DNA of 64,000 nucleotides from assembly GCA_963802945.1 (NCBI GenBank), contig CAWDKY010000033.1, positions 32,001 through 96,000 of the forward strand, in the 5' to 3' direction. The stretch is from an uncultured delta proteobacterium (GTDB lineage Bacteria > Desulfobacterota > RBG-13-43-22). A model generated the notes under the pieces. It had not been told where the DNA came from. It did not search any database and was given only the letters and a program-made list of their open reading frames with translations. Below are positions 1 to 64,000 of this stretch, piece by piece (within the stretch, counting starts at the first letter, position 1; every line of letters begins with the position of its first letter). A program made the position numbers and the translations under genes.

Positions 1-1278
1 GAATCCTTTCACACCCCTTGTCCGCCGGACGTGGTCCTCTGGCCCACCAGTACGGAAGAAGTGCAGAAGGTTCTTACCCTGGCCAACGAACATAAAAGCC
101 CGGTTACCGCCTGGGGGGCCGGCACCAGTTTGGAAGGCAATCCCATTCCGGTCCAGGCAGGGATCGTTTTGAATTTCAATCAAATGAATCACATCTTAAA
201 CCTTCGTTTAGCGGATCTACAAGTGGATCTGGAGCCGGGTGTGATTTATCAGGATCTGAATGAACACTGCCGTCCACACGGTCTTTTTTTTCCTCCTGAT
301 CCCGGGGCCAGGGCGACGATCGGAGGCATGATAGGCAACAACGCCAGCGGAATCCGCACGGTTCGCTATGGTGCGACCAGGGATTATGTTCAGGCCCTGG
401 AGGTAGTCCTGGTCGATGGATCTTTAATCCGAGTTGGCACCCAGGCCATAAAGAGTTCTTCAGGTTATGACCTTTGCCGCCTTTTTGTCGGCTCGGAAGG
501 AACCCTGGGGATCGTGACCCAGGCAACCCTCCGACTGGTGGGTTTTCCCGAACATTTCTTATCGGCCGTGGCCACCTTTTCAACCACGCGCCAGGCCACA
601 GAAACCGTTCATCAGATCATGATCGGCGGGCTTTCTCCGGCTGCCTTGGAACTCCTTACTCCCGAAGTCATTGCCCTTTTAAATAGGGAAAGGAACTTGG
701 GGCTGGTTGAAGCACCGACCCTGTTTATGGAATTCCATGGGGCCGGTGAACAAGCCTTGAGCTATACCCTTGACCTAGTCCAGGACCTATGCCTGGAAAA
801 CGGCGGGACAGGTTTTCAAGCAGGCCTGGGGCTTTCCGAGCGCAACCGCCTCTGGGAAGCCCGATATCAGACCTTTGAAACCATCAAACGGGCTCATCCC
901 GGCTTTTCTTTTTTGATTGTGGATACGGCTGTCCCTATTTCCCGTTATCCGGAAATGGTGGAATTTGCCAGGGAGCTTTTAATCACCAAAGGGCAGTTGG
1001 GCTATGTCTTCGGCCACGCCGGTGATGGAAATCTCCATATGGCTCTGGCAGGCAAGAGAACGGAAACCAGAAATTGGGAAACCACGCAGGAGGTTAATCA
1101 GGCAGTGGTGTCTCAAGCCCTTCTTTTAAAAGGCACCGCTACCGGGGAACACGGCATTGGAATCGGCAAAAGGGTTTTTATGGAAGCCGAACACGGTCCT
1201 TCCCTGACTCTCATGCGCAGGATCAAAGAACTGTTCGATCCCAATCACATCTTGAATCCGGGCAAAATACTTCCTTAA
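1..1278 (+). CDS. FAD-linked oxidase (GlcD/D-lactate dehydrogenase family), 5' end outside window
   Basis: Frame is open from base 1. Motifs GAGTSLEG, PPDPG, GYDL..LFVGSEGTLG, GHAGDGNLH, GEHGIG, LNPGK. Confidence 0.9.
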   Translation, partial: ESFHTPCPPDVVLWPTSTEEVQKVLTLANEHKSPVTAWGAGTSLEGNPIPVQAGIVLNFNQMNHILNLRLADLQVDLEPGVIYQDLNEHCRPHGLFFPPDPGARATIGGMIGNNASGIRTVRYGATRDYVQALEVVLVDGSLIRVGTQAIKSSSGYDLCRLFVGSEGTLGIVTQATLRLVGFPEHFLSAVATFSTTRQATETVHQIMIGGLSPAALELLTPEVIALLNRERNLGLVEAPTLFMEFHGAGEQALSYTLDLVQDLCLENGGTGFQAGLGLSERNRLWEARYQTFETIKRAHPGFSFLIVDTAVPISRYPEMVEFARELLITKGQLGYVFGHAGDGNLHMALAGKRTETRNWETTQEVNQAVVSQALLLKGTATGEHGIGIGKRVFMEAEHGPSLTLMRRIKELFDPNHILNPGKILP

Positions 1279-1333
1279 AGAAAGAATAACATTAACCGTC
1301 TCATTGCGATATGGACACGGGGAAAACCTATTC

Positions 1334-2158
1334 ATGAATACTGAAAAAATCCCCGGCCCATCGATTTATCAGGAAGCGGCTAAGTGGTATCAATCCGAAT
1401 CCCTACAAACCCTGCGGGATAACTTTATCGAACTCATCCACCAGCATGACGTTCCCTATGCGGAAAATATCTTAAAAACCAACGATTGGGTCAATTATTG
1501 TTATTATTGCAGTCTGGTCCATTCTTTTGTGGCCGATCCGTCGGCCTTGATCATCGATTGAGGCGGGCTCTATGGCCATATCACGATGATGCTTCGGACC
1601 ATAGGTTATCAGAATGTCTTTAATTACCTCCTTCACCAAACGCCCCATTATTCCTTATTTGAAGAAGAGTTGAAGATTCCTACTTTGTGGGGCCGGGATC
1701 CGAACCGACTTGTCTTGGACACTAATTCCGTGGATGGTTTTATCTCTTCCGGGGTGCTGGAGCATGTTCGAGAGGACGGCCTTGGGAAGGAGGAAATGAT
1801 CCTCCAGGAAATCCATCGGATCTTAAAAGAAGGCGGTTTATTTTTTATCTGGAATCTGCCGGCCAAACTGGGGACATCAGAGCTACTGGCCATGATAACC
1901 GGAAAATGGCATCATCAATACCAGTATTGGAGAAAGGATATTGTTCGATTGCTTCGAAAAGCAAATTTCGACATCCTTTATTTCGACAAGCATAAATTTT
2001 TCCCCGGGGCGGTTATGGCTTTTTTGGAAAAAGGCATAGATCCCATCCGGGTCCTGCATTTTGACAACCGTCTTTCCCGCACGATTCCTTTTAACATTTT
2101 TGCCCGAGGTTTCGCCCTCGTTGCTCGAAAAAAGCCGGCTCATCATAATAACAAATAA
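1334..2158 (+). pseudogene. Class I SAM-dependent methyltransferase interrupted by an in-frame TGA at 1559-1561
   Basis: ORFs 1304-1561 and 1586-2158 are in one frame. Read-through gives motif I IID*GGLYGH, then SSGVLEHV and EIHRILKEGG. Confidence 0.75.
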
Positions 2159-2366
2159 GAAATCTTTATTTTTAAGAGAGGCCCCATGATCACAAAAGCT
2201 GGGGATATCGCTTTCTTCTGTCAGTGAATCCGGGACTGGTGGACAGAGGATTATTGAGGCAAAAGGTTATCTTTCGTCAAAAACCTAAAACCTTAACAGT
2301 GTCCCCATTTCCAAATTATTAGGGAGGGGTTAGGCGAACGATTTCGTTTTGCCAAAACTTCGGTTT

Positions 2367-2537
2367 TTAACGAGATGAGCGTCGTATGAGTATCAAAACA
2401 CCGACTAAAATAATAATTAACGGCCACCACTGGGCCACGAGTGGACCAAGGTGCGGCAGCCAACCAAAATTGGACAGAAGAAAAATGAGCCCCAACACAA
2501 TTAAAATGTATGCCCCAAACTGAGATCTTGCCCTCAT
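2367..2537 (-). CDS. 56-aa membrane microprotein (DUF5668/LiaI-LiaF-like TM hairpin), gene cassette
   Basis: Translated by hand: MRARSQFGAYILIVLGLIFLLSNFGWLPHLGPLVAQWWPLIIILVGVLILIRRSSR. AGGAGG RBS upstream. Not in the ORF track. Confidence 0.8.
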   Translation of the reverse strand: MRARSQFGAYILIVLGLIFLLSNFGWLPHLGPLVAQWWPLIIILVGVLILIRRSSR

Positions 2538-2569
2538 AAAGCCTCCTAAGTAAGATAGCCTTCCTAAGT

Positions 2570-2678
2570 GCCTAACCCTCGTGGCAGCAGCGGCCGAATG
2601 GTTTGCTGGAAATTTTACACTTTCATCGGTTTATATATCACCGCAGCCATTATTCCGCAAATGATATATTTATTCGGC
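2570..2678 (-). other. Degenerate attC site
   Basis: Minus strand: GCCGAAT (overlapping the upstream stop codon) to GTTAGGC core site, 109 bp; internal pairing is weak. Confidence 0.55.
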
Positions 2679-3359
2679 AATTCTTTTATCGGTTACACGT
2701 GGCACTGGTTGTTTTCCCTTCGGACAAATCCAAACACATCGTAAGCAGTAGGGCAAGAGGCCATCAGGACCATGCGGATCATATTCCCCTCTGGCTTTGC
2801 GGTACGATCGACACTGCAGACCTTCAAACGAATTGTCCGAGATCGCCTGCGCCGGACATTCTGAAATGCAGAGACCGCATTCGTCGCAGAATTGATCGCC
2901 TGACAACTTCGAGTGCAGGTCGAGTTCGGCAGTCGTGCCCATAACCCTCAGATGAACCCACGGTCCCCATTCTGGATGAAATAGAAAGGCATTTTGGCCA
3001 ATTTGACCCAGGCCAGCCGCTTGAGCCACGTATCGGAATTGCAGTCCACTCTGCCTCGGATAATCGACGAGTTTCACTTCACGCCCCTCTTGTACCATCC
3101 TCGCCTCGATTGTTCGGCAGACCTCAAGGAGGTGATCATCCGCTGCACAGTGTTCGCTGCCGCTATCTGTTGCATACCACGTCCATTCTTCTTCCGTGGT
3201 TACGTGATGGCCAAGCACGATTGCCGTACTCGCTTGCGGCATGAAACCCGAGAAAAATAATCCCTCGTTTTCTCGCAGGTGCTCGATAGGTACTATGGCC
3301 AAGTCACAGCAAGACCAGGAGTCGATGATTTGAAAAATGTTGTCAGAGTCCTTCATCAT
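2670..3359 (-). CDS. QueG/reductive-dehalogenase-like 4Fe-4S protein, gene cassette
   Basis: AAGLGQIGQN..FHPEWGPWVHL motif plus CDECGLCISECP and CLRCVWICP. Confidence 0.8.
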   Translation of the reverse strand: MMKDSDNIFQIIDSWSCCDLAIVPIEHLRENEGLFFSGFMPQASTAIVLGHHVTTEEEWTWYATDSGSEHCAADDHLLEVCRTIEARMVQEGREVKLVDYPRQSGLQFRYVAQAAGLGQIGQNAFLFHPEWGPWVHLRVMGTTAELDLHSKLSGDQFCDECGLCISECPAQAISDNSFEGLQCRSYRKARGEYDPHGPDGLLPYCLRCVWICPKGKQPVPRVTDKRIAE

Positions 3360-3402
3360 GTCGAACAAGCTATTCTAAAGTCTTCCGGTCAGTGGGGTCA
3401 GG

Positions 3403-4337
3403 GGGTCAGGTCTATTTTTTCAACATTATTTATTTTACCTGTGTCCGTATAATACGGCTTATTGAAGAAAAATGTAATCCTAAATACGCAGAAACTTGCT
3501 TCTGGGTGTAACCGTGTCTCTCCACTGCCTTCAATATCCGTTTATTTCTTGCTTCCTTTTTTCGAATCAATTCGGGGGATAATATTTTTTCCAGACTGGG
3601 TCTGTTAATAAAACGTTGGCTTTTTGATATGTCGGGAATTGCCTCTTTCCCCTTCAGATGATCTTTTAAACGTTCCACAAAAGAATCCTCCCCTAGGATG
3701 CTCTGAGCTCTCAAATCCTTCCAAATAGATTCCGATCTTATTCCAGCCCTAACAAACTGGCGATAGATTCCTTCCGCCTTCATTCTTTTGGGTGAAAGTT
3801 GCCCTAAGATCCCATCAACGGTAAGGCAGGAGGGCTTACTTCGCTGCCCTGCTGTAGCCGCATAGCTGCTCCATTTCCACTGGTTCGGGTTTTTTATGAG
3901 TTTTGCCCTTACCGGATTCAGTACGATATAACGGGAAACTTCAAGAAGATGGCTATCTTTTTGCACCAGAATACCCTTGAATCTCCCCTGGAATAAATGA
4001 CCAACGGTTCCATGTCGCTTATTGAACAACTGGGTAAACACCCCATTTAATTGTCTCATCCCAATGGAAAGGTTTCCATCAGGTGTTTCGATAAGCAAAT
4101 GATAATGATTATTCATCAGACAATAGGCATGGCAGAGCCAGTTATAGCGCGTGTTAACCTGGTAAAGGATTTTGAGGAAATCCTCACGGTCGTGATCATC
4201 CTTAAAAATCTCATTTTTGTTATTTCCTCGGCTGGTCACATGATAAAAAGCCCCGGGAAATACTATGCGTAGAGGACGTGCCATGAGTATCCTATATCAT
4301 TACTATATCTTCAATGTCAAGAAAATAGACCTGACCC
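3403..4337 (-). mobile_element. HUH Y1 (RAYT-like) element bounded by 25-bp inverted repeats
   Basis: GGGTCAGGTCTATTTTTTCAACATT (3403-3427) matches the reverse complement of 4313-4337 at 22/25. Extra tandem GGTCAG copies at about 3387-3401. Confidence 0.75.
3430..4284 (-). CDS. REP-associated/IS200-like tyrosine transposase (Y1_Tnp) with C-terminal HTH
   Basis: MARPLR..YHVTSRGN, HUH motif CLMNNHYHLL, GHLFQGRF, YIVLNPVRA, WSSY; C-terminal HTH (YTQKQVSAYLGLHFSSISRII). Confidence 0.9.
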   Translation of the reverse strand: MARPLRIVFPGAFYHVTSRGNNKNEIFKDDHDREDFLKILYQVNTRYNWLCHAYCLMNNHYHLLIETPDGNLSIGMRQLNGVFTQLFNKRHGTVGHLFQGRFKGILVQKDSHLLEVSRYIVLNPVRAKLIKNPNQWKWSSYAATAGQRSKPSCLTVDGILGQLSPKRMKAEGIYRQFVRAGIRSESIWKDLRAQSILGEDSFVERLKDHLKGKEAIPDISKSQRFINRPSLEKILSPELIRKKEARNKRILKAVERHGYTQKQVSAYLGLHFSSISRIIRTQVK

Positions 4338-4398
4338 TAATTTTTCAAACCGGTTTTTCAGGCAAACTGTTCTCCATGGGGTTCTCCTTAATATGCTT

Positions 4399-4511
4399 TG
4401 CTAACGACTGGGTATCAGCGGCGGCGCCGAATTGTCACCGGATCAGGTTTTGCGCCGATTTCCATGCCTCAACACCTGGCTACGCCATCCGCCTGAATGC
4501 CCTGGTTGGGC
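4399..4511 (-). other. attC recombination site
   Basis: Minus strand: GCCCAAC (R'') ..ATTCAGGCGG.. / ..CCGCTGAT.. GTTAGCA (R'). The L boxes pair with one extrahelical base; 113 bp. Confidence 0.8.
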
Positions 4512-4588
4512 AAATCAGTCTTGCCTTTTGTGTCCTGCTCACAGCGCCTTGACAGAATTTGATAATTTAATGACCGCCCCTCACTCTC

Positions 4589-5449
4589 TTATCCTAAGCC
4601 CTTCCTCCAATTTTCGTTCTTTATCGCATAATCAACAGCTTCGGGAACCATTCTTGTCCCGAAGACAACAGAATACCCGTCAGGAATCATCACGTCAAAG
4701 CGACCAGATTCCGTTTGTATCTGTTTCGGCATGAAAGGTGTGGCCGAAACTGCTCCGATGACCTTGCCAGTCTTGAGCCTCAAAACGGGTGCCCCGCTGA
4801 TGCCTGGAAAAGATGGCCGGTCGAGCCAATAATAATATTCTACTACTGGGGGAAGCCCGTATCCTACGGAAAAAGAGACTATAGCCTTGCTCAAAAGAGG
4901 AAGGGGGTGGAAATCTTCATAATACGTTTCAAACTCAACACCACCACGGGGGTAACCAATAAAAAGCACGTCCTCCCCCATTCTTGCCGGTTCGGTGTCA
5001 AACTCAAGTGGCGAGATGTTGTTGAAGGGCTCCGTCAAATGCATGATGCTTATGTCAATCTTCCAAAGGGGTTCAGTTCCGCTGGTCGGAACTTCGATCA
5101 GAATCGACCCCTCAGTCATAACGGGTTCAGTCGCGTCTTTCTTCTGCCCGACCAGGTACGCTCCCTTTGTCCAAGAGTCAACCACGATTACACGAGGATA
5201 ATTTGCGGCATTGACCTCATCGAAACCTTTAACCGCATGGTATCTTATAACCTTAACCTCATCGGCGCCTTCGACCACATGAAACGCCGTTACCGCGAAA
5301 TTTCCATTCCCTACGATGAATCCAGTTCCGATGCTACTTTTTTCGCCCGTTTTTCTACACTCAACCCTGACGATTGCTGACATCAGCTTGGAAATATAGT
5401 CAGCTTGCGTCTCGGGATTCTTACCCTTAATTTTTTTCCTTTTAGCCAT
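4589..5449 (-). CDS. Trypsin-like serine protease (S1), gene cassette
   Basis: GTGF, TAFHVV (His), DISIM (Asp), GYP, PGISGAPV (Ser). Confidence 0.85.
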   Translation of the reverse strand: MAKRKKIKGKNPETQADYISKLMSAIVRVECRKTGEKSSIGTGFIVGNGNFAVTAFHVVEGADEVKVIRYHAVKGFDEVNAANYPRVIVVDSWTKGAYLVGQKKDATEPVMTEGSILIEVPTSGTEPLWKIDISIMHLTEPFNNISPLEFDTEPARMGEDVLFIGYPRGGVEFETYYEDFHPLPLLSKAIVSFSVGYGLPPVVEYYYWLDRPSFPGISGAPVLRLKTGKVIGAVSATPFMPKQIQTESGRFDVMIPDGYSVVFGTRMVPEAVDYAIKNENWRKGLG

Positions 5450-5599
5450 ACGTTCTTACCTTTTGCCCCAACAAGTTATTCTAAAGTTTTTCTGGATAAC
5501 TAAACAAATAAAAGAATCCCATCGGGGATCCCAACGATGGCCTTTGGCTGCTGTGGAGCAGTCAATAAGACGCCAACCCTTTCTAGTTCCAGGTAACCT

Positions 5600-5628
5600 A
5601 TTATAAATGATAAATATTATCTTGACAA
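5600..5628 (-). promoter_or_regulatory. Sigma70 promoter facing the cassette array (Pc-like)
   Basis: Minus strand TTGTCA-N17-TATAAT. Confidence 0.6.
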
Positions 5629-5747
5629 TTTATTTCAAACAGTTAACAAAATATATAAGGAGGTCGAGCCCAATGCCTTCGACCTAAGTCCATCTGCCCT
5701 GATGTGGACGTACCTGTCCTCAGCCTAAACCCTGCCTTTAAAGTTTT

Positions 5748-5775
5748 CTGGACCCCGGCTTTCGCCGGGGTGACG
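5748..5775. repeat. Half copy of the REP-like palindrome
   Basis: CTGGACCCCGGCTTTCGCCGGGGTGAC, same family as 7804, 21214, 31403, 34854, 36812 and 50748. Confidence 0.7.
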
Positions 5776-5882
5776 GTGTGGGCAACGGAGCTCTTATTTA
5801 GTTAACGTAATTACAGTATTGGGAAAGACCGGACCACCGAATTAAAATAAATTCTGTTTCTCTAATTTTAAGGGAATGACTG

Positions 5883-6404
5883 ATGAACATATTGGATATC
5901 GGTTGCGGGAATCGGAAGATTAAAGGGGCCATCGGTCTGGACAGGAACCCGAGATCCCAGGCCGATGTTTTTCATGACCTGGATGTTCTCCCCTACCCTT
6001 TCGAGGACGATCACTTCGACCGAATCTACGGGATCGATGTGCTGGAACATGTAACCGATGTCCTTCGAACCCTGGAAGAGATTCATCGGATTGGAAAGAA
6101 GGATGCTCAGGTCTTTCTCAGGGTCCCTCATTTTACCAGCACCCTGGCTTACGGAGACCCGACCCATAAACATTTTTTCAATACACAGTCTCTGGATTAT
6201 GTTTGCGGGGGCTTTTCTGAGTATTCGTATAACCCTTCGGTGGTTTTTAAAAAGTTGGGGGTTCGATTAAATTTTTGGAAACTGCATCGTTGGGATGGAG
6301 TGTCCTTCCTGGCTAATCAATTTCCAGGTTATTACGAGAAACTCTTCGCCTTTATGTTTCCGGCCATGAATATCGAGTTTCAGTTGGAAATCATTAAACC
6401 TTGA
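5883..6404 (+). CDS. Class I SAM-dependent methyltransferase (type 11-like)
   Basis: ILDIGCG, DVLEHV, LEEIHRI, DPTH. Confidence 0.85.
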   Translation: MNILDIGCGNRKIKGAIGLDRNPRSQADVFHDLDVLPYPFEDDHFDRIYGIDVLEHVTDVLRTLEEIHRIGKKDAQVFLRVPHFTSTLAYGDPTHKHFFNTQSLDYVCGGFSEYSYNPSVVFKKLGVRLNFWKLHRWDGVSFLANQFPGYYEKLFAFMFPAMNIEFQLEIIKP

Positions 6405-6424
6405 AGAGATATTGGTCCGAAAAT

Positions 6425-6458
6425 AAAAAAGGGCAAGTCCATTAAGACTTGCCCTTTT
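6425..6458. terminator. Bidirectional intrinsic terminator
   Basis: AAAAAAGGGCAAGTC-loop-GACTTGCCCTTTT between convergent genes. Confidence 0.75.
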
Positions 6459-6466
6459 ATTAGCTT

Positions 6467-6552
6467 TGGTGCCGAAGACGGGACTCGAACCCGTACGGAG
6501 TTACCCGCCACCCCCTCAAGATGGTGTGTCTACCAGGTTCCACCACTTCGGC
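6467..6552 (-). tRNA. tRNA-Leu (GAG)
   Basis: Cloverleaf with long variable arm, anticodon loop TTGAGGG, GTTCGAG T-loop, CCA end; lies downstream of secG. Confidence 0.95.
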
Positions 6553-6564
6553 ACGAGGTATTTC

Positions 6565-6936
6565 CTACTTGCTGATCGGGTTGGCCGGACTCGCGGGAAC
6601 AGTCGGAGCCGCCGGTAACGGAGTTGCGGGAGAACCTGTCGGAATCTTTGTCGGCATTGATTGCTTTTGGCTGGCCTCGGAAGGAGTTCTAATCACCGAG
6701 GAACTGGACCCGGGGCCGTACATAAAAGCCAGGAGCAGAGAAGTGATCATAAAAACCGCAGCAGCGACGGTAGTCAGCTTGGTCAGAAAGGTCGCAGCCC
6801 CGCTGCTTCCAAAGATAGTCTGGCTTGATCCACCAAAGGCCGCTCCCATACTGGCCCCTTTCCCGGTCTGAAGTAAAACAATCAAGATCAGGGCTATACA
6901 AACTATGATATGAATGATTATTGTCACAGTTGCCAT
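6565..6936 (-). CDS. secG: Preprotein translocase subunit SecG
   Basis: VLLQTGKGASMGAAFGGSSQTIFG; tpiA-secG-tRNA-Leu synteny. Confidence 0.95.
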   Translation of the reverse strand: MATVTIIIHIIVCIALILIVLLQTGKGASMGAAFGGSSQTIFGSSGAATFLTKLTTVAAAVFMITSLLLAFMYGPGSSSSVIRTPSEASQKQSMPTKIPTGSPATPLPAAPTVPASPANPISK

Positions 6937-6942
6937 AACGAC

Positions 6943-7713
6943 TTATTGATTAACCTCCTTGATCAAGGCCAGAAATTTTTCTGCGTTCAGGCTGGCCCCT
7001 CCTACTAATGCCCCGTCAATATCCGGCTCAGCGCATAATGCCCGAATATTTTCCGGGGTGACGCTTCCACCATACACAATCCTTTTCCCCTTTGCAAGGG
7101 GTTTATTAAAACGATCCGCCAGCAATCCTCGAATGAAAGCATGGACTTCCTGGGCCATGGCCGGGGTTGCCGACCTTCCGGTACCGATGGCCCAGACCGG
7201 TTCGTAGGCAATCACCCCCTGGGCAATCGCTTCCATAGACAGCCCCTGGACCGCTTCCAAGACCTGCCGGGTGATGACTTCCTGAATCCTCTCCCCTTCC
7301 CGTTCCTCTAAGGTCTCTCCCACACACAGGACCGGTTTCAAACCGGCCTTCAAACAGGCCGCAAGTTTTTGATGGACCTGGGCATCGGTTTCTCCAAATA
7401 CATGCCTTCGTTCAGAATGTCCTATAAGGCAATAGGAACAACCCACATCTGTCAACATCCGTGTTGAAATTTCTCCGGTAAAGGCCCCGTCCTCAGCCCA
7501 GTGGACATTCTGGGCCGCCACTTGAACGGAGCTGTTCTGGATTGCCCGGCCGAGGGCCTGCAGGGCCGTGAAAGGCGGGGCAATGACCACCTCGATTTGG
7601 ATAGGACTTGGCATCCCAGCCATCAGCGCCCGAAAAAAATCCAGCGTCTCCGGGATGGTTTTAAACATCTTCCAGTTCCCCCCTATCCAGGGGCGACGGA
7701 GATTTTTTTCCAA
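6943..7713 (-). CDS. tpiA: Triosephosphate isomerase
   Basis: GNWKM, IGHSERR, AYEPVWAIGTG, YGGSV, LVGGASL. Confidence 0.98.
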   Translation of the reverse strand: MEKNLRRPWIGGNWKMFKTIPETLDFFRALMAGMPSPIQIEVVIAPPFTALQALGRAIQNSSVQVAAQNVHWAEDGAFTGEISTRMLTDVGCSYCLIGHSERRHVFGETDAQVHQKLAACLKAGLKPVLCVGETLEEREGERIQEVITRQVLEAVQGLSMEAIAQGVIAYEPVWAIGTGRSATPAMAQEVHAFIRGLLADRFNKPLAKGKRIVYGGSVTPENIRALCAEPDIDGALVGGASLNAEKFLALIKEVNQ

Positions 7714-7803
7714 TTTAATTCCTCTCTCAAAGAAAAAAGGGAACGGGGAATGTCCCCGTTCCCTATCTTTATTAGATTAATGATGATTCATTCCTATCAC
7801 ATC

Positions 7804-7880
7804 GTCACCCCGGTGAAAACCGGGGTCCAGAAGAAAAAATTTCTTTTACCTTACTGGATTCCGGCTTTCGCCGGAATGAC
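7804..7880. repeat. REP-like nested palindrome pair (degenerate MITE)
   Basis: GTCACCCCGGTGAAAACCGGGGTCCAG ... CTGGATTCCGGCTTTCGCCGGAATGAC. Confidence 0.75.
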
Positions 7881-7932
7881 GGAAACAAACCATTTGAAAC
7901 TTTTATAAATCCATCATTTTTTGTCCCGAATA

Positions 7933-9982
7933 TTATCCCCAAAGAGAAATAATAATCGGCACGATCAACAAGGCCACGATGTTGATAACCTTGATCATCG
8001 GGTTAATGGCCGGACCGGCGGTGTCTTTATAAGGATCGCCGACTGTGTCACCGGTTACGGCTGCTTTATGGGCATCGGATCCTTTTCCGCCGTAAAGGCC
8101 GTCTTCAATGGCCTTTTTGGCATTGTCCCAGGCCCCGCCGCCGGAAGTCATGGAAATGGCCAGGAACAGCCCGGTGATGATCGAACCGATCAGCACCCCG
8201 CCCAAGGCCTTGGGTCCAAGGATAAGTCCGACCAGCACGGGAGTCACAACCGGGATCAGGGCTGGAACCATCATCTGTTTGATGGCACTCTTGGTCACAA
8301 TGTCCACGCATTTGGCGTATTCGGGTTTGGCCTTGCCTTCCATAATCCCCTTGATTTCCCGGAATTGCCGTCGGACTTCTTCGACCACGCCTCCGGCTGC
8401 CGTACCAACGGCTTCCATCAGCAGGGAACCAAAGTAATAGGGTAGCAAACCGCCGATAAACAGGCCGACAATCACAAACGGATCGGCCAATGAAAAGGTG
8501 ACCTTCATGGCTTCGGGGAATGACTTGGAAAATTCGGCAAAAAGCACCAGGGCGGCCAGACCGGCGGAACCGATGGCATAGCCCTTGGTCACTGCCTTAG
8601 TGGTGTTTCCAACTGCATCCAAGGGATCGGTGATCTTGCGGATCTTTTCATCCAGTTCGGCCATTTCGGCAATCCCGCCGGCATTGTCGGTAATCGGGCC
8701 GTAGGAGTCGATGGCCACGACGATACCGGTCATGGAGAGCATGGAAACCGCCGCCAGGGCAATGGCAAAAAGACCGCTGCCGGGATTGGCAAATCCGTTT
8801 CCCAGGGCATAGGCGGCCAGGATAGCCGCACTGATTACCAGACACCGGCCAGCTTGAAGACTTCATGGAGACTGCCAGTCCGGCAATGATATTGGTGGCA
8901 TGTCCGGTCTGAGAGGCTGCGGCAATATGTTTGACCGGTTTAAAGGATTTGGAGGTAAAATATTCGGTGATCACCACCAATAACCCGGTGACCAACAGGC
9001 CGACAACCGCTATCAGGAAGATATTCAGGGTGCTGAACTGGCTGGCTATTTCAGGATGCTTGCCGGCGAATTGATCGGTAGCGAAATAGAAGACGATGGC
9101 CGCCAGGATACCGGCCACAGCCAACCCTTTATACAAGGCGCCCATGATGTACTGACTCTTGCCCAAGCGGACAAAAAAAGTGCCGATGATTGAGGCAATA
9201 ATGGAAATACCACCAATCAGTAGGGGGAATTTTATCCAGGGGGTCCCGTCTCCAAAAACCGTTTTGGCCAAGAGCATGGCCGCCACCAGGGTGACGGTGT
9301 AAGTTTCATAAAGGTCAGCGGCCATACCGGCGCAGTCGCCTACGTTGTCGCCCACGTTATCGGCAATAACCGCCGGGTTCCGGGGATCATCTTCCGGGAT
9401 GCCGGCTTCCACCTTACCGACCAGGTCAGCCCCCACGTCGGCGGCCTTGGTATAAATACCACCGGCAATACGGGCAAAGACGCTCATCAGAGAGCAGCCG
9501 AACCCCAATCCGATCAGCGCATGGGTTTCTTTGGTAATGGCATAAAAAAGGGTGATTCCCAAAAGTCCCAAACCAACGACCATGATCCCGGTAACCGACC
9601 CGCCCTTGAAGGCCACGCCAAGGGCCTTGTTCAGACCGCCGTAAGCGGCTTGAGCGGTACGCACATTAGCCCGCACGGTGACCATCATACCGATATATCC
9701 GGCCAGGGCCGAACCGATGGTCCCGATCAGGAAACCGATAGCCGTCGTCCAGCCTAGGGCTGGAATAAAGCCGATAATCAGAAACAAGACAACGGCCACA
9801 ATGGCTACTGTTCTATATTCCCGGTTTAAAAAAGCCGTTGCTCCTTCCTGAACAGCTGCTGAAATCTCTTGCATCCGGGCACTGCCGGCATCCTGTTTAA
9901 GAATCCAGATGGCGGTAATTATGGAATACAGTACCCCGATAGCGCCGCAAATAATGGCAAAGGTAAAAATATTAAGATCCAT
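7933..9982 (-). CDS. hppA: Membrane H+-translocating pyrophosphatase, K+-independent type; one extra base near 8842 splits the frame
   Basis: [26 protein letters not shown] (Lys marks K+-independent), [10 protein letters not shown]. Removing one base restores [13 protein letters not shown]. Confidence 0.93.
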
Positions 9983-10277
9983 AAGTTTTCTCCTCCTCAG
10001 ATTAAAATAATGAAAAATAAAAATAATTTTTTATCAGTCAGGATTACTATCCCACCTCCCTATTAAAAAAACTTTTCAAGTAATTGTTATTAAACTTAAG
10101 ATATTACTTGTGAATTTTACAATAGAGTCCTCCCGCTTCTATCATACCCCCAGGGGGATGTCAAGATTTTTTCCGGAGATTTCTACTCTATCTCTTGACC
10201 TTAACCTTTTTTTCTTGACAGAATAGTAACCTTGGAAATAAGAGAGACTATATCTTCATTCAGAAGAGGAGGGCCTT

Positions 10278-10514
10278 ATGGATAAAGAGCAAGGGGAAAT
10301 TGGCCGCATGCAAATCAATGCTACGGACTATCTCCTTTTTTCGATCAAGGAATATAAAGGGAAACACTATGTTGATCTGAGGAAATATGTGGTCTCTGAC
10401 AGCTACACCGGCTTTACCAAACAAGGGGTCCGGTTTGGCTCCGAACTGTTCAATGAGTTTGAAGAAAAAATAGCCTTGGTGAAAGAAGCGCTGTTGAAAA
10501 ACGACGCCTTATAA
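10278..10514 (+). CDS. PC4/YdbC-family ssDNA-binding protein
   Basis: EYKGKHYVDLRKY...TKQGV motif; GAGGAGG RBS. Confidence 0.8.
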   Translation: MDKEQGEIGRMQINATDYLLFSIKEYKGKHYVDLRKYVVSDSYTGFTKQGVRFGSELFNEFEEKIALVKEALLKNDAL

Positions 10515-10767
10515 ATTCTCATGTCCGTTTATGGCGGGCTCCACGAGATATTAAAAAAAGGGATTCAAGTCCGGCCAACGGCGGGATTGATCTCTATTTT
10601 CGGAATAAGCCCTCTTGCCCCTATGGGGCACTACGAGGCAGGAAAATGTCGAATATCGAATAATGAAAACTGAATGTTGAAGTTAAACAGAAACCCAGAC
10701 ATTCATGATTCGAAATTCGATCTTCGAAATTCAATATTCTTATGGTCTAAATATAAGGAGAGGACCT

Positions 10768-12068
10768 ATGTACTGGGATAAAAAATTTGAGACTATGTCC
10801 TTGGACGAGATGCAGGCTTTTCAATTAAAACAACTCCGGGAAACCGTAGCCTGGGTTTATGAAAAAGTTCCTTTTTATAAAAATAAACTGGATGACCTGG
10901 GGATAAATCCCAATGACATAAAGGAATTGAACGATCTGGGCAAACTTCCCTTTTCCGTCAAAAATGACCTGAGGGATAATTATCCTTTTGGTTTGTGTGC
11001 CGTGCCCATGCAGGATGTCGTTCGAGTCCATGCCTCCTCCGGAACCACAGGCAAACCGATCACCGGTCCTTATACTGCTGACGACCTGGATCAATGGTCC
11101 AATTGCATGGCCCGGAATTTATACGCTGCCGGAGTCCGTTCCAACGACATCCTTCAAAATTCCTACGGTATAGGCTTGTTTACCGGTGGTCTGGGTTTTG
11201 TACAGGGGGCGGAAAAAATCGGGGCCACCCTCATTCCCACTTCTTCCGGTCAAACCGAGCGGCAGATCCTCATTATGCAGGATTTTGGAACCACGGTCCT
11301 CGGCTGTACCCCCTCTTATGCCCTGACTATTGCTGAAAAAGGCCAACAAATGGGGATCAACTTCAAGGATCTTCGTTTACGGATCGGGGTTTTTGGCGCC
11401 GAGCCATGGACCGTGGAGATGCGTAAAGAAATCGAAGAGCGCCTGGGTATCAAAGCCCATGAGGCCTATGGTTTGACCGAACTGATGGGCCCCGGAGTGG
11501 CCTTTGATTGCCAGGCTCAGGACGGTTTTTACATATCAATGAGGATCATATTCTGGCTGAAATCATCGATCCCGTAACCGGAGAAGTTCTGCCCCAGGGA
11601 ACCAAGGGAGAGCTGGTTTTTACTGCCATCCAACGCCGGGCCATGCCCATGCTTCGTTATCGGACCCGTGATATCACCATGCTCAAAAGGGAAAAATGCG
11701 CCTGCGGCCGGACCTTAATCAAGATGGAAAAGGTCTATGGGCGAAGCGACGACATGCTGATTATCGGCGGAGTCAATATCTTTCCCTCCCAGATCGAGAG
11801 CCTCCTTTTGGATCAAAAAGGGATTGAACCTCAATATGTCATTATCGTCCGGAAAAAAGGATATCTGGATAGTTTGGAAGTCAATGTGGAGGCTAAACCC
11901 GAAATTTATCAGGCCGGGGATGAAAAAATCAAAGAGGTGGAAAAAAGGATCGAGTCCCACATGAGAGGGGTAATCGGTATCGGCATCAAGATCCGTCTGG
12001 TTTCTCCAGGGACCATTGCCCGGAGTGAAGGCAAGGCCAAGCGGGTTATTGATGAAAGGAAGTTGTAA
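10768..12068 (+). CDS. paaK: Phenylacetate-CoA ligase; frameshift in a T-run near 11526-11530
   Basis: HASSGTTGKP, YGLTELMGPGVA, RYRTRD, GRSDDMLII. The two ORFs join at DG-LHINEDH. Confidence 0.9.
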
Positions 12069-12069
12069 T

Positions 12070-12253
12070 TGACGGCTTCGTAAAAAGTCCATCAGTCCCG
12101 GTTTCGAGGGATTGCTCTGCACCCTTCCCCGCTTTTCAGCGGGGCAAGCTTATTGCGGCGTACTTATTGTACAGCCTCATTCCTCAGGGCTTGAGCGCCT
12201 TGCATCTGAAGCTTTTTACTGTGCCGTCCCATAATGGCTTTTTTCGATTCCAT
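12070..12253. mobile_element. MITE-like element
   Basis: Ends GACGGCTTCGTAAAAAGTCC / GGCTTTTTTCGATTCCAT; interior is similar to 48648-48770. Confidence 0.6.
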
Positions 12254-12342
12254 ATTGATTTCCTGAGAAGTGATTTTTACGGGTGAAAGATCGCCTTCTG
12301 AGCGGAAGTAAAAAAGTTTGCCCAAAGGGAGAAAGAACACCA

Positions 12343-13512
12343 ATGAAGATCCATGAATACCAGGCCAAAACACTCTTTGCCCGATATGGGATACCGGTTC
12401 CTAAAGGAAACGTGGCCTTTTCCGTGGAAGGAGCGGCTCAAGTTTCCCGGGAAATCGGCCCTCCTCCCTATATCATTAAAGCCCAGATCCATGCCGGCGG
12501 CCGGGGAAAAGGCGGCGGGGTTAAAAAAGCCCAAGGCATTAACGAAGTGGAAAAGGTTTCTAAAGAAATCCTGGGCATGACCCTGATAACCCACCAAACC
12601 GGACCGGAAGGGAAAAAAGTCAGAAAGGTACTGGTTGAAGAAGGGTTGGAAATCGAAAAAGAATTTTATATGGGCATTGTCATGGACCGGGCCAAAGCCT
12701 GTCCGGTGATTATGGTCAGCTCGGCCGGAGGTATGGATATCGAAGAAGTGGCTGAAAAAACCCCTCACTTGATCAAAAGGGAATGGATCGAGCCGACGAT
12801 CGGATTTCAGTCTTTTCAAGCCCGCAACCTCATCTACAGTCTCCCTCTTTCCGCCCCGCTGATCAAATCAGGCTTAACGATATTAAACCAATCCTTCAAG
12901 CTCTTTGAAAACTACGATTGTTCTCTTCTGGAAATCAACCCGCTGGTGGCCACGAAGGACGGGCGTCTCATCGCCCTGGATGCCAAGATTACTTTTGATG
13001 ACAATGCCCTCTTCCGCCATAAAGACCTGCAGGAACTCCTTGATCCCGATGAACAGGACCCTCTGGAACTGGAGGCCGACCGCTACAACCTGAATTATAT
13101 CCGCTTAAACGGCAACATCGGGGTTATGGTCAACGGGGCCGGGTTGGCCATGGCCACTATGGATATCATTAAATTATACGGGGGAGAACCGGCTAACTTC
13201 CTGGATGTCGGCGGCGGGGCAAATGCCGAGATGATCGCCAAAGGGTCGCGGATCATTCTATCCGATGAACGGGTCCAGGCCATCCTGATCAATATTTTTG
13301 GAGGGATTTTACGCTGCGACGTTTTGGCCGAAGGTCTCATCGAAGCGACCCACAAGATGAAGATAAAAGTGCCATTGATTATTCGCCTGGAAGGCACCAA
13401 TGTGGAAAAAGGGCGGGAGATGTTGAATCAATCAGGTCTCAATTTTTTAGTGGCCCATACCATGGGGGAAGCGGCGCAAAAAATCAGTCAGTTGGTAAGT
13501 AAAAAGTTATAG
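12343..13512 (+). CDS. sucC: Succinyl-CoA synthetase beta subunit
   Basis: [45 protein letters not shown]. Confidence 0.97.
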
Positions 13513-13522
13513 GAAATCATTT

Positions 13523-14395
13523 ATGAGCATTTTAGTTGGAAAAGACAGTCGGATTCTAGTTCAGGGAATCACCGGAAGGGAAGGCAGTTTTCATGCCCGG
13601 CAGATGCTCGACTATGGGACCAAGGTCGTTGCCGGAATGACCCCGGGAAAGGCAGGACAAACCGTAGAAGGGGTGCCGGTCTATCATACAGTGGAAGATG
13701 CCGTCCGAGAACAGAAGGCGAACTGCTCGATCATCTTTGTGCCTCCGGCCTCGGCCGCCGATTCCATTATGGAGGCGGCAGCAGCCGGGATTGAGGTCAT
13801 TGTCTGCATCACCGAGGGGATCCCCACATTGGATATGGTCCGCGTCAAACATTACCTGAAAGACAAACCTTCGGTCCTGATCGGCCCCAACTGCCCGGGT
13901 ATTATCAGCCCGGGGACTTGCAAGGTGGGCATCATGCCGGGATATATTTTTCAGCCCGGGTCGGTTGGTGTAATTTCCCGCAGCGGCACGTTGACCTATG
14001 AGGTGGTGGATCAGATCAGCAAACAGGGCCTGGGCCAGTCCACGTGTGTCGGCATCGGGGGAGACCCGATTATAGGTCTCTCTTTTATTGAGCTCTTAAC
14101 CCATTTCGCCCAGGACGAGCAAACCCAAGGAGTGGTCCTGATCGGCGAGATTGGTGGAAACGCAGAAGAAGAAGCCGCCCGGTTTATTCAGGACCATTTT
14201 CCTAAACCGGTTATCACCTTCATTGCCGGCCAGACTGCTCCGCCGGGGCGCAGGATGGGCCATGCCGGGGCCATCATTTCCGGTAAATCCGGGACAGCCC
14301 AGGAAAAAACGGCTGTTCTTCAGGCCGCCGGTATCCGGGTAATTCTGGATCTGACCAAGGTGGGGGAAGTGGTCGCGGAAGTGATGAAAAAATAA
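13523..14395 (+). CDS. sucD: Succinyl-CoA synthetase alpha subunit
   Basis: [29 protein letters not shown]. Confidence 0.97.
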
Positions 14396-14478
14396 CAAAG
14401 GAAGATATTGGATAGCGGATAAAAGAAACCATCAAGCATCCAGTATCAGCTTTTGCCTTTATCCAGCATCCAGCATCA

Positions 14479-15033
14479 ATGAAGCTTTTATTACACATCT
14501 GTTGTGCCCCCTGTACGATCTTCCCGCTTACCGTCTTGCGGAATCAGGGTATTCAGATCAGCGGCTATTTCTATAATCCCAATATCCACCCTTTCAGGGA
14601 ACATGAAAAACGCAAAAATACGTTACAAGAATATGCCCGGATTTGTGGTCTTGAGGTCGTTTATAACGATCAATACGATCTTGAGCTTTTTTTAAATCGT
14701 ACCCGGCCCTGGGGACCGGAGCGTTGTCGGATCTGTTATGAGATCCGTCTTGAGTCGGCGGCCAAACAGGCCAAGGTGCAAGGTTTTGATGCCTTCAGCA
14801 CTACACTACTCTATAGTCGTTATCAAAAACATGATTGGATCAAAGAGGTCGGGACTCAAGTCGGGAAACGCCTTGAAATCCCTTTTCACTATCAGGATTT
14901 CCGGCCGGGTTGGAAGGAAGGGGTTTTAAAATCAAAAGAGCTTGGTTTATACCGCCAGCCCTATTGCGGCTGTATCTTCAGTGAAAAGGAACGCTTCTCG
15001 CCCAAGCCGGATAGGTCGAAGGAAAAATATTAG
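14479..15033 (+). CDS. queH: Epoxyqueuosine reductase QueH
   Basis: LLHICCAPC, FYNPNIHP, RCRICY, YRQPYCGCIFS. Confidence 0.93.
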   Translation: MKLLLHICCAPCTIFPLTVLRNQGIQISGYFYNPNIHPFREHEKRKNTLQEYARICGLEVVYNDQYDLELFLNRTRPWGPERCRICYEIRLESAAKQAKVQGFDAFSTTLLYSRYQKHDWIKEVGTQVGKRLEIPFHYQDFRPGWKEGVLKSKELGLYRQPYCGCIFSEKERFSPKPDRSKEKY

Positions 15034-15182
15034 CCGCAGACGCCTACGGACCCCAATAGATAATATCAAAACCTTGGGCAGAAGACCCTGCTTTGTAAGG
15101 CGTGATTGAATGCCTCCAGACAATGAGTTTGAGGGCCTGAAGCCTTCAATCAAATAGATTAAATAGAAAGGAAAAATAAACC

Positions 15183-15899
15183 ATGGCTTTTTACGATTAT
15201 AAACTGGAAGAGCATGTAGCCGTGTTGACCATGAACAACGGGGAAAACCGTTTCACCCTTCCCTCTCTGGATGCCTTTTTAACAATTTTGGATGAAATCG
15301 AAAACCAACCTGCAGCCACCGTGCTGGTGGTTAAGAGTGCGGACACAAAAATCTGGTCCAACGGCATCGACCTAGACTGGTTGATGTCCGCCACGGCTGA
15401 AAACCCGGAAAAGGGCATGCAGTTTTCCATGCGGCTTATGCTACTCCTACGGCGCATTTTAACCTATCCTTTGATCACCATCGCCGCCATCAACGGCCAT
15501 GCCTTTGCCGGCGGGGCCATCATGGCCTGCGCCTTCGACTTTCGATTCATGCGGACCGATCGCGGTTATTTCTGCTTCCCGGAAGTAGACATCCAGATCC
15601 CTTTTATGCCGGGCATGGATGCCCTCATCAAGAAGGCCCTGCCCGGCCATCTTTCTCTGGAGGCCCAGTTGACCGGAAAACGTTACACGGCCGTGGAATT
15701 GGAGGCTCAAAAGGCTGTATTCAAGGCCTGCCACCTCGATGACCTGATGAATGAAGTCATGACCTTTGCCAAAACCATGAACAAGGGCCGGTCGATCCTA
15801 AAAACCATTAAGGAGGTAGGCTTTAAACACATCCTGCGGGTCATGGAAATCGATGATCCGATCTACATCGAAGAAAGAAAGGCCCAAGGCAGACTATAA
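15183..15899 (+). CDS. Enoyl-CoA hydratase/isomerase family protein
   Basis: SNGIDL, AAINGHAFAGG, CFPEVDI. Confidence 0.9.
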   Translation: MAFYDYKLEEHVAVLTMNNGENRFTLPSLDAFLTILDEIENQPAATVLVVKSADTKIWSNGIDLDWLMSATAENPEKGMQFSMRLMLLLRRILTYPLITIAAINGHAFAGGAIMACAFDFRFMRTDRGYFCFPEVDIQIPFMPGMDALIKKALPGHLSLEAQLTGKRYTAVELEAQKAVFKACHLDDLMNEVMTFAKTMNKGRSILKTIKEVGFKHILRVMEIDDPIYIEERKAQGRL

Positions 15900-16038
15900 G
15901 CGGGCACGAATAAAAGGATACCAATTCACATCCTGAAAACAAGGTCAAGATCGTCCTCAAAAAAGGCTTTTGGACACTAGCCTAGCCTGAAAGAAACCGA
16001 GGCTTTCTTCAAGAAACTAAACGAAAGGAGAATTTGAT

Positions 16039-16848
16039 ATGTCTGAGCGTGTAGTTTATACAATGAATAACGGCGTGGCCGATGTTCGAATGAATCGTGT
16101 GGATAAAATGAATGCCTTAGACCCGGCCATGTTCGAAGCATTGACCGCAACGGGGAAGAAGCTGGCTACCGACAAATCACTCCGGGTTGTCGTCTTGTCG
16201 GGCAATGGGAAGGCCTTTAGCGCCGGCTTGGATTTTATGAGTTTTCAAGCCATGACCGATTCCAACCGGGAGGGTCTGAGTCGCCAAATATTTGAATTGG
16301 AAAAAGATAGTCCGGCTAATTTCGCCCAGCAAGTCGCCTTTGTCTGGCATATGCTGCCGGTCCCGGTCATTGCCGCCGTGCATGGGGTGGCCTTTGGTGG
16401 CGGACTCCAGGTGGCCCTGGGGGCCGATATTCGCATCGTCGCTCCGGATGTCCGGCTGTCGATCATGGAGATTAAATGGGGCCTGGTTCCGGATATGAGC
16501 GGAACACAGCTCTTGCGCCACCTGGTCAGATTGGACGTGGTTAAAGAACTGACTTATACCGGCCGCATTGTTTCTGCCAAGGAGGCCCTCGAAATCGGTC
16601 TGGTCACCCGGATCAGTGAAAACCCGCATGAGGAGGCCATGAAATTGGCCCGTGAAATCGCTTCCAAATCTCCGGATGCCATCAGGGCCGGGAAGAAGCT
16701 TTTAAACGCCTCCAGACTGGTCAGTGTTGCCGAAGGGCTAAAACTCGAAGCCGAACTTCAACATTCTATTATCGGCCAACCGAACCAGGTGGAAGCTGTC
16801 ATGGCCAACATGGAAAAAAGGGATCCTAAATTCAGGGATGTAGGTTGA
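16039..16848 (+). CDS. Crotonase/enoyl-CoA hydratase family protein
   Basis: FSAGLD, AAVHGVAFGGG, EIKWGLVPDM. Confidence 0.92.
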   Translation: MSERVVYTMNNGVADVRMNRVDKMNALDPAMFEALTATGKKLATDKSLRVVVLSGNGKAFSAGLDFMSFQAMTDSNREGLSRQIFELEKDSPANFAQQVAFVWHMLPVPVIAAVHGVAFGGGLQVALGADIRIVAPDVRLSIMEIKWGLVPDMSGTQLLRHLVRLDVVKELTYTGRIVSAKEALEIGLVTRISENPHEEAMKLAREIASKSPDAIRAGKKLLNASRLVSVAEGLKLEAELQHSIIGQPNQVEAVMANMEKRDPKFRDVG

Positions 16849-17385
16849 TCTTGGGTTAAAATTCCTAAGAATCTCCTGCCTTCCAGGAAGAAGGTTTTCG
16901 CATGTCTAAAGGACTCTTGAAACCACAAACGGTAAGATCTGGTAATATATGCGAAGGTGTTCCATAGGGGTTTTACAGATTATATACGAAAGGAGCAATG
17001 GTGATGGATCGCAGGACTTTCATCAAGTCCGCTATGGTTCCGGAAGCGCCGTTAACCTGCTGATCGTTCCCTTAGACTATAACATCGACATCCATCACTC
17101 TTCCATCTTTACCATCGGCGGGCAGACCGGTAAGAACGACACCATAAAATTAGACAGCGGGTGTGTGAATTTTGATCCCCTGGCCGGGCCACAATTGTTC
17201 CTATTATAGCCAGATCCCTTGGGTGGGTCAGCGGCCGCGTCTGAGCCTGAGCCAACTGACAGGAATAATCTTTAATCCCTGCCCCTCTTTTCCGGCTAAC
17301 CACTTTCGCCAGGTCTCGGCGCCCTTCAAAAACCCCCTTTTTTGAACTGCGAATTTTATCAGCCAAACAAAAGGACGGAATGTTT

Positions 17386-19552
17386 TTATCGAAGTATGGA
17401 ACAGGATTTCAATTGAAAAACAGGAGGATGCTGGAATAGGTATCGGTCAGAAGGACGTATCTCTTTATTCGGGTGGGCCGAGAACAATTTTCTCCAGCCG
17501 GATTTGGAGGGTAAGGCGTTCGTTGGTTCTTCATTCCAGGTCAGCAGACACCATTTTGAAGAAAGCAGGTTAGGTCCCCTTTCCGGGTTAACGGAGGCCA
17601 GGCTATTGGCATTGATTGTCCGGGAGATACTGGCCACTACGGGGATGAGATCCAGATAGTTATTGTTCCACATGGACCAGGATAACCCCTCTTGGGTTTC
17701 AAGTGTCGGTCTATATTCCTTAAAGGCCTCCGTGGTAATGAGATGAACCGGTATGGAATCGCCGTTGAAGGCATCGATGATGATCACATCATAATCGGTC
17801 ATCCATTTTGGAGAGGTTAATTCGTCCGTCTCCAAAGATGTAGCGGATTTGAGCCGGTGAATTTTTTAGATAAGTGAAGTATCTCTCGGGCAATGCACAG
17901 AACATCAGGATGAGCTCATAGAAATCGATGACCTGCCCCAGCCGCCCGTAAGCGGCAATCGTTCCCACCCCTAACCCGACAGCGGCGATCTTTCCCGGGA
18001 ACGGCCTGATCGGGCTATCCAGAATTCTCCGACCAGGGTATCCCGGTGATAGTACGACAGGGGTTCATTGGCCCGGTCTTGGTTCAAATACTGAACGCCA
18101 TGCAGGGTTGTGCCGTTATAAAGCTTGAGAAAGACGCCGTCTTCTTCCATAAGTCGATAAAGGCCATAGTAGTTTCTATGGGTGTAAATCGTTTTGGACC
18201 ATAGCTTTTCCAGGGGATTCCCGGCAATCAGGAGAACGGCGATAAATACCAGAAGGGCCTGGGGCTTTGCCTTTATCTGCCGGGAAACGGCCCCAAAAAT
18301 GAACAGTAGCAAAAGGATGTCCAGTAAATGATAGGTTTTGAACTTCAGGGGCCAGACGATCATAAGGGCCGTAGGTAAGCGACCAGGCGGAAATCACGGA
18401 AGTTAGGGAAATCTCCCCGGTTTTTAGTAACAAGGCCCCTGTAATCAGGAGGAGTCCGAAAAGGTATTCAAAGTAAGGGTTGGGGATCAGCGGCAGGCGG
18501 GATCCAGGTGACCGCTATTCCCCCCAAGGCCCCGCCCAGGGCAATGATCAGATAAAAGGTCGTCAGTTGATCATTGTCCTGGGGCCGGCTGGTGTACAGT
18601 TCATACTGACAGAAGAGGCATAGGGCAAAGAGGAAGACAAAATAAAATAAAATGGTCAGCAGGAGGGGCAGGAAGGCACCGAGGTAGAGAAAGGCGATAA
18701 TGAAACTAATAGATAGGGCAGTCCTGGCTTCAGCCTCTTGGGGTAGAAGGGTTTATCCTTGAACGTGAGGACGAAAGAGAGAAGGTAAATGGCCAGCGGA
18801 ATGACCCAGAGCAGGGGGCATGGTGTTATGGTATAGGTTATAAAATTGGTGGTGGAAAGAAACAAGATCGAACCGGCTGCGGCCAGGAGAAGCCAGTAGG
18901 CCCTTTCTTTTTTTGAAGGGACTGAGCCTGGCAGGGATTTTTGGAGGTCTGCCCTGTCCCGGCTGGCGATCAGTTTAAAAGACAGCAGATAAAAAAGAGG
19001 AAAGGACCCATAGCCTATTCTCCAGATGGTCAATTGAGTGGGGATATCGGAATAATATTCAAAAATAAATGGATAACTTAAGAGCCGCAGAAGGAGCCGG
19101 CATTGGAAAAGGCATATAACAGGGCCGGGTTGCTATGCCGGGGCAGGTCGCTGGAGGCCAACCACATTTGCGTAATGACGCTCATGGTGGACAGGACAAA
19201 GAAGACCAGGCCGATACTCAAGGAAAGCTTTAGGAATATGTCCAGGATCATGGGAAGCATTTGACCCCTGGGCCATAACCGACAGGGATCTGCCGGGAAA
19301 GAATAACAAAGGGAGAAAAATCAGGAGCAGATGAAAACATCGGTATTTGAAAAAGCCGAATTTCCGGATAACCCAATGGGCGTACCAGTACCCGAAGAGC
19401 AGGGTGCATTGAAAAAAAACCACGCACCCGCCCCAGACCAAATAGGTCCCCCCGTATTTAGGCAGGAAAATCTTGGCCATAATCGACTCAATTTGAAAGA
19501 TTAGGAAGGCGGCCAGGAAGCTGAGGATATAAAGTAAGTAGGCTTTTTTCAT
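17386..19552 (-). pseudogene. Fused membrane/spermidine-synthase-like protein broken into several frames
   Basis: Fragments in order: PKYGGTYLVW..FFQ, LYAFSNAGS, PLLWVIPLAIYLLSF, RNYYG..NGTTLHG..PLSYY, YDVIIIDAFNGDSIPVHLIT. Confidence 0.8.
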
Positions 19553-19940
19553 GATTTGTATGGAAATATACTAATCTTTTCCGGTGAATCCGTCAAAAAA
19601 AACAGGGGCCCTTCAGTAGGCCCTTTAAAAAATAATTTGTCTTTAACTGCAAAATACAAAGGCAGGGGCAGAAAGGGGTCTCTGCCTTTTTTTGTGCAAA
19701 TTTCAAATAGTAATCCTTAATTTTCGGAATGATTTCTTTAGAAGAGTTGGGTATACTTCATCCTGCCTATTTTGACACTATCCGTCAAATCAAATACTGG
19801 ATAAAACATTTTACATTATCGGCTGTAAGGTGACTACAAAGAAAGGGATAAAGAAAAAATAATTTTAAAGCTCCCTGCTTCAAGGTGCAGTCCCGTCTTG
19901 GCGGGATTCCCTGCGGGGATTGACAAAATAAATTCCCGGT

Positions 19941-20738
19941 TTATCCTTTGTGAAAATGCATGTACCAGAGATACCGGGTGAATTCCTTAAATCCCAAGCG
20001 TCGATAGATCGGTTCCCCGAATGGACTGGCTTGAAGGATAACAGAGGATGCGCCTCTGCGGAAGGCCTCATTGGTCACGGTGGCCGTACAGACTTCGGCC
20101 AATCCTTTTTTCCGAAACGACTCCATGGTGCCTACCCAGTAAATACCGGCAATGGAGTGTGAAAAAATAATCATGGCGCAGGAAACCGGCTGTTCATCTA
20201 CATAAATGACAACCAGATAATTATAAGGTCGAATCATCCTTTCCGGATTTTCAAAAATTTTTTTCCCGATTTCTACGTCCATTCCCAGGCTCTGAAAACT
20301 ATTGATGGCCACTGCGGCGAAATCGGCGGCCCCGTCTTCATCCTCTATCGACTTGATTTTAAAGTCAGTCGGGAGGTCCTTTGCAGGAATCGGCTTATGG
20401 ACGGCCATCCCCGGAGTTTCGAATATTTTCGTCAGTTTAGCAATGACCGGCAGAGGTCCTCAAGATCGGAATCCAGATGCCGACGCACATAGAGGCTGTA
20501 GCCGCGTTTCCTGTTGCCGAAGAAGCTCTTGACCTTTTCCATGCACCTCCTCAGCCGGCGGCCAGGCATGGTTGCCGAGGCGAATGGCCGAATTGGTTTT
20601 CGGGGTTAAACCTCCTCCGGCGATCAGCAGAAGGTCATCCTGTTCCAGGATCTCACAATGGTTTGCCCAGCGGGCGGTTTCCCGTATGGATTCAGCATAA
20701 TTTAAATCAGCAAGATATATTAGATCGTGGTTGGTCAC
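19941..20738 (-). pseudogene. GNAT-family acetyltransferase, frameshifted near 20460-20540
   Basis: C-terminal AGIYWVGT..FRKKGLA..LQASPFGEPIYRRLGF; the N-terminal part (ADLNYAES) is in other frames. Confidence 0.75.
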
Positions 20739-20795
20739 GGGTGCTCCTTAACTAAACCCTCATACCCCTATGGGCACTAAAATTAATTTTAGGAT

Positions 20796-21174
20796 TCAAG
20801 TGAAAGGCGTGGAATTTAACTCTTGAATCTTAACTTTGTATTCCAAGATTTCAATTATCTTAGTTTGTATTTTCTCCACAATGACCTCGGCCATCTTCTC
20901 TTCCGGCATTGCTTCCAAATCCACCATCGTCCCGGAGATTACAATCCATCTTTTGGCCAAACGTCTGAGGGCTGGTTTATCCGCACAAGCCGTCGGGCAT
21001 CCGCAAACCAAAACGGCCTTTTCGTATGGGACGGCCGAATTGCTCCGTCACCAGTTTGCATTCCGGCGGCAGCAATTTTCTGATTTCTTGAACCAGGACC
21101 GATCGGTCAATAACGGGATTGCACCCTCCGCAATATTTTAAGCCTATCTCCTTAACCTTCTCTGCCAAGATCAT
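20796..21174 (-). pseudogene. Small Cys-rich protein (KYCGGCNP ... CGCPTAC), frameshifted
   Basis: ORFs 20977-21174 and 20796-21011 join into one protein. Confidence 0.65.
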
Positions 21175-21195
21175 TACCGGTTAAAGCTTTTTAAA

Positions 21196-21328
21196 GATGA
21201 AATCGCAAAAAGTCGTCACCCCGGCGAAAGCTGGGGTCCAGGGGTTTGTTAACTTATTCAAGTTTCTGGATTCCGGGTCAAGCCCGGAATGACGAAAAAA
21301 GGTTCTTGCGACTTTTTGCGAGGCCATC
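21196..21328. mobile_element. MITE with internal REP-like palindromes
   Basis: TIR GATGAAATCGCAAAAAGTCG / CGACTTTTTGCGAGGCCATC. Confidence 0.7.
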
Positions 21329-21433
21329 TTTAAACATTCATTCTTATACTGGATACTGGATTCGGAAAATCAAATTATTTAGATTACCCTAGCGATGTTT
21401 TCAGATTCGTAACCTCTCCCCTCCTAGAGCCAT

Positions 21434-22885
21434 TCATTCCTTGATCCCGGCAATATTTTTAGCCAGCTTTTTCTTGTACTCCAGGTTGCCCTGACGGGCG
21501 ATCATCACCCGCTGGGCCTGGGGTGATCCGGCCCCGTGCATGGACTCGGTCCGGTAGCCGACTGCAGCAGTTCCCAGGGTGATATTCTCGATGAGCCTCA
21601 ACATGCGGCACCGGTCTTCGGAGGAAACGGAGGCCACGCCCTTGATATATTTTTCCACCACCTTCCCAATTTCCGGATGACGCAGATCTTTTTCCGAGGC
21701 CATGGTAACCATGAGTCCGCCGGCAATATCTTCAGCCAATCTGGCGATCTCGTATGGAAAGCGGGTGACATTCTGCTTGCAGACATTGGCCAGCAACAGG
21801 TTGATCAAATAAGTCCCGGAGGCGGTTTTATGGCCTTCCGCCGAACAGGCAATGCCGCAGGCATACAGCGTTTCATTGAGATGCATCATCTCAATCAGTT
21901 TGTCCTTGATGTGGGAGGCCTTGGCCGCACCGTTGTAATCAGCCGCCACAGCCGCCGCCCCGATGAGCACGTCACCCACACCGACCTTGCATCCCCCATA
22001 ACTTTGACGATGATACCCGGCGAACCGTTCCACCAGCAGACCGCTGTATTCATATTCGCCGCACATCAAAACGTTTTCCCAGGGGACAAAAAGATTATCA
22101 AAGACCATGAGCGCTTCATGGCCGCCGAAGCGGGCGTTGCCTACATCGATTTCCCCACCCTCCAGCTTGCGCGTGTCGCAGGACTGACGGCCGTAGATAT
22201 AGAAGATACCTTGGGCATCCGCCGGCGCCACGAAAGAAACGGCATAGTCGGCATCCTCTTTTCTCATGGCCATGGTCGGCATCACCAGGATCCAATGGGA
22301 ATTTATGGCTCCGGTCTGGTGCGCTTTGGCCCCGCGGACCACGATACCTTTATCGTTTTTCTCGACCACATGCACATACAAATCCGGATCGGCCTGTTGG
22401 CTGGGTGGCAGGCTGCGGTCTCCTTTCGGATCGGTCATGGCGCCGTCAACGGTCCAGTCCTCCTCCTGCATCCTTTCAAGGAAGTGGGTAAATCGTTCAT
22501 GGTAATGGGTGCCCAGTTTCTGATCCATTTCAAAGGTGACGCTGTCCACGGCATTGATGGCATCCATGCCGACGCAGCGCTGAAAGCAGGCTGCGGTTTG
22601 CTGTCCCAGAAGCCGCTGCATCTTGACTTTCTTGACCAGGTCTTCGGTGCTTTGATGCAGGTGACAGAAGCGGTTGATCTTCTTGCCCGTCAGATGGGAT
22701 TGGGCGGTCATCAGATCCTCGTGTCCCGGATCCTGGGCCAGGGTATAAGTCATTTTTACCGAATTCATCGACGGTCTGATGATGGGATGATCCACCGGAT
22801 TTTTCACCAGTTCACCCATCAAGTAGATTTTAAAATTAAGCTTACGTAAACTTGCTTCATATTCTTCCGGCGTTTTAAGTGCCAT
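21434..22885 (-). CDS. abfD: 4-hydroxybutyryl-CoA dehydratase/vinylacetyl-CoA isomerase
   Basis: CFQRCVGMD, AMTDPKGDR, GAKAHQTG, YHRQSYGGCK, ESMHGAGSPQAQ. Confidence 0.92.
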   Translation of the reverse strand: MALKTPEEYEASLRKLNFKIYLMGELVKNPVDHPIIRPSMNSVKMTYTLAQDPGHEDLMTAQSHLTGKKINRFCHLHQSTEDLVKKVKMQRLLGQQTAACFQRCVGMDAINAVDSVTFEMDQKLGTHYHERFTHFLERMQEEDWTVDGAMTDPKGDRSLPPSQQADPDLYVHVVEKNDKGIVVRGAKAHQTGAINSHWILVMPTMAMRKEDADYAVSFVAPADAQGIFYIYGRQSCDTRKLEGGEIDVGNARFGGHEALMVFDNLFVPWENVLMCGEYEYSGLLVERFAGYHRQSYGGCKVGVGDVLIGAAAVAADYNGAAKASHIKDKLIEMMHLNETLYACGIACSAEGHKTASGTYLINLLLANVCKQNVTRFPYEIARLAEDIAGGLMVTMASEKDLRHPEIGKVVEKYIKGVASVSSEDRCRMLRLIENITLGTAAVGYRTESMHGAGSPQAQRVMIARQGNLEYKKKLAKNIAGIKE

Positions 22886-23072
22886 TAGCTTTCCTCCTTA
22901 GAAATGAATTCAAGGGGTCAAGGAAGCTAAAACCCTCGACCCCTGTTTTTGTATTTAATCTATTTTATTGTCTATGCCCCGATCTGCAATGAGGCACTTC
23001 GAAACATAAAAACCGTCGTTCTCCGAATTCCAAACTTCCTGCCTGTCCGCAGGCTCCGAACTATTTTTTGTA

Positions 23073-24254
23073 CTAAATCGACTCGACGATAAAGGCATGG
23101 GCAGGGCCGCCGCTGGCGCAAAGGGCGGCACAACCGTAGCGGACCCCGCGCCGTTTCATCTCGTTGATCAGGGTCATGATGAGCCTGGCGCCTGTTGCCC
23201 CGACAGGATGCCCCAGGGCGATCCCTGAACCGACGGCATTCAACCGGTCCAAAGGGACCTTTAATTCCCGATTGACTCCCAAGACCTGGGCCGCAAAGGC
23301 TTCATTGAATTCGAAATAATCTATATCGTCTTGTTTGAGACCGGCAAATCGCAAGGCATTTCGAACCGCTGGAACGACACCCATACCCATAATCCTGGGT
23401 TCCACCGAGCCGGGGGCCGAAGCCACTACCCTGGCTATAGGCTTGATCTTCATTTTTTTTGCCGTGTCTGAATCCATCATAATCAGAGCCGAGCCTCCAT
23501 CATTGAGACCGGAGGCATTGCCCGCCGTCACTGTTCCGTCTTTCTTGAAAGCCGGTCTTAATTTAGCCAGGGCTTCCATACTGGTATTCGGCAGAGGATG
23601 CTCATCCGTATCAATGACGACCGTTCCTTTTTTGGTCTTGACCTCAACGGGGATGATTTCATCCTTAAACCAGCCTTCTTTAATGGCCCTACAGGCCCGC
23701 TGGTGGCTCATCAAAGCGAATTCATCCTGTTCTTCACGGGTGATCCCATATTGGTCGGCAATATTGTCGGCGGTGATGCCCATATGGTAACCGACGAAAT
23801 CACAGATGAGGCCTCCCTTCATGAGACTGTCAATAACCTGTTCGGCATTTCCCAAACGATAGCCTTTACGGACACCGAACAGGAGATAAGGGGCATTGGA
23901 CATGCTTTCCACGCCCACGGCAGCGCCGATATCGATTTTCCCGAGCATGATTTCCTGGGACAGGAGCTCGGAAGCCCGCATGGAAGATGCACATTGCTGA
24001 TGGACGGTGAAGGCGGCTGATTCTACAGAACAACCGGCTTTCAAGGCGACATATCTGGCGGTGTTTCCCGGAGATCCGGCCTGATTGCATTGACCGGCAA
24101 TAACTTCCTGGATCGCTCCCGCATCCACGCCCGCCTTCCCCAAGGCGCCTTTCAAGGCGATTACACCCAAGTCAATAGCACTGTAACTCTCCAAAGAACC
24201 TTGGTAATTCCCAATAGCGGTCCTTGCCCCGCTTACGATAACCACTTCTCTCAT
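23073..24254 (-). CDS. Acetyl-CoA C-acetyltransferase (thiolase)
   Basis: QQCASS, GNASGLNDG, NEAFAAQ, GHPVGATG, LCASGG. Confidence 0.95.
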   Translation of the reverse strand: MREVVIVSGARTAIGNYQGSLESYSAIDLGVIALKGALGKAGVDAGAIQEVIAGQCNQAGSPGNTARYVALKAGCSVESAAFTVHQQCASSMRASELLSQEIMLGKIDIGAAVGVESMSNAPYLLFGVRKGYRLGNAEQVIDSLMKGGLICDFVGYHMGITADNIADQYGITREEQDEFALMSHQRACRAIKEGWFKDEIIPVEVKTKKGTVVIDTDEHPLPNTSMEALAKLRPAFKKDGTVTAGNASGLNDGGSALIMMDSDTAKKMKIKPIARVVASAPGSVEPRIMGMGVVPAVRNALRFAGLKQDDIDYFEFNEAFAAQVLGVNRELKVPLDRLNAVGSGIALGHPVGATGARLIMTLINEMKRRGVRYGCAALCASGGPAHAFIVESI

Positions 24255-24431
24255 AGCCGTTCCTTTCTTTAGGCAATATATTGTAACACAAACTTTTTTA
24301 AAAAATCTGATCTTTGATGGTCCAAGTAGCCAATTTGAAAGATTTCGTTTATACCATGTAATTGATTGCAGATCAACCGGCGAGAGGAATTTTTCCTATT
24401 CCTTAGGGGAATAAATAGAAAAAGATAGGAT

Positions 24432-26270
24432 CTATGGTTTAACGGCCCGTTTAAATCGTTCTTCCTGGTCCTGGTAATAGGATCGGTTGGGTGGATTTTT
24501 AGTCAGCACCTGTCGGATGATCTCCAGGGCCATATCAGGGCGACCGTTGACCAGATAGGCCTCGGCCAAGGTATCCAGGATTATGGGATCGGGCTTCAGA
24601 TCGGCTGCTTCCTTGGCCAAAGACAAGGCCTTTATCGGCTGAAAAAGGCCTGGGTCTTTGCTGGTGGCTAAAAGCCAAGCCAAGTTATTTAAAGCCAGAT
24701 AATTTTTCGGCTCCTTTTGCAATATCTTTTCATAATGGGTCTCGGCCTGCTGATATTTTTTCTCATCATGATAGATCATGGCCAGGGCCATCAAGATCTT
24801 GGTATCTCCCGGCCGGGAGCGAAGCTCCTGGGTTAAGAAGGATTCCAAGACCCGGGAGTCGCCGTCAGTGCCAGGAGAAAGCCATATCCGCTCCTTGATC
24901 CCATAAAAACCCAGACCGACCAGCAGGAAAAAAAACAGGCCTATGGACCAATATATTTTTTTATCATGCCTTCGGACCAGATCAGGACGGCGACCGGCAC
25001 TCTCTAAAAACGCCACCCGCTGGGCAATACTGAAATGGTGCCAACTGGGGAGATTACGGCTTTGTCCGGAAGAATAACCGATCTTTTCCAGGGATCGGAT
25101 CAAAGGTTCGGGTGACCCCATGGTCTTCAGGGCGAACAGGTCGGCCTGCCGTTCAAAATTACGCATGAAAAAACCGAAGAGGAAACGAAAATAGAGGATC
25201 AATCCCAAGGCCACGGGCAGAACCATGAAGACCGAAGTTAGATCTTCAAAATAGTCTCTCCAGGAATAAAGAAAATCAAGGATGGCCGGGTATTGAAAGA
25301 GCTGGCGCGTAAGCCACTGCGAAAAAAAGACCGCCAGCAAGATATAGCCGGCGAAAAAACCAAGATAGAACAGGAGGTGCTTTTTCCGAATGTGACCTAT
25401 TTCATGGGCCACGACCCCCATTAATTCCTCCGGCTCCAAAAGATCCAGCAAAGACGGGGTAATCAGCAGATAGCGGAAGCGTTTGACCAGGCCCATGACC
25501 CCGGCGGTCAGCATGCTGCCCCCGAAGGCCGGCCAGAGGAAAATCTGCTGAAAGGGGGCTCCCAATTTCCGACAAAAATCAAAAAGGATTTCTTTTTTGG
25601 GCCCTTCAGGAATGGGCCGGCATTGCCACCAGGTTTTAATCAGAAAGGGGAAAAAAATCGACAAAACCGTTAAAAAGATCAAGACATAGATCATTTCTCC
25701 TAAGGGTTGATTCAAAAAGGATCGCAGACCCGGACTGGAAACCAGTTCAATAAGGTCCGACAGGAGTGTGATCAAAAACCAGGGGAATAAAATAGGTAAA
25801 TTAAACTGGAGCTGGGACCTTAGATAGGAACCCCTGGTCTGGAAGGATCTGAAGATCGTCGCCTGGGCCGGATAGCCCAAAATCCAGATCAAGGCCACAT
25901 GAATAAGATACAGGGTGATGCCCAAGGCCCCCTCCAGGGAAGCAAAACGGCCGGCCCCCGGGATTACGGCCACTAAGGATTTAAAGTTCAGGAGGTAAAT
26001 TTCGGAGGCAAAAAAGATCAGAGCCAGGATCATCAGGTATTGGGTAGTCTGCTGATACCCTCGCTGTAAGGAATAAGAACCTTGCCGGTTATCAAGGGCC
26101 AGGAGATAAAGGCGGTGAAATCGTCTCCAGGTTTCTAGTCCAAAGACGGCCAGAAAAAGGCAAAGGGTTCCGGCATTGACCCAGAGATCGACGAACGGCA
26201 GCCTCGGGCCCAACGATCGGGTATAATAAATCAATAGGGCTAAGATAAAAAAGATAATATTGGTAAACAT
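24432..26270 (-). CDS. M48-family membrane metalloprotease with C-terminal TPR
   Basis: Multiple TM segments, HEIGH, FERQAD, ALNNLAWLLAT. Start moved to MFTNII, just after a TTGACA-N17-TAATCT promoter. Confidence 0.88.
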   Translation of the reverse strand: MFTNIIFFILALLIYYTRSLGPRLPFVDLWVNAGTLCLFLAVFGLETWRRFHRLYLLALDNRQGSYSLQRGYQQTTQYLMILALIFFASEIYLLNFKSLVAVIPGAGRFASLEGALGITLYLIHVALIWILGYPAQATIFRSFQTRGSYLRSQLQFNLPILFPWFLITLLSDLIELVSSPGLRSFLNQPLGEMIYVLIFLTVLSIFFPFLIKTWWQCRPIPEGPKKEILFDFCRKLGAPFQQIFLWPAFGGSMLTAGVMGLVKRFRYLLITPSLLDLLEPEELMGVVAHEIGHIRKKHLLFYLGFFAGYILLAVFFSQWLTRQLFQYPAILDFLYSWRDYFEDLTSVFMVLPVALGLILYFRFLFGFFMRNFERQADLFALKTMGSPEPLIRSLEKIGYSSGQSRNLPSWHHFSIAQRVAFLESAGRRPDLVRRHDKKIYWSIGLFFFLLVGLGFYGIKERIWLSPGTDGDSRVLESFLTQELRSRPGDTKILMALAMIYHDEKKYQQAETHYEKILQKEPKNYLALNNLAWLLATSKDPGLFQPIKALSLAKEAADLKPDPIILDTLAEAYLVNGRPDMALEIIRQVLTKNPPNRSYYQDQEERFKRAVKP

Positions 26271-26330
26271 AGGCACAGGAAGATTACCGATAATGCGGAA
26301 GGATGTCAAGATAAGGGCTGAGGAGAGGCC

Positions 26331-26359
26331 TTGACAAAATATACAGGACTGTTTATAAT
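26331..26359 (+). promoter_or_regulatory. Consensus sigma70 promoter
   Basis: TTGACA-N17-TATAAT upstream of 26405. Confidence 0.7.
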
Positions 26360-26404
26360 AAATTATCAAAAAGGTTAAAAAATTCCATACGATATTCAAC
26401 GGCT

Positions 26405-26644
26405 ATGATGAATAATCCTTATCGAGTCCCGACACGAAAAAATAAAAGACCCGCCCAGTACGATCAATTTGAAGCCACCGAGCTTTATTGTCCAAGATGC
26501 CGTCGGGCCATGCCGGTCCGTAAAAGGCTCTTATTGGTTTTGCCGGAAGGGGACAAGTATGAATATCTTTGTGCCGCTTGTTTAACCGCTGTGGGCGACA
26601 AGATCGAGAAAAATACCGAAGGGATTAGACTGGTCCTGCCTTAA
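26405..26644 (+). CDS. Small zinc-ribbon protein
   Basis: LYCPRC...YLCAAC. Confidence 0.75.
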   Translation: MMNNPYRVPTRKNKRPAQYDQFEATELYCPRCRRAMPVRKRLLLVLPEGDKYEYLCAACLTAVGDKIEKNTEGIRLVLP

Positions 26645-26931
26645 TTCTGTGAAAGTCAGGATTTGACTATACAGGCATTGTCAAGCTTGATGATGACTTC
26701 TTCCTGTACTCTTATAACTTCCTTTTTTGCAAAAATAAAAGACTTCAAACAAAAAATTCTGGAAATTCTCGATGATGATCTTAACGAATGGATGACTTAA
26801 TGATTAAATCTTGACCGTTTGGCTCTGTCTCATTTTAATTTTCGGAGGGATGCGCCTGGAAAAGCAATATATGGTTTAACAAAATAAGGACCTGCCCCCG
26901 CCGAAGCGGGGACAGGCCATCCCAAAAACTT

Positions 26932-27321
26932 CTATCGCTTTTCTCCGGTGAAGGTGCCCGTAACAGAGCGGCCCCTACCACGAGATCCGGCGTATGTGTA
27001 CTCGACTGAACCGCTGACCTTATTGCCCTCAACCTTTCCTTTATAGGTTATATCAATCTCGTTATTTTTGAATGTGTATTCGAAATCGCTGCCTTGGATT
27101 TTTCCTGTAACTTTACTTTTTCTGCCTACATCTTGGTAGGTTCCGGTAATTTTCTCACCGTCCTGTTGCAAAACGAAAGTTGGAGTCGCTTTATCGACGG
27201 AGGTATCAACCGATATATTCCAGGTTCCCGTCAAACTATCCGCAGCCTGAGTAACCGCGGCTCCCGCAGCTAAACCTAAAACCACAAATAACATCACGAT
27301 AAAAATGAACGATTTTTTCAT
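26932..27321 (-). CDS. Secreted hypothetical beta-rich protein
   Basis: Signal peptide, LTGTW motif, AGGAGG RBS. Confidence 0.75.
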   Translation of the reverse strand: MKKSFIFIVMLFVVLGLAAGAAVTQAADSLTGTWNISVDTSVDKATPTFVLQQDGEKITGTYQDVGRKSKVTGKIQGSDFEYTFKNNEIDITYKGKVEGNKVSGSVEYTYAGSRGRGRSVTGTFTGEKR

Positions 27322-27792
27322 ACCTTCCTCCTTTTTCTATTCTTATTTTTATTTTTATCTTTATTTCGATCTTTTTTCAAGTGTTTTTGTTTCTATTGGA
27401 GAGCTTGACATAGCCTCGGATTTTCCTTTGGATGTTTTTTGAGGTAATTTTTTCGATTTCAATAGGCGATGAGGATGTTGGTTCTAAAACGACATATTAT
27501 CGTAACATTTCCAGGGAACTTCGTCCAAAAAAAAATAAGGATATCCTCATTCCCTTACAATTACAATCTATGATAATACTTCTACGAGACGCCTCATCTG
27601 ACCTTGGGGCAGCCTGTTGCGTTCTTTCTAAAGTCGCCAAATTCAGCCCCCCTGTTCTTAGCTGAAGATTAAACCGACTATCTTTAGTATCGGCCCCAAA
27701 AGCTCGAAATAAGCGGCCCCCATAATAGCTTTTCTTGCCTCAACCATCGGATTGTATTCTTGTACGTGATTTAATGAGCACCATTTTTTTGC

Positions 27793-27822
27793 TTGACAAA
27801 TTATGAGCATATGCTTATAATT
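27793..27822 (+). promoter_or_regulatory. Consensus sigma70 promoter with an overlapping 24-bp palindromic operator
   Basis: TTGACA-N17-TATAAT; AATTATGAGCAT|ATGCTTATAATT has one mismatch. Confidence 0.75.
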
Positions 27823-27842
27823 AGTTTTAAGAGGTGTCCATT

Positions 27843-28322
27843 ATGGCCAGACCGAGAAATTGCAGGAGAGTGGGGTGTCTCCCTGGGAGCCAGTATTTTA
27901 AACCCAGAGGAATCCCCCTTTCAGGACTTGAGGAAATAAAGTTGACCGTTGATGAATTTGAGGCCCTTCGGTTAGCTGACTTGGAAGGTTTATACCAAGA
28001 TCAGGCTGCCGGAAGAATGAATGTCTCCCGACAAACCTTTGGAAGAATTATAGGATCAGGACACAAAAAAGTTGCCGAGGCTTTGGTTAAAGGTAAGGCT
28101 TTGAAGATTGAAGGAGGTGATTTTGATATGGCTTCTATGAGAAAATTTGGATGTTATGATTGCCAATATTCTTGGGATTTGCCTTACGGAACGGGTAGAC
28201 CAAAGAACTGCCCTTCCTGCAAAAGCGGCAACATTCACAGAACAGAGGAAGGCAGAGGATACGATAGAGGATTTGGGAAAGGGCAAGGCAGGTGTTGTCG
28301 TGTGAATCAACAAAAACAATAA
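27843..28322 (+). CDS. DUF134 HTH protein with C-terminal Zn ribbon
   Basis: MARPR..FKPRG..EFEALRLADLEGL..MNVSRQTFGR; CxxC..CPxC. Confidence 0.9.
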   Translation: MARPRNCRRVGCLPGSQYFKPRGIPLSGLEEIKLTVDEFEALRLADLEGLYQDQAAGRMNVSRQTFGRIIGSGHKKVAEALVKGKALKIEGGDFDMASMRKFGCYDCQYSWDLPYGTGRPKNCPSCKSGNIHRTEEGRGYDRGFGKGQGRCCRVNQQKQ

Positions 28323-28448
28323 CGAAGGAAAAATTTAATTAAATCATTGCGAAAAGGCGGGAAGGATTAAATGAAAGGCTTGCCGATTCTATGATTAACC
28401 GGGAAGCCTTAAGAATAGAGACCGCTATCGCCAAAAAAGGAGAAAGTC

Positions 28449-28835
28449 ATGAAGGTAGGTTTTGCAGTACAGGGTAATGAAGGAGTTGAGAGCAAGGTTT
28501 ATGGTCATTTTGGTTCGGCACCGGCGTTTATCATCGTCGATACCGAGGGGAAAGAGGTTGTAACAGTAAACAATAGAGACTTAGACCATGTCCATGGTGC
28601 CTGTAACCCAATTAAGGCCCTTGATGGTAAGAGTGTGGAGGCCATGGTTGTTGGAGGTATAGGTGCAGGAGCCATATCCGGGCTCAATGCACAGGGTATC
28701 AAGGTCTACCAATCCATCGCCGAAACAGTTAGACAGAACCTGGATCTCCTGAAAGACGGGAAGCTCCCCTTGCTTTCCTTGCAAAACGCCTGCCAGGGCC
28801 ACCAGAGCGGGGAATGCGGACACCACGGTTCATAG
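28449..28835 (+). CDS. NifB/NifX (FeMo-cofactor-binding-like) family protein
   Basis: GHFGSAPAF, HGAC, GGIGAGA. Confidence 0.88.
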   Translation: MKVGFAVQGNEGVESKVYGHFGSAPAFIIVDTEGKEVVTVNNRDLDHVHGACNPIKALDGKSVEAMVVGGIGAGAISGLNAQGIKVYQSIAETVRQNLDLLKDGKLPLLSLQNACQGHQSGECGHHGS

Positions 28836-28850
28836 AAGGAGGAGAGGGAA

Positions 28851-29084
28851 ATGCCGATTTACGAATATCGTTGCGAAAAATGCGGGGAGGTGAGTGAGAT
28901 TCTCGTATTGGGGAAGCAGGAGGTCATTGCCTGCCAACAATGTGGAAGCAAAGATTTGGTGAAATTGATGTCAGCTCACAGCGTTTCCGTAAGCTCTCAG
29001 TCTTTCGCCATACCCGAACCCTCGAGCGGTTGCTGTGGATCACCCAACTCTTGCGGGGCTCCAGGAAGCTGCTGCTCAAAGTAG
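28851..29084 (+). CDS. FmdB-family zinc-ribbon protein
   Basis: MPIYEYRCEKCG...CQQCGS..KLMS. Confidence 0.88.
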   Translation: MPIYEYRCEKCGEVSEILVLGKQEVIACQQCGSKDLVKLMSAHSVSVSSQSFAIPEPSSGCCGSPNSCGAPGSCCSK

Positions 29085-29658
29085 GGTAATGGATATGGGG
29101 ACATCCATTCATTGCGTTTCGATCGACTCCGCTCCCCCATCCAGCCTTCCCCCTCCAAGGAGGAGGGATAGGGTGAGATTGATGTGAGCTTATTCCGATA
29201 TTTAAATTAACTTTAAAGATGCAGCAGGAAAGATCAGGAAAGTTCACCTGAATCGATAGTCCTGCTCATTTGGAAGAAAAGGAGGTGCCTTGTTCATTTT
29301 AATTGTCCGGCTTAAAGAACCGGAAGAAACCTGGCTGGACAAGATATGGTCTGATGAAAAAAACAACTTCTTCCTTCAAAACTCTATTTTGAATAAAACC
29401 GAAGAGTTCAACGGTAATCAATAAAAGCTATTTTGCCAAAATATTTGGATATTGCGAACTTCGTATTTCTTGCTAATATTCAGTAATTATGAATAATAAT
29501 AAATTAAGATTCTTTATATTTTAACTATTTTTATTGAACTGAAAAACAATCTATGCTATATTCCATTATAAATATCCGGCAAAAACAAAGTTCGTATATT
29601 AATTGTTAAATAACCCGGTGTTCAAAACACCCTCACAACAATGAAAGGAGAACAAAAT

Positions 29659-30135
29659 ATGAACAGAGTCAGATTAATTTCTCGAACATTTACCTTGGTA
29701 ATTGTCGCTGCCGTCTGCTGCTTAGTCATCAGCAGCTGCAAATATCAGGTTCCCATCACTTCCAAATCCACTCGCAAGGTTGATACCAGACTCCTTGGCA
29801 ACTGGACCTCCAAGGACGGGAAGACCAAGATAAAGGTGATGAAGCTGGATGACTCTAATTATAAGGTCTTTTCCAAGAAGGATTATCTCGCCTATCATTC
29901 GGACGTGGCCGGGACGCCTTTTGTCAGCGTGAAGAACCTTAAATCGAACAAACCTGAGTATTATTATTGGACCTGGAAATTGTCTGAGGATGGCACGCTG
30001 ATTTTGCGTAATGTCAACGACAAGGTCGTTCCAGATAACACCAAGGACTCGGCCAGCGTGCAAGAGCTCTTGAAAAAGAACCTAAAAAATCCGGCGCTCT
30101 TTAGGGGCGAATTCCGATTGACCAAAAACAAGTAG
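29659..30135 (+). CDS. Putative lipoprotein followed by an attC site
   Basis: AAGGAG RBS, hydrophobic signal ending ISSC, DTRLLGNW. Confidence 0.75.
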   Translation: MNRVRLISRTFTLVIVAAVCCLVISSCKYQVPITSKSTRKVDTRLLGNWTSKDGKTKIKVMKLDDSNYKVFSKKDYLAYHSDVAGTPFVSVKNLKSNKPEYYYWTWKLSEDGTLILRNVNDKVVPDNTKDSASVQELLKKNLKNPALFRGEFRLTKNK

Positions 30136-30141
30136 TCGGCC

Positions 30142-30240
30142 GTCTATCAAAACACTGGAGCCAACGCCGGTTGTCTGTCTTCGTTCCGCATTCACAATTG
30201 ACAGCATCCATCCGGCGTGGCTCAGTTCTGGACGTTGGAG
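30142..30240 (+). other. Solitary attC-like site
   Basis: GTCTATC..CTGGAGCCAACGCCGG ... CCGGCGTGGCTCAG..GTTGGAG, with paired arms and bulged bases. Confidence 0.7.
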
Positions 30241-30704
30241 TCAACCCATATTAGAGAAATAGAAATGATTGTAATTGATTCCGCCCTCCGCATCATAAAT
30301 TACTTGATCAAGTTGGACGATGTTTAGAGGCTTCTCACAGCGGAGTTTAAAGGGTTGCGAGAAATAGACGCCTCCGGTGCAATCTCAAATTACACTTCCG
30401 CCTCTTTCCCCGAATCCACCACCATGCTCCTGCTGGGTTCTGGCCTGAGAGGGACTCGAGGCCCGTCAGTAAACGCTTTAAAAATAATTTACCCTTATCT
30501 TCAAAATACAAAGGCAGGGTCAGAAATGGCTCTGCCTTTTTTTATGCACATTTCAAACGATAATCGTTAATTTTCTGGTCTATCTTCTTAAACCATTTTT
30601 AGTTGAAATCACTGGTACGAGTTATCTTGAGATCGCCTTTCAAGGTTTGAGTTGGAAGTCTCGGATTAAAGAGGATGATGACAGACGTGAAGTTTATTCG
30701 TCCA

Positions 30705-30893
30705 TCATCCCCTGTCCCTCTTATGGTCAAACTGAAAACCTTTCTTCCTGAACAGTTTCAGACAGACATCCACCACCTCCTGATCATAGAGAAGGCCTTT
30801 GTTCTTTTTTATTTCTCCGAGAGCCGCCTCGATTCCAAGTGCAGGCCGGTAGGGCTGATAAAAAGCCATGGCTTCAACCGCGTCGGCCACAAC
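30705..30893 (-). pseudogene. C-terminal fragment of an HD-GYP gene
   Basis: VADAVEAMA..PYRPALGIEAAL.EIKKNKGLLYD, paralogous to the end of 41624-43999. Confidence 0.7.
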
Positions 30894-30894
30894 G

Positions 30895-31087
30895 TCTGCG
30901 TTTGGTCATAGAGGGGCATACCTTTGAGTTGGAAAGCCAGGTATTCCCTTTGAGTCTGAGTATCGGACTGATCGAAATCGAGGAGGGAACCTTGACCACC
31001 GGAGAACTTTTGTCTCAGGCCGCCGCAGTCATCTACCAGGCCAAAGCGCAGGAAAAGAACCGTGTGGTGGTTTATGGCTCTAAGTAA
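30895..31087 (+). pseudogene. C-terminal fragment of a GGDEF domain
   Basis: SLSIG...ELLSQA..IYQAKAQEKNRVVVY. Confidence 0.6.
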
Positions 31088-31368
31088 ATTGCTCGGAACT
31101 AAACCATTTCGGATTTCATATTGGGGATGGCGGAATACATTTTTATGAAGCCGATTCAATACCCATTTCCTTACTTTTTTGTTGACTTACTCCATCAAGA
31201 CCTTACAATATAAGTCAGTTCATTCACAATAGATCCGATATTTAGGCCCAGTTACTCGGCGGTTAACCTCTATTAGGGAACAACCGTTATGGAAAACACC
31301 TGTCGGCCAAGTTCTTTTTATCTATTCCTCTATCTGTCTAACCTTCAATTCCTGTTCCCTCTATATTT

Positions 31369-31508
31369 TGAACTCGTAAAAATTCGCCGAATGCCCATTT
31401 TCGTCATTCCGGACTTGATCCGGAATCCAGTAAAGTCAATATGTTCTGGATACTGGATACCGGCTTTCGCCGGTATGACCTCATAAGGACTTTTTACAAA
31501 ACCCTCAT
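31369..31508. mobile_element. MITE with REP-like palindromes
   Basis: GAACTCGTAAAAA..GTCATTCCGGACTTGATCCGGAATCCAG..CTGGATACCGGCTTTCGCCGGTATGAC..GACTTTTTACAAA. Confidence 0.65.
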
Positions 31509-31796
31509 ATGAAGGATCAAAACAGTTTCAGGTCAAAATGATGCCGATACTCAAAACCAATATCCAAATAAGTAGCTGCCACTGAATTCCCCTCAATCCT
31601 CTTTTTCAAAGGGGGAAGTTCCTTCTCCCATGTTAAAAGAGAGATCGGGAGGGAGTCAAACAACTTATTTTTGTTTGCAATCAGGCCCTTTTGATGGGCC
31701 GGCAAATAATCAAGTCTCCGGCTTTGCCGGAGGTCAGGTGACTTGGGGAGAAGAACCATAATAATTTATGGCGGGCATCAAACGGAGACTTCAAAA

Positions 31797-34700
31797 ATGA
31801 AAGATGAAAAAAAGACCAAGGCGCAGCTTATCAAGGAGTTGGAGGAACTGCGCCGGCAGGTTGCCGAACGGAAAAAGTCTGAAACTGAACGCCTGTTTGC
31901 CAAACAGGCGGGCAAGCGGGCGGAGGAGGCCCTGCGGGAGAGCGAAAAGACCTTTAGGACTTTAGCCGAGAACGCCAATGATGGCATTTTTATAACCGTG
32001 GGCGAAGGGATTCAATCCTTCGCTAACGACCGGGCAGGTGAAATTACCGGTTACAGCGTGGCCGAATTGCTAAAAACAGAAATTAAGAACTTAGTACATC
32101 CCAATGAAGTACAAAAGATAATGGAAAGATATAAGAAAAGACTTGCGGGGGAGCCTTTCCCATTCCAGTACGAGACCCTCCTTATCCACAAAAATGGGAA
32201 GAGTGTACCCGTAGAATTGACCGCCGCGAAGACAGTTTGGCATGGACAACCCGCCGATTTGGTTATCGTCCGAGATATCACCGAGCGCAGGCAGGCGGAA
32301 GAGGCGCTGCAAAAATCGGAGATGAGATATCGTACCTTGGCCTCTACCCGAGACTCCATGTATTTCGTGGACAGGGAATGCCGGTATCAATTCATGAATG
32401 GGGCACATCTGTTGAGGCTTGGTGTGTCATTGGATGAGGTTATAGGCAGATCCTATGGCGAGTTTCATTCCGGGGAAGATACCATACGGTTTGCTGATCG
32501 AGTTGCAACGGTCTTCGAAACAAGCAATGTTGTACAAATCGAACACAGAAGTGAAAGAGATAATAAATATTTCTTGCGGACATTCAGCCCGGTTAAAGAT
32601 TTACAGGGGAACATTACCGGCGTAACAGTGATTTCAAAAGATATCACCGAGCGGAAGCAAGCGGAGGAGGCGCTGCGAAAAGAACGGGATTTTGCCGAAA
32701 GCCTGATTAATACAGCCCAGACTATTATCCTATTATTAGACCCAGAAGGTAGAATTGTCCGATTCAATCCTTATATGGAAAAGCTTTCAGGATATTCACT
32801 ATGTGAAATCCTGGGAAAGGACTGGTTCAGCACATTTTTGCCTCCGCAAGATCAATTGAGGATGAAGTCACTTTTTTCAAAGGCCATTGATGACATTCAA
32901 ACACGTGGCAATGTCAATCCTATCGTGACGAAGGACGGTCGTGAACGCATCATTGAGTGGTACGACAAGACCCTCAAAGATGAGAAGGGTAACACGGTAG
33001 GCTTGCTCTCTATCGGACAAGACATCACCGAGCGCAAGCGGGCGGAAGAACTGCTGCGTGTCAGCGAGGCTCGTTTAAAAGCCCAATATCAGGGGAGTCC
33101 TATCCCGACCTTTACCTGGCAGAAGAAAGGGGAAGACTTTCAATTGGTTGACTACAATAATGCAGCCAAGGTTGACACCAAGGGGGAAGTCTTAAAGTTC
33201 TTTGGGAAAACGGCTAATGAGATGTATCAAGATAGGCCGGAAATATTGCAGGATATTCATCGATGCTTTACAAAAAAAGAAGTCATTAAAAGGGAGTTAC
33301 GATCTCAGCATTTTATGCCTGGCAGAACTATGGCGACAACTTATGCCTTTGTCCCTCCAGATCTCATAATGGTTCACGCAGAAGACATTACCGAACGCAA
33401 GCAGGTGGAAAAAGAAGTCGAGGATTTCACGCGATTCCCCCAGGAAAATCCTAATCCGGTTTTGCGAGTTGAGCCAGACGGGCTAATTATCTATGCCAAT
33501 GAGGCAAGCAAAACATTACTTTTTGATTGGAATACCGAAGCGGGAGGTTATCTTCCCGCGTCTCTTTGTAAACTGGTCGTGGATGCAGTCGCCGGCAAGA
33601 CAAAGATTACGGTGGATATCTCTTGCGGAGAACGTGTATTTTTCATTATGTTTTCGCCAATCCATGATGCTGAATATGTCAACATTTACGGGATAGACAT
33701 TACCGAGCGCAAGCAGGCGGAGGAGCTGATACAAAAAAGTGAAGCGCTCCTTAAAGAGGCCCAGCATGTGGCCCACATTGGGCACTGGGAGCTCAATGAT
33801 TTAGCCGGATCCCCCAAATGGTCGGAAGAGATTTTCCACATTTTCGGTCTTGATCCTGCCCAGAGTGAACCTTCCTTCAAGGGCCTTCAGAAGTTTATTC
33901 ATCCTGATGATTGGGATAATTTAAATAATGCAGTCACCAAAGCAAATATCGAAGGTATCCCCTTTGATATTGAATTTCGGCTATTTCGTCCTGATGCCAG
34001 TATCCGCTGGATGAATGCAAAAGGCAGCATTATAAGGGACGGTGAAGGCCATATTGTTAGAACATTCGGTACAGCCCAGGACATCACCGAGCGCAAGCAG
34101 GCGGAGGAGGAAGTTCGGGCTTCCCGGGAACAGTTGCGCGCTCTGGCCGGTCGCCTGCAGGCGGTGCGCGAAGAGGAGCGGACCAACATGGCTCGTCAGA
34201 TTCACGACGAACTGGGAGGGGCCTTGACCGGCCTGAAGATCGATTTTTCCTTACTGAGAAGGGCGGCTTTGAAAGTAGAGGATGAGACCGTCAGAGCATC
34301 TTTGCTCGCCGGTACGGACTCCATGATTGAATCCATCGACTCCAGCATCCATACCGTTCGCAGGATCGCCATGGAACTTAGACCCGGCATTCTGGATGAT
34401 CTCGGTCTCGTTGCGGCTCTGGAATGGCAACTTAAAGATTTCGAGAAACGCACCGATATCCGCTGTGAATTTTTTCCAATGGTGGAAGATATAGCCCTTG
34501 ACGCCGACCTTTCTACAACATTGTTTCGCATTTTTCAGGAGACGCTGACCAATGTGGCCCGCCACGCCGGGGCAACGGAGGTGCATGTCCGTTGGCGCGC
34601 GGACGCAGATGGCTCCGTTCTGGAGATAGAAGACAACGGCAAAGGCATCAAAAAAGAAAAGATCCTGAGTTCAAAGTCACTCGGACTCCTGGGGATGAGG

Positions 34701-34823
34701 GAACGCGCCCAGATGTTCGGGGGACGCACCACCGTAACGGGAACCCCCGGAAAAGGCACAAAAGTGATGGTTAAGATCCCGCTTTGGGAAAAGAGAAAAA
34801 TGGATCGGGATCAGAAAGGATGA
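31797..34823 (+). CDS. Cytoplasmic multi-PAS sensor histidine kinase (HisKA_3/UhpB-NarX type)
   Basis: Six PAS/PAC units ending DITERK; REEER..ARQIHDELG; ELRPGILDDLGL; FRIFQETLTNVARHA; DNGKG; GLLGMRER. Confidence 0.93.
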   Translation: MKDEKKTKAQLIKELEELRRQVAERKKSETERLFAKQAGKRAEEALRESEKTFRTLAENANDGIFITVGEGIQSFANDRAGEITGYSVAELLKTEIKNLVHPNEVQKIMERYKKRLAGEPFPFQYETLLIHKNGKSVPVELTAAKTVWHGQPADLVIVRDITERRQAEEALQKSEMRYRTLASTRDSMYFVDRECRYQFMNGAHLLRLGVSLDEVIGRSYGEFHSGEDTIRFADRVATVFETSNVVQIEHRSERDNKYFLRTFSPVKDLQGNITGVTVISKDITERKQAEEALRKERDFAESLINTAQTIILLLDPEGRIVRFNPYMEKLSGYSLCEILGKDWFSTFLPPQDQLRMKSLFSKAIDDIQTRGNVNPIVTKDGRERIIEWYDKTLKDEKGNTVGLLSIGQDITERKRAEELLRVSEARLKAQYQGSPIPTFTWQKKGEDFQLVDYNNAAKVDTKGEVLKFFGKTANEMYQDRPEILQDIHRCFTKKEVIKRELRSQHFMPGRTMATTYAFVPPDLIMVHAEDITERKQVEKEVEDFTRFPQENPNPVLRVEPDGLIIYANEASKTLLFDWNTEAGGYLPASLCKLVVDAVAGKTKITVDISCGERVFFIMFSPIHDAEYVNIYGIDITERKQAEELIQKSEALLKEAQHVAHIGHWELNDLAGSPKWSEEIFHIFGLDPAQSEPSFKGLQKFIHPDDWDNLNNAVTKANIEGIPFDIEFRLFRPDASIRWMNAKGSIIRDGEGHIVRTFGTAQDITERKQAEEEVRASREQLRALAGRLQAVREEERTNMARQIHDELGGALTGLKIDFSLLRRAALKVEDETVRASLLAGTDSMIESIDSSIHTVRRIAMELRPGILDDLGLVAALEWQLKDFEKRTDIRCEFFPMVEDIALDADLSTTLFRIFQETLTNVARHAGATEVHVRWRADADGSVLEIEDNGKGIKKEKILSSKSLGLLGMRERAQMFGGRTTVTGTPGKGTKVMVKIPLWEKRKMDRDQKG

Positions 34824-35014
34824 ACTCGTAAAAAGTCGCAAGAACCCCTTTTTGTCATTCCGGGCTTGACTAAGCCCGCCCCGTACTTGATACGGGGGAA
34901 TCCAGAGGATATGGATCTGGTTCCCGGCTTTCGCCGGGACGACCACTGGACCCCGGCTGGAGTTTATCCCGCACTTGATGCGGGGCCGGGGTGACGACTT
35001 TTTACGAACTTGTC
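34819..35014. mobile_element. MITE with nested palindromes
   Basis: TIR GATGAACTCGTAAAAAGTCG / CGACTTTTTACGAACTTGTC; its left end contains the kinase stop codon. Confidence 0.7.
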
Positions 35015-35030
35015 AGAAAGGAGCCGCCCG

Positions 35031-35657
35031 ATGATCAGAGTGATTACCGTCGACGATCATCCGGTCGTGCGGCGCGGCCTGAAACAAATTATCGCCGCAG
35101 AACAGGACATGCAGGTCGTGGGTGAAGCGGAAAACGCCAGAGAGGCACTCCGCGTCATCCGCCGGACCGCCTGCGATGCGGTTGTCCTGGATATTACCCT
35201 GCCGGATGCCAGCGGTCTCGAGGTTCTCCGACAGCTTAAATCTGAACGTCCGGCCCTGCCTGTTTTGATCATGAGCATCCATGATGAAGAACAATACGCG
35301 CTGCGAGTGCTCAAAGCCGGCGCTTCAGGCTACCTGATGAAGAACAGCATCCCGGAGGACCTGATCAAGGCGATCCGGAAGATCACCTCCGGAGAAAAAT
35401 ATATCAGCTCCTCTCTGGCAGAAAGGCTGGCCTCGGACCTTTCTTCACCGGGAAAAGCGCCCCACGAGAAGCTCTCTGACCGCGAATTTCAGATCATGGG
35501 TCTGATCGCCTCCGGGAATTCGCTCAAGGAAATCGGCGAGGCGTTATACATCAGCGGCAAGACCGTGAGTAGTTACCGGGCCCGCATTCTGGAGAAAATG
35601 AACCTGAGCACCAACGCGGATCTGACTCGCTATGCCTTGGAACATCATCTCATCTGA
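35031..35657 (+). CDS. NarL/LuxR-family response regulator (UvrY/GacA-like)
   Basis: DDHPVVRRGL, LDITLP, GASGYL, LSDREFQ, TVSSYRARILEKM. Confidence 0.93.
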   Translation: MIRVITVDDHPVVRRGLKQIIAAEQDMQVVGEAENAREALRVIRRTACDAVVLDITLPDASGLEVLRQLKSERPALPVLIMSIHDEEQYALRVLKAGASGYLMKNSIPEDLIKAIRKITSGEKYISSSLAERLASDLSSPGKAPHEKLSDREFQIMGLIASGNSLKEIGEALYISGKTVSSYRARILEKMNLSTNADLTRYALEHHLI

Positions 35658-35716
35658 AAAAAGTCAATCAGAGGATTCAAGGATTCAAGGAGTCAAGGGC
35701 CGCAGAGCAGAGGGAA

Positions 35717-36088
35717 ATGCTAAAGAATTATAAAGAGCTGAAGGTTTGGGAGAAATCCTATCAACTATGTTTGGAGGTTTATCGGAATACCAAAGGATTT
35801 CCCAAAAATGAGATCTATGGTCTGATATCCCAAATGAGAAGGGCGGCTTTGTCGATCCCCAGTAATATTGCAGAAGGATATGGAAGAAAAACAACACCGG
35901 AATACTTGAGGGGTTTATACATTGCTTACGGCTCAGTTTGTGAGTTAGAAACGCAAATCTTGTTGTCTGGAGACTTAGGTTACCTGATAGAAAAAAGTTT
36001 ATCAAAACTTCAGGATGATTTAGGAGAGGTTGAGAGGATGCTCAAGGCACTGATAAGATCTTTAGAAAATAAACACTTGAATCCTTGA
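35717..36088 (+). CDS. Four-helix-bundle protein (23S rRNA IVS/bAvd-like family)
   Basis: LKVW..FPKNEIYGLISQMRRAALSIPSNIAEG..IAYGSVCELETQ. Confidence 0.92.
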   Translation: MLKNYKELKVWEKSYQLCLEVYRNTKGFPKNEIYGLISQMRRAALSIPSNIAEGYGRKTTPEYLRGLYIAYGSVCELETQILLSGDLGYLIEKSLSKLQDDLGEVERMLKALIRSLENKHLNP

Positions 36089-36122
36089 ATCCTTGAATCC
36101 TCGAATCCTTGCCCCCTTTCTC

Positions 36123-36320
36123 CTAAATATTGGCCAATTCATCTTCGTCGGGGATTTTGCCAAGCAACGGATAGGAAGAAAGGCTGGATAGACGGTTTTC
36201 GATTTTGTCCGCAAAGGCTGCGGCTGCGGAAGGATTGTCAAGGGCAATATAGGTGATGATCCCTCTCAGGTCTTCCTCGGCGGATCTCAACAACCGGATT
36301 GCATACTTAGGCGGCGTCAT
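36123..36320 (-). pseudogene. RelE/ParE-family toxin, C-terminally truncated (65 aa)
   Basis: AEEDLRGIITYIALDNPSAA..YPLLG; overlaps the antitoxin stop; the C-terminal strands are missing. Confidence 0.75.
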
Positions 36321-36579
36321 GGATAAGCTTTCGCATGTCTTCCATGACGTCGGAAAGAGTTCTTCCCCTATCACCGGCCGCTTTTTGAGATTGGGCGACG
36401 GCAAGCTTGCCGAACAGGTCGAGCTTCATCTGCAACTTGCCGTAATGGGCCATAGACATGACCACCAGGTCGCCTTCGCCGTTTTTTGTAATGAATATAG
36501 GTTCATCGGAGCGATGGGCAATTTGCGAAATTTGGTTTGCTTTGTTTCGCAGGTCTGAAATGGGTTTGATTTGGGGCAT
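36307..36579 (-). CDS. Phd/YefM-family antitoxin
   Basis: IKPISDLRN..EPIFITKNGEGDLVVMS; AGGAGG RBS. Confidence 0.92.
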   Translation of the reverse strand: MPQIKPISDLRNKANQISQIAHRSDEPIFITKNGEGDLVVMSMAHYGKLQMKLDLFGKLAVAQSQKAAGDRGRTLSDVMEDMRKLIHDAA

Positions 36580-36811
36580 AGGGTCCTCCTTGTTTTTCTC
36601 AGGATTATATCATTTTATTGATAATATCAAGAAGAAAAATAAGGCGAAAAACGGATTTCGCCGTTATCCTGCTGGACGTTCGGATGCCGGGGATGGATGG
36701 TTTTTAGGCGGATCTGACCCGCTATGCCTTAGAACATCATCTCATCTGAAAAACGTTAATAGGCATTGCTCCGAGGCAAAATGGTTTACACGAAAATCAC
36801 TTTTTCAACTT

Positions 36812-36906
36812 CGTCATTCCGGGCTTGACCCGGAATCCAGGAGGATAGGACTGGTTCCCCACTTTCATCGGGACGACGTCTGGACCCCGGCTTTCGCCGG
36901 GGTGAC
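36812..36906. repeat. REP-like palindrome pair
   Basis: GTCATTCCGGGCTTGACCCGGAATCCAG ... CTGGACCCCGGCTTTCGCCGGGGTGAC. Confidence 0.75.
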
Positions 36907-36994
36907 GGCGAGTAGTACTTTTTTAACCTGATTGACAAAACTTTGTCGATGTATCGGCATTAAGCGACTAATCGCTTTTGGTCAACACCTTCCT

Positions 36995-37012
36995 TGTAAG
37001 GGTATCCTTACA
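36995..37012. promoter_or_regulatory. GacA/UvrY-box-like palindrome
   Basis: TGTAAG-GGTATC-CTTACA, followed by a further CCTACA half-site near 37029. Confidence 0.6.
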
Positions 37013-37368
37013 AAAAAATCATCATTCCCCTACAGACAAACCATTACCGGCTTCGATAAAATAATATTTCCGGAGGTTTGTATCCTGGAATTTCGCTGAT
37101 AACAGATCGTTTTTAAACGGTCATCACCGTAAGACTTTAGGTGTTTGAAAAAGAGTTTTTGTTCACCGCAAAGACGCAAAGAACGCAGAGAGAATCATTT
37201 TTGTTCAATCCCTGAGAGGCGGGATTGAATCCCGCCCAGGCGGGACCAAATAATTACCCGCAGGGTAGCGAAGGTTCTTCTTTGCGCCCTCTGCGTCTCT
37301 GCGGTGGAAACATTTATTTCAAAAAGCTAAACTGATATCCATCATCTGTTTTGGAAAGAAAGATCGGC

Positions 37369-37749
37369 ATGAAGGTATTTCTTGTTGATGATTCAACTGT
37401 TGTGCTCAAAAAATTGGCGGCCATGATCTCCGGCATCAATGGCGTCGAAATCATCGGGCAGGCCATGAATGGGCGCGATGCGATCCAATCCATCCTGAAA
37501 CTGAAGCCCGAGGTGGTGATCTTGGACATCCGTCTGAATGGCGGCGGCAACGGAATGGATGTTTTAAAACGGATCAAAAAAGAAATTCCACCGCCCATCG
37601 TCATCATGGTCACGAACTATCCCTATCCCCAGTATCGGGAAAAGTGCCGGGCCCTGGGCGCCGACTTCTTTTTTGACAAAGTAACGGAAATCGAGAAGGT
37701 CTACGATACCTTCAAACAATTGCTGACTGTTCGAAGTCACAGAGTGTAA
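37369..37749 (+). CDS. Single-domain response regulator
   Basis: VFLVDDS, VILDIRL, VTN, FFDK. Confidence 0.88.
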   Translation: MKVFLVDDSTVVLKKLAAMISGINGVEIIGQAMNGRDAIQSILKLKPEVVILDIRLNGGGNGMDVLKRIKKEIPPPIVIMVTNYPYPQYREKCRALGADFFFDKVTEIEKVYDTFKQLLTVRSHRV

Positions 37750-37767
37750 GGGACCAAAGGGGATCAA

Positions 37768-40700
37768 ATGAACAAGATAAAAGATAGTCACGAAGGCATG
37801 AAAACATTGTTTGAAGGAAAAAAATTATATGCCGTCATTATTGCGTTTGTCTTTGTTTTTATCTTTGTTTTTATCTTTTTCATCACCTTTTTCGTTATAC
37901 GCCACCGATATAGTCTTGAGTTAGCTGATACCATCAAAGAAAACAAATCAACGGCGAAGCTCCTCTCCTCGCTCATCTATGAACACCAGAAGGCAGCTAT
38001 CAGTATCATGGAATCCTATGTACGACGCCCGACCTTTATCAATGCAGTAAAGAAGAAAGATTTTGATCAAGTTATCCCCCATCTGCAATCCTTACGCGAA
38101 CGTTACACTGAAATCGATGCTCTCTTTATTACCGACTCGTCAGGGAACCTCTGGGCCAATTTTCCGGTGGACAAGACGGGATTTGGGAAGAACCTGGCCT
38201 ACCGTGACTGGTATAAGGGGGTAAGCAAACATTGGACACCTTATATTTCCACTGTCTTCCGTTTGATTACTCTGGAAAAAGGTCTTGGTGTCGCTGTAGC
38301 CGTACCGGTATTCGATAGGAACGATAAGGTTATCGGAATACTGGGCGCTGCCCAGCGCATGGCCTTCATGGCCGTATTCATCAAGACAAAAATAATAGAT
38401 CCCGAAAAAAATATCACTCTCCTCGATCAGGAAGGAAATATCATATTCAGTAATACTCTTCCTTATGCAGAGAAAATAAAGAAATATCCTGCGGTGCAGG
38501 CAAGAGAAAATGCCGTTGCCGGAGTCATTGCCGATACGGAGATTACGGATGCAAAAGGCAAGGGCAAGATCTCCTATATATCCATTGCCCCGGTAAAAGA
38601 ATTGGGCTGGTCAATCCTTGTTGGAGAGGAGAAAGATACCATCCTGAAGTCATTATACGAGTATTTCATTCTCACCGCAGTTACAGGTATTGTCGTATTC
38701 CTCTTAATCACAGTCGGCATGCTTTATTTCAGGAGGCAGTACACCTACCGGAAAACAAAAGAGCTGCAGGCCAGCGAGGAAAAGTACAGAACCCTTTTTG
38801 AGGAAGCCTTGGACGGCATCTGCCTGGCGGATGCGGAAACAGGAATTATCATTGATTGCAACCAGGCCCTGTCGTCTTTAGTGCGCAGAGAGCGAGCGGA
38901 GCTGATCGGGCGACCACAGAAAATTTTGCATCCACTACAAGATGAAAAGGCGATTGTTTCCCTAACCTTCAAGCAACACCGGACCGACAAACAGGGCCAA
39001 ATCCTCGAAACACAGGTTATTACCGGGCAAGGCGACATCAGAGAAGTGGAAATCAAAGCGAATCTCCTGGATCTCCAGGGCAGAAAGGTCTTGCAGAGGA
39101 TATTTCGTGATATCACCGAGCGCAAGCGGGCCGAAGAACAAATCATACACCTGAATGCTACACTACATGCCATCCGAAATGTCAATCAACTAATCACGAA
39201 GGAGAAAGATCGAACAGTTCTCCTTGGAAATGCATGTCGAAAGCTCACCGAGGCGGGTAGTTATTTGGGCGCCTGGATTGCACTGATCGGGCCGGATAAC
39301 GGCTGGCAAGCGACCTTTGAGGCTGAACTTGGGGACACGTTCACGCCATTGGCCGGACAGATAAAACAAAAGCAGCTTCCCAATTGTGCCCGCCGCGCCT
39401 TGGAGAATCCGGAAGATGTCATTGTTTTCACCCCGTCTTTTGAGTGCGGGGAGTGTCCCTTGAGACAAAGCTATCCAGGAAGGGCGGGCCTGACTTGCTG
39501 CCTGAAATATGAGGGCACATTATACGGAGTACTCACGGTTTCCATTCCTGCAATGACGATCAATGAGGAAGAAAAGGCCTTGTTTCACGAGCTGACTAAA
39601 GACCTTTCGTTTGCACTACACGCTATAGAGGTCACAGAAAAACAGAGGCGGACAGAAGCTGAGTTGGCCGTGTCCCAGAGGCGTTATCAGGAATTATTTA
39701 ACAACATTGCCGTCGGACTTCTCCGGTCCACACCAGGCCCCAAAGGGATTTTTATCGATATGAATCCGGCCATGGTCAAGATGTTCGAAGCCGATAACCG
39801 AGAGCAGTTTATGGCCCTTCCCCCGAGCGAGATATATCTGGACTCAAACCAGCGCCGTATTGTCAGTGATACCCTTATGTCTAAAGGCTTCATCATAGGG
39901 GAGGAGATCAGGTACAAGACCCTCAAGGGGAGGCCTATCTGGTGCCGCATAACAGCGGTCAGGAAATCCAGTGAGAACGGTCAGGTCTATTTCGATAGTA
40001 CGATTGAGGACATCACCGAGCACAAGCAGCTGGAGGAATCTCTCCGAGAAAGTGAAGAGAAGTTCAGGAATGTTTTTGACCATTCCTCCATCGGCAAAAC
40101 AATTACGTCTATTGACGGTTCAGTGCAGGTTAATCAAGCGTTCAGTGAAATGCTGGGATATACGAAGGAGGAGCTATCAAACCTTAAATGGCAGGATCTT
40201 ACTCATCCGGATGATATTGTTTTGACTCAGGACCATCTCAATCAATTGCTGTCTGGTGAAAAGACATCCATACGATTCGTCAAAAGATACATTAGGAAGG
40301 ATGGTTCCATCATCTGGGGGGATCTGAATACCATATTACAAAAAGATGATAAACCATTATATTACATATCTGGAGTTGTGGATATCACAGAGCGCAAACG
40401 GGCGGAGGAGGAGATCATCAAGCTCAACGCCGAACTTGAACAACGCGTCAAGGACCGCACGACCCAACTCGAAGCTGCCAACAAGGAACTGGAGGCCTTC
40501 GCTTATTCAATCTCCCATGACTTGCGTAGTCCTCTGCGAGCCATTGACGGATTTTCCCGTATTCTTCTGGAAGAATACGAGCCTAACCTGGACGATGAAG
40601 GCAAACGGATCTGTTCCGTTATCCATGAAAACACCCGGATGATGAACCGATTGATAGATGATTTGCTGGCCTTTTCCCGTCTGGGGCGGACCGAGATGCA

Positions 40701-41157
40701 GCTTTCCCGAATCGATATGAGGGCGATGGCGAACTCGGTGTTTTACGAACTGACGACGCCGGAAAGCCGTGAACGTATCACTTTTCAACTTGGCACTATA
40801 CCCGTTGCTTCTGGAGATTCCTCGCTGATACGCCAGGTCTGGATGAATCTAATCGGCAATGCCCTCAAATTCTCCTCGAAACGAGAACGGGCAATCATTG
40901 AAGTGCACGGAGAAGAACGAGAAGGGGAAATCATATACTCGGTGCGGGACAACGGCGCAGGATTTGAAATGCAATATGTCGATAAGCTGTTTGGTGTATT
41001 CCAGCGTCTGCACAGCGCGAGGGATTTCGAGGGTAACGGTGTAGGCTTAGCCATTGTTCAGCGCGTCGTACATCGTCACGAGGGACGGGTTTGGGCCGAA
41101 GGAGAAACTGATAAGGGGGCGTCATTTTCATTTGCCCTACCAAAGAAAGGAGAGTGA
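37768..41157 (+). CDS. Membrane sensor kinase: Cache-PAS-GAF-PAS-PAS-HisKA-HATPase
   Basis: Two TM segments around a Cache domain (YRDWY); [17 protein letters not shown]; NLIGNALKF; DNGAGF; GVGLAIV. Confidence 0.93.
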
Positions 41158-41606
41158 CTATGAATAATTCTGTTGCCTTAGACATTTTGCTGGTCGAAGA
41201 CAATCCGCAGGATGCGGAGTTGACCGTGAGGGCCTTAAAAAAGCACCATCTGGCTAATAATATTATTACGGTCGAAGACGGCGCTGAGGCGCTTGACTAT
41301 ATCTTTTGCCGCGGCAATTATGCACAAAGGGATATGAACCGGGCTCCTAAGGTGGTGCTTCTTGATTTGAAACTTCCCAAAGTGAATGGTCTCGAGGTAC
41401 TCCGGGAAATCAAACAAGACGAGCGCACGCGATCCATACCCGTAGTAATCGTTACCTCTTCACGCGAGGATCCGGATGTCAAAACGGCCTACCGTCTCGG
41501 GGTAAACAGCTATGTCGTCAAACCGGTGGATTTCGATGCCTTTGCAGAGGCCATGAGCCAGCTTGGTCTCTATTGGCTTTTAATCAATCAACCGCCCAAA
41601 GGATAA
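41154..41606 (+). CDS. Rcp1-like single-domain response regulator
   Basis: [36 protein letters not shown]. Confidence 0.92.
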
Positions 41607-41623
41607 CCTGCAGGAGAAGAATA

Positions 41624-43999
41624 ATGGAAGTAAATCATCCCCTGCGTCTATTGATTGTTGAAGATGTTCCCTCGGATATGGAACTGGCCGAGCGGGAACT
41701 CCGCAGCAACGGAATTCAGTTTACGTCCCAGAGGGTGGATACGAAAGAGAGATTCCTCAAGGCATTAGAGGAATTTCAGCCCCACCTGATTCTTTCGGAC
41801 TACGCGATGCCGGAATTCGACGGCATGCAGGCCTTGAAGTTGTCCTTGGAACAAGACCCCAAACGGCCCTTTATTATTCTCACCGGTTCCATGAACGAGG
41901 AAACGGCCGTGGCCTGCCTGAAGGCCGGGGCAATGGATTATGTCATTAAAAATCACCTGGCGAGACTGCCCTTTGCAGTCAGAGAGGCGTTGGAAAACAA
42001 GAAACTCATTGCCGAGCGCAAGCGGGCGGAAGAGGCGCTGAAGGAGAGCGAGAAACGTTATCGTTCCGTCGCTCGATTAAGTTCAGAATTTGCTTATTCC
42101 TGTATCCACACCGGCGATGCTGGTTATGAGGTAGATTGGATCACGGATGCGTTTTTTACCCTCACGGGTTATTCGGAAGCCGAACTGCATGAGCAGAGAT
42201 GCTGGTTATTCGTATCGCATCCGGATGATCTTGAAATGGCGAGAAAACCTTTACACGAATTGAAAGCCGGCGAATTAGATATCAGAGAATTCCGCATTAT
42301 AACTAAAGGCGGGCAGGTTCGATACATTATCAACCACATGGAATGCGAAGCAGATCCGGAAGCGCCTGGTGGCCTGCGGCTTTTTGGCGCTGTTCAAAAC
42401 ATCACGCATCGTAAGTGGACGGAAGAGAGACAAATACTGTTCCTCAAGATACTGGATACCCTGAACCAGACGAAAGAAAAGGGTGATCTGATTCGGAAAA
42501 TTTTTTATCTCTTAAAGGATCATACCGGTATAGAAGCCGTCGGCATCCGCCTCCGTGAAGGGGAAGACTTCCCTTACTATGAAACGAACGGCTTTCCCAT
42601 GAACTTTGTAGCAGCGGAAAGGTTTTTGTGCGCCCGCAACCCGGACGGCCAAATCATCCGAGATGCCCAGGGCAACTCTTATCTGGAGTGTATGTGCGGG
42701 AACGTCATCTGCGGAAGGACCGATCCTTCCCTCCCGTTTTTCACCGAGAACGGAAGTTTCTGGACCAACAGCACATCACAGCTTTTGGCAGTCACCTCGG
42801 AAAAAGACCTTCAGGCGAAGACAAGAGAGCGTTTCCGCCAAGAGAGGTATGAATCGGTTGCCCTTATCCCTCTACGTTCAGAAAATGAAATCATCGGACT
42901 TTTACAACTGAATGATAAGAAACCAAACCAATTCTCCCTGGATGGAATTAAATTCTTTGAGGGGATCGGCGCTTCCATCGGGATAGCCCTGGCCCGGAAG
43001 CAGGCTGAAGAGGCGCTACAAGAGAGCGAGGGAAAATACCGCAACATTTTCGAAAATGCCCTTGAAGGTATATTCCAGACGACCACCGAGGGACGTTTTC
43101 TTACAGTCAATCCGGCCCTGGCCCGCATGTACGGTTACGACTCTCCGGAAGAGTTGATAAACTCCATCACTGATCTTGAAGGACAGATTTATGTCAACCC
43201 GGAGAAGCGCAGGGAATATATCCGGAACTTGGAAGAAAAGGGCGAGGTCAAAGGATTCGAAGTGCAAATGAGACGAAAAGACGGGACACCCTTCTGGGTT
43301 TCCAATAACGGCCGTACCGTGCGGGATTTAACAGGAAAGATTTTGTACTATGAAGGGATTTCGGAAGAAATCACCCAACGCTTGGAATCTGAGAGGAAAC
43401 TCAAAGAGAGCGTGGGGAACCTTCGAAAGGCCATGGGCGGGATCATTCAAGTCCTTTCAGGTACTGTGGAGATCAGGGACCCCTATACCGCCGGCCATCA
43501 GCGGCGGGTTGCTGATCTGGCCCGAACTATCGCCCAGGAGATGGGATTGGCCGATGAGCAGCGGGAAGGGCTACGCATGGCCGGGATTATCCATGATCTG
43601 GGCAAGGTCTCCGTCCCGGCTGAGATTTTAACCAAACCCACCAAGCTGTCAGATATCGAATACAAACTGATCCAGGCCCATCCCCAGATAGGGTATGACA
43701 TCCTTAAAGAGATAGAATTCCCATGGCCCATCGCCGATACGGTCCTTCAACACCATGAACGGCTGAATGGTTCGGGGTATCCCCGGGGGCTCAAGGGAGA
43801 AGCAATCTCCCTGGAAGCGCGGATCCTTATGGTGGCCGATGTGGTTGAGGCCATGGCCTCCTACCGTCCCTACCGGCCTGGTTTGGGAGTTGACGCCGCT
43901 CTGGAGGAGATCGAGAAGAACAAAGGAATCCTCTATGACCCGGAGGTAGTGGAGGTGTGTCTGACTTTGTTCAAGGAGAAAAGATTAAGGTTTGAGTAA
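41624..43999 (+). CDS. REC-PAS-GAF-PAS-HD-GYP c-di-GMP phosphodiesterase
   Basis: LSDYAMP receiver; RDPYTAGH, HDLGK, HHERLNGSGYP, VADVVEAM. Confidence 0.93.
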   Translation: MEVNHPLRLLIVEDVPSDMELAERELRSNGIQFTSQRVDTKERFLKALEEFQPHLILSDYAMPEFDGMQALKLSLEQDPKRPFIILTGSMNEETAVACLKAGAMDYVIKNHLARLPFAVREALENKKLIAERKRAEEALKESEKRYRSVARLSSEFAYSCIHTGDAGYEVDWITDAFFTLTGYSEAELHEQRCWLFVSHPDDLEMARKPLHELKAGELDIREFRIITKGGQVRYIINHMECEADPEAPGGLRLFGAVQNITHRKWTEERQILFLKILDTLNQTKEKGDLIRKIFYLLKDHTGIEAVGIRLREGEDFPYYETNGFPMNFVAAERFLCARNPDGQIIRDAQGNSYLECMCGNVICGRTDPSLPFFTENGSFWTNSTSQLLAVTSEKDLQAKTRERFRQERYESVALIPLRSENEIIGLLQLNDKKPNQFSLDGIKFFEGIGASIGIALARKQAEEALQESEGKYRNIFENALEGIFQTTTEGRFLTVNPALARMYGYDSPEELINSITDLEGQIYVNPEKRREYIRNLEEKGEVKGFEVQMRRKDGTPFWVSNNGRTVRDLTGKILYYEGISEEITQRLESERKLKESVGNLRKAMGGIIQVLSGTVEIRDPYTAGHQRRVADLARTIAQEMGLADEQREGLRMAGIIHDLGKVSVPAEILTKPTKLSDIEYKLIQAHPQIGYDILKEIEFPWPIADTVLQHHERLNGSGYPRGLKGEAISLEARILMVADVVEAMASYRPYRPGLGVDAALEEIEKNKGILYDPEVVEVCLTLFKEKRLRFE

Positions 44000-44062
44000 T
44001 TTTGAATTGCGGATTTCGTATTGCGGAATGAAAAACCAGAGGCTTTGAGGGTCAGATTTATT

Positions 44063-45689
44063 GGGTCTGTTGCTTAAAATATAATTTATAAATCGCAAGA
44101 ATAAATAATAACTGGCTTGGGAAGATAGCCGAGAGGAAATCCTCCCCAAAAACAATTGGCCAGACGGATTAATGGCCTTTTCGGATTTGTTTTCTGGTTC
44201 CTATTGGCCCCTGCCGGCCTTTGTTCTTTGACATGACGTATAAGGATTAGGATATTCTGAATGGAAGCCGTCAGGTATTCCTGAATCTGGACTCTCCAAA
44301 GATTTCTCCACCTGGCCCGTTTAAATCCATAACGGGTAGCTTGGGCAAAACTTCGTTCCATAAGATGCTGGCGCAGATGAAGATTCTTTTTAGAATCGGA
44401 GGACCCAGCCTTAGCTCTCATCTGGGTAAGATCTTCATGCCGGAGATGCCGATTGATGGATCGGCTGGTTCGGGAACGGGTACATTGGTCTTTAAGCGGA
44501 CAAGACCGAAAAACCTTTCGAGCACATACATAATCTACGGACCGGCGTTGGGTATGATAGCGTCGAAGTGCTAAGCACTGCCCGGCAGGACATTGGTAGG
44601 TGTCGGTCTGGGGGTCATAAACAAAGGCCTCCTCAGGAAAGATACCCGCTCGACTGCCGGATTTTTCCTGTTGTCCTTTAAGATCGGGAATATGGGCGGC
44701 TATTTGAAGATCATGGCAGTGCAGGAAGTTTTCAACCGTCCCATACTTGCTGTCGGCTACCACCGTCTCGACGGCCTTTTCCGTGTTCTCCTGATGCTGC
44801 TCTATCAAGATCGGTAAGCGATGAGCTTCATTGACCTGTCCCGGAGTGACTTCGGTAGCTGTAATCACTTCCGCTTGGCCATCCACGGCTCGGTGCACCT
44901 TGTAGCTCAACTTGGGATTTCCTCTTCCTTGACGGATCACTGAGGCTTCCGGATCGGTCGTAGAGATATAGCGCCGGTTGACTTCTCCCGACAGGGGTTC
45001 CTCAGACGGTTGCTCCTCTAACCGGGCTTCCATCTCTTGATAACTTTGGTTCAGATAGCGTTTCAAGGACTCCCGATTCACCACCGAATCATTGGCCGCA
45101 TCGGCCTGAACCAGACTGGAATCCATAAAAAGTTTGGCACCATCGACCAATCCCGCCTCCACACATTGCCAGACGATTCGTTCAAAAAAATATTTGAAGG
45201 CCTCTACCCCCCAACGGCTCCGGGCCTTACTCAAAACACTGTGATTCGGAATCTCATCGTCCAGGTCATAGCCCAAAAACCACAGCCAGTCTAAACGCTC
45301 AGGAATAGTAGTCATGAGTTCCCGTTCCGATCGCACATTATACAGAATCAACAAAAGCATCAGTTTGAGAATAACCGGCGGAGGCACAGAAACATTACCC
45401 TTCATCCCATAGCTTTCTTTAACTTCATTATAAATAAAATCAAAGTCTATGAGTTCGGCAATCTTTCTAAGGGGATGATCTGGTCGTACTCTTTGTTCAA
45501 GGTGAAAGCCATAGTAAAATAACTTTCCCTGATTCTCTTTGGATTCATAACCCATCATGATGGAAAACCTCTTGATTAAAGATGGGCTTATTATATCATA
45601 ATAATTAAATATATCAAGTAGTTATTTTAATTTTATCGCAATTTTTTTAACTTAAATCGTGGCTAACTGAGGATTTGGGCAACAGACCC
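44063..45689 (-). mobile_element. IS1182-family insertion sequence
   Basis: TIR GGGTCTGTTGC at both ends; 4-bp target duplication TATT (44059-44062 and 45690-45693). Confidence 0.88.
44086..45558 (-). CDS. IS1182-family DDE transposase
   Basis: DHPLR..G..SVPP..SEREL..PNHS; STTDPEA; ADSKYG; YQCPAG; ERSFA. Confidence 0.92.
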   Translation of the reverse strand: MMGYESKENQGKLFYYGFHLEQRVRPDHPLRKIAELIDFDFIYNEVKESYGMKGNVSVPPPVILKLMLLLILYNVRSERELMTTIPERLDWLWFLGYDLDDEIPNHSVLSKARSRWGVEAFKYFFERIVWQCVEAGLVDGAKLFMDSSLVQADAANDSVVNRESLKRYLNQSYQEMEARLEEQPSEEPLSGEVNRRYISTTDPEASVIRQGRGNPKLSYKVHRAVDGQAEVITATEVTPGQVNEAHRLPILIEQHQENTEKAVETVVADSKYGTVENFLHCHDLQIAAHIPDLKGQQEKSGSRAGIFPEEAFVYDPQTDTYQCPAGQCLALRRYHTQRRSVDYVCARKVFRSCPLKDQCTRSRTSRSINRHLRHEDLTQMRAKAGSSDSKKNLHLRQHLMERSFAQATRYGFKRARWRNLWRVQIQEYLTASIQNILILIRHVKEQRPAGANRNQKTNPKRPLIRLANCFWGGFPLGYLPKPVIIYSCDL

Positions 45690-45815
45690 TATTTTCTTTG
45701 CATTCTGTTTTTTGTATTCTAACATATCCTCAAAAAAACAAAAAGCCCTGTCTTACTTTAACAGGCAGGGCTTCAAACTTGATGGCTTCGTAGAAGTCCA
45801 TCACCTTCCCATTTT

Positions 45816-47294
45816 TTATTCCTCAACCTGCCAGATGGTCCCCCGGGGAGAATCTTGAATAAGGATATTCATTCCTATAAGTTGTTTTCGCAGGTCATCG
45901 GCTTTGACCCAATCCTTTTCTTTCCGGGCCTGGTTCCGTTCGGCAATAAGCCCCTCAATAGCTTCGGCCGATAAACCTTTCTTTTCCAAAAGCCTTATTT
46001 GTTCCTGTTCTAAAAAGGCTTGAGGTGGCAGAGTCAGGATACCCAGGATTTGGCCGTATTGTTTGAACAGACCGGCGGCCTGTTCAAATGGATCTGCAAG
46101 ACCTTTTATTTCTTTTGGACGCACCGTATCCATGATCCGATTGAGCTGCCTGGCCAGTTCATACATGTGTCCAATGGCCTGGGCGGTATTAAAATCATCA
46201 TCCATGGCCCCTTCAAAATTTTCTCTGAATCGATCGACTACGTCTTTGGTTTCCTGAACCAACTCCGGGGTCAGAGCTTGATGGCCTTTCATCTGCAGGC
46301 GGTTTTCAGGATGGTCCAAATCGTTGAGTAGGGTATAAAGTCGGCGAAGACCCGTTTGGGCTTCCTGCATGGCCTGGTCTGAATAATCCAACGGGGAGCG
46401 ATACTGGTGTGAAAGCAAGATAAGTCTTATCACTTCTGGATGGAATCGACTGACCATTTCCTGGATAGTTAAAAAATTACCCAGGGACTTGGACATCTTG
46501 TCACCCTGAATGGTCACAAAACCGTTGTGGACCCAATAGCGGGCCAGGGGTTTTCCGGAAACGGCCATGGACTGAGCCAGCTCGTTTTCATGATGAGGGA
46601 AGATGAGGTCCTTCCCGCCGCCGTGAATATCAAAGGTCTCCCCCAGGTAACAGGAACTCATGGCCGAGCATTCGATATGCCAGCCCGGCCGGCCCGGCCC
46701 CCAGGGGCTGTCCCAAACCGGCTCGCCGGGTTTTCCTTTTTTCCACAGGGCAAAATCCATGGGATGGTGTTTTCGGGGATCCACCTCGATCCTGGCCCCG
46801 GCCTGCATCTCCTCCAGACTCCGGTTAGAAAGAGCCCCATAAGCCGGAAACTTCTCTACGGCAAAATAGACATCGCCATCTACGACATAGGCCACCTTTT
46901 GATCAATGAGCTTCTGCACCAGGCTGATGATTTCCTTCATATGCAGGGTCGCTCTGGGTTCGACGTCCGGACTCAACACCCCCAAGGCCTTCATGTCCTC
47001 TTCAAATGCTTTGATAAACTTATCGGCCAGCGTTTTGGGATCCTCTTTTTCCTCTTGGGCCCGGTTAATGATTTTATCGTCGATGTCGGTAAAATTGCGC
47101 ACATAGGTTACCTGAAAACCCTTTAACCGTAAGTATCGAACCATAACGTCAAAAACAATCATGGACCGGGCATGCCCGATATGACAGCTGTCATAAACCG
47201 TAACCCCGCAGACATAAATACCCACCTTGGGAGGATTCAAAGGGACAAAAAGTTCTTTTTGCTTAGATTGGGAATTATAGATACGAAGGGACAT
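45816..47294 (-). CDS. cysS: Cysteine-tRNA ligase
   Basis: CGVTVYD..HIGH, GWHIECSAM, KMSKS. Confidence 0.98.
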   Translation of the reverse strand: MSLRIYNSQSKQKELFVPLNPPKVGIYVCGVTVYDSCHIGHARSMIVFDVMVRYLRLKGFQVTYVRNFTDIDDKIINRAQEEKEDPKTLADKFIKAFEEDMKALGVLSPDVEPRATLHMKEIISLVQKLIDQKVAYVVDGDVYFAVEKFPAYGALSNRSLEEMQAGARIEVDPRKHHPMDFALWKKGKPGEPVWDSPWGPGRPGWHIECSAMSSCYLGETFDIHGGGKDLIFPHHENELAQSMAVSGKPLARYWVHNGFVTIQGDKMSKSLGNFLTIQEMVSRFHPEVIRLILLSHQYRSPLDYSDQAMQEAQTGLRRLYTLLNDLDHPENRLQMKGHQALTPELVQETKDVVDRFRENFEGAMDDDFNTAQAIGHMYELARQLNRIMDTVRPKEIKGLADPFEQAAGLFKQYGQILGILTLPPQAFLEQEQIRLLEKKGLSAEAIEGLIAERNQARKEKDWVKADDLRKQLIGMNILIQDSPRGTIWQVEE

Positions 47295-47444
47295 TTCAAG
47301 AAGGCTCCAATGTCTAATTAATTTCTTGATTCTGGATAAAAACGAAAAGCGATACTCGATTAAACTGCCGATACTGGATACTTGATACTGGATGCTGGAT
47401 TGGTTTTATCCAGAATCAAGCATCATTTCAAAGTTGGTTAGGCC

Positions 47445-47933
47445 TTATTCGTCTTTAAATAAAAGGGCCAGGGCATAAGCCGCAATCCCTTCCTGGCGGC
47501 CGGTAAACCCCAGTCCTTCCTCAGTCGTGGCTTTGACACTGATCTGTTCAACAGAAACTTTCAATGTGGCCGCTAATACAGCCTGCATCTTTTTAATATA
47601 GGGTGTCAACTTGGGCTCCTGGGCCACCACCGTGCTATCCACGTTTCCGATCTTATATCCTTTTTGCTGGATCAGGGCGCCAATGCTCTCCAGAAGCCGC
47701 AAACTGGATATCCCTTTATACTGAGGATCAGAATCCGGGAAAAGACGGCCCAAGTCCCCCAGAGCCGCAGCCCCTAAAAGGGCGTCCCCAAGGGCATGGC
47801 TTAAAACATCGGCATCCGAGTGACCGGTCAGGCCTTGATGAAAGGGAATCTCAACCCCGCCTAAAATCAAGGGTCTTCCCGGGACTAAACGATGGACATC
47901 ATAGCCCAGGCCCATACGGAAATCTGGCATCAT
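47445..47933 (-). CDS. ispF: 2-C-methyl-D-erythritol 2,4-cyclodiphosphate synthase
   Basis: [22 protein letters not shown]. Confidence 0.97.
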
Positions 47934-48626
47934 TTTTCTTTTTTCATGCTGGAAAAGAGGGATTCAGCCAAGGCCAAATCCTCCGGAGTGGTAATTTTAA
48001 TATTGGTGTAATCGCCCATAATCAGGGTGATCGGGTGTCCTATCCGTTCCACTAAATAAGGCATCGTCCGTACCCTGGATATCGTTTTGTTGGGCCTCTT
48101 GATAGGCCTTCATAAGCAGAGGGAATTGAAAGGTTTGAGGAGTTTGAGCCAGCCAGATTTCTTCCCGGGGGAGGGTCTGAACCTTTTCCCCGTTAATCGC
48201 TCTTTTGACCGTATCCCTGGGCAAAACGGCCACTACGGCCGCCCCGTTTTTTTGAGCTTCTTCAATTCCTTGGGCGATCAGCTGTTGACTGATAAAAGGA
48301 CGAACTCCGTCATGGACGACGACGATTGAACATTCGGAACGAATGGCCTTAAGACCGTTCCAGACCGACTGTTGACGGATCTTTCCGCCCTGGACCAATT
48401 TAAAGACCTTTTTAAACTGATACTTTTCAACAATATCCGTTTGAACCATATCCATATGGTCTTCGGGAACAATGATATAGATCCCGTCTATAGCCGTACA
48501 CTCTTCAAAGACCTGCAGGGTCTGGGCCAAAATCGGCTTGCCGCCCAAGCAGAGGTATTGTTTGGGGGTCGAAGATTGCATGCGTTGGCCTTTCCCGGCC
48601 GCGGTAATCAGGGCGATGGTTTTCAA
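47930..48626 (-). CDS. ispD: MEP cytidylyltransferase; one extra base near 48058
   Basis: [26 protein letters not shown]. The shifted frame continues [10 protein letters not shown] to a TGA overlapping the ispF start. Confidence 0.92.
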
Positions 48627-48647
48627 GAATAGTCCTCACCTCTTAAA

Positions 48648-48770
48648 AGGTTGCTGAAAAAGGCCCATCTACTGCGTTGCCCTTATTCCTCGTCATTGCA
48701 ACGTACTTCTTTGTACGTCTCATTCCTCGGAATTTCGGGCGCCTTGTATTTGGACCTTTTTGAGCAACCT
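48648..48770. mobile_element. MITE (IS5/IS1182-like ends)
   Basis: AGGTTGCTGAAAAAGG / CCTTTTTGAGCAACCT, 15/16 inverted match. Confidence 0.7.
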
Positions 48771-48897
48771 GTATAACTTGAATTTTTCCGCATTCTGTGA
48801 AGGATTCCAGTATTCCAAGGTTATGAGGTTTTCACTTCCAGGCCTTTCACTTGAACCCTTGACCACTTAAATCCTTGAACCCTTTTATCTTAATCGT

Positions 48898-49267
48898 GAA
48901 AGTGGATGGTAAGCCGAGTTCTGTTTCCCCGCCGCAAGGCGCGGACAATGATCATTCATCTAAGGATCGGGATTGCTCCCGGCCTCAAGCGACCAACCCG
49001 AGGGTATGGGGCGGGCCACCTCTTTCACCCTCCTATTTGGTCTTGCTCCGGATGGGGTTTACCAAGCTACCCCGGTCACCCGGGATACTGGTGGGCTCTT
49101 ACCCCGCCATTTACCCTTACTACGCCCATGGCGTAGCGGTATCTTTTCTGTGGCACTTTCCTTCTCGTCACCGAGACTGGGCGTTACCCAGCATCCTGCC
49201 CTTTGGAGCTCGGACTTTCCTCCCGCCATACCGCAGGCATGACGAGCGATCATTTAATCCACTTCCA
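48898..49267 (-). ncRNA. rnpB: RNase P RNA (type A)
   Basis: Minus strand GAGGAAAGTCCGAGCTCC ... ACAGAACTCGGCTTA; the P1 ends pair. Confidence 0.95.
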
Positions 49268-49372
49268 CGAAACAGTGAAAAGCAGATAGTGAATAGATGC
49301 TAGTGAAACAAAAAATCTTTTAAGTCTTTACGATCAGACATCGACTTCCGACTATCACCTATTTCCTACTCA

Positions 49373-49806
49373 CTATTCACTGAATTTTCTAATGGCCTCA
49401 TTGGCCATTCGATCGGCTTCCCGGTTCTCTTCTCTGGGTATATGGATAATATCATACTTCAGAATTTCAACAAAAGATCTCGAACTTGATAAAAATAAAT
49501 TTTTAGCCTTTGATTCTTAACTCGGTAATCCCCGTTTAATTGACGAACCAAAAGTTCTGAATCCATATAGATCCGGATGAATTGAACACCACAGGACAGG
49601 GCCTGTTGAAGTCCCAGGACCAGGGCTTGATATTCGGCCTCGTTATTGGTGGCCTGTCCTAAAAATTTACATTCCTTAAACGAATCGGAATGTTGATCGC
49701 TGGTCAACATCCACCCGGCCCCGGCCGGCCCCGGATTTCCTTTGGAAGCTCCATCGGTAAAAAGTTGCCAGACCACGGGATTGGTTTTATTCTTTTTCGA
49801 CGGCAA
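49373..49806 (-). CDS. rnhA: Ribonuclease HI (archaeal-type); one base missing near 49461
   Basis: TDGASKGNPG, TNNEAEY, DSELLVRQ; the shifted frame gives HIPREENREADRMAN. Confidence 0.88.
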
Positions 49807-49809
49807 AAA

Positions 49810-50535
49810 TTAGTCCTCTTGGTTTCCAATCGTATTTGCCAGGTGAAGAATTCGAAGACAACTGGGACAAGTAATAATTCGATCCCCTCGATGCAGCTCA
49901 TTAAACAGCTGAGGCGGGATATGCATATGACAACCCAGACAGGTCGCATCCTTGACTTTTGCTACGGCCACCCCTCTTAATCGCTCTTTTAAAAATTCAT
50001 ATTGTTTTAAAAGAGCGGAGTCCACACGGGAGCTCAGCTCTTTCCTCTTTTGATTCAGTTCCAAGAGTTCTTTCTCAGACTCCTGGCGTTCTTTCTCCAA
50101 CCGATCTTTATTCAGTTTTCCTTCAGCTATTTTGGCTTCAACGGTTTTTTTCAAGGCTTTTTCTTTCTGAATGCCTTCTTCCAGCTTTTCCATGAATTCC
50201 AACAAAAGATCTTCCTTGCCGGTCTTGCCCTTTTTTAATTCATCGGTCTCGGTCAGCATGGCCTTATATTCCTTGTTGGTTTTGACTTCCATTAATTTGA
50301 CCTGGCTCTTTTTGATCTTTTGATCATATTCTTCAATTTCCCGCTCCAGGGTTTTCCTTTGTTTTTTTAAGTCTTCCATTTCCCGGATAAAAACCTGAAA
50401 GGTTTCCTGGACTTGTTCGATTTCCTGGTCGACTTGTCTTATTTTCTTTGGATTTTCCTCTGAAGTGAAAAGCAGATGCTGAATGGATTTATCTAATTGC
50501 TGCAATTGGATCAAATAGGTTAATTGTTCTCTCAT
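49810..50535 (-). CDS. Coiled-coil protein with C4 zinc ribbon (DUF164/CT398-like)
   Basis: LQQLD, coiled coil, CLGCH..CPSCLRIL. Confidence 0.9.
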   Translation of the reverse strand: MREQLTYLIQLQQLDKSIQHLLFTSEENPKKIRQVDQEIEQVQETFQVFIREMEDLKKQRKTLEREIEEYDQKIKKSQVKLMEVKTNKEYKAMLTETDELKKGKTGKEDLLLEFMEKLEEGIQKEKALKKTVEAKIAEGKLNKDRLEKERQESEKELLELNQKRKELSSRVDSALLKQYEFLKERLRGVAVAKVKDATCLGCHMHIPPQLFNELHRGDRIITCPSCLRILHLANTIGNQED

Positions 50536-50747
50536 CGTTTCTCCAAAATTATAAATATTAGTGGCCGAGGATTCAAGGGGTCAAGGGACCAAGGATTCAA
50601 TGGGAAGGCAAGGAAGTTAAACCCCTTGAACCCCTGAATCCTCCTAAGCTCGTCGCAGGTCCTTGAATCCTATTTTCTTATTAAACCCTCACGCCTCAAG
50701 GAGGCACCACGTAAGGATGAAAATTTTGCTTTACCATGTAATAGTGT

Positions 50748-50824
50748 GTCATTCCGGCGAAAGCCGGAATCCAGACAAATTAAAGCATTAAATGCCCTGG
50801 ATGCCGGATCAAGTCCGGCATGAC
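50748..50824. repeat. REP-like palindrome pair
   Basis: GTCATTCCGGCGAAAGCCGGAATCCAG ... CTGGATGCCGGATCAAGTCCGGCATGAC. Confidence 0.8.
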
Positions 50825-50868
50825 GGAGAACAGACCCCCCATAGGTATAATTCGGGGTTATTTTTGTT

Positions 50869-51987
50869 TTAAAAATACTGTACATACGGATCACCTGGTT
50901 GAACATCTTCCAGGACATCGATCTCCCAATCCTCAGCCTGGTTTGCTTCCCTCAAAGCCTGCGCCAGCACTGGGATCACCCATTTTTCCGACGAATAATG
51001 ACCGACCTCCACCAGCGTCAATGCCTGCCCCTGATGAGAAACCGTCGGGTGATACCCGATCTCTCCACAGATAAAAACCTGCGCCCCGGTCGACAGGGCC
51101 TCTGAAATCATTTTACTTCCCGACCCTCCACAAACAGCTGCCTTGTGAATGGTTTCGGGAATCGGTCCACTGACCCGCACGGAAGGGGCCTCTACCTCCT
51201 GTTTTAAACGATGGATTAAGGTCTCCCAGGAAATGGCAGGATCAAAATTGCCCAACCTGCCCAGGCCTACATCGTCCGAAGGGTTTTCCACCGGATAGAC
51301 ATCATAAGCCATGTCTTCATAAGGATGGGCCCGGCGAATCTTCTCCACCAGATCATCTACCTGAACTCTCCGGGCCAAAACTTCCAAACGCCATTCCGAG
51401 ACCCGTTCGATTCGGCCGATTTCTCCAACAAAAGGATGACTGCCCGCTTGCGGAATAAAGGTCCCTTCTCCCCGGCTCTTAAAGGTACATAAGCGGTATG
51501 AACCTATTTGACCCGCTTCTGCCTCATCCAAAACCCGAGTAATTTTTTCTTCGTATCCAATAGGAATAAAAACGATTAGTTTGACTGAATCAGACAAACG
51601 CTTTTCGAGAGGGACAAGATCGCTTAAACCCAGACGGCAGGCCAGGGCCGTACTGACCCCATCCGGAGCAGCATCCAGATTGGTATGAGCTGCCAGGAGG
51701 GCAATTTCTGCTTTAGCCATCTGTAAAGCGGTCCGGCCGGGTTCTTGATTGCTTTTCAGAGAATCGACGGGTTGGAAAAAAAGGGGGTGGTGGCAGATCA
51801 TCAAGTGCAGATCCTTTTGAACAGCCCAGGAAACGGAACGTGGAGTTGCCTCTAAAGAGATTCCGATCCGCTTTACCTCTTGTTCCGGATCCCCCAATTG
51901 GAGACCGATTCGATCCCAATCTTCGGCCCAACTCACCGGGAAACGGGCCTCCATCCATTTTTGAATTTCCCTGACCTTAACCGGCAT
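50869..51987 (-). CDS. Nif3/YbgI-family dinuclear metal protein with PII-like insert
   Basis: AEDWDRIGL, HHPLFF, AHTNLD, HPYE, CGGSG, GHYSSE. Confidence 0.92.
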   Translation of the reverse strand: MPVKVREIQKWMEARFPVSWAEDWDRIGLQLGDPEQEVKRIGISLEATPRSVSWAVQKDLHLMICHHPLFFQPVDSLKSNQEPGRTALQMAKAEIALLAAHTNLDAAPDGVSTALACRLGLSDLVPLEKRLSDSVKLIVFIPIGYEEKITRVLDEAEAGQIGSYRLCTFKSRGEGTFIPQAGSHPFVGEIGRIERVSEWRLEVLARRVQVDDLVEKIRRAHPYEDMAYDVYPVENPSDDVGLGRLGNFDPAISWETLIHRLKQEVEAPSVRVSGPIPETIHKAAVCGGSGSKMISEALSTGAQVFICGEIGYHPTVSHQGQALTLVEVGHYSSEKWVIPVLAQALREANQAEDWEIDVLEDVQPGDPYVQYF

Positions 51988-51995
51988 GATTAACA

Positions 51996-52032
51996 AAAAA
52001 AGGGTGCAGTCCCTTCGGGTGCACCCTTTTTT
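51996..52032. terminator. Intrinsic terminator after tRNA
   Basis: AAAAAAGGGTGCA...TGCACCCTTTTTT. Confidence 0.7.
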
Positions 52033-52117
52033 CACCTCCAACTATGGGGAGTTTGATTGTTAAAACCTTTTTAAGTTTCATAATAACAAGGCAGACCTTC
52101 GGCCTAAGCAGTTGATC

Positions 52118-52193
52118 TGGTGGGCCCACCTGGCCTCGAACCAGGGACCTTCCGGTTATGAGCCGGTGGCTCTTCCAACTGAGCTATGGGCCC
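52118..52193 (-). tRNA. tRNA with CAT anticodon, most likely tRNA-Ile2
   Basis: GGGCCCATAGCTCAG...CTCATAA...CCA; paired G1-C72 and no initiator GGG/CCC anticodon stem; lies after rpoD. Confidence 0.9.
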
Positions 52194-52412
52194 GTACCTT
52201 TTTGTGACCAGAAAGAGATAAACTATATTGGATTAATAAACAGATGTCAACCCAGAACAACAAAACCGGTTTCCATTAAATTCAAATTTCGAAATCCTTC
52301 ATGTCGCCACGGAAGAAACAAATTAGATTTGTTTTGAATTTGATTTGCCCGATTCGTTCTTCGTTTTTAAATTTCGCACCTCATATCAAAACCAAGAATT
52401 AAAAATAACCCT

Positions 52413-54155
52413 CTATTCCACAAAGGACTTCAATCGTTTGCTTCGGCTGGGGTGACGTAATTTCCTTAAGGCCTTGGCTTCGATTTGCCGGATCCGTTCA
52501 CGGGTGACATCAAAATCGCGGCCCACTTCTTCGAGAGTATGGTCGGCCCTTTCCCCGATACCGAACCGCATGCGCAGGACCTTTTCTTCCCGCGGAGTTA
52601 AGGTGGACAAAACCCGCTGAGTCTGCTCGGACAGATTCAAACGAATCACGGCCTCGGAAGGAGATAAAATCTTCTTATCTTCGATAAAGTCCCGAAGATG
52701 GCTGTCTTCCTCTTCCCCGATCGGGGTCTCCAAAGAAATAGGTTCCTTGGCGATCTTCAAGACCTTTCGAACCTTGTCCAAAGGGAACTCCATACGATCG
52801 GCAATTTCCTCGGGCGTTGGTTCCCGCCCCAATTCCTGGACCAGATATCTCGCCGTCCGTATCAATTTATTGATGGTTTCGATCATGTGAACCGGAATGC
52901 GGATGGTGCGGGCCTGATCGGCAATGGCCCGGGTAATGGCCTGCCGGACCCACCAGGTAGCATAAGTACTGAATTTATAACCCCGTTGATACTCGAATTT
53001 ATCAACGGCCTTCATCAACCCGATATTCCCTTCCTGGATCAAGTCCAAAAATTGCAGACCCCGATTGGTATATTTTTTAGCAATACTGACCACCAGCCGC
53101 AGGTTAGCCTCAATTAATTCGGCCTTGGCATCCCGGGCCTTGATTTCTCCCTCATCCACTTGTTTAATAATTCGCTTGAGGGCTTTGGAAGTCATCTTGG
53201 ATTCCTGCTCAACCCTTCGTATCTTCCGTTCTCCATTTCGAATCTTCTTATCGATCTCCAACAGACTATCTTTATGAAGACCGGTTTGGCGGGTCAGAGA
53301 CCTGGCCTGGCCGTCATTTTTTAGCTTGCGAAGGGCCTTTTTTAGATCCTGTAAGGGGAGACGGGTTTTCCTGGCGCAATCTTCAATTTCCCTTTCCCCT
53401 TTTTCAATTCGATCTGTAAATCCCTTCAGTCTATTGATAATACGATCAATCTGCCGCTTATCCAAACGAAGCTCTTTAAGCCGTTCCACGATCAACAATT
53501 TATTATCTTCAATTTTATCTCGAATCTTCTTTTTACGGGGAAGCTGGAGATCATGACTTAGTTTGTCTTGAAGTTTTCTGTTCTTTTCATAAAGTTCTGC
53601 CACCTCAGCAAAAAGCTGAAGGACCTTTTTTCGATGGGCTTCGGTTTCAACAAAAGGATCCTCATCATCCATGTCTCGAACGATTTCTCTGAGCTTGATC
53701 ACCCCTTGTTGAAACTTTTCGCCCAGTAAAAGGATTTCCTTGATCCCCACCGGCGATTCCAGTAGGGCGTCAATAATTTCGTGTTTCCCTTCTTCGATTC
53801 TTTTGGCGATCTCGACCTCGCCCTCACGGGTAAGCAAGGAATAAAAACCCATTTCCTTGAGATACATCTTGACCGGATCGTTGATTTTAATACCGATCTC
53901 CGGCCCCCATTTCAGTTCTTCTTCCTCTTCTTCGATATGATCTTCATCGGTCTTCTCTTTGGCCCTAATTCGAGGTGCCCCTTCTAAAACCTGAATATCC
54001 GTTTCGTCAAACAAGTAGATCATATCGTCGATCTGTTCGGTCCCGACCAGTTCGGGTGGAAGGGTTTCTTCGGTCTCCTCCAGATCCAAAAACTCCTTTT
54101 CTTTGTTCAGGGAAATCATTTTATTGAGTTCATCCATAGTGCTTTCTTTGGCCAT
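52413..54155 (-). CDS. rpoD: RNA polymerase primary sigma factor
   Basis: [43 protein letters not shown]. Confidence 0.98.
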
Positions 54156-54165
54156 AAGTTCTCCT

Positions 54166-55959
54166 TTATCCTTTTGAGGAAACAAGGATTCCTTTTCTCC
54201 TTTGGAGTAAGTCTTTTTTCAAAACCAACAGGGACCTCAACTCTTCAGTAATCCCTGCCTTTTCCTTGGACCGGATCTCCCGGTAAAGGGCTTTCTCTTG
54301 CTGTTGTAACTGCCTTAAATGAATCCGTTTGATCAGGTCGGATAAAAAGGCTTCTTCGTCTTTTTGATCCACAAAGGCCTGGATGGCCAGGGCTGTAACC
54401 CGGTTTTTCAAAACCTGATCTTCGAGTTGATTGACCAAAAGACCGGGATTAACTTCACCCTGTTGTTGATAGGTTGCTTTGATGGTTTCATAGATGGCTC
54501 TGGCCTCCGGCGATTCAAAACAATCCCCTTGATCTTCATTCAAAAGCAAATGGGCGGCCTGAGGGATCCGCATGATAGCTTCTATCATATGCCACTCCAG
54601 GCCAGGGACCTGTTCCGACTTTACTGGATTTTGAACCTGGTCAGACCCTTTTTGCGGCCTCTTTGAAACCTTCAAGGATCTCCAGAGGACCGATTCTGGG
54701 ATTTTTAATTTATCGCTCACCAGACCGACATAATAAGCCCGTTCCACCTCCGAATTCAGGGCCTTCAAATGAGGCACCAAACGCGCCACCATTCGGGCTT
54801 GATCCTGGACCTGAGGCCTGACCTCTTTCATTTGCTGATTAAAAAAGAAGGTCATCATGGGCTCGGCCTGTTCGAGATCGGCGGTAAATCTGTCCGGCCC
54901 TACCTGAAAGAGGTAACTGTCCGGATCGGTATTGAGGGGCAGGACCTTGATCCTGGCTGAAACTCCTTCCTGTTGAAAAAGAAGGACGCTCCTCAAAGCC
55001 GCTTGGATACCTGGAAGATCTCCGTCAAAAAGAAGGATCAGATCCTCAGCCATTCCCTTTAATTTTCGAATCTGAAAAGAGCCCAAGGCGGTTCCCAGGG
55101 TAGCTACGGCCTGCTTAAACCCATGCAGGTGTAAAGATAATAAATCAAAATAACCTTCCACGATCACCGCTTGATTAAGCCGGCGAATCGTGGAGGCTGC
55201 CTGCGGCAGTCCGTAAAGGACACGTCCTTTATTAAAGATTGCCGATTCGGGAGAATTCAGATACTTGGGGGTTTCCTCACCCAAGGCCCGGCCCCCAAAC
55301 CCAATGATTCTTTTCTGTTCGTCAAAAATCGGGAAGATGAGCCGGTTTCTGAATCGATCATAATGACCGCCCTTCTCCTTTTTGATGACCAGACCCGATT
55401 GTTCCAAAAGGGAAATAGGGATTTTTTTCTGGTTCAAGAAAGAGGCCAGCCGATCCCATCCTTCCGGAGAATACCCCAGGAAAAATTCCTCGGCCAACTT
55501 ACTGTTCATCTTTCGGAATTTAAGATATTCTCGGCCTTTTTGTCCGATTTTCTCTTTCATCAAAAGATGATGGTAAAATTCTGCCGCCTGGATATGGAGG
55601 CCACGCAACTCTTCTTTGATGCTTCGCCCGGCCTCGGATGGTCGTCCCAAGGTGGTCTTGGGCAAGGAGATCCCCAGCCGCTCGGCCAGTTCGCTCACGG
55701 CTTCGGGGAAGGTCAGATGGTGATAGTGCATGAAAAAGGTGAAGACATTTCCTCCCAGGCCGCACCCGAAACAGTGGAAAATCTGTTTCTCTTCATTAAC
55801 CATGAAGGAAGGGGTCTTTTCCGGATGGAAAGGGCATAAGCCTTGAAAATTTCGCCCCGTCTTTTTTAAAGCAACAACCTCAGAAATAATGCTCACCAGG
55901 TTGACGGCATCTTTGATTTGGGCAATAAACGATTCAGGGAAAAAAGAAGTCTTAGACAT
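54166..55959 (-). CDS. dnaG: DNA primase
   Basis: [36 protein letters not shown]. Confidence 0.97.
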
Positions 55960-56042
55960 TGGCTTGGTTCCAGTAAAATGAAGATTCCCCGGCCGCCGAC
56001 AGCGGGCAGGGAATCTTAACTCTCAAGGAAGGATTTTTTCTC

Positions 56043-56501
56043 CTATTCGGAGGAAAGTTTTTGTTTGACAATAGATTGAATCGTTTGCCCTTCTGCTCGA
56101 CCGGCCAGTCGGGCTACGGTCGCTTTCATCACCTTGCCCATATCTTTTATCCCGCCGGCCTTGAGCTCCAGGATGATTTGATCGACAATCTCCTCTATCT
56201 CTGAAGGAGTGGCCTGGGCAGGAAGAAATCCAGAAAAGATTTTTATTTCGGCCTTCTCCTTTTCCGACAGATCCAGCCGCCCGCCTTTTTCAAACTGTTC
56301 AATGGCCTCTTTCCCCTGTCTTATTAATCCCCTAATAACAGAGAGAATTTCTGGATCTTCCAGTTTCCCGCGGCGTTCGACCTCTTTATTTTTTAACGCC
56401 GATCGAAGCATCCGCAAGGCTGAAAGCCTAGGTTTGTCTTGGGTCTTTAAGGCTGTCTTGAACTGTTCTTCGATTTCTGGCATCAAGCTCATGATCATCA
56501 A
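56043..56501 (-). CDS. GatB/YqeY domain protein
   Basis: EQFEKGGRLDL..KDMGKVM. Confidence 0.92.
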   Translation of the reverse strand: MMIMSLMPEIEEQFKTALKTQDKPRLSALRMLRSALKNKEVERRGKLEDPEILSVIRGLIRQGKEAIEQFEKGGRLDLSEKEKAEIKIFSGFLPAQATPSEIEEIVDQIILELKAGGIKDMGKVMKATVARLAGRAEGQTIQSIVKQKLSSE

Positions 56502-56552
56502 ATCCGGGGAAATATGTTTAATTGTAAAAATATAATCAGTAATTCGGCAATG

Positions 56553-57308
56553 TCAAGAAAAAATACTTGCCTGCTGAGGCGTGTTTTTTTTAAGCCAATC
56601 TATGGCTTCGGCAAGGATCAAAGAGCCGCTGTAGATAGCCCGGCCGGTGATCATTCCCGCTAGGCCGTCAGCTCCCAAAGGAGCCAAGTTTTGAACATCG
56701 GCCAACGTGGCAATACCTCCGGCCGCAATCACTGGAAGGCGGGTGGCTTGGGCCAATCGGCGAGTTGAAGAGATGGATGGGCCTTGCTGGGTTCCATCCC
56801 GGGAAATATCCGTGAAAATGATGGCCTTGACTCCCCAGTCTTCATAGGTTTTGACCAGATCAACAGGATCGATTTCAGAAAGCTCGGTCCAGCCTTCTAC
56901 GGCGATTCGATTATCCCGGGCATCCAGGCTGACCATGATCTGATCCGGGAAGAGTCGGCAGGCTTCCCGAACCATCGAGGGATCTTTTAAAGCCGCAGTC
57001 CCTATAATAACCTGGGCCAATCCCAAAGACAGATACTGTTCCACGGTTTGCAGATCTCTGATGCCTCCACCAAGCTGGATCGGTGTTGGTATGGTTTTAA
57101 CGATCTCCTTGATGATGGAACTATTCCGGGGTCCTTTTTCAAAGGCCCCATCCAGATCAATAATATGAAGACGTTCGGCCCCCTGTTGAATCCATTGCCG
57201 GGCCATATCCTGGGGACGGTCTGAAAAAACGGTCTCGGCATCGGCTCGTCCTTCCCGAAGCCGGACACACCGGCCGCCTTTAATATCCACTGCGGGTATA
57301 ATGATCAT
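56553..57308 (-). CDS. hisA: ProFAR isomerase
   Basis: IIPAVDIKGGRCVRL, GGGIR, TDISRDG. Confidence 0.97.
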   Translation of the reverse strand: MIIIPAVDIKGGRCVRLREGRADAETVFSDRPQDMARQWIQQGAERLHIIDLDGAFEKGPRNSSIIKEIVKTIPTPIQLGGGIRDLQTVEQYLSLGLAQVIIGTAALKDPSMVREACRLFPDQIMVSLDARDNRIAVEGWTELSEIDPVDLVKTYEDWGVKAIIFTDISRDGTQQGPSISSTRRLAQATRLPVIAAGGIATLADVQNLAPLGADGLAGMITGRAIYSGSLILAEAIDWLKKNTPQQASIFS

Positions 57309-57433
57309 AAATAAAACAATTCGAGGTTTATGAATTCACTGTTCAAAGTTAAATTTCTAGGTTCAGGGTATAAGTGTTGGGAGGTTAAATAATTATTATA
57401 GATTTTTCAACTTTGAACTTTGAACCTTGAACT

Positions 57434-58099
57434 TTATTCCTTCCGAAGTGTTTCAGCGGACGGAAAATCTTTCAACATGTCCATCAATCCCTGGCGGGAA
57501 AGTTCCTTAACCGTAACCCAGCGCATTTTACTTTTAATGAAGGATTTCATTTCAAAAAGATTTTCACTGAGGGATTTTTGAGTCTGTGCCCACTGGGCCT
57601 TCCAGACCAGGTTGCCATCTTGAACTTTTAAAAGATGGAGGTCCATGGCTATCGAGGCCGGTTGTTGAACCCCATAGGCTGTTCCTTTTCTTTCTTGATA
57701 GTGAAAGACGGTCCCCCAAAGCACATAATCCGCTTTCATCTGGATGCCTATGGCTTTCATTAAAATTAAGGGGTTTTTCTCGATCCCCTTGGCCAGCAAG
57801 GTATTGTAAACCCCCTCCACCTGGCCTGGAGGGATTAATTCAAAGCCTTTCCCCTTTTCCTGAATGAATTCCCATAGCAGATCGATCAGGGTGGAAGCCG
57901 GATCCTCTTCAATGGGTCCACTTTCCATGATATTTCCGCAAGATCGGCAGCGGATAACTTCTTTCCCGTAGCCGTGTTCCACTTCAAACGGCGCAACAGC
58001 CAAGCGCACTTCTGCCAAGGAGCAATTCACCAGTATAATAAACAACACCCCTATCGCCAACATCAGCAACAAGGACACTTTTTTTATTTTTTGTTTCAT
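57434..58099 (-). CDS. Exported hypothetical protein with CxxC
   Basis: N-terminal signal, RCRSCG, ADYVLWGTV..PASIA; start overlaps the hisB stop. Confidence 0.8.
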   Translation of the reverse strand: MKQKIKKVSLLLMLAIGVLFIILVNCSLAEVRLAVAPFEVEHGYGKEVIRCRSCGNIMESGPIEEDPASTLIDLLWEFIQEKGKGFELIPPGQVEGVYNTLLAKGIEKNPLILMKAIGIQMKADYVLWGTVFHYQERKGTAYGVQQPASIAMDLHLLKVQDGNLVWKAQWAQTQKSLSENLFEMKSFIKSKMRWVTVKELSRQGLMDMLKDFPSAETLRKE

Positions 58100-58701
58100 T
58101 AGAGTATCCCCTTGGTCGAACGTACCGTTTTCAAACCCACCTCAACACGACTGGCCTCAGCCATAGCCTGCCCAAAGCCTTTAAACATGGCTTCAATGAT
58201 ATGGTGAACATTTTCTCCGTCCAAAACCCTCAGATGCAGAGTGAAGCCGCCCCGATTGACCAAGGCCTGAAAAAATTCCTTGATCAAGGCCGTATCAAAG
58301 CCTTCCACCCGGACCTTGCGTGGTTTCCAGCCATAGGAAAGCTTGGGGCGCCGGGAAATGTCAACAGCCACCAGAACCAGGGCCTCATCCATGGGGAGAA
58401 GGGAACTCCCGTATCGTTTAAGCCCCTTTAAATCTCCCCAGCACCTTTTGAAAGCATCTCCCAGACAAATGCCGATATCTTCCACCGTATGATGAAAACC
58501 CACCTCTATGTCCCCCTGGGCTTTCAGATCAAGGTCTAAAGATCCATGATGGGCCATCAGCTCCAGCATATGATTCAGGAAAGGAACCGGAGATTCTATG
58601 CGGCTTTTTCCCTTTCCATCTAGAGACATTTTCAGCCGGATTTGGGTCTCCCGGGTCTCTCTGTTCACCTCCGCGCTTCGTCGTTTTGTAGCCTTTGGCA
58701 T
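58099..58701 (-). CDS. hisB: Imidazoleglycerol-phosphate dehydratase
   Basis: RETRETQI, HHTVED, PMDEAL, HHIIEAMFK. Confidence 0.96.
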   Translation of the reverse strand: MPKATKRRSAEVNRETRETQIRLKMSLDGKGKSRIESPVPFLNHMLELMAHHGSLDLDLKAQGDIEVGFHHTVEDIGICLGDAFKRCWGDLKGLKRYGSSLLPMDEALVLVAVDISRRPKLSYGWKPRKVRVEGFDTALIKEFFQALVNRGGFTLHLRVLDGENVHHIIEAMFKGFGQAMAEASRVEVGLKTVRSTKGIL

Positions 58702-58824
58702 TAGATTTCAGCTTTCAAGTTACAAGATTTTAACTTCAAGTTTAACATATATTAATAGCCTTAACTAATTTTAATTTTTAACCTTTCTCATCTCATCCAT
58801 GGCTTACTTTTTTGCCTGTTATTT

Positions 58825-58900
58825 TGGTGGAGATGGGGGGGATCGAACCCCCGACCTGTACGTTGCGAACGTACCGCTCTCCCATCTGAGCTACATCCCC
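58825..58900 (-). tRNA. tRNA-Ala (CGC)
   Basis: GGGGATGTAGCTCAG...TTCGCAA...TCCACCA, with the G3-U70 pair. Confidence 0.95.
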
Positions 58901-58986
58901 ACAATGACCCGAAAGGATTCAAGGAGCCAAGTCTCGCCAACGGCGGGCTTGGGCCCTATCTCCTAAAACCACTATATCAAAAAAAT

Positions 58987-59015
58987 TTGACAACTCATTA
59001 ATAAAAATATATTAT
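58987..59015 (+). promoter_or_regulatory. rpsT promoter
   Basis: TTGACA-N17-TATTAT. Confidence 0.6.
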
Positions 59016-59045
59016 TGATTATACTTTTTTAATGAGGAGGTTTCT

Positions 59046-59330
59046 TTGGCTAATCATCCCTCGGCCCTTAAAAGGGCTAAACAAAACAAGGTTCGCCGTT
59101 TTCGAAATGCGAGCCAGAAATCAAAAATAAAGACAACGGTTAAAAAGTACCTTCAAACCCTGGAAGCTTCATCCCAAGAACCAGCATCTCCGGCCCTGAT
59201 TCAGGCTGTTTCTTTGATTGGCCGCGCCGGTTCCAAAGGCATTTTACACCAGCGAACAGCCTCCCGAAAAATTTCCAGACTTTCAAAAAAACTCAATAAA
59301 ATTTCCAGACAACCAACTGCCCAAGCCTAA
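59046..59330 (+). CDS. rpsT: 30S ribosomal protein S20
   Basis: MANHPSALKR..KGILH..ASRKISRL; TTG start with GAGGAGG RBS. Confidence 0.96.
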   Translation: MANHPSALKRAKQNKVRRFRNASQKSKIKTTVKKYLQTLEASSQEPASPALIQAVSLIGRAGSKGILHQRTASRKISRLSKKLNKISRQPTAQA

Positions 59331-59857
59331 AAATCTTCCAGTATCCCATTGTGGATCCGTTCGGAGAGGTCCTGGGCAATTTTCTTAATCGCAGTTTGTT
59401 TGTAACTCTCGGTCTGATTGGGATCGCTGGTAACGTTGTAGATCTCATATCTTGACAATCCCTGATTCTGCCAGAGGATCTTTTTATTATCGGATCGCCG
59501 GCAATTAATCTCCAGGGTAATGGTCACCCTTCTCTGCAAGGCCTGAGTCTGGTTGGTATAAATGACCGGATCTATGGCGGCGGATTTAATTTTTCCAATG
59601 ATCTGGGCCTGAGCCGTTGATTCCGAAACCACCTGCAGGACTCGGCTCCGGTTAAATTCATAAATCAAGGCATTGGCAAAAACAACATCTATCCCCGGTT
59701 CGATGGTTTCATTGATAAAAGGGGGGATGTATACGCCTTTGATATCTGTGGGCAGGTTATTAACGGTCCCTTGAAAACTGTACCCGCATCCAGAAATAAT
59801 AAACAAAACCCCGAGCCCGATAAGTACCCTGAGACTACTTGGACGGATTCTTTTCAC
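59327..59857 (-). CDS. lptE: LPS assembly lipoprotein LptE
   Basis: Lipobox ISGCGY; directly downstream of leuS. Confidence 0.88.
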   Translation of the reverse strand: MKRIRPSSLRVLIGLGVLFIISGCGYSFQGTVNNLPTDIKGVYIPPFINETIEPGIDVVFANALIYEFNRSRVLQVVSESTAQAQIIGKIKSAAIDPVIYTNQTQALQRRVTITLEINCRRSDNKKILWQNQGLSRYEIYNVTSDPNQTESYKQTAIKKIAQDLSERIHNGILEDF

Positions 59858-60030
59858 GGAAAATCTCCTCTTTTAACTAGGTGTTTAGGTTAAAGACTGA
59901 AGGCTGAAGATATTAAACCATCTCGCTAAGCAGAGTCAAGCTGCTGAAGAAAAAATCTGGTTCTGCACTCGTTCAATACTTTTGTTTTGAGGAATTTGCT
60001 AACAACCTTCAGTCTATCCACCTAATATGC

Positions 60031-62523
60031 TTATTTTACAACGATATTGACTAATTTCCTTTGAACCACAATAGTCTTGATCGCCTCTTTTCCCTGAAGC
60101 CATTCCTGGATTCGCGGCTGTTCCAAAGCCATGGCCTTGATTTCTTCATCCGTAACCGAAGGCCTAATCGTAATCCTGGAACGGACCTTGCCGTTGACCT
60201 GGATGACGACTACCTGTTCTTCTTCCTTCAAAGCCTCGGGATCCCATTTCGGCCAGGGTTGATCATGGATGCTCCCCTTTTTTCCCAAGACCTGCCAGAG
60301 TTCCTCACACACATGGGGTACGATAGGCGCAAGGAGGATCAGACCGGTTTCCACAGCCCCGGCCAGCAGAGCATTCTTCATTGGATCCTCCCGCTCTTCG
60401 GCCTGATATAAATACAGGGTATTGACCAATTCCATGACGGCACTGATGGCCGTATTGAAATGAAACCGGTCCTCAACATCTTCCGTAACTTTTTTGATGG
60501 TCTGGTTTAATTTAATATAGAGACTTCGGTCAGGGCCGCTGACGGGAATATTTTTTGGCGAAAGGGATTTCCCTCGTATTTCATCTTGACATTCTAAAAC
60601 CAAATTCCAGAACCGGTGAAGAAAACGGAAAGAACCCTCAACCCCCTGGTCGCTCCATTCCAAATCCCGATCCGGTGGAGAAGCAAAGAGGCAGAAAAGC
60701 CGCACTGTATCGGCCCCATATTTTTGGATCAGTTCATTGGGATCCACGACATTGCCTTTGGATTTGGACATCTTGGACCCATCTTTAATCACCATCCCCT
60801 GGGTAAGCAGGTTGACGAAAGGTTCGTCCACTTTCAACCAACCCATATCCCTGAGGACCTTGGTAAAAAATCGGGCATATAACAGGTGTAGGACCGCATG
60901 TTCAATCCCACCGATATATTGATCCACCGGCATCCAGTAGTCCACCCGGCTTGCATCCAGAGGCCCTTGATGATAATCCGGACAAGCGTAACGGTCGAAA
61001 TACCAGGAGGACTCCACAAAGGTATCCATGGTATCGGTTTCCCGGCGTCCCGGACCATGACACTTGGGGCAGATGGTTTCTATAAATTCTTTAAGCAAAG
61101 GCAGAGGTGATCCTCCGGCAGGAGTGATTTCGGCCTCTAAAGGCAGGAGAACCGGCAGGTCTTCTTCCCGGACCGGTACGATCCCGCACCGGTCGCAATA
61201 AATCATCGGGATGGGCGCACCCCAATACCGTTGTCTGGAAACGCCCCAATCCCGCAAGCGGTATTGAACTTTTTCCCTGCCCTGCCCTTTCTCTTCCAAA
61301 TAACGGGTAATGGCCTTCTTGGCCTCTTCATAGTCCTGTCCATTAAAAGGGCCGGAGTTGACTAATCTCCCCGGTCCCTCATGGGCTTCTTTCATGGTTT
61401 CCGGACTCAAGGGTTCTTGACCCTCCGGCTGAATAACCACTCGAAGCGGTAAACCATACTTGCGGGCAAATTCAAAATCCCGCTGGTCATGGGTGGGTAC
61501 GGCCATCACCGCCCCGGTCCCGTATCCCATGAGAACAAAATTGGCGACAAAGATGGGCATCTCCTCTTGCGTAAGCGGGTTGATGCAATAAGCGCCGGTG
61601 AAAACACCTTCTTTCTCCAAATCAACATCCGAATCTGGACGGCGGTTCAATCCCTGAACCTTTTTCATAAAGGCCTTGACCGGTTCTTCCTGAGCAGTGT
61701 TCCGGCAGAACTCCAGAACCAATGGGTGTTCAACCGCCAAGCTCATGAAGGTGGCGCCGAAAAGGGTATCGGGCCTGGTGGTAAAAACGGTTAATTTCCC
61801 GGACCCATCGGCCAGAGGAAAATCGATTTCAGTCCCGATGCTTTTCCCGATCCAATTGCGCTGCATGGTCAGGACCTTTTCCGGCCACCCCGGCAGTTTC
61901 TCGCACCACGAAAGCAACTCTTCCGCATATTGGGTGATCCGGAAAAACCACTGTTCCAATTCCTTTCCCTGAACCGGATTTTCGCAACGCCAGCATTGCC
62001 CATCTCCCACGACCTGCTCATTGGCCAGAACGGTCTGACATTGGGAACACCAGTTGACCAGAGACTTCCGGCGATAGATCAGACCTTTGTCCCACATTTT
62101 CAAGAAAAAAAGCTGCTCCCATTTATAATACTCGGGATCACAGGTGGCCAGTTCGCGGTCCCAGTCGTAACTGAATCCCAATCGTTTCAACTGGGCCCTC
62201 ATGTAGTTGATATTGTCATAGGTCCAGCGGGCCGGATGGATCTTGTTGGCAATGGCCGCATTTTCAGCCGGCATTCCGAAGGCGTCCCAACCCATGGGAT
62301 GTAGAACATTGAACCCTCTCATCCGTTTATAGCGGGCCACCACATCACCGATGGTGTAATTCCGCACATGGCCCATGTGGATCCTCCCCGATGGATAAGG
62401 AAACATCTCCAGGAGATAATATTTTTTCCGTGCCGGATCCTCGACTACCCTGAAGGCCTTATTCTGTTCCCATCGGGCCTGCCATTTGGCCTCGATATTA
62501 TGGGGATTATATTTTTCTTTCAT
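60031..62523 (-). CDS. leuS: Leucine-tRNA ligase
   Basis: [24 protein letters not shown]. Confidence 0.98.
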
Positions 62524-62682
62524 AAGTCTATCATCTCGCAAAATCTCGCCAGGTTAAATCGGGGGGGTTCAGAAATCTTTTCCATCCCCACCCCTTTATC
62601 CCTCTCTGAGGGGAGTCCGAGGGAGTAAGGAATTTTCAACCATTGGGATATAAAGCAGAAGGTTTGAATATTTTTCAAACAC

Positions 62683-63132
62683 CTATGATAATTTGGGGGA
62701 CTCTAATTTCTCCATACTTGATTTCCCGGATCGTTCCAAAAAAATACTGTCCAAAATGCCGTTGATAAAGGCACCGGACTCTTCCGTTCCGTATTGTTTT
62801 CCCAGATCAATGGCCTCATTAATGGCTACTCGGGGAGGGATGTCGTCACAATAAACGAGTTCATAAACAGCCATTCTCAAAATATTTCTATCCACTCCGG
62901 ACATCCGCTCTATCCGCCAATTTTCAGCATAATCCTTAATAAGCCGATCAATGGCTTTTTTTTGATCCCAAACCCCATGGACGAGCCTGAAAAAATAAGG
63001 CTGGGATCCTTTCTTGACCGGAAAGTTCTCTAAAAAAACAGCCAAGGACTGCTCAAGAGGATTAGAAGGATTCATCTCCATCAGGAACAAGGCTTGAAGG
63101 GCCGCCTCTCGAGATTTTCTTCGGCTGCCCAT
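62683..63132 (-). CDS. nusB: Transcription antitermination factor NusB
   Basis: [28 protein letters not shown]. Confidence 0.95.
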
Positions 63133-63199
63133 AGACGAGGTTTTAGCAATAAGGGGTAAGGCCGAAGCCTCTCTTGGTCCCATACTGACACTATCAAAA

Positions 63200-63670
63200 C
63201 TATCCCTGAATTTGTTTGAATAAATCCACCATCTCAATCGCGGCTATGGCCGAACTCCATCCTTTGTTGCCAGCCTTCGATCCGGCCCTTTCAATGGCCT
63301 GTTCCAGGGTGTCGGTGGTAATCACCCCAAAAGCCATTGGAGTCCCGGTCTCCAGAGATGCATTGGCGATGCCTTTAGATACTTCGGCACTGACATACTC
63401 AAAATGGGGTGTCGCTCCCCGGATCACCGCCCCAAGACAGATAATGGCATCATATTTTTTTTGCAAAGCCAATTGCTTGGCCACCAGGGGAATTTCAAAA
63501 GCTCCCGGCACTTTAAAAACAGCCACGTCTTTCTCTCTGGCGCCGTTTCGATGCAGGGCATCTAGGGCCCCTCCCACTAAATGTTCGCCGATGAAATCAT
63601 TAAATCGACTCACCACAATGGCGAATTTCATCCCTTCGGCCTGCAATTTTCCCTCAAAAACCCTGGCCAT
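63200..63670 (-). CDS. ribH: 6,7-dimethyl-8-ribityllumazine synthase
   Basis: [24 protein letters not shown]. Confidence 0.97.
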
Positions 63671-63792
63671 AGTATTTCCTCCTTTAAAAATATAGGGTAT
63701 AAGGTTCAAGGTCCAAGGAAAAACCATTTACCTTACACCTTGCACCTTGTACCATTCAGTTAATTGACCCCTTGAATCCTAGAATCCTTAAG

Positions 63793-64000
63793 TTATGATT
63801 TTGTTGACTCTGCGTCACTCGCACCCAAGTTCAACAAGTGACCCATTTTTTGCCGTTTGGTTTTCAAATAATGAATATTCTCTTTCTTAGCAGAAATCTC
63901 AATGGGAACCCGTTCGGTTACTTTAATACCATACCCTTCCAGGCCAATAATCTTTTTGGGGTTATTGGTCATCAACCTCATCTGCCGAATCCCTAAATCT
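63793..64000 (-). CDS. ribBA: GTP cyclohydrolase II (RibA/RibBA), C-terminal part
   Basis: [23 protein letters not shown], upstream of ribH. Confidence 0.9.

Follow-up and report, generated by a model that had tools for sequence, protein, structure and literature searches.

A probable chromosomal integron without its integrase gene, with a RAYT unit inserted in its cassette array

Organization of the locus

An integron-like region was found on the minus strand at positions 2291-5634 of the window, the whole 64-kb stretch of DNA that was analysed. Read in the direction of its genes, the region comprises a predicted promoter, a leader with an attI-like end, a serine protease gene followed by an attC site, a short stub, a unit around a Y1 HUH transposase gene, and a distal part encoding an Fe-S protein and a membrane microprotein (Table 1). 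All seven motifs on which the original prediction of a cassette array was built were found where it had placed them on the minus strand. The protease of cassette 1 appears to be accessory and strain-specific, since a search of 60 relatives at E<=1e-15 did not recover it; comparison with PADLOC candidate families gave only weak N-terminal matches. The Fe-S protein scored 49.9 bits against TIGR00276, below the cut-off of 200.

Table 1. Features of the locus (window coordinates).
Feature	Position	Strand	Details
Site of missing intI	5635-5882		between promoter module and methyltransferase gene 5883-6404(+)
Pc-like promoter module (predicted)	5593-5634	-	TTGTCA, 17 nt, TATAAT at 5628-5600; spacer also conserved
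Leader and putative attI-like site	5470-5592	-	hairpin and T-run 5513-5537; two direct repeats (AGAAAAACTT, TAGAATAACTT); core AAC-TT-GTT
Cassette 1 ORF, trypsin-like serine protease	4589-5449	-	286 aa; PF13365, E 5.6e-14
attC of cassette 1 (model match)	4397-4513	-	R'' GCCCAAC, 9 nt, L'' CAG(g)CGGA (one bulged base), 54-nt centre, L' CCGCTG, 10 nt, R' GTTAGCA
Putative stub of next cassette	4345-4396	-	ribosome-binding site and 10-codon ORF 4345-4377, cut at inserted unit; read from sequence
RAYT unit	3403-4337	-	935 bp; 25-nt inverted ends 4313-4337 and 3403-3427 around Y1 HUH gene 3430-4284
Partial repeats of the unit's terminus	3385-3402	-	18 nt (CCTGACCCCACTGACCGG); read from sequence
Internal truncated attI-like end before Fe-S gene	3364-3384	-	AAGACTTTAGAATAGCTTGTT; direct repeat D5, 90% identical to 5470-5490
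Fe-S protein ORF	2670-3368	-	232 aa; QueG/reductive-dehalogenase-like 4Fe-4S region; Fer4 families
Possible decayed attC	2570-2678	-	good 3' half CCGCTG, 11 nt, GTTAGGC; poor 5' half GCCGAAT, TTGCGGA
LiaF-TM-like membrane microprotein	2367-2537	-	56 aa; PF22570, E 7.7e-10
Possible last attC remnant	2289-2337	-	GCCTAAC paired with GTTAAGG, no L boxes
GTT and complementary motifs		-	GTTGGGG 5472-5466; GCCCAAC 4511-4505; GTTCGAC 3366-3360; GCCGAAT 2678-2672; GTTAGGC 2576-2570; GCCTAAC 2335-2329

Two attC covariance models of the lineage, R1 and R2, were built without any window sequence from attC sites outside it, some of them located beside intI in relatives. Over the 64-kb window each model returned a single match, which was in both cases 4397-4513(-) (R1, 22.4 bits, E 0.0038; R2, 29.0 bits, E 4.5e-6), and over the whole genome the R2 match had an E value of 3.1e-4. 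This is the site that had been described as a full attC, and a covariance-model hit at 4399-4511 was the point on which the original prediction had staked the array beforehand. The box layout is the same as that of L016:4847-4908, a site beside intI, and the model matches identify 4397-4513 as a bona fide attC. In the G007:C174 array, which lies beside intI, cassettes end in canonical attC sites. The proposed structure was 83.9% paired in 13 attC sites from outside the window compared to 72.0% in shuffled sequences, with 98.7% pairing in the L stem and compensatory changes in 10 of 16 pairs. Free folding of 4390-4520 was no better than that of shuffles (z -1.74 and -1.17), as was the constrained fold (z -1.07), and no further copy of the 4397-4513 sequence was found in the genome or the genus. 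When the filters were switched off over 1500-6500, the full-length match was not returned and the best match had 7.7 bits, which may be due to the length of the site, 117 nt, exceeding the scan window of the model.

At E<=10 over the window, neither R1 nor R2 recovered the two other attC sites that had been claimed, at 2678/2576 and at 2335, which leaves one of the three verified. A by-eye comparison of the boxes suggests a decayed attC at 2570-2678, a stretch that is 96% identical in the sister genome G005. With filters off over 1500-6500, matches restricted to the R boxes appeared at 2568-2613 (6.0 bits, E 7.2) and at 2289-2337 (7.7 bits, E 2.5); the fold of the latter was no better than that of shuffles (z 0.07). 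The failure of two of the three attC claims with the models could be taken to mean that the motifs match by chance in an ordinary accessory island that does not descend from an integron, all the more as a GTTRRRY motif should occur about once in every kb of each strand and both GTTCGAC and GCCGAAT lie outside the consensus. This explanation deserves next to no credence and is contradicted already, as the sole model match in 64 kb falls at the predicted place, the array's head shares homology with heads linked to intI, a relative carries an intI pseudogene at the locus and the breakpoint with G005 is located at the GTT.

The promoter and attI-like head and the loss of intI

The TTGTCA-17-TATAAT module is the best sigma-70 match in 2200-5900 (11/12) and faces the cassettes, where a promoter is predicted from this match in sequence. 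The genome (G000) contains 15 near-identical copies of the module and one 16-nt partial copy, and about 13 such heads or arrays in total. The junction between head and cassette 1 falls between G5472 and T5471, the last bases of the attI-like site being AACTTG/TT (5470-5477), and 5470 is the breakpoint of two contigs of run X3. The end repeat that carries GTT 5472 and GTT 3366 is present about 30 times in the genome (21-mer, <=4 mismatches) and occurs in 13/13 genus genomes. Among the three GTT core sites of the original prediction, those at 5472 and 3366 are ends of the promoter-plus-leader module, attI-like in character.

In relatives the same leader end adjoins intI and is followed there by different genes. 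The promoter module immediately precedes intI, in divergent orientation, in L011, L014, L015 and L016. It adjoins a full intI, scoring 354-386 bits with TIGR02249 (cut-off 265), in G004:C14, G002:C47, G001:C166 and G007:C174 and a 49-codon intI remnant in G004:C38, so that five of the eight intI loci fetched are linked to the module. Because it directly precedes full intI in four genomes of the same genus, promoter plus leader are read as a putative Pc plus attI-like site. The array retains in this promoter and attI-like head more than the original prediction had seen. The IntI of the genus has an N-terminal extension of roughly 170 aa.

No intI was found in the G000 assembly, where the best TIGR02249 match reached 79.6 bits, and tblastn with IntI of the same genus against G000 returned only Xer-like proteins and short remnants. 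None of the four PF00589 matches of the genome is located on the window's contig, in agreement with the earlier statement that the 64 kb encode no tyrosine recombinase. The interval of the missing gene contains an inserted REP hairpin (5745-5775). Traces of the gene were detected elsewhere: on contig C41 of G000 the final 26 codons of intI are preserved next to a further module copy, and in G001:C160 the orthologous methyltransferase gene is immediately preceded by a degraded intI in pieces. The arrangement in G005, G006:C69 and G007:C38 is that of the window, with the promoter module abutting the methyltransferase gene.

The comparison with G005 also delimits the variable part of the array. 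Contig G005:C94 matches the window at 2422-3379 (95%), at 5473-5722 (83%) and from 5810 onward (91%). Homology stops at 5473, the attI GTT, and resumes at 3379; between these blocks G005 has 3.8 kb of other ORFs with their own attC and G000 has 2.1 kb. The orthologous locus has kept both flanks and the distal Fe-S cassette (95% DNA identity to L031 1-958), while its gene content differs from the attI GTT onward. No HUH gene was found in the G005 version of the array.

Region 2291-5634(-) is very probably a chromosomal integron without its integrase gene, which has kept a Pc-like promoter, an attI-like docking site and at least one captured cassette; the recombinase gene is gone and a separate small mobile gene, the RAYT, is inserted inside the array. 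This reading builds on the sites and their model matches, the homology of the head to intI-linked heads, the divergence between strains from the GTT onward, a relative's intI pseudogene and the boundaries of the RAYT unit; the activity of the promoter, the function of the attI-like site and the order in which events occurred are inferred. The promoter at 5593-5634, predicted to be a strong sigma-70 promoter, would read via the leader into cassette 1, and IntI would recombine the folded bottom strand of the attC with attI at G/TT. As the assembly encodes no IntI, the array would be frozen unless the enzyme comes from elsewhere. The RAYT unit would have landed between cassette 1 and the Fe-S unit, cutting short what lay to either side of it, a cassette stub and an internal attI-like site. 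The Fe-S protein and the membrane microprotein may be older material whose attC sites have decayed.

A supply of IntI from elsewhere would imply that the array still belongs to a working integron, with an intI that was left unassembled or unbinned (G000 consists of 72 contigs with 4.37 Mb, scored 100% complete with 6.7% contamination) or that lies on another replicon and acts in trans on all arrays. The gene is common in the genus (7/13 genomes at E<=1e-30), and the intI contigs of relatives often end right at the repeated module, which indicates that such regions assemble badly. Furthermore, the attI-proximal content differs from that of G005 exactly at the GTT and the protease is strain-specific, both of which suggest a fairly recent insertion, and half of the surveyed CALINs are found in IntI-encoding genomes according to an excerpt of PMC4889954. 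Nevertheless, a working integron is improbable: even the best TIGR02249 match in an assembly scored as complete stays far below the cut-off, only small remnants are left in G000, and intI is cleanly gone at the locus and a pseudogene in a relative.

Two observations run counter to a simple loss of intI. More than 90% of module copies in the genus lie away from intI (5 intI-linked loci among 122 matches in relatives), and the module may therefore spread by a route other than intI loss. In addition, the attI-type end inside the array, before the Fe-S gene, is not the product of a standard attI x attC insertion; G005 keeps a longer version of it at the same place, hairpin included. The module could alternatively be the outward end of an IS91-type rolling-circle element and the array a set of accessory genes behind a stray transposon end. 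It is multi-copy, mostly away from intI and ends in CTTG, a known IS91 target tetranucleotide, and in G004:C38 it is directly followed by a gene pair encoding a tyrosine recombinase and a Y2 transposase. However, this recombinase-plus-Y2 element occurs in G004 as two 2.5-kb copies, 98% identical, whose common sequence begins only with the base that follows ...AACTTGTT (L018 6843-9389). As no module precedes the second copy, the module is identified as a target and not as an element end; a role as IS91/ISCR terminus of a Y2-carrying unit was rejected, since one copy begins immediately behind the module and the other stands without it. None of the three Y2_Tnp matches in G000 is near a module, no such match was found on the full-intI contigs of G001, G002, G004, G007 and G009, and in four genomes the module is partnered by a full integron integrase, behind which lie cassettes bounded by attC. 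An IS91-type origin is thus very unlikely.

The RAYT unit inside the array

A Y1 HUH gene within the array had been part of the original prediction, and its product is a RAYT, which passes model NF047646 with 84.9 bits (cut-off 80) and matches PF01797 with E 1.3e-12. The translation contains HUH at H60-Y61-H62, Tyr119 within RYIVLNP and a C-terminal HTH; H60/H62 and Y119 are presumably the HUH motif and the catalytic Tyr. The ends of the unit form an inverted repeat (I1, 88% complementary). Two other copies in G000, a 98% copy at C16 and a broken one at C30, bring the total to three, and the three insertion points have no common position relative to attC. Copies in relatives share the left end in 7/7 cases and a matching right end was found in 5. 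The flanks of all seven close homologues in relatives (59-76% identity) are unrelated sites at which neither attC nor attI was seen, and no common flanking target was seen among the three G000 and seven relatives' copies. As relatives carry the unit at unrelated sites, we read it as a probable insertion and not as a cassette recombinase. Being multi-copy and at non-orthologous sites in relatives, it behaves like an insertion sequence and not like a domesticated single-copy gene. Assignment to IS200/IS605, whose Y1 elements have subterminal hairpins, lack inverted ends and insert beside a fixed target of 4-5 nt, was ruled out by the 25-nt terminal inverted repeats and the lack of a common flanking target. 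The flanking arms fold at -1.4 and 0 kcal/mol, no better than shuffles, and are not REP hairpins. The terminal repeat of the unit also occurs scattered elsewhere in the genome, with some copies forming close inverted pairs in the manner of REPINs.

The original prediction had also raised an undescribed platform in which the HUH enzyme itself moves or builds cassettes by cutting single-stranded hairpins of attC or attI. Folded single strands are the substrate of both enzyme classes (PMC8266576, excerpt), and RAYT-like genes are enriched near arrays. Marks of attC, attI or promoter together occupy 3.7% of the G000 genome, and five of its eight RAYT-like loci are found no more than 1.5 kb from them (binomial 3.6e-6); a sixth abuts a weak attC match (C16:246703-246766, R1 21.2 bits). 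In relatives, 12 of 84 RAYT-family matches are located within 5 kb of a listed attC match where roughly 3 were expected (hand count), and the intI array G007:C174 contains two partial Y1 genes and, flanked by attC sites on both sides, one complete RAYT-like gene. This link is real as a statistic, even though the counts are non-independent across kin and both features favour accessory regions. While the anticipated enrichment was thus seen for the wider RAYT-like family, it is absent for the close clade in relatives, where each of the seven homologues sits in its own inverted-end unit. The G005 array differs in cassettes without any HUH gene, the genus has arrays beside a real intI that suffice to explain cassettes, and IS elements are frequent in integrons (23% of complete integrons and 12% of CALINs in the excerpt of PMC4889954). 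A cassette platform based on the HUH enzyme is therefore highly improbable, and the RAYT unit is better regarded as a probable insertion.

A broader scenario supposes that each genome of the genus has at least a dozen attI heads with promoters, most without integrase. RAYT-type HUH elements functionally tied to these heads might home to single-stranded attC or attI hairpins and drive repeated intI loss, or might mobilise heads and cassettes when IntI is absent, and the promoter/attI head would then itself be mobile. This scenario is quite unlikely. If true, the integron of the genus would be a family of many heads per genome and not one platform.

Comparison with known systems

Sedentary chromosomal integrons and CALINs resemble the locus in their same-strand cassettes of unrelated, mostly unknown genes, their attC sites with R''/L''/L'/R' boxes, a bulged base and a variable centre, the absence of an integrase nearby and the presence of a mobile element in the array. 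The excerpt of Cury et al. 2016 (PMC4889954) gives the IntegronFinder definition of a CALIN as at least two clustered attC sites with no intI nearby, and names intI loss as one proposed origin of CALINs. The locus differs from a CALIN by having one model-passing attC where two are needed, by its retained promoter and attI-like head, by the number of heads and arrays in the genome and by the attI-type end inside the array. The CALIN interpretation in the original prediction thus holds for an integron-type cassette array without integrase and falls one model-supported attC short of the definition. As regards a complete integron, IntI is absent beside the array, a Pc match is present at the level of sequence and attC is represented by one site.

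Class 1 integrons (intI1, Pc, attI1) have a divergent integrase gene, a promoter that reads into the cassettes and an attI that ends in G/TT. The locus shares with them a short inverted core AAC..GTT and direct repeats before the putative crossover. Its predicted promoter, however, is intergenic and not inside intI, and its leader of about 125 nt has a terminator-like hairpin and no apparent sequence similarity to attI1.

RAYTs and REPtrons are reportedly the subject of work by Nunvar in 2010 and by Bertels and Rainey in 2011. In common with RAYT/TnpAREP (NF047646; PMC8266576, excerpt), the inserted unit encodes a Y1 HUH protein and its gene is flanked by two inverted short repeats. It differs from a REPtron in that the flanking 25-nt arms are not REP hairpins, and from other RAYTs by the extra C-terminal HTH, the three copies and the non-orthologous sites in relatives. 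For IS1111-attC elements and group IIC-attC introns, the insertion point within attC is fixed. They are likewise mobile elements inside cassette arrays with a statistical link between family and array, whereas the RAYT units of G000 share no fixed position and their close relatives are not found at attC. The oriIS ends of ISCR1/IS91 resemble the head as repeated, promoter-bearing modules that precede unrelated genes and end in CTTG, but the module described here lies outside the IS91-like element of the genus and pairs with intI instead of a Y2 transposase.

Proposed attC sites of the window

The minus strand between 2000 and 6000 was read directly, and every heptamer that the original prediction had placed at the borders of three genes was present there (see the table). 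The accompanying claim that the window encodes no tyrosine recombinase was also borne out, as none of the four genomic PF00589 matches lies on its contig. Across 1500-7000, Rfam models at E<=10 returned one tRNA and weak chance matches and left the claimed sites empty; an attC family may be absent from Rfam. A search of 60 relatives at E<=1e-15 found no homologue of the protease, and a PADLOC scan of the cassette proteins gave weak partial matches at most, for the protease. Some further features were observed in the surrounding sequence. A methyltransferase at 1304-2158 is apparently split into two ORFs, 1304-1561 and 1586-2158, perhaps by a frameshift or through faulty assembly, and the overlapping minus-strand ORFs 8648-9982 and 7933-8742 (7933-9982) look like one membrane pyrophosphatase-type gene with a frameshift near 8700. 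The GC-rich REP hairpin at 5745-5775 (-10.8 kcal/mol, z -4.1) is one of over 30 genomic copies of its family; it is missing at the orthologous spot of the sister genome G005 and is very abundant in wetland and peat contigs.

Features of the window and of the compared loci (positions without a prefix are window positions)
Feature	Position	Strand	Basis or remark
GTTGGGG	5472-5466	-	sequence read
GCCCAAC	4511-4505	-	sequence read
GTTCGAC	3366-3360	-	sequence read
GCCGAAT	2678-2672	-	sequence read
GTTAGGC	2576-2570	-	sequence read
GCCTAAC	2335-2329	-	sequence read
Trypsin-like protease ORF	4589-5449	-	PF13365, E 5.6e-14
Y1 HUH protein ORF	3430-4284	-	PF01797 and C-terminal HTH
Fe-S protein ORF	2670-3368	-	Fer4 families; QueG-like, below QueG model cut-off
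LiaF-TM protein ORF, 56 aa	2367-2537	-	ORF/domain search
Two methyltransferase-like ORFs flanking the region		+	
tRNA	6470-6552		Rfam scan
Segment aligned to G005:C94	2422-3379		95%
Segment aligned to G005:C94	5473-5722		83%
Segment aligned to G005:C94	5810-7724		91%
Segment aligned to G005:C94	7926-12000		92%
IS91-like element (tyrosine recombinase and Y2 HUH transposase)	L018 (G004:C38) 6843-9389; twin L071 (G004:C17)		inserted exactly after attI-like GTT; twin elsewhere, without module

Covariance models were built without sequence from the window. In the relative G007 (contig C174), cassettes proximal to the integron integrase gene (intI) end in canonical sites such as GCCCAAC...CAGCGGATGGC...GCCACCGCTGATC...GTTACGT, and a loose box scan located similar sites of 50-70 nt on other contigs of the window's genome, G000. 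This box-pattern scanner supplied seed sites and was rejected as a test in itself, being too unspecific (34 hits in the real genome vs 19 in the reversed-genome control, then 68 vs 42). A folding-energy attC scanner was dropped after ranking two of five true sites of the fetched locus L016 at the top and missing the rest, and three MAFFT alignments of attC sites of mixed length (A1-A3) were out of register and kept out of the models. The alignment used comprised 13 sites, four from relatives and nine from other G000 contigs, and was tested for structure over the R-box, L-stem and inner-stem. Pairs formed in 83.9% of cases vs 72.0% in shuffles, a value reached by none of 500 shuffles; the L stem was 98.7% paired, and compensatory changes occurred in 10 of 16 pairs.

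The model from this alignment (R1) gave a single match at E<=10 in the 64-kb window, at 4397-4513 on the minus strand (22.4 bits, E 0.0038). In this match a single base of L'' is bulged and the centre measures 54 nt. A second model (R2), rebuilt from 46 realigned matches at 17 non-window loci, again returned this match alone (29.0 bits, E 4.5e-6; E 3.1e-4 over the whole genome). The full attC proposed at 4399-4511 is thus matched by the lineage models in the covariance-model check. The two other proposed sites are without model support: the one at 2570-2678 has a good 3' half and a poor 5' half, and the one at 2289-2337 consists of an R box alone. A model search of 1500-6500 with filters off lacked the full-length 4397-4513 match and scored 7.7 bits at most; we suspect that the length of 117 nt exceeds the scan window of the model. 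Free folding of 4390-4520 was not significant on either strand, an nhmmer search of the genome with the claimed attC found the self-match alone, and a DNA search of the genus recovered just 16-25-nt pieces. Across G000, R2 detected 44 sites at E<=0.1, a count that holds partly by construction since many are training sites, in about 13 arrays that mostly lie behind a promoter-plus-leader head.

The promoter-plus-leader module and the fate of intI

A repeat search found 3364-3384 and 5470-5490 to be 90% identical. This 21-mer has 30 genomic copies at up to four mismatches (20 at up to three), always 10-35 nt upstream of a ribosome-binding site and start codon, and forms the 3' end of a longer module in which a 42-nt promoter block is followed by a leader of about 125 nt. 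At 5628-5600 the block reads TTGTCA, 17 nt, TATAAT, a near-perfect sigma-70 match (11/12), and G000 holds 15 copies of it plus one partial. The genes downstream of the module copies are unrelated to each other and accessory, toxin-antitoxin or defence in appearance. A DNA search with 5465-5640 found the module in all 13 genus genomes (1-21 matches each), several matches in relatives being only a few hundred bases from intI. Eight intI loci were fetched and read. At four of them (G004:C14, G002:C47, G001:C166 and G007:C174) a full intI adjoins the promoter block and attI-like end, and at G004:C38 these two stand beside a 49-codon intI remnant; the remaining three (G009:C5, G004:C29 and G007:C210) carry a more distant intI and have neither, and a repeat search beside intI in G009:C5 revealed no clear array. 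The linked layout runs from the intI start codon through about 75 nt to the promoter block, directed away from intI, and then to a leader that terminates in ...AGAATAACTTG|TT, beyond which the genes differ per genome. This end resembles an attI simple site, AAC-TT-GTT with two direct repeats before it. Because the module stands beside intI in relatives, we read it as a putative Pc promoter and attI-like site. A riboswitch-like leader or a Fur-regulated mobile promoter had been considered for the repeat, and both were dropped once the module was found beside intI. Between promoter and attI-like core, at 5513-5537, the leader contains a terminator-like hairpin and T-run, which could attenuate read-through into the first cassette.

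The module might also be the outward-facing end of an IS91-type element, as at G004:C38 it is directly followed by an element of 2.5 kb with genes for a tyrosine recombinase and a Y2 transposase. However, none of the three Y2_Tnp matches in G000 lies near a module, five genus genomes have no Y2_Tnp match on contigs with a full intI, and the sequence shared with a 98%-identical twin on G004:C17, which has no module, begins at the base following ...AACTTGTT. The Y2_Tnp positions and the twin contradict this explanation within the genus, where it is highly improbable; there the module is the insertion target of the element and not its end.

No integron integrase was found in the G000 assembly, where the top TIGR02249 score is 79.6 bits vs a cut-off of 265. 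Matches above the cut-off occur in 22 of the 61 related genomes searched, and seven of the 13 same-genus genomes have an intI match at E<=1e-30. In G000, G005:C94, G006:C69 and G007:C38 the promoter block is directly adjacent to the methyltransferase gene (window 5883-6404). The G001:C160 orthologue of this gene has upstream of it, on its own strand, an intI broken into four out-of-frame fragments. At this locus intI has thus decayed in one lineage and is cleanly missing from others. One G000 head retains the last 26 intI codons (C41:19294-19371, 81% identity), several retain the intI ribosome-binding site and first codons, and across the genus over 90% of heads are without intI. The orphan heads at G000 C26:~1250, C37:~16010, C16:~59790, C27:~188900 and C17:~146950 have kept the ribosome-binding site and no more than a few codons of intI. 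All of their left boundaries fall close to where intI starts, at a distance of a few codons at most, a pattern that random deletions would not produce. The integron integrases of the genus (that of G004:C14, L011, and its relatives) carry an N-terminal extension of about 170 aa, to which short matches were observed near G000 arrays (C29:23961-24098 and C30:105897-106073).

Variable interval and HUH unit

The sister contig G005:C94 is collinear with the window. From the attI-like end to the Fe-S unit, G000 has 2.1 kb comprising the protease, attC, a stub and the HUH unit, and the corresponding G005 interval has 3.8 kb with four other ORFs, one HNH-type, the first followed by its own attC (G005:C94:4006-4068, R1 48.1 bits). 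Homology breaks at 5473, at the GTT, which is the outcome predicted by insertion at attI. Two short contigs from one peat run also diverge from the window sequence at 5470; given their length and the repeated nature of the module, they offer weak support for a variable junction. The share of sampled words present in any one public sequencing run is at most 0.15, and the contigs are too short to inform on cassette circles, habitat or expression. The G005 array (L031) contains two copies of an element of about 190 nt, at ~3020-3210 and 990-1155. Both copies begin with GGGTCAGCCCTTGACATT, which is related to the terminus of the RAYT unit, and both directly follow the 5' portion of an attC-like site.

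The HUH protein passes the NCBIfam model for REP-associated tyrosine transposases (RAYTs; NF047646, 84.9 bits, cut-off 80) and has residues H60-Y61-H62 and Y119. Its gene lies between 25-nt inverted repeats (4313-4337 and 3403-3427, 88% complementary) that lack the fold of REP hairpins. Their 16-nt core has 42 genomic copies at up to two mismatches, some of them arranged as close inverted pairs that enclose no gene. Of two other G000 copies, the one at C16 is 98% identical with an internal TGA stop and the one at C30 is broken, and both are inserted in copies of a 170-nt ORF-less, attC-bearing repeat. Homologues in relatives (59-76% identity) share the left end in all seven fetched and the matching right end in five; they lie at unrelated places, and no attC or attI was seen in their flanks. 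The HUH gene was not found in the G005 version of the array. Given its own inverted ends, the unrelated sites in relatives and its absence from the G005 array, we conclude that the HUH unit is an independent mobile element inserted into the array. The proposed HUH-associated cassette platform is not supported by the same comparison, with none of the seven close homologues near attC or attI and a G005 array lacking the gene. The insertion would have left a 10-codon cassette stub on one side and, on the other, a truncated internal attI-like end with 18 nt of partial terminus repeats.

The ORF-less repeat of about 170 nt (G000 C53:153000-153249, C29:199033-199200, C30:107649-107802 and about seven partial copies) consists of a long hairpin (GTTGGCGCCGCC...CGCCAAC) and an attC-like site with R' ATT, not GTT. 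It usually lies just upstream of a gene, holds two of the three G000 RAYT units and looks like an ORF-less cassette. At G000 C16:58635-59800 (L070), a 324-aa RAYT-like paralogue with terminus GGGGTCAGATCT occupies the expected place of the promoter block after an intI-start remnant, and a cassette with attC (57645-57715) follows.

The predicted enrichment of the HUH clade near attC holds for the wider RAYT-like family and fails for the close homologues in relatives (0/7). Of the eight RAYT-like loci in G000, five are no more than 1.5 kb from a mark of one of three kinds, attC, attI end or promoter (binomial 3.6e-6, the marks jointly covering 3.7% of the genome) and a sixth abuts a weak attC match; none of the four short IS200-type genes is within 1.5 kb of such marks. 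In relatives, a hand count among the 150 of 199 attC matches listed placed at least 12 of 84 RAYT matches within 5 kb of attC vs roughly 3 expected, and six of the 84 are within about 5.6 kb of a head. In the intI-linked G007:C174 array, two attC sites enclose a full RAYT-like gene, and two partial Y1 genes are also present. The family is statistically linked to arrays, by counts that are not independent across kin and with RAYTs and arrays both favouring accessory DNA. PMC4889954 describes IS elements inside integrons as common in general, and PMC8266576 goes no further than the analogy between enzymes acting on folded single strands. A literature search found no published RAYT-integron link, and as far as it shows, the enrichment is new to print; it is testable.

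Implications for integrase-less arrays

Comparison of close relatives shows directly the way in which a cassette array without an integrase comes about. A single locus has a decayed intI in G001 and has lost intI cleanly, with promoter and docking site kept, in G000, G005, G006 and G007; elsewhere in the genus the same head belongs to full integrons. To our knowledge, attI sites are unknown for most integrons, and for this reason such a route of intI loss is rarely visible to surveys. The analysis yields lineage-specific attI/Pc sequences and attC models, with which many "mobile promoter" and "hairpin array" repeats of G000 are re-read as integron parts; similar repeats elsewhere in the genus may be re-read likewise. 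The locus is very probably an integron remnant that retains its head and one verified cassette and has received a RAYT insertion; remnants of this kind are already known, and the lineage is new.
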